A DNA stretch of 21,488 bases, taken from assembly GCA_030372995.1 (NCBI GenBank), contig JAUCPZ010000294.1:1-21488 (forward strand), read 5' to 3'. A model generated the notes under the pieces. That model did not search any database, was not told the DNA's origin, and saw only the letters and a list, made by a program, of their open reading frames with translations. This document shows, in pieces, positions 1-21,488 of this stretch. The DNA is from Dehalococcoidia bacterium. Lineage in GTDB: Bacteria; Chloroflexota; Dehalococcoidia; UBA2247; RBG-13-53-26. Within the stretch, counting starts at the first letter, position 1. Every line of letters starts with the position of its first letter. The position numbers were made by a program, and so were the translations under genes.

Positions 1-303
1 GTTTGAAGCACCCAGCATCATTGGGAAGGGCCAGGCTCCTATGTCCGGAAGACGATGCCCACTCAGACCAAAGCGACCACGGAAGGTGCTACCTACTATC
101 AGCAGCATAGGGAGAATGCGAAAGTGAGCCAACAACCTATAGTTGACTTAACCGTAAACCCATATTTTGGTCACATTGAATTCTTTCCCCGGCCCGGCCG
201 TTTTGTGCCGCAAAGCTGACATTCTGGCAAGAACGGCTCGGCAAATGCGGCCGGTCAACGCTCCGCTTTACCAGCAAGTCCGATCCCGGAACAAGAGGAG
301 TTC

Positions 304-1146
304 ATGAAAGTACGGGTGGTGACCGACAGCACTTCGGATCTCCCTCCGGAAGTGGCCAGAGATCTGGGCATCACTGTGGTCCCGGCACAGGTCCAGTTCG
401 GTGATCAGGTGTTTCTTGATGGCATAGAACTCACCAGCGAGGAGTTCTACCGGAGACTGCAGTCCGAATCGACGTTGCCCAAGACTTCGCCGGCGTCTAT
501 TTCCACCTTCAATTCGACATACCGTCGCATAGCTGAGGAAGCCGATGGCATCATATCAATTCATGTTGTGGCCAAGTTGAGTGTGACCTATGACATCGCC
601 CGCCAGGCAAGCGCCGACGTGAAGTGCCCTGTCATTGTTATTGACTCGCAGACGGCCTCGATGGCGTGCGGCCTGCTGGCCATTATCGCGGCAAAGGCAG
701 CCCGCGCTGGAGAATCACTGACAGAGATCGAAAAGCTGGTGCGGCAGGCCATACCATGCACTGTGACCTATGGCGTGTTTGGCACGCTAGAGTATCTGGC
801 CAAAGGCGGACGCATTGGGAAGGGCCAAGCTTTCCTGGGGACACTGCTCAAGATCAACCCCATACTGGCGATCAGGATGAGCGAGGTGGTGCCGGTGGAA
901 AGGGTGCGCACGCGTTCCCGCGCGGTGGAAAGAATGTGCGAGATGGTGTGTGGGCACGCGCCTTTGAGAGAGCTTTCCGTCATGCGCACGACCAATCCAG
1001 AGGAAGCCGAAGAGGTGATACGGCGCCTCTCGCCGGTCTTCCCGCCGGAACGGATGTACCGCGCCAGCATAGGGCCTTCGATGGGCACCCAGGTGGGGCC
1101 TAATGCTGTCGGGGTGGCCTTGATAGCAGAGAAACCGCTGCAATGA
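304..1146 (+). CDS. DegV family fatty-acid-binding protein
   Basis: The 280-aa ORF starts with ATG. An AAGAGGAG RBS sits 5-6 nt upstream. The N-terminus MKVRVVTDSTSDLP...GITVVP and overall length are typical of the DegV/EDD fold family. Confidence 0.85.
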   Translation: MKVRVVTDSTSDLPPEVARDLGITVVPAQVQFGDQVFLDGIELTSEEFYRRLQSESTLPKTSPASISTFNSTYRRIAEEADGIISIHVVAKLSVTYDIARQASADVKCPVIVIDSQTASMACGLLAIIAAKAARAGESLTEIEKLVRQAIPCTVTYGVFGTLEYLAKGGRIGKGQAFLGTLLKINPILAIRMSEVVPVERVRTRSRAVERMCEMVCGHAPLRELSVMRTTNPEEAEEVIRRLSPVFPPERMYRASIGPSMGTQVGPNAVGVALIAEKPLQ

Positions 1147-1213
1147 TGACGCCATTTGGACTGCCGGCCGTGAGGCGGTAGGGAGCCGACGGCTGTCGGA
1201 GGAGGGGTCTGCC

Positions 1214-1750
1214 ATGAATACTCAACAATGGATACTCATAGCCATCAACGTCGTGGGCGGAGTCCTGGTTCTGGGCAGTTACGTTCAGGGGTTGCTCGCC
1301 CATCCTGACAACCGCAACGTGCTCTGGGGCAGCATTCCAGCATCAGTTCAGCCCTTCTACACGGTGAGTATGGTTTCGGCGGCGTTGGGCTACTTTGCGT
1401 TCACTTACTACGTCTTGTTCCGGATCGATGCCGCTTCAGTGCGCGTGGGCAACCAGTTTGGCTTCTGGGTCTTCTACGTGATCTACGCGCTCATCCTGCT
1501 GCCTTCGGCGCTCTGGATGCCACTCACGTACGCGGCCGTCGGGAGCCACAGCACCGGCCTCTATTGGGTCATACGCGTTGTGCTGGCGGTCGTGGGGCTG
1601 GGCTCACTGGCTCTGCTGGCGGCCTTGTTGAGTCTTCGTACCGACGGGTCGTCCTATGCCTACTGGCTGGCGGTGGCCGGGAGTGCTGCGTTCTGCATTC
1701 AGACGGCGGTTCTGGACGCGCTGGTGTGGCCCGCATTCTTTAGGGTATAA
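1214..1750 (+). CDS. hypothetical integral membrane protein (about 5 TM helices)
   Basis: The 178-aa ORF starts with ATG, preceded by GGAGGAGGGG. Hydrophobic segments recur throughout. I recognise no family. Confidence 0.6.
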   Translation: MNTQQWILIAINVVGGVLVLGSYVQGLLAHPDNRNVLWGSIPASVQPFYTVSMVSAALGYFAFTYYVLFRIDAASVRVGNQFGFWVFYVIYALILLPSALWMPLTYAAVGSHSTGLYWVIRVVLAVVGLGSLALLAALLSLRTDGSSYAYWLAVAGSAAFCIQTAVLDALVWPAFFRV

Positions 1751-1902
1751 TTGCCCGTCAATCATCATGATAACATGCCCCAAGAGCCATGTCTGGAACG
1801 CTGTAAGCAAACGCCATCCACACCAGATTCGTGTACGTCTCCGCAGAGCTGCCACGCGGGATATCATACCAGCCGCATTCTTCGAAGATTTGAGGTGACC
1901 AG

Positions 1903-2592
1903 ATGGCACAGGAAGAATACATCATCAGCGCCAAAGGCATCCACAAGACCTACCACACTGGGACCGTGGAGGTCCCGGCATTGCGAGGAGTTGACTTCGC
2001 CGTCAAACGGGGTGAAATGGTAGCCGTCATGGGCCCCAGCGGGTGTGGCAAGACTACGCTCCTCAATTGCCTTTCCGGCCTCGACAGCTTCGATCAGGGC
2101 GAGGTGGTGATAGAAGGGACTCAGCTCCCGAAAATGTCGGACGATGAACGCACTGAGTACCGGGCCCGTCGCATGGGCTTTGTCTTCCAGCTCTACAACC
2201 TCCTGCCGGTGCTGAATTCGGTGGAGAATGTGGAGATGCCTCTCCTGGTCTCTGGTGTTCCCGCGGACAAGAGCCGGAAGATGGCTCTCGAAGCCTTGGG
2301 CTTGGTGGGGCTTCCGGGGGTGGCGGACCGTCTGCCTGCAGAGCTCTCCGGCGGGCAGCGCCAGCGGGTCACCATAGCGAGGGCGTTGGTGAATCGGCCC
2401 GCCATCATCTGGGCTGATGAGCCGACCGGCGACCTGGACAGTGAGACGACAGCCGAGATCATGGATCTCCTGTGCAAGCTAAACAAGGAGAATCAGCAGA
2501 CATTCGTTCTGGTGACCCACTCCGATGAAGTAGCCAGAAGGGCCGACCGCATCGTCCGCATGCGCGACGGCCTGATTGTGGACGGAAAGTAG
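1903..2592 (+). CDS. ABC transporter ATP-binding protein (MacB/LolD/FtsE-like)
   Basis: All canonical motifs are present: Walker [10 protein letters not shown], signature [15 protein letters not shown], Walker [13 protein letters not shown] and H-loop VLVTHS. A GAGGTGA RBS lies upstream. The stop is 2 nt before the permease start. Confidence 0.92.
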
Positions 2593-2594
2593 AC

Positions 2595-5567
2595 ATGCAG
2601 GAACTCTTCGGCGTTTCCGTTACTACCATAGCCATCGTCATGGCGGTTCTCTTCGGCATCGCGGCCATCGTGGCTGTGACTTTGGCCGTGCGCAACCGGA
2701 TTATGTTCAAGTTGGGGGTGCGGAATATCCCCAAACGCCCGGTGCAGACCGCATTGATAGTCTTTGGGCTCATGCTCAGCACGGTACTCATTACGGCTGC
2801 CTTCAGCACCGGCGACACCGTGGTCTATACCATCAGATCGCTGGCAACGGATGCCTTGGGAAACACAGATGAGGTGATCGCTGCTCCGAACAGGGAAACG
2901 GCCCCGGATTTGGGCTACTTCGATTACGCAGTCTTTGAGCGGATCAGGGATGGTCTTGCGGACGCCGGGGCCCAAGTCGACGGCGTTCTGCCGGTCATAA
3001 GGGAGCAGGTGCCGGTAATCAACGCGGGGCCTATGCTCAGCGCACCGAGTGTCACGCCCTTCGCCCCCGCGCCGCAGGAGTATGCGACCTACACAAGCTT
3101 GACGCTTGTTGATGGGCAGAAGATCAGCCTTGATGACTTGGGAACCGATGGCGTGTATCTCGACAAGTCAACGGCGGAGGACCTGCAGGCTGAGGTTGGC
3201 GACGGACTCCTCTTGTTCATCGAGTCCGAGGCGAAGGCGGTGCGGCTGGCCGGAATAGTGAAGGGGGCCTCGTCCGGGGGGTTCGCGTTTGCACTGATGC
3301 CCCTTCCTAGAGCTCAGGAGCTGCTGGGAAAGACGGATCAGATCAATGCGATCTACATTTCCAATAGTGGCGGAGTGCTGGGTGGTGCCAAATATAGCAA
3401 GGAGGTCGAAGAGGATCTTCAGCCACTGTTGGAAGGCACCGGTTTGGAAGTCGAGAAAGTGAAGGAGAGTACGCTGGATCAGGCAGACACGGCTGGGACG
3501 GTGCTGACTACCATGTTCGTCGGGTTTGGCCTGTTCTCCATTGCCGCCGGCGTCCTCCTGATATTCCTGATCTTTGTGATGCTGGCCGCGGCCCGCAAGT
3601 CGGAAATGGGCATGGCCCGGGCGGTGGGCGCCAAGAGAAACCAGTTGGTACAGATGTTCATCTTTGAGGGTGTGGTCTACGACCTGATGGCGGCCATCAT
3701 TGGTGTCGGGTTAGGAATATTGGTCACCTATGCTATCGCCGGCATCATGGCCAGAGTCATACAAGGTTCTCCCATCGATATCCGTGTGCACGTCGAGCCG
3801 AGGAGCCTCATTGTTGCCTTCACTCTGGGAATGCTGGTTACCTTTGCCACGGTGGCCGTGTCTGCTTGGAGAGTCAGCCGCCTCAACATCGTGAGGGCGA
3901 TCCGCGACATACCCGAGCCGGTATTCAAGAGGGTGGGGCGTGGCACCCTTGGTATTGGCGTCAGCCTGGCCGTTTTCGGTCTTCTGATCTTCGTGGCTGG
4001 GATAGGTTCCAAACAAGGGGCTCCCCTCTACATGGGCCTGGCGCTGATCATCGTCGGCGGAGCACTCATTGCCCGATGGCGCGGGGCCAGAGAACGCCTT
4101 GTCTTCACCGTGGCCGGCGTTCTTCTGCTGGCATGGTCTCTCTTGCCGACCAGCGTCTTCGAGACCATTTTTGGCGACGATATGACCATGGGGATAGAGA
4201 TGTTCTTCCTTGCTGGCGTGACCATGGTGCTTGGAGCCGTGTGGATTGTGTCCTACAACCTTGACGTGATCTTGCGGATCTTGGCCGCGGTAGTCGGCCG
4301 GCTGAAGGGTGCTGCGCCGGTGCTCAGGGCAGCCATGGCCTATCCCATGAAGAACCGTATGCGGACGGGCCTCACCATAGCCATGTTCTCCCTAGTCATC
4401 TTCACCATCGTCTTCATGTCGGTGGTGATCGGCGCCAACACGGCAGTCCTTTCGGATTCTGACTCCTTTGCTGGCGGATACGACATCATGGCGAACGTTA
4501 GCTACATCAACCCCGTTCCGAACATGCAGGAGGCAATTGTCGAGAAAGGCATCGATCCTGCCGACTTCGAAGCCATCGCCGGGTACTTCACGATCCCGCT
4601 CAAGGTCAGGGAGTCCAGCCGGGAGGCTGAAGAGGAATTCAAGGACTACACCCTGAATGGCGTCGATGATGTCTATCTGGACACCAACACTTTCAAGTTC
4701 GCGCTCACCGCGCCTGGCTACGACTCTGCTGCAGATGTTTGGAGAGCGGTGAAGGATACACCGGGGTTGGCCGTCATCAGCGCCGACGCCGTGGCTTCCC
4801 GCAGCAACTATGGCGTTGCCATTGGGGGTGCACAATTCCGCCTCGAGGGTGTGTGGCTGGAAGATAAGGCGCTGGACGCTCCGATACAGGTGCGGGTGAA
4901 GGAGTCGTATACAGGCACCGAAACAGACTTGACCATCATTGGCGTGCTCGAAGCTGTGAGCTTCAACTATGGGCTCTACACCTCCCAGCGGACCATAGGC
5001 CAAGTGTGGCCGGCGGACATACCGACCACTACGTATCTCTTCAAGTTGAGCGAGGGAGTGGACGCGGACGAGATGGTCAAGAGGCTTGAATCAGAATTCA
5101 GCGTGAATGGTTTGCAGGCCACCTCGATCAAGCAACTATTGCGGGAGGTAAGCCGGACCAGCTTCACCATCAACACCCTGCTGCAAGGTTTCATGTCGCT
5201 GGGTTTGGTGGTGGGGATCGCGGCTCTAGGGGTAATCAGCACGCGGGCGGTGGTGGAGCGCCGTCACGAGATAGGCATCCTGCGGGCTATCGGCTTCAAG
5301 CGGCGCAGCGTCCAAACCACCTTCCTGCTGGAGTCGTCGATCGTGGCTATCCTGGGCATTATCATCGGGTCTGTCTTGGCGCTGGCGCTGTCTTACCAAG
5401 TACTGGATGACATGAAAGAGACCGTAGAGAACCTCGAGTTCCGGATGCCATGGGTGGAACTGGCCATCATTGCAGGTGTGGCCTGGGTCGCTTCCATGCT
5501 GATGACCATAATCCCGGCTTGGCAAGCTTCCAGGATCTATCCGGCTGAGGCACTGCGTTATGAGTAA
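2595..5567 (+). CDS. ABC transporter permease with two FtsX-like modules and two large extracytoplasmic domains
   Basis: This 990-aa ORF lies immediately downstream of the ATPase. It has an N-terminal TM helix, then a soluble domain of about 270 aa, then a TM cluster. That pattern repeats once: TM helices, a soluble domain of about 240 aa, and a C-terminal FtsX-like 3-TM cluster (ILRAIGFKRRSV...). Confidence 0.88.
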   Translation: MQELFGVSVTTIAIVMAVLFGIAAIVAVTLAVRNRIMFKLGVRNIPKRPVQTALIVFGLMLSTVLITAAFSTGDTVVYTIRSLATDALGNTDEVIAAPNRETAPDLGYFDYAVFERIRDGLADAGAQVDGVLPVIREQVPVINAGPMLSAPSVTPFAPAPQEYATYTSLTLVDGQKISLDDLGTDGVYLDKSTAEDLQAEVGDGLLLFIESEAKAVRLAGIVKGASSGGFAFALMPLPRAQELLGKTDQINAIYISNSGGVLGGAKYSKEVEEDLQPLLEGTGLEVEKVKESTLDQADTAGTVLTTMFVGFGLFSIAAGVLLIFLIFVMLAAARKSEMGMARAVGAKRNQLVQMFIFEGVVYDLMAAIIGVGLGILVTYAIAGIMARVIQGSPIDIRVHVEPRSLIVAFTLGMLVTFATVAVSAWRVSRLNIVRAIRDIPEPVFKRVGRGTLGIGVSLAVFGLLIFVAGIGSKQGAPLYMGLALIIVGGALIARWRGARERLVFTVAGVLLLAWSLLPTSVFETIFGDDMTMGIEMFFLAGVTMVLGAVWIVSYNLDVILRILAAVVGRLKGAAPVLRAAMAYPMKNRMRTGLTIAMFSLVIFTIVFMSVVIGANTAVLSDSDSFAGGYDIMANVSYINPVPNMQEAIVEKGIDPADFEAIAGYFTIPLKVRESSREAEEEFKDYTLNGVDDVYLDTNTFKFALTAPGYDSAADVWRAVKDTPGLAVISADAVASRSNYGVAIGGAQFRLEGVWLEDKALDAPIQVRVKESYTGTETDLTIIGVLEAVSFNYGLYTSQRTIGQVWPADIPTTTYLFKLSEGVDADEMVKRLESEFSVNGLQATSIKQLLREVSRTSFTINTLLQGFMSLGLVVGIAALGVISTRAVVERRHEIGILRAIGFKRRSVQTTFLLESSIVAILGIIIGSVLALALSYQVLDDMKETVENLEFRMPWVELAIIAGVAWVASMLMTIIPAWQASRIYPAEALRYE

Positions 5568-5976
5568 GGTGGCCATGGACGGCAGGCTGGGCGCGAAGAT
5601 CGGTTGGATCTGTGGGTGGGCCGGAGCCTTCCTTTGGGTCCTCATCCTGTCCATCATTTGGCTGGTTCAGGGTAAGACACTGGAGGGGGTTTCCGGTTTG
5701 GCGCTCGTTTGCCTGGCGGGGTTGTTGGTCTACGCCACCCTTCCTTGGAGACATGCCAAGACGCCTTTCTGGAAGCTGATGTTGCCGGCATACGGGGCGC
5801 TGGTGCTTTCGGTGCCCTGGGCGGTGTGGTCGTTCGGCCCACAGGAGTCCGGGCTGAGCTGGTGGTCCCTTGCGTGGGTGCTGCCTTTGCTCGTTCCTTT
5901 CGGCGTGATCGGACGTCGGCGGTGGAACGATTTCGAGCCGCAGCAGGCAGATGCTGCCGGGCCTGACAAAGGGTAG
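5560..5976 (+). CDS. small integral membrane protein, translationally coupled to the ABC permease
   Basis: The 138-aa ORF has about 4 hydrophobic helices. Its ATG overlaps the permease stop (ATGAGTAA context, 8-nt overlap). An alternative in-frame ATG is at 5575. Confidence 0.6.
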   Translation: MSKVAMDGRLGAKIGWICGWAGAFLWVLILSIIWLVQGKTLEGVSGLALVCLAGLLVYATLPWRHAKTPFWKLMLPAYGALVLSVPWAVWSFGPQESGLSWWSLAWVLPLLVPFGVIGRRRWNDFEPQQADAAGPDKG

Positions 5977-6104
5977 CTTGGCCAAGTCGAGGGCAGCGCC
6001 CTATTGTGCGGCCACATCTACTGCTGCCAGCGTTTTCTGTGGCGGAATCGCAAGGAAGCATGATCCGGCGCTGGTCAGGCTGTACAGGCTCAGCATGGCT
6101 GAAC

Positions 6105-6134
6105 TTGACATGGTGAGCGTGAGAACAGTAACAT
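6105..6134 (+). promoter_or_regulatory. putative sigma70-type promoter of the rplU operon
   Basis: TTGACA (6105-6110), an 18-nt spacer, then TAACAT (6129-6134). It lies about 30 nt upstream of the rplU RBS. Confidence 0.4.
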
Positions 6135-6164
6135 TTACGTTGTATCTCACGACGGAGGAAGACA

Positions 6165-6515
6165 ATCTACGCAGTAGTCGAGACCGGTGGAAAGCAGTAT
6201 AAGGTTTCGCCGGGGCAGGTTATCGAAGTCGATCGGCTGGCGGCTGACCCGGGGAGCAAGGTCGAGTTGGACCGTGTCCTTTTGCTCGCCAGCGGCGACA
6301 GGGTGGTCGTTGGGAAACCCCACGTCAAGGGGGCCAAGGTTGTGGCGGAGGCATTGGGCGAGGCCCGGGACAGGAAGATCACGGTCTTCCGTTTCAAGCC
6401 CAAGGTCAGGTTCCGGCGCAAGAAAGGCCATCGGCAATTGCATACCAGACTGGCCATCAAGGAAATACATCCCGGGCGGGGTCACAAAATGGAGGTAGGT
6501 CACAGTGGCGCATAA
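6165..6515 (+). CDS. rplU: 50S ribosomal protein L21
   Basis: Translation from 6168 reads [24 protein letters not shown]..., the canonical L21 N-terminus minus its Met. The frame opens only after TAA at 6129-6131. It has no ATG, GTG or TTG before 6267. GGAGGA at 6154-6159 sits 5 nt before ATC at 6165. The stop is firm; the start codon assignment is inferred. Confidence 0.85.
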
Positions 6516-6771
6516 GAAGGCCGCGGGTGGTACGAGGGGCAACCGCGACAGCCAAGCCAAGCGACTGGGCGTGAAGAAGTACAGCGGGCAGGCGGTAAGA
6601 TCGGGCAACATCGTGGTGCGTCAGAGGGGCACACGCCTGCTGCCGGGCGCGAACATCGGTGTTGGCAGGGATCACACTCTCTTCGCGCTCACCGACGGAG
6701 TGGTCAAGTTCGAATGGGCGGCAAAGGGCAGGCGGAAGGTGAGCGTCTATCCGGCAGGAACTGAGAAATGA
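6505..6771 (+). CDS. rpmA: 50S ribosomal protein L27
   Basis: The N-terminus (M)[23 protein letters not shown] is canonical for L27. The start is GTG, with GGAGGT 8 nt upstream. It overlaps the rplU 3' end by 11 nt. Confidence 0.93.
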
Positions 6772-6992
6772 AGGAAAAGATACATCCGACCTACTATACC
6801 GACGCGAGGGTGACCTGCGCTTGCGGAAACAGCTTCATTACCGGCGCCACCAAGAAAGTGATCAAGACCGAAATCTGCAGCAAGTGTCATCCTCTCTTCA
6901 CCGGTGAATACCGCATCGTCGACACAGCGGGGAGGGTGGAGCGTTTCAAGAGGCGCTACAAACGCAAAGAGCCGGAGAAGAAAGAAGAGTAG
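6768..6992 (+). CDS. rpmE: 50S ribosomal protein L31 (Zn-ribbon type)
   Basis: [10 protein letters not shown]...CACG...[10 protein letters not shown] matches the L31 type A pattern. It shares an ATGA start/stop overlap with rpmA. Confidence 0.93.
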
Positions 6993-7045
6993 ACATTCCC
7001 GGCTGGCGGCGTGGAAGCGTACGCAAGGTTCTGAGTCTTTTCGAG

Positions 7046-7078
7046 GAGCGGAGGATGAGACTCCGCTCTTCTGGTTTG
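7046..7078 (+). terminator. intrinsic terminator or attenuator after rpmE
   Basis: Perfect 8-bp stem GAGCGGAG (7046-7053) / CTCCGCTC (7061-7068) with a 7-nt loop. It is followed by TTCTGGTTTG. Confidence 0.55.
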
Positions 7079-7092
7079 TATCAGGGGGCAAG

Positions 7093-7965
7093 TTGCTGAA
7101 GGAGTTTCACTATGGTGGCCAGGCTGTCATCGAAGGCGTCATGATGCGCGGCCAGCGCAACATGGCGATGGCGGTGCGTCGCCCCAGCGGCCAGGTGCAC
7201 GTTACTACGAAGCCCATCTCCAATTCGCAGACGGGAATCAGGAAGGTTCCGTTCCTGCGGGGCGTCGTGGTTCTGGTGGAGAGTCTGGTGCTTGGTATCG
7301 GCGCCTTGTTCGAATCGGCCAACGTGTCGCTCGGGGAAGACGAGCAGAAGATATCAGGCCCGCTCCTTTGGGGAACGTTGATCGCCTCCTTTGCTTTCGC
7401 CGCAGCCTTGTTCTTTGTCGTTCCCCTGCTGGTCACTGACAGCCTAATAGGTTCTCACATCAACTCAACTGTGCTCAGCAACCTGGTGGAGGGCGTCATC
7501 CGCGTCATGATTTTCGTCCTTTATCTGGCTCTGGTGAACCTGATCCCGGACATCAGGACGGTATTCGCATACCACGGTGCGGAGCACAAGACCATCAATG
7601 CCTTCGAACACCATGTCCCTCTGGAGCCGGGGCCGGTGGCCAAGTTCTCGACAGCCCACGTCCGCTGTGGCACCAGTTTCCTGTTTGCCGTAATGATCAT
7701 CGCCATCCTCGTATTCTCGCTGGTCGGCAGCCCGGACATTTGGATACGCATCATATCGCGCGTCGTCCTCATCCCGGTCATCGCCGCTGTGGGGTATGAG
7801 TTCACTCGGTTCAGCGCCAGGTACGCCGAAAACCGGGTGGTCCGCATCTTGTTTCTGCCGGGGTTGGCCCTGCAGAAGATGACCACGAGGCAGCCTGACG
7901 AGCGTCAGATTGAAGTGGCCATCTATGCCTTGAAAGGGGCCATAGAGGCGGATCAGAAACCCTAG
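7093..7965 (+). CDS. DUF1385 family membrane protein
   Basis: The [14 protein letters not shown] motif lies near the N-terminus, with [14 protein letters not shown] and multiple TM helices. The start is set at TTG 7093, with AGGGGG 4-5 nt upstream. The longer track ORF from 6904 would overlap rpmE and adds a non-homologous basic tail. Confidence 0.8.
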
Positions 7966-8312
7966 AGGCCGGGCTGGGTCTCCACCTTCTGGAAGAAGCA
8001 GGTCCTCTCACCGGTATGACAGACAGGCCCAGTCGGCTTCACCTTGACCAGCAGCGTGTCCCCGTCGCAGTCTTTCCACACTTCCTGCAGATTGAGGAAG
8101 TTGCCCGAGGTAGCGCCTTTGTGCCAAAGTTCCTGCCGGCTGCGGCTATAGAACCAGACCTGGCCTGACTCCAGCGTGCGTCGCAGTGACTCCTCGTTCA
8201 TGTATCCGAGCATGAGCACTTCGCCGGTGTCGGCATCCTGGACAATGGCTGGGATCAGTCCCTTCTGATCGAACTTCAACATCGTCTGCCGTCCTTCAAT
8301 ATCCCAATTCAC
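7962..8312 (-). CDS. hisI: phosphoribosyl-AMP cyclohydrolase (monofunctional HisI)
   Basis: GLIPAIVQD...[11 protein letters not shown]...[18 protein letters not shown]...DCDGDTLL...CHTGERTCF are diagnostic for HisI. The GTG start at 8312 overlaps the hisA stop (GTGA). An alternative ATG is at 8282. There is no HisE domain. Confidence 0.9.
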
Positions 8313-9049
8313 AAGCCGAGTGCCTTCTCTCTCAAGGCCGCCAAGGCCTTCTCCAAGAGGATGTCCCCAGTATACAGCGCCCGGCCGATGATGGCGCCTT
8401 CCACCCCAAGCCGGCGCAATGTGATCAGATGATCGATGGAGGTCACTCCTCCGGAGGCTATTATCGGTGATCTGGCCTTGGCCACCAGTTCGGAGATTGC
8501 GTGGAAATTGGGTTCGGTGAGGGTGCCATCCCTAGCGACGTCGGTATAGATGAAGCGCCTGGCGCCAAGCGCCTCCATTTGCTGGACGAGATCGACAGCT
8601 AAGACTGAAGTCTTGTCCTTCCAGCCGCGGACCGCCACGAATCCATCGCGGGCGTCAACTCCGAGGATAATGGCCTCGCCGAAGACCCGGCAGGCCTCCT
8701 TCACCAAGTCGGGGTTTTCCACTGCCGCCGTACCCAGCACTACCCTCTGCACTCCGGCCTTCGCATAATGCTCTATCGTCTCCATCCGGCGTATGCCGCC
8801 GCCGACCTGAATGGGAATTCGGAGCGTGCTCGCCATGCGAATGATAGTCGTCAGGTGGCGCGGTTCCCCCGCCGCTGCGCCGTCCAGATCAACAACGTGA
8901 AGTCTCGGCGCCCCCAGAGACTCCCAGCGCTGGGCGACCCCAAGAGGATCGTCAGAGAAAACCGTTTCCTTCGCGTAGTCACCCTGGTAGAGGCGCACGC
9001 ACCGGCCGCCCTTCAGGTCGATCGAAGGGATCACTTCCATGGCAGGCAC
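8309..9049 (-). CDS. hisA: ProFAR isomerase HisA
   Basis: [22 protein letters not shown]..., VGGGIR and ASGGV match the (beta/alpha)8 HisA pattern. An alternative start is at 9040. Confidence 0.9.
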
Positions 9050-9101
9050 AACCCAGCGTGCTGCGAGGCCGTCGTGGCCACGGCGCTAGTGCTCACGGAT
9101 C

Positions 9102-9635
9102 TCATTTCGCCCGGATCGTTTCCTCATACAGGCTGAGCGTAAACAAGAAATCCGCCAAACGGTTCAGATACTTGAGGATTTCTTGGTTCGGCACCTGCCC
9201 GGTCCGTTGCAGGCTCACCACGCGTCTTTCGGCCCGCCTGACGATTGCCCGCGAGAGGTGGATCGCGGCGGATGCCGCGCTCTTGCCGGGTATCACGAAA
9301 CTCTCTGGCATCCTGACTTTGGCCTCGAGGCTATCGATGAGACCTTCCAGCCTATCCACGTCGCCACTGGTGATAGTGGGGTATCTTCGTGCCACCCTTT
9401 CACGCGCCTCCGGCGGCGTGGCCAGCTCGCCTGCCAGTGTGAAGAGGTCCTTCTGTACAGTGAGAAGCATGTCACGGACTGGCTGCTTGCGGGACAGTGC
9501 CCTTGCGAGCCCAATGGCGGCGACGGCTTCATCTATCGTGCCGTAGGCTTCGCAGTGAGGATCGGACTTGGGGACGCGTGGACCGAAGAACAGGCTGGTC
9601 TCGCCTTTATCTCCCCGCTTGTTGAAAGTCTTCAT
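9102..9635 (-). CDS. ATP:cob(I)alamin adenosyltransferase, PduO-type
   Basis: The N-terminus KRGDKGETSL....PKSDPHCEAYGTIDE and a length of about 177 aa are typical of the PduO/MMAB family. Its start lies 1 nt after the upstream gene's stop. Confidence 0.85.
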   Translation of the reverse strand: MKTFNKRGDKGETSLFFGPRVPKSDPHCEAYGTIDEAVAAIGLARALSRKQPVRDMLLTVQKDLFTLAGELATPPEARERVARRYPTITSGDVDRLEGLIDSLEAKVRMPESFVIPGKSAASAAIHLSRAIVRRAERRVVSLQRTGQVPNQEILKYLNRLADFLFTLSLYEETIRAK

Positions 9636-9636
9636 C

Positions 9637-10665
9637 TCACGAATCGACGCCCTTTCCCATCAGATATGCGGCTACCTCCGCAAGCTGGCGCTTGGCCGGG
9701 GACCGCGGCAGCGCCCTATCCAGATCCTTGAGACACTTCCCATAGAAATCGTCCCTCATGCGCTCCGCGAAGGCCCTGGCATTCACTTCTTCCAGTATCC
9801 GGACGACCCGCGCCACGTTGGCGGTGGTTATCCGCTGCCTGAGGTAGATGTCCAGAAGCGCTTGCCGCTCCTCTCCCTTGGCGGTGTGAAGAGCGTAGAC
9901 TATCGGCAGCGTCTTCTTCTTGCTCCTGATGTCGGTGTACGGCGCAGCCTTCCTATCCTCCTCTTCCCCCCATATTCCCTGCAGGTCGTTCTGCACCTGG
10001 TACGCCATGCCCAGATTCCGGCCGAAGGAAGTGAGCAAGGAGACCAGGTTCTGGCGCCCCGCGCCCAGTGTAGCCCCGAAGTATACAGATGCGGCAAACA
10101 GCGCGGCGGTCTTCTTCTCTATCATGTCCAGGTACTGGTCGACGGTTATGTCCAAATGCTTCTCAAACTCGATATCCAGATACTGCCCTTCACACAGTTG
10201 CAGGCTGGCCTCATTCAGGCGTGTCGATAGCAGGATGACCTTCGACGGCGGAATGCCTTTCTCGCTCAATTTGAACAGGGCAAGCTGAGCCAAGACATAC
10301 ATGGCGTCACCGGCATTGATGGCCTGGGCCTCTCCCCACACCTTCCAGACCGTCGGACGCCGTCGCCGCTCCCAACTCTGGTCCTGGATGTCATCGTGTA
10401 TAAGAGAGAAGTTGTGGATCAGTTCGACGGCGGCTGCCGCGGGTAGCGCCGTGCGCCAGTCACCGCCGGTGGCTTCGCATGCCAGGAGGCACAGGGTGGG
10501 GCGGGACATCTTGCCCGGGCTCGGCTGGGCTCCGCCGCTCGCATCCACCCAGCCCAAGTGATACCGCATCATGGTATACAGGGGAGAGGTGCTTTCTCCC
10601 ATAACCGACCTCAACTCTGCTTCAAGGTCGCCCAGGTATCGGCGAAAAGCACTTGGCTGGTTCAT
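9637..10665 (-). CDS. polyprenyl diphosphate synthase family protein (trans-IPPS, IspA/GGPPS-like)
   Basis: The first Asp-rich motif LIHDDIQD...RRRRPT is present, along with KKT and the RSKKKTLPIVYAL region. The start is set at ATG 10665 (MNQPSAF...). The longer track ORF adds 23 residues with no homology. Confidence 0.85.
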   Translation of the reverse strand: MNQPSAFRRYLGDLEAELRSVMGESTSPLYTMMRYHLGWVDASGGAQPSPGKMSRPTLCLLACEATGGDWRTALPAAAAVELIHNFSLIHDDIQDQSWERRRRPTVWKVWGEAQAINAGDAMYVLAQLALFKLSEKGIPPSKVILLSTRLNEASLQLCEGQYLDIEFEKHLDITVDQYLDMIEKKTAALFAASVYFGATLGAGRQNLVSLLTSFGRNLGMAYQVQNDLQGIWGEEEDRKAAPYTDIRSKKKTLPIVYALHTAKGEERQALLDIYLRQRITTANVARVVRILEEVNARAFAERMRDDFYGKCLKDLDRALPRSPAKRQLAEVAAYLMGKGVDS

Positions 10666-10777
10666 ATTTCGAAACCCTGAGGGCCGGCTCGCTGCGAGTC
10701 TTCCGCCGTGCCTTGCGATGGCAAACGAGTGCAACTGGAAGAACCTCTGCCCGCTCTGGCGACAAGGCCTCGCGGCT

Positions 10778-12670
10778 CTAGCTACTCCTCCTTTGGTTAT
10801 GGAGAAGGGGCTGACGCAGGTCGGCGAAAGAACTGGTGATCTGAGAAGCTATCCCGGGTGCGTCGAGGTGATATCTGGTGCGGAGGGATTGCTGGGAAGC
10901 ATGCTCCACGAACTCATCCGGGATGCCCAGGCACCTTGTCTGTACGTCACACAGGCCATGTGACTGAAGGAGTTGCAGCACAGAGCTGCCGAAGCCTCCG
11001 GCCAATGTGTTTTCCTCCACGGTCAGCACTCGCTTGAGCTTGCTGGCCGTGTCTAAGATCAGGTCTGCGTCCAGAGGCTTGGCAAACCGGGCGTTTATCA
11101 CTGCACAATCCAGGCCTTTCTGTTCCAGTATCTGCGCTGCCTCCAAAGAAGGGTACACCGTGGTTCCCAAAGCCAGCACAGCGACGTCACGGCCGCTGCG
11201 CAGGATTTCTCCCTTTCCGATAGCGATGTCGTGCAAATCGGCGTCAAGACTGGCCCCGGGGCCTGATCCGCGTGGATAGCGTATGGCCATCGGACGGCCG
11301 ATTCTTGTCGCGGTGAACAGCAAGTGCTGCAGCTCATTCTCATCCTTCGGTGTCGCCACGATCAAGCCGGGAATGGTCCCGAGGTATGAAATGTCAAGGG
11401 TTCCCTGATGCGTCTTGCCGTCGTCGCCCACGATGCCGGCACGGTCGATGGCGAAGACCACGGGCAAACCCTGTATGCAGACATCATGGACTATCTGGTC
11501 GAAGGCCCTTTGCAAGAAGGTCGAATATATGGCCACTACCGGTATGAATCCTCTCGATGCCAGCCCAGCGGCCAGGGTGACGGCGTGCTGCTCGCAGATG
11601 CCAACATCGAAAACCCTCTTGGGGAATTCCCTCTGTGCCGGTGCCAGCCCAGTTCCGTCAAGCATCGCAGCCGTGATGGCCACTACCCGGGGATTCTCCC
11701 GCATCAGCCGGACCACGGTCTGCCCGAAGACTTGGCTGTAGGATGGGCCAGGCACAGACTTGGCTCCACTCGGGGCAATGCCATGGAATGTGACAGCATC
11801 CTCCTCGGCCGGAGGATAACCCTTGCCCTTCTTTGTGATCACATGAACGAAAGTAGGCTTGCTCTCGTAGTCCCGCGCCCTGGTCAATGCTGACTCAAGA
11901 CTCTTTATGTCATGGCCGTCTACCGGGCCGACATAGGTGAAGCCAAACTCCTCCCACAGCGCCCCGGGGACCAGTGCCCTCTTCACTCGCCCCTTGATCC
12001 GCTTCCCGGCGGCCCATGCCGGCTCGCCAAAGGGCAGGTGGCTGAAAGTGGCTTTGGCCCTTCTTTTCGCTGCCTCATATCGTGGGTCAAGGCGCATCCG
12101 GTTGAGGAATCTGGAGAATGCTCCCACGCTGGGGGAGATGGCCATGCCGTTATCGTTCAGGACAACGATCATCCTTGTACCGATGTGTCCCCAGTGGTTC
12201 AGAGCTTCAACTGCCATCCCGCCTGTGATGGCAGCATCCCCGATGACGGCCACGACGTGGTACCTCTCTCCGGCGAGGTCACGCGCTAACGCCATGCCAA
12301 GTGCTGCCGAGACAGAGTTGCTGGCATGGCCTCCGACGAAGGCGTCATGAACGCTCTCGGAGGGGTCGGTGAAGCCCGAGAGGCCACCTTGCTGCCGTAT
12401 GGTGGCAAACCGATCTCTGCGTCCCGTCAGGAGCTTGTGGGCATAGCTCTGGTGTCCGACGTCCCAGACAATCTTGTCAACAGGACTGTTGAAGACCCGG
12501 TGCAACGCGATGGACAGTTCCACCGCTCCCAGGCTCGAAGCGAGGTGCCCACCGTTGGCTGATATCCTTCCGACGAGCTCGCTCCTCAGCTCTTCAGCCA
12601 GCTTCTGCAGTTGATCAAGAGACAAGCTCTTGAGGTCGGATGGCTGGTTGATGGAATCCAGAATGCCCAC
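10778..12670 (-). CDS. dxs: 1-deoxy-D-xylulose-5-phosphate synthase
   Basis: LDSINQPSDLKSLSLDQLQKLAEELR, GGHLASSLG, VIGDAAITGGMAVEALN and ILNDN-type motifs are present, plus transketolase-like C-terminal domains. The start is set at GTG 12670, with GGGAG 9 nt upstream. TTG 12700 is an alternative. Confidence 0.92.
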   Translation of the reverse strand: MGILDSINQPSDLKSLSLDQLQKLAEELRSELVGRISANGGHLASSLGAVELSIALHRVFNSPVDKIVWDVGHQSYAHKLLTGRRDRFATIRQQGGLSGFTDPSESVHDAFVGGHASNSVSAALGMALARDLAGERYHVVAVIGDAAITGGMAVEALNHWGHIGTRMIVVLNDNGMAISPSVGAFSRFLNRMRLDPRYEAAKRRAKATFSHLPFGEPAWAAGKRIKGRVKRALVPGALWEEFGFTYVGPVDGHDIKSLESALTRARDYESKPTFVHVITKKGKGYPPAEEDAVTFHGIAPSGAKSVPGPSYSQVFGQTVVRLMRENPRVVAITAAMLDGTGLAPAQREFPKRVFDVGICEQHAVTLAAGLASRGFIPVVAIYSTFLQRAFDQIVHDVCIQGLPVVFAIDRAGIVGDDGKTHQGTLDISYLGTIPGLIVATPKDENELQHLLFTATRIGRPMAIRYPRGSGPGASLDADLHDIAIGKGEILRSGRDVAVLALGTTVYPSLEAAQILEQKGLDCAVINARFAKPLDADLILDTASKLKRVLTVEENTLAGGFGSSVLQLLQSHGLCDVQTRCLGIPDEFVEHASQQSLRTRYHLDAPGIASQITSSFADLRQPLLHNQRRSS

Positions 12671-12721
12671 TTCAGACGGCTCCCGGGCCCTCGGCCGCAA
12701 CGGACTCGCTGCGCATTGAGA

Positions 12722-13162
12722 TCACCTGTTCTCCAGAGCTTTAATCTTCTCCAAACGGGCCACGTGTCTTCCGCCTTCGAACTCGGTATCCAGAAAGGCC
12801 GTCAGTATCTCCTTAGCCAGTCCTGGTCCCACCACATCTTGGCCCAGGCATAGAACATTCGCGTCGTTGTGCAATCTCGTACGCGAAGCCGTGTAGACGT
12901 CCTGACATACCGCGGCCCTGATGCCCTTCACCTTGTTGGCCGCCATACTCATCCCAATGCCACTGCTGCATACCAAGACGCCAAACCTGAAGTCTCCTCT
13001 GGCAACGGCCTCGCCGACCCTCTTGGCGATGTCTGGGTAGTCTACTGCGGCGCTGTCATAGCAGCCGAAATCCTGGCACTCGTCGCCTCTCTGGGCGATG
13101 ACGTCGATTGCCAACTGCTTGAGGTTTCGGCCTCTGTGGTCACAACCCAGTGCTATCCGCAT
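12722..13162 (-). CDS. rpiB: ribose-5-phosphate isomerase B
   Basis: MRIALGCDHRG..., VLVCSSGIGMSMAANK and RLHNDANVLCLG match the RpiB/LacAB family. The start is set at ATG 13162, because a consensus promoter lies inside the longer track ORF. Confidence 0.9.
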   Translation of the reverse strand: MRIALGCDHRGRNLKQLAIDVIAQRGDECQDFGCYDSAAVDYPDIAKRVGEAVARGDFRFGVLVCSSGIGMSMAANKVKGIRAAVCQDVYTASRTRLHNDANVLCLGQDVVGPGLAKEILTAFLDTEFEGGRHVARLEKIKALENR

Positions 13163-13198
13163 CGGTCTATTCTGAACTACGTGCCACCCTGCGAGTGT

Positions 13199-13228
13199 AT
13201 TATAAGCTTGGCAGCAAGCACTATTCAA
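13199..13228 (-). promoter_or_regulatory. putative promoter of the rpiB-dxs... gene string
   Basis: On the minus strand: TTGAAT (13228-13223), an 18-nt spacer, then TATAAT (13204-13199). It lies about 35 nt upstream of the rpiB ATG. Confidence 0.5.
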
Positions 13229-13347
13229 TCGGAATCCTTCAGCGGTGATAGGTCCTGATCGCAAATCTTAGGAAGTCGCCGCACAACTCAGATGTCCTCA
13301 CCAGACGCCGGTTTCAACCCTGGTCTTCGTTGAGCACCCGGGTGGTG

Positions 13348-13376
13348 TTTCCAAAGGGTATGACGGTTGTTATAAT
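13348..13376 (+). promoter_or_regulatory. putative extended -10 promoter of the LiaF-like gene
   Basis: TGtTATAAT, with TATAAT at 13371-13376 and TG at 13368-13369. A weak -35 TTTCCA lies 17 nt upstream. Confidence 0.45.
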
Positions 13377-13434
13377 GGCACAACAGGTATCCTGAGCGAT
13401 CAGTTCAAGTGAACTGGAAAGGGAGGTGCCAAGC

Positions 13435-13776
13435 ATGAGGAATATCGGGATCTTCGGCGTGTCGGCGTTCGGTCAGGGCCCTTGGCGGCCGGGGAAGAAG
13501 GTGTGGGCCATTGCCATCGTTGGTGCCTCTGAGATCGACTTCCGTCAGGCTCAGCTCGAGGAGGGCGTGACGAACGTCACCTGCATCACCATCTTGGGCA
13601 CCAGCAAGATCATCACGCCTCCGGAGATGCCGGCAACCCTCACCGGGCTGTCGATTCTCGGAGTCAGGAGTACTAAGCGGCAACTGGCCAAGGAAGTGCC
13701 TCCGAGCACGGCCAAGAGCCTTAAGATCAGCTGCTTCACCCTTGCGGGCACCTTCAGAATTACCGACAAAGCCTAG
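13435..13776 (+). CDS. LiaF-like C-terminal domain (DUF2154-like) protein, stand-alone
   Basis: The ATG is preceded by GGGAGG at a spacing of 8 nt. Repetitive beta-strand pattern: ...IVGASEIDFRQAQL.., ..ILGTSKIITPPEMP.., ..ILGVRS.., KISCFTLAGTFRI. From memory this resembles the LiaF/YvqF C-terminal domain. No TM segment is present. Confidence 0.5.
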   Translation: MRNIGIFGVSAFGQGPWRPGKKVWAIAIVGASEIDFRQAQLEEGVTNVTCITILGTSKIITPPEMPATLTGLSILGVRSTKRQLAKEVPPSTAKSLKISCFTLAGTFRITDKA

Positions 13777-13853
13777 CCGGTATTGGCAGAATCTGGGCGT
13801 CCTGCCATGACTGTCTGCGGTGGGATACGGTGGCGGATGCCCGGATGCCAAGC

Positions 13854-15401
13854 TCAGTGCTGTTTTTCCACGGACCAGATCTTCGCTATTTGCCCCGCTT
13901 GATGCAGGTGTGCTATGGACTCCGCCGCTCCTTTGAGTGACAGGAAGAACGGTATCTCTTCTGCCAAACAGATCGCCTGCATCTTTCGTGATTCGCGCCA
14001 CGAAGCGTCGGTAACAATCGAATGGAAGACCACCGCGGACGGGAGATGGCATGTCCTGACAGCGGTCAGAACGGGCTCGACTGTTGCCGCCGCCCAATTG
14101 GAAGCGGGTACCGGAGGTGTATCGAAAGGGAAATGAAAGATGACCGCGTCAATATCCGGCCAATTCTCAAGAAGACTCATGAAGTCGCTCCACCCCTTGT
14201 CGCCGGCGTGGGCGTTGCCGGACTTGCCGCCTTGGGCACGTTTCTTGTACAGGATCAGCCTGCTGAGCGGGAATGCGTCAATCGGATTGCGTAGCATGCC
14301 GCCAGCCGGCGGGATTATCTGTGCCATCCTCTCCTGGATAGAAGGTGGGATGGGTGGCAACCTGAGGCCCGCCTTTTCCATCTCGTCCGTTGCCACTACG
14401 CTGGCTCCGCCGCCTATTCCCACCACACACGTGTTCAGTCCCTTGGGGCGCTTCATCTGTACCAGCGCCACCAGCATGTCGATCATCTCTTCGATACTGT
14501 TGACGCGAATGGCACCGGTCTGCCGGATGATCCCGTCCCAGATAACCTCGCTTCCTGCCATGGCTCCTGTGTGAGATGCAGCAGCCCTCCCCCCGGCCTC
14601 CGTGTAGCCCCCCTTGTAGACCACCACGGGCTTGACTGCGGCGGCTCTGGATAGGACGTCCGCGAACCTTCTCCCGTCCGAAGTGCCCTCAATGTAAGCG
14701 GCGATGACTTTGGTCCCCCGGTCATCCGCAAGGTACTCCAGGATGTCGCACTCGTTGACGTCGCAAGCGTTGCCATAGCTGATGCCCTTGCTGAACCGCA
14801 GTCCCCTCGCAGCTGCGCTCCGGATCAGGAAGACGGCATTGCCGCCGCTTTGGCAAAGAAAACCGATGTTCCCCGGCTCCTTTGGCAGATCCGGGGAGAA
14901 ACTCATGCCCCAGTCGGGACAGTAGACCCCCATGCAGTTGGGGCCGATGAGACGGATGCGGGCTCGGCGGGCGATTTCCAGCAAGCGGTCTTGTAGCTTG
15001 ATGCCCGATGACAGGCCCGTTTCCGTGAAACCGGCGGTGTAGAGCTGAAGTACCTTGACCCCGACGGCTCGGCATTCCTCGAGGAGATCGGGGGTCTGCT
15101 GCGCTGGAATACAAGAGACGACGTAATCCGGCGGCTCCGGCACCTCGGAAAGACTGGTGTACACGCGTATGTGGCCAATGTGACCGCCCTTGCGGTTAAC
15201 GGGATAGATAGGCCCCTTGAAGCCCGCCTCAAGGGGTGCCTGAAGGTACATCCGATTGAGCCAGGTTCCGTGAGGGTCGGGAGAGAGACCGACTACGGCC
15301 ATGGAGCGTGGATGGAACGCGTATTCCAGGCTCGGTTCTCGTGATGAATCAGAGAGCGGCATTGGTCGAGTGAGACCTCCTGGCTCGTGAACACAGCTCA
15401 T
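13854..15401 (-). CDS. CoA-binding / NDP-forming acyl-CoA synthetase alpha-type protein
   Basis: It has a CoA-binding Rossmann start (PRSMAVVGLS...PIYPVN), a succinyl-CoA-ligase-like domain (IGPNCMG, FLCQSGG) and a phospho-His loop (ASHTGAMAGS). An alternative ATG at 15362 would overlap the PHP stop by 14 nt. No ATP-grasp subunit occurs in this window. Confidence 0.8.
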   Translation of the reverse strand: MSCVHEPGGLTRPMPLSDSSREPSLEYAFHPRSMAVVGLSPDPHGTWLNRMYLQAPLEAGFKGPIYPVNRKGGHIGHIRVYTSLSEVPEPPDYVVSCIPAQQTPDLLEECRAVGVKVLQLYTAGFTETGLSSGIKLQDRLLEIARRARIRLIGPNCMGVYCPDWGMSFSPDLPKEPGNIGFLCQSGGNAVFLIRSAAARGLRFSKGISYGNACDVNECDILEYLADDRGTKVIAAYIEGTSDGRRFADVLSRAAAVKPVVVYKGGYTEAGGRAAASHTGAMAGSEVIWDGIIRQTGAIRVNSIEEMIDMLVALVQMKRPKGLNTCVVGIGGGASVVATDEMEKAGLRLPPIPPSIQERMAQIIPPAGGMLRNPIDAFPLSRLILYKKRAQGGKSGNAHAGDKGWSDFMSLLENWPDIDAVIFHFPFDTPPVPASNWAAATVEPVLTAVRTCHLPSAVVFHSIVTDASWRESRKMQAICLAEEIPFFLSLKGAAESIAHLHQAGQIAKIWSVEKQH

Positions 15402-15912
15402 CGAGGTCTATCTCGTTGTAGTAGTACCCGATGTCTCCGAGTGAATGGGCATCACTGTTACTCAGAAGCAGGAGGTCGTGCTTCTTGGCCAGCCACCTTA
15501 TCATTTCCTTGTCCATCTCGTCATCGTGCCCGGGGTTTCCGATCTCCAGGCCATGGATATTGCCGTCGATGTGCGAGCCGAGGTCCTTGATGTGGGGGTG
15601 TCCGGGATGGGCAATAAACCTGAACACAGCATGGCCTGGGAGGTACAGTTCAACCAGGTGGAACAATCCTTTCTCAACGCCCAGGAACACCCGGTCAACC
15701 TCCTTGCCTGGAATGATCAGTATCTCATCGTCGAAATGCCGGTGGACGATGTCTCTCACTTCGCAGGCGTACGTGTGGGTGTAGTGTTCCGTGATGGCAA
15801 TGCCGTCCAATCCTCGAGCCCTGACGGCGGATATGATTCGGCCAACGATATCCGGGGTAGGGTTGGGGCTGGCCGTCGCCTCGCGGCAGTGGGTATGGAG
15901 ATCGAGCTTCAA
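15349..15912 (-). CDS. PHP-domain metal-dependent phosphoesterase
   Basis: The N-terminus reads MKLDLHTHC. GLDGIAITEH and a C-terminal SNSDAHS are typical PHP metal-ligand motifs. The start codon is TTG. Confidence 0.75.
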   Translation of the reverse strand: MKLDLHTHCREATASPNPTPDIVGRIISAVRARGLDGIAITEHYTHTYACEVRDIVHRHFDDEILIIPGKEVDRVFLGVEKGLFHLVELYLPGHAVFRFIAHPGHPHIKDLGSHIDGNIHGLEIGNPGHDDEMDKEMIRWLAKKHDLLLLSNSDAHSLGDIGYYYNEIDLDELCSRARRSHSTNAAL

Positions 15913-16003
15913 GCTATTGGAATCCTATCTGGCCGTCCGCGGCGGATAAGTCAGCCGGGCGGGAGGGTGGCCCCATCGCCGAGGAAAGCGCAGCACCGAA
16001 TGG

Positions 16004-16336
16004 CTACCACACCTCTACCCGGGCGCCGGGGTACTTCTTCCCCAGGGACTGCACCAGATCGTCCCGGACCGCCTTGTCCTCTATGGTGTCTACTTCCGAT
16101 ACGTCGGGCTTCGCTCCAGTCCCTCGCACGTGCCTCTTTACCAGGAATCCCGGAACCTGAATATAGCTCCAACTGGCACAACCACAGCACGAGGAGTCAA
16201 TGCAGGCATCACCAAGAAGCAGAAGGACTTCCCTTCCATTGTAGATGATGGTCTGTTCTTCGCGCGGGACATAGTAGCCAGCCAGGCTGCGGATTTCCTG
16301 TCCGAGTTCCGGGTGAGTGAATTCCATCTTGGCCAT
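16004..16336 (-). CDS. hypothetical small Cys-rich protein
   Basis: A 110-aa ORF from ATG 16336, with GGAGGG 6-7 nt upstream. It contains a CIDSSCCGC cluster. I recognise no family. Confidence 0.55.
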   Translation of the reverse strand: MAKMEFTHPELGQEIRSLAGYYVPREEQTIIYNGREVLLLLGDACIDSSCCGCASWSYIQVPGFLVKRHVRGTGAKPDVSEVDTIEDKAVRDDLVQSLGKKYPGARVEVW

Positions 16337-16473
16337 GTCTCGCCCTCCGCGGTCGCGCTGCTCTAGATTATAGCATAGAAGGCGCGGCAAGCTCAGCCCG
16401 ACGGAATGAACCTGGATGAGCAGCGCTGGTCTGGATAGCTAGGGCCTGGGTGACGGGGACTCCTAAACCGTTG

Positions 16474-16502
16474 GTGACAGAAATGTCTGGTTATCATAGA
16501 AT
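16474..16502 (+). promoter_or_regulatory. putative promoter of the CoA-transferase pair
   Basis: GTGACA (16474-16479), a 17-nt spacer, then TAGAAT (16497-16502). It lies about 65 nt upstream of ATG 16568. Confidence 0.45.
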
Positions 16503-16567
16503 ATGGCTTGTTGACGCGATCCTGGGGGGACCTGCTCTCAAGAAATGCGCTGAAAGGAGGTTGTTCT

Positions 16568-17785
16568 ATGTCAGAGCATCAAGAAGGGGCGCTCAGCGTC
16601 TATCGGGTCCTTGATCTTACCGACCAGAAGGGTGCCTTCTGCACCAAGATACTCGCGGACTTGGGCGCTGATGTCATCAAGATCGAGAGGCCTGAGGGGG
16701 ACGCCACACGGAGAATCCCGCCTTTCGCGGGTGATGTGCCCCACCCCGAAAGGAGCCTGTACTTCCTCTTCCGCTACGCCAACAGAAGAGGGATCACTCT
16801 CAACCTAGAGACTACCGATGGCAAGAGAATCTTCGAGAAACTGGTCAAGAAGGCGGATGTCCTGGTGGAAACCTTCCGTCCGGGCTACATGGCCAGTCTG
16901 GGGCTTGACTACCCAGCTCTCAGAAAGACCAACCCCGGATTGGTCATGGCTAGCATCACCGAGTTCGGCCAGAACGGACCCTACAGGGACTGGAAGGGGT
17001 CGGACATTGTCAACTATGCCATGAGCAACACCATGATTACCAGCGGATTCCAGGACGGGGCGCCCATCAACCTGCCGGGAACACCATCCTGCGACGCCGC
17101 ATCCATTATTGCAGCCATTTCTATAGTCACAGCGCTCTACATGCGCGGCAAAGACGGACAGGGCCGGTACATCGACACGTCAGTGCACGAATGCTCGCGC
17201 CTGGCTCTGTACCCCTGGATGCTGCCCATGTACTCGTATAACGTGAATCCCGGGATGCCTCCTCCTCCTCCGGAAGGACGGCTCGGTGCCATGATCTATC
17301 CCGTCTATCCCTGCAAGGACGGGTTCATCCGCGTGGTCGCCCTCACTCCCAGGCAGTGGGATGGGCTGGTACGTGTCCTTGGCGATCCGGAGGTGCTAAA
17401 GACACCTCAGTGGCGCGAGTTCTACTACCGCATTGCAAATGCTGCGGACCTGTATGCGATCATGCTGGAGTTCACCATGCAGTTCACTATGCTGGAGCTC
17501 TTCGAGAAGGGGCATCAGGAGGGCGTGCCGATCGTTCCCATCTACACTGTGGAAGGGTTCACCAATAGCCCCCAGACCGAAGCCCGAAAGTTCTACTCCG
17601 AGATGAAGCATCCGGTGATTGGCAAGTTCAAATATCCTGGGCCTCCCTACAAGTGGTCGGGGACGCATTGCGAGACGAAGCGGCCCGCACCGACGTTGGG
17701 ACAGCATAACGAGGAGATATACTGCAAGGAGCTCGGTCTCTCAAAGCAGGAGTTGGCTGCCCTGCGCCGGGCCGAGGTCATATAG
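16568..17785 (+). CDS. family III CoA-transferase (CaiB/BaiF/Frc family)
   Basis: YRVLDLTDQKGAFCTKILADLGADVIKIERPEGD is the hallmark N-terminus. The C-terminus has APTLGQHNEEI. The start is set at ATG 16568, with GAAAGGAGG upstream. Confidence 0.9.
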   Translation: MSEHQEGALSVYRVLDLTDQKGAFCTKILADLGADVIKIERPEGDATRRIPPFAGDVPHPERSLYFLFRYANRRGITLNLETTDGKRIFEKLVKKADVLVETFRPGYMASLGLDYPALRKTNPGLVMASITEFGQNGPYRDWKGSDIVNYAMSNTMITSGFQDGAPINLPGTPSCDAASIIAAISIVTALYMRGKDGQGRYIDTSVHECSRLALYPWMLPMYSYNVNPGMPPPPPEGRLGAMIYPVYPCKDGFIRVVALTPRQWDGLVRVLGDPEVLKTPQWREFYYRIANAADLYAIMLEFTMQFTMLELFEKGHQEGVPIVPIYTVEGFTNSPQTEARKFYSEMKHPVIGKFKYPGPPYKWSGTHCETKRPAPTLGQHNEEIYCKELGLSKQELAALRRAEVI

Positions 17786-17800
17786 GAAGGAGACTGGGAA

Positions 17801-19027
17801 ATGGCTGACTTTCCTCTCCAGGGAATAAGGGTGATCAGTTTCGGTACCGGTGGAGTCATACCGGACTTCGGCAAGATCCTCGGGGAACTCGGCGCCGATG
17901 TCATCAAAGTGGAGTGCCGGGAGAACCCTGACTTCATGCGGACCATCGGGGCTGATCCCGATAACATAGCCGGATTCAACGAGTCAAACCGCAACAAGCG
18001 CGAGATCGGGCTCAACATGAAGACCGAGAAGGGGCAGGAGATCGCGAAGAGGCTCATCAAGGTGGCTGACATAGTAGGCGAGAACCTCCGTGGCGGGGTC
18101 ATGAAGAGCCTCAACCTGGACTATGAGAGCGTCCGCAAGGTCAAGCCCGACATCATCTACATCAGCAGCAATGGCTACGGGAGCGGCGGGCCGTACTCAG
18201 AGTACCAGGCCTACGGCCCGATGCTTTCCGCTTTCTCGGGTCTCCTCTCACTGTGGTGCCACCCGACCGATCCGTACCCGGCCGGAGCCAATGTACCCCT
18301 ACCGGACCATTACGCCAGCAAGATGCTGGTGGTTGCGGCGCTGGCTGCCCTGGACTACAGGCGCCGCACCGGCAAGGGACAATTTGTCGACATGTCCCAG
18401 GTGGAGATGGCAGCCAATATGATCGGCGAATACTGCCTCGAGTACACCATCAACGAGCGGGTGCCGCAGCCGGTCGGTAACCGCTGTCCGTACGCGGCTC
18501 CCCATAACGCGTACCGCTGCAAGGGGAATGACCAGTGGTGTGCCATCAGCGTCTTCACCGATGCCGAGTGGCACAGCTTCTGCCGGGCGATCGGCAATCC
18601 TCCGTGGACGAAGGAGGCCAAGTTTGCTGACCTGCCTGGCCGGCTGAAGCACGTTGATGAACTGGACAAGCATGTGGAAGAGTGGACGCTGCAGCACGAA
18701 CCGCGCGAGATCATGATCGTGCTGCAGAACGCGGGTGTCGCGGCGGGCGTCCTGTACCGCCCGGCCGAAATCCTGGATGATCCGCAACTGAAATGGCTAA
18801 ACGCCATCGTGGAGGTTGATCATCCGGTGGCCGGCAAGAGACTTTACCCGGGTATTCCATTCCACATCTCCGATGTTACCCTCCCGCCAAGCAGGCCGGC
18901 GCCGATACTTGGCCAGCACACTGAAGAGATATGCCGGGAAGTGCTGAAGATGTCTCCGGACGAGATCAAGGCCTTGATAGAAGAAGGCGTGCTGGAGGTA
19001 CCAACGCGGGACACTCAGAAGAAATGA
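17801..19027 (+). CDS. family III CoA-transferase (CaiB/BaiF/Frc family), second paralog
   Basis: IRVISFGTGGVIPDFGKILGELGADVIKVECRENPD, then AYGPMLSAFSGL (CaiB-like), PLPDHYAS and APILGQHTEEI. It starts 15 nt after the first paralog, with GGAAGGAGA upstream. Confidence 0.9.
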   Translation: MADFPLQGIRVISFGTGGVIPDFGKILGELGADVIKVECRENPDFMRTIGADPDNIAGFNESNRNKREIGLNMKTEKGQEIAKRLIKVADIVGENLRGGVMKSLNLDYESVRKVKPDIIYISSNGYGSGGPYSEYQAYGPMLSAFSGLLSLWCHPTDPYPAGANVPLPDHYASKMLVVAALAALDYRRRTGKGQFVDMSQVEMAANMIGEYCLEYTINERVPQPVGNRCPYAAPHNAYRCKGNDQWCAISVFTDAEWHSFCRAIGNPPWTKEAKFADLPGRLKHVDELDKHVEEWTLQHEPREIMIVLQNAGVAAGVLYRPAEILDDPQLKWLNAIVEVDHPVAGKRLYPGIPFHISDVTLPPSRPAPILGQHTEEICREVLKMSPDEIKALIEEGVLEVPTRDTQKK

Positions 19028-19090
19028 TGGGCGGCTCGGCAGGCGTGGGGAATTGCTGAGTCAGGCTCCCATCTTAAGGTAGAATGGTTT

Positions 19091-19119
19091 GCGGGCCAGA
19101 TCGCCGGGATCTGGCCCGC
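19091..19119. terminator. GC-rich hairpin between convergent genes (possible bidirectional terminator)
   Basis: Perfect 12-bp inverted repeat GCGGGCCAGATC (19091-19102) / GATCTGGCCCGC (19108-19119) with a 5-nt loop. There is no clear U-tract on either side. Confidence 0.45.
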
Positions 19120-19151
19120 GCTGTGTCCGAATGTTGCCGTCATACGCGGAA

Positions 19152-19535
19152 TCAGTGTGGCCGCCTCCGCCGTGTCTTTGATTCGATTCTCCGCAGCTTC
19201 TCTTCACCGATCCCGAAATGATGGGCGATCTCGTGACGAACTACCCTCCCTATCTCAGCTTCGACTTCGGACTCAGAACGACACCTTTCTTCAATGGGCT
19301 TCTGGAAGATGACTATGCGGTCTGGGAGCACCATGCCGTATGCGTGTGTGCGGCTGGTTTGAGGGACACCTTCGTAGAGACCCAGAAGCGTCATACCCCT
19401 CCCGATCCGATTCAACTGCTTCCTGTTGGGGCTGTCTTGGACCACGATGTCCACGTTCTCAAGAGCGCTGCGGAATTCCTCCGGGAGGTCATCGACTGCC
19501 TTGGCTACCAGTTCCCCAAAACGCTCTCTGGTCAT
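19152..19535 (-). CDS. small zincin-like metallopeptidase family protein (DUF1025-like)
   Basis: The 127-aa ORF carries an HEIAHHFG (HExxH) motif near the C-terminus. It also has a conserved-looking DIVVQDSP / LLGLYEG core. An AGGAAGG RBS lies upstream. Confidence 0.8.
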   Translation of the reverse strand: MTRERFGELVAKAVDDLPEEFRSALENVDIVVQDSPNRKQLNRIGRGMTLLGLYEGVPQTSRTHAYGMVLPDRIVIFQKPIEERCRSESEVEAEIGRVVRHEIAHHFGIGEEKLRRIESKTRRRRPH

Positions 19536-19654
19536 ATCACCGCCTTCCTTTCACCGAAATGTGAACCTCATCATCATTCGGTACGATTGGGAAAGCCCGG
19601 ACAGCCCTCTCGTGAATAGGGACCGGACAGTAGGTAGGGCACACCGCATCGGGA

Positions 19655-19663
19655 ATTATATCA
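19655..19663 (-). promoter_or_regulatory. putative extended -10 element upstream of the metallopeptidase gene
   Basis: The minus strand reads TGaTATAAT (TATAAT = 19660-19655). I saw no good -35. It would give a 5' UTR of about 110 nt. Confidence 0.35.
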
Positions 19664-19762
19664 CCGGGAGACGGGCGCCAGTGGGGCAGGCTTCCGCTTG
19701 GAATGCGTTGGTGAGGTCGGTATCTGAAATCGAGCGAGGAAGAACGGTGGGGAGCAAGGTGC

Positions 19763-20224
19763 CTAGGTGGTGCTGGGCGCCTTTCTGTTGAACGCTACCG
19801 TGATCACCCCTGAAGCCGGGGCGCTTTCTTCCGTGCAGACCACCCGAAGATACTGAGTGCCGTTCGGTGCAATGTTGACTGTCTTACTGGAGGAGTAGCT
19901 CACATACTCGAAGTCAGCTCCCGGACCGTCCTGGTCTACCAGCATCTTCACCTCAATTCCGCTGTCAGGGTTGTCCAGAGTGCAGGCGTACTGCATTCCG
20001 TAGGTAATCTCGGCTGCGTTGATCACGGTGAAATCCACGTATTGGCCTGGATACAGCGTGACATTCTCAACCGTGAGCGGCTGTACTGAGATTGGCTCCC
20101 TGACGGTGACAGGGATGTCCCTGGTTGTCAACTTGTAGGCGGCCCAGGCCGTGCCCGCCGCGACTATGACCAACAGCACGGCCAGCGTCCATAAGGGAAT
20201 GATGCCCCACAACTTCTTGCGCAT
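19763..20224 (-). CDS. secreted or membrane-anchored beta-rich protein with TasA-like (SipW-type) signal peptide
   Basis: The ATG has AAGGAGG 6 nt upstream. The N-terminus is MRKKLWGIIPLWTLAVLLVIVAAGTAWAAY. That gives a basic n-region, a hydrophobic core and GT(A)WAAY, compared with TasA GGGTWAAF. The remainder is Thr/Val-rich and predicted beta. Confidence 0.65.
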   Translation of the reverse strand: MRKKLWGIIPLWTLAVLLVIVAAGTAWAAYKLTTRDIPVTVREPISVQPLTVENVTLYPGQYVDFTVINAAEITYGMQYACTLDNPDSGIEVKMLVDQDGPGADFEYVSYSSSKTVNIAPNGTQYLRVVCTEESAPASGVITVAFNRKAPSTT

Positions 20225-20249
20225 CGGATGCCTCCTTTCTCTACTGTGT

Positions 20250-20387
20250 CTATTCTTCGTGGCGCTCTCCCCACCGTTCTGCTCGCTCGGTCATGGCGGC
20301 AATCGCCGGCCAATGGGCAAGATGAGATCGCAGAGATCCGGCGACGGCAGCCAACCTTGAGATGTTGTGGCAGCTCGAGGTGATCAT
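20250..20387 (-). CDS. hypothetical 45-aa protein (first cistron of the promoter-proximal operon)
   Basis: ATG 20387 is preceded by GGAGGTG at a 9-nt spacing, about 40 nt downstream of a near-consensus promoter. The stop lies 25 nt before the next gene. The sequence is MITSSCHNISRLAAVAGSLRSHLAHWPAIAAMTERAERWGERHEE. I recognise no family. Confidence 0.35.
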   Translation of the reverse strand: MITSSCHNISRLAAVAGSLRSHLAHWPAIAAMTERAERWGERHEE

Positions 20388-20426
20388 GGTAAGTCTCACC
20401 TCCAGGCCCGCGCGCATTCCATAACG

Positions 20427-20462
20427 ATTATAGATTATAGAGTTAATATCATAAAAGATCAA
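20427..20462 (-). promoter_or_regulatory. near-consensus sigma70-type promoter with duplicated -10 box
   Basis: On the minus strand: TTGATC (20462-20457), a 17-nt spacer, then TATAAT (20439-20434). A second TATAAT (20432-20427) follows directly. The block is a local AT-rich island. Confidence 0.65.
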
Positions 20463-20776
20463 ATCCATCATATACGGGTTATGCGCCGTTAGCAGCCAGA
20501 CCTCGCATCTCTGGCAAGTTGGTCTGCTTTCCGGCATCTCCCGTTTCACGTGACTGCGCGGGTGGGATGAAGTCACGCAGCTCCTCGTCCGCGCCTCCGG
20601 AGGTTGGTGCAAAGGGACACTGCAGCGCGGAGGCGCGCGTTGTGAACAGCGCCGGAGCATTCGGCGAGTCCTGGCCGGGGGCCGTCACCGCCGGATAGGC
20701 AATGAGGGTGCGGACATTCGACGTTGGCGTCTTGGCAACGCGCAGACCTCAGCGTTGTCGTTGAGGATGATGAGGC

Positions 20777-20872
20777 TGGTGAGGCGCACAGGACTCGAAC
20801 CTGTAACCGGCTGATTAAGAGGTAGGCTTGAGACAAGCCGCCAATTCGTTGCTGAACCGACCGCTTGCCTCC
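20777..20872 (-). ncRNA. tRNA-like RNA: canonical T-arm, 3' acceptor strand and encoded ACCA, with a non-cloverleaf 5' region
   Basis: The minus strand ends ...ACAGG-TTCGAGT-CCTGT-GCGCCTC-A-CCA, running from 20804 to 20777. The 5' end GAGGC (20871-20867) pairs with GCCTC for 5 bp, followed by 2 mismatches. The remainder forms a 9-position helix CGGTCGGTT/AATCAGCCG (6 Watson-Crick pairs, 2 G-U wobbles, one C/A mismatch) and a GGCTTG-TCT-CAAGCC hairpin. I could not build a D-arm or a 7-nt anticodon loop with U33. Confidence 0.5.
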
Positions 20873-20883
20873 TTTCGATCAAT

Positions 20884-20912
20884 ACTGTAGGAGGCTCGAG
20901 GAGAGATGTCAA
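20884..20912 (-). promoter_or_regulatory. promoter of the tRNA-like RNA
   Basis: On the minus strand: TTGACA (20912-20907), a 17-nt spacer, then TACAGT (20889-20884). The predicted TSS at about 20876-20877 lies roughly 5 nt upstream of the RNA's 5' pairing strand. Confidence 0.55.
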
Positions 20913-20967
20913 ATCCAGCAATCGGAATCCGGCAGATTCATCTCATTATGTCGTAATGGATATTCTC

Positions 20968-20986
20968 AACCGGTTCTCCGGTTTTT
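20968..20986 (+). terminator. possible plus-strand intrinsic terminator
   Basis: AACCGG-TTCT-CCGGTT hairpin (6 bp) running into TTTTT (20982-20986). The U-tract exists only for a plus-strand transcript. Confidence 0.35.
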
Positions 20987-21302
20987 CGGGTCGGATTTCG
21001 ATCGGCCCCGTAATTGTATCACAGATCGTCACTGCACATTATTAGAATAATGACTTTCCGAATTCAGATACGCGCTCAGCAGCGAAAAAGAGTGTCTGAC
21101 ATCATGAAGGGGATCGAAAACCTCGATCGATGCAAGACCCGAAAATGAGGCAAAACAGACGAATTGTTAATTGCGGAGGAACAATCATTGCGAATAGTGA
21201 AGAAAAGCAAACAGCGGACGCGGAAGGGAACCGGCCAGAGGTCCCGCGGCCAGCAGACCTTGCATTACACTGGCCTAGCGGCCTGGCGCTTGCAGCCAGC
21301 GT

Positions 21303-21488
21303 CTACACTATCTGCTCGAAATGGGCGACGACAGTCTTGTCGGAATCCATAGTGATAGTGGTAACCGGCGAAGTGCCCGAAGCATCCCCGCTCCAGTGGG
21401 AAAACTTGTACAGCGGGGCCGGGACCGCAGTTAGTTCCACTGGCAAGCCCGCAACATACGGACCAGTTGGTGGGACGACTGTCACAGC
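21303..21488 (-). CDS. InlB B-repeat (Listeria-Bacteroides repeat)-containing protein, C-terminal fragment; the 5' end lies beyond the window
   Basis: ...LTAVPAPLYKFSHWSGDASGTSPVTTITMDSDKTVVAHFE matches the Y.F..WsGd....t.tm..dk.v.A.F repeat consensus. The frame is open to the window edge. Confidence 0.6.
   Translation of the reverse strand, partial: AVTVVPPTGPYVAGLPVELTAVPAPLYKFSHWSGDASGTSPVTTITMDSDKTVVAHFEQIV

Follow-up and report, generated by a model that had tools for sequence, protein, structure and literature searches.

A displaced 3' half of tRNA-Lys(CUU) probably marks an attR-type junction of an integrated element in an uncultured Dehalococcoidia genome

The window that we analyzed is the entire contig JAUCPZ010000294.1 of a Dehalococcoidia bacterium (assembly GCA_030372995.1; 21,488 nucleotides), and the DNA visible beyond the junction described below is limited to 667 nt. 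The window encodes DegV, an ABC/FtsX transporter, hisI/hisF-type proteins, dxs, rpiB, a polyprenyl synthase and two family III CoA-transferases. The tandem genes of the latter (425 and 408 aa) at 16508-19027 adjoin a CoA-ligase-like gene, which gives the region a metabolic context. Near the end of the contig, between 20777 and 20912, the original prediction had placed a promoter-driven, tRNA-like regulatory or decoy RNA of 95-96 nt on the minus strand. The features in this part of the window are:

19763..20776, minus strand: native chromosomal flank 3' of the tRNA, consisting of an intergenic region and then a 153-aa gene (19763-20224); assigned by collinearity with relatives.
20777..20821, minus strand: displaced 3' fragment of tRNA-Lys(CUU), positions 32-76 with encoded CCA; putative att core, direct-repeat copy on the attR side.
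20822..21488, no strand: putative end of inserted DNA, reaching to the contig end; without similarity to relatives that share the other flank.
20830..20871, minus strand: strong strand-specific hairpin in the presumed foreign DNA, 8 nt from the junction; 17 bp with four G-U pairs and one G/G mismatch.
20884..20912, minus strand: putative sigma-70-like hexamers TTGACA-17-TACAGT in the presumed foreign DNA; 10/12 matches in a consensus scan.
21303..21488, minus strand: C-terminal 61 codons of a Flg_new_2 (divergent InlB B-repeat) 'cell wall-binding' protein; Pfam PF18998, E 3.6e-13.

On the minus strand from 20912 to 20777, the hexamers TTGACA-17-TACAGT are followed by GGAGGCAAGCGGTCGGTTCAGCAACGAATTGGCGGCTTGTCTCAAGCCTAC|CTCTTAATCAGCCGGTTACAGGTTCGAGTCCTGTGCGCCTCACCA, in which the bar marks the junction. 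The part to the right of the bar (CTCTTAATCAGCCGGTTACAGGTTCGAGTCCTGTGCGCCTCACCA) corresponds to tRNA positions 32-76, and the part to the left (GGAGGCAAGCGGTCGGTTCAGCAACGAATTGGCGGCTTGTCTCAAGCCTAC) fits no part of a tRNA. The 45-nt segment 20821..20777 can be read without gaps as tRNA-Lys(CUU) from position 32, which is its first base and the start of the anticodon loop, to the encoded CCA: CUCUUAA with the Lys anticodon CUU (32-38), UCAGC (39-43), CGGUU (44-48), ACAGG (49-53), UUCGAGU (54-60), CCUGU (61-65), GCGCCUC (66-72), A73 and CCA. It comprises the anticodon loop and the 3' strand of its stem, a variable loop of 5 nt, the T-arm, the acceptor 3' strand, the discriminator A and CCA. The stretch ACAGG-TTCGAGT-CCTGT-GCGCCTC-A-CCA, from which the tRNA likeness had been deduced, is indeed present and ends at 20777. 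However, the likeness is not limited to T-arm, acceptor strand and CCA, as had been assumed, because it continues without gaps up to the anticodon loop CUCUUAA. The fragment is identical to the intact tRNA-Lys(CUU) of a related genome, L002, at 45/45 positions and to the L006 copy at 42/42 positions over the stretch present there, and its 42-nt search pattern occurs exactly in 18 intact tRNA-Lys genes from metagenomes. The tRNA-Lys of a further relative, L001, differs from that of L002 and the window at four T-stem positions.

Within the window, 20777..20821 is the sole copy of the tRNA 3' half, and the 5' half was absent from the whole window when up to three mismatches were allowed. ARAGORN in default, intron, -ps and -ps95 modes called no tRNA or tmRNA gene in the window; Rfam gave no match at gathering score there and no tRNA or tmRNA match at E<=10 in 20400-21200. 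As positive controls, ARAGORN called the syntenic tRNA-Lys genes in both L001 and L002, and the tRNA-Lys of L002 reached 68.6 bits with RF00005. The earlier statement that no cloverleaf can be drawn was thereby borne out. At the 80% threshold only, ARAGORN -ps80 forces a 95-nt 'tRNA-Lys(ctt)' with distorted cloverleaf, which we rejected since a normal tRNA occupies the site in relatives. At the same threshold a 'permuted tmRNA' using GAGGCGCGGACGAGG about 190 nt downstream is reported; it was dismissed as well, as its tag AGKQTNLPEMRGLAANGA is unrecognised and the call is absent at default, -ps and -ps95. Fragments of tRNA genes are known to be mis-called or overlooked in prokaryotic annotation (PMC9897764). 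The segment in the window is likewise a partial, non-functional tRNA-derived sequence that looks like a tRNA gene by eye or under permissive settings, and the forced 'tRNA-Lys' of ARAGORN -ps80 is a call of this kind, but in contrast to the published cases it is correctly rejected by default tools.

Relatives were placed by a protein-guided scan of species-representative genomes, which led to uncultured Dehalococcoidia with L001 and L002 as the best. Their CoA-transferase proteins are 90% (L001) and 89% (L002) identical to that of the window, and ARAGORN calls an intact, same-strand tRNA-Lys(CTT) at the syntenic spot of both genomes. From the CoA-transferase stop codon, the tRNA 3' end is 1750 nt away in the window, 1789 nt in L001 and 1782 nt in L002. 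When 19000-21488 of the window was compared with L001 and L002 by BLAST, only 19183-20279 and 20777-20821 were aligned, the latter at 100% to L002, and homology to both genomes halts exactly at 20821, which is tRNA position 32. The segment 19183-20279 contains the 153-aa gene and a Zincin-like gene; it runs collinear with L001 and L002, to which it is 73-74% identical at the nucleotide level. The 153-aa gene also flanks tRNA-Lys in L022, L026, L027, L029 and L033. The tRNA promoter and the 5' half of the gene are conserved in L001, L002, L014, L026, L027, L031 and L033, whereas the window contains unrelated DNA in their place.

Between the fragment and the 153-aa gene, an AT-rich block at 20420-20465 with TTGATC-17-TATAAT shows nucleotide-level conservation in L001, L002, L022, L026, L029 and L033, while the remainder of the intergenic region around it is not conserved in the relatives. 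The block is probably the promoter of the conserved, signal-peptide-like 153-aa gene on the minus strand. In the same intergenic region, 20581-20617 on the plus strand gave an Rfam match to the raiA-hairpin that stays below threshold (25.7 bits, gathering score 43.7, E 0.028) and whose alignment has a zero-length loop. It was the only Rfam match nearby at E<=10 and is probably due to chance.

The DNA on the other side of the junction, 20822-21488, resembled none of the 34 fetched loci, the relatives with shared native flank among them, and had no match in the phage and plasmid collections. In viral_contigs, neither 33-mer and 18-mer patterns of this DNA and its hairpin nor the tRNA-Lys 3' half were detected. 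Its noncoding part has a GC content of 50%, compared to 58.5% for the window. The last visible gene is the Flg_new_2 fragment, which is cut by the contig end; this piece of a cell-wall-binding-type repeat protein is the only visible cargo and is not diagnostic for a mobile element. A Flg_new_2 protein with 61% identity (P0002, contig L034) was considered and discarded, because that contig is devoid of related noncoding DNA and of a tRNA fragment. At 230-538 and 1114-1416 of L034, the sole other relative of the C-terminus of the window protein is followed by a convergent ORF, which ends in a sequence that by eye resembles the C-terminus of a tyrosine recombinase, a putative assignment. No direct repeats of arm type were found in 20700-21320, where only weak inverted repeats are present. 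The noncoding inserted DNA contains a 22-nt inverted repeat around GATCGA motifs (20983-21004 and 21124-21145, 77% complementary, 119 nt apart), which could represent binding sites of recombination proteins or be a product of chance.

The breakpoint in the window recurs in five other contigs. An exact 42-nt scan of metagenome contigs yielded 20 matches, 18 of them intact tRNA-Lys genes and two of them fragments that start at the same base. Identity starts at tRNA position 32 in the window, L029, L027b, L031b and L004 and at position 29 in the integrase-linked L030, and the L006 contig with its copy at 5227-5268 ends exactly at position 32. L029 with the fragment plus flank and L033 with the intact tRNA plus flank share 96.7% identity over 1049 nt, and their alignment begins exactly at tRNA position 32; the two contigs are the occupied and the empty site of one population. 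In L030 (936-2377), a gene for an XRE-type HTH protein is followed by a 46-nt tRNA-Lys 3' segment and, 4 nt further on, by a tyrosine integrase gene (PF00589, E 4.4e-35). Judged from its gene order, this arrangement is attP-like and would be the module of an element targeting the same tRNA-Lys(CUU).

Direct repeats were found in two further contigs. In L027 (185-1276), an intact tRNA-Lys is followed by about 1 kb of inserted DNA and, at 1232-1276, by a second, decayed 3'-half copy, and the native flank beyond this second copy is syntenic with 20279-19934 of the window. L031 (108-2679) contains an intact tRNA-Lys, an insert of about 2.4 kb and a partly decayed second 3'-half copy. Both islets are free of integrase genes. 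The encoded CCA is gone from the regenerated tRNA of L027 and kept in its displaced copy, in the window fragment and in the native gene of L002. L004 contains a decayed fragment at 17930-17971, 5.7 kb off the expected position. Taken together, the window and six related contigs show a repeatedly used integration hotspot with serial remnants at position 32 of tRNA-Lys(CUU) in this uncultured Dehalococcoidia clade. The inserts of L027 (609-944) and L029 (10-282) have a homologous Cys/His-rich ORF of 111 aa in common, which has no Pfam match and lies in opposite orientations relative to the tRNA fragment.

We consider it likely, with a probability of roughly 0.88, that a mobile element underwent site-specific integration at the chromosomal gene for tRNA-Lys(CUU), within its anticodon loop, and that the site is the resulting attR-type junction. 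A tyrosine integrase would have recombined the attP of the element, holding its own copy of tRNA positions ~32-76, with the tRNA gene. The 5' half of the gene joined to the 3'-half copy of the element would form a regenerated, working tRNA at the far end of the element beside the integrase, and the original 3' half (20821..20777), together with its native CCA and native downstream flank, would be left orphaned behind the other end. The first 51 nt of the proposed 96-nt RNA would then be the last bases of the element, with an unrelated hairpin and promoter-like site. The order in the window, element end, displaced fragment and native flank, is that expected of the distal (attR) junction. We infer that the regenerated tRNA-Lys and the integrase lie beyond 21488 in the source genome, where GGGGCGCTAGCTCAA...GCTGA and the 45-nt repeat would serve as marker sequences of the other island end.

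Support for integration comes from the identity of the fragment and its exact boundary, the synteny with relatives carrying the intact gene, the foreign DNA upstream and the recurring breakpoint, and the recurrence in other genomes includes the hallmarks integrase, direct repeats and an occupied/empty pair. A remnant att site had been listed last among the alternatives in the original prediction and is the one favored by the intact tRNA-Lys at the same locus in relatives and by the integrase next to the same 3' half in L030. An intact tRNA with identical 3' half and an adjacent integrase, a combination that the prediction had itself named as counterevidence, were found in relatives (L002 and L030, respectively); the contig of the source genome ends 667 nt upstream of the junction. 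The undecayed state of the fragment (45/45) fits a recent or still-mobile element, but selection on the fragment, or a chimera assembled across the 45-nt repeat, would account for it as well.

The arrangement agrees with what is known of integrase-borne islands and prophages in tRNA genes. In the Islander survey, a regenerated tRNA gene and a displaced fragment mark the two ends of an island and attP supplies the replacement 3' half; a 3' fragment was present in 3760/3919 islands, and the site was anticodon-centred in 2083 (PMC4383910). Of the features used in such an approach, the window offers identity to the 3' part of a tRNA (45/45), a sublocation in the anticodon loop that is used by other elements, and a native 3' flank with foreign DNA on the 5' side and an empty site in relatives. 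A regenerated tRNA at the other island end was seen in L027 and L031, and an integrase beside the same 3' half in L030; the view in the window stops 667 nt past the junction. As in the known islands and prophages, tRNA identity extends from the anticodon loop to the 3' end, relatives carry the unoccupied gene between the corresponding flanks, and the tRNA-island-repeat order recurs in related contigs together with one integrase-adjacent, attP-like site. There is no difference in kind; in the window, the integrase, the regenerated tRNA and the island body are out of view, and a very stable strand-specific hairpin lies 8 nt from the junction. The locus is thus a new instance of a well-known integration scar and not a new RNA, and in this sense it is ordinary. 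Work by Reiter in 1989 and Williams in 2002 is said to be the source for integration at tRNA genes by tyrosine integrases and for the anticodon-loop sublocation.

Within the class Dehalococcoidia, Dehalococcoides strain 195 has a repeated genomic island (GEI) at tRNA-Lys, and Dehalococcoides islands at tRNA-Arg and ssrA are bordered by direct repeats of 58 bp and 20 bp (PMC2764846). The class, the type of target including tRNA-Lys and the direct repeats from the 3' end are shared with the window, as is the repeated use of one site, given the serial or decayed remnants in L027, L031 and L004. In contrast to these islands, the window comes from an uncultured MAG lineage, its repeat measures 45 nt starting at tRNA position 32, and no reductive dehalogenase or other such cargo lies in the visible 667 nt. 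A tRNA 3' half that does not form a cloverleaf and lies near a promoter-like motif is the textbook appearance of an island or prophage boundary, and it should be filed as an att repeat. In this Dehalococcoidia MAG, the fragment would mark one end of an unrecovered mobile element, and the hotspot at position 32 may help to delimit islands and to diagnose contig breaks in such MAGs.

The RNA that had been proposed would consist of an acceptor helix, a rod with a GGCTTG hairpin and a T-arm. This combination has a predicted free energy of -24.5 kcal/mol compared to -36.7 kcal/mol for the minimum free energy structure of the 96 nt, from which it is thus separated by about 12 kcal/mol. Forcing the acceptor and the T-arm alone costs 4.6 kcal/mol, and in the predicted ensemble the acceptor pairs have a probability of 0.005 and the T-arm of 0.98. 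The 5' 44 nt of the proposed RNA instead form the 17-bp hairpin, which folds independently and holds the GAGGC that had been assigned to the 5' strand of the acceptor. GAGGC occurs in ~10% of shuffled upstream segments, and a match occurs in 43% when G-U pairs are allowed, so that this acceptor complement can be explained by chance. The promoter claim was correct insofar as the hexamers are present at 20912..20884 with 10/12 matches. They are not compelling, as the 1.5 kb scanned contained two such sites, with 0.7 +/- 0.9 expected.

That the segment is a genuine promoter-driven, tRNA-like small RNA, whose minihelix and rod serve as a decoy or imitate a substrate of RNase P, the CCA-adding enzyme or a synthetase, is extremely unlikely in our view. 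The correctly placed promoter-like site, the confidently predicted T-arm, the undecayed fragment, the five possible acceptor pairs and the position of the hairpin on the same strand would speak for it. Against it stand the disfavoured fold, the chance level of GAGGC, the occurrence of the same 3' half behind five unrelated upstream sequences, and the 5' 51 nt, which have no homolog in the fetched loci, viral_contigs and the phage and plasmid collections and consequently give no covariation support. The suggested likeness to the tRNA-like domain of tmRNA or the YrlA module did not hold either, since no Rfam match to tmRNA, YrlA or tRNA and no default ARAGORN tmRNA was obtained. It is confined to the T-arm and the 3' acceptor strand with ACCA, as in any tRNA 3' half, whereas a predicted acceptor helix and conservation of the non-tRNA part are missing. 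Two reservations made in the prediction itself proved right: there is no G3-U70 pair, as acceptor position 70 is C, and Pfam scans of 20 window proteins gave no Ro/TROVE domain and hence no rsr/Ro neighbour. A role as the 3' half of a split tRNA gene of the Nanoarchaeum type, or as the acceptor piece of a permuted two-piece tmRNA, has a practically negligible probability. The promoter-like site upstream of a tRNA 3' half and the 80% call of ARAGORN fit this idea, but the split would lie at 31/32 instead of the 37/38 intron site, the 5' half is not in the window, relatives carry an ordinary intact tRNA here, and the lack of G3-U70, the unrecognised tag and the failure of the stricter ARAGORN modes and the Rfam tmRNA models argue against a tmRNA. 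To our knowledge, bacteria do not possess the archaeal splicing endonuclease, which argues against a split tRNA.

Two further explanations retain the tRNA-Lys origin of the fragment. Loss of the gene by a deletion, an inversion or an IS insertion that was not site-specific would leave a pseudogene and no regenerated copy, in agreement with the visibility of the 3' half only and the lack of an integrase or a second copy within the contig. However, L029, L027b, L031b and L004 have their breakpoints at exactly the same base as the window, the L006 contig ends at it, and the identity block of L030 begins within 3 nt of it. This coincidence disfavors a random break, the lack of decay in the fragment likewise argues against it, and we regard it as very unlikely. 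An assembly chimera, in which an attP arm or DNA of another genome was joined to the flank via the shared 45-nt tRNA segment, appears highly improbable. The contig was assembled from a metagenome, the 45-nt segment is identical across many populations, and the break of the L006 contig at this very point indicates that assemblers struggle there. On the other hand, common final k-mers in assembly (55-141) exceed 45 nt, so that such a join would normally need spanning reads, and occupied sites of the same architecture are contained in single contigs (L027, L031 and L029). Even if the join were chimeric, the object would remain an att core and not a gene for a tRNA-like RNA.

Integration at tRNA-Lys leaves the hairpin and the promoter-like site unaccounted for. 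On the minus strand, the hairpin at 20830..20871 has a predicted free energy of -26.5 kcal/mol (z -6.3 to -6.4), and 0/1000 shuffles were as stable, whereas the plus strand reaches only -9.6 kcal/mol (z -1.15). Stability on the minus strand only and the fact that all four pairs outside Watson-Crick geometry are G-U hint at a role at the RNA level. No U tract follows on the 3' side of the hairpin and no terminator was called. The hairpin may serve the upstream Flg_new_2 gene as a terminator that works without a U tract, or it may form the 5' end of a transcript of the element. Homologs of the hairpin were not found in the 34 fetched loci, viral_contigs and the phage and plasmid collections. A core-adjacent hairpin as a common feature of the att sites was also considered and rejected, as the upstream segments of L029, L030, L027b, L031b and L004 have z values of -1.6 to +0.2. 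It is highly doubtful that the end of the element encodes a small transcript that runs from the promoter-like site through the hairpin (20871..20830) to the orphan tRNA 3' half as a processing or stabilising module or an enzyme bait. If such a transcript existed, an integration scar would have been co-opted into an RNA, with the T-arm and ACCA tail serving as a 3' module or as bait for tRNA-binding enzymes. By eye, a perfect 7-bp inverted repeat, GCCTCCT/AGGAGGC, spans the -10 hexamer on the minus strand (20867-20895); it competes with the 5' arm of the hairpin, and the alternative pairing would be possible in read-through transcripts from upstream.
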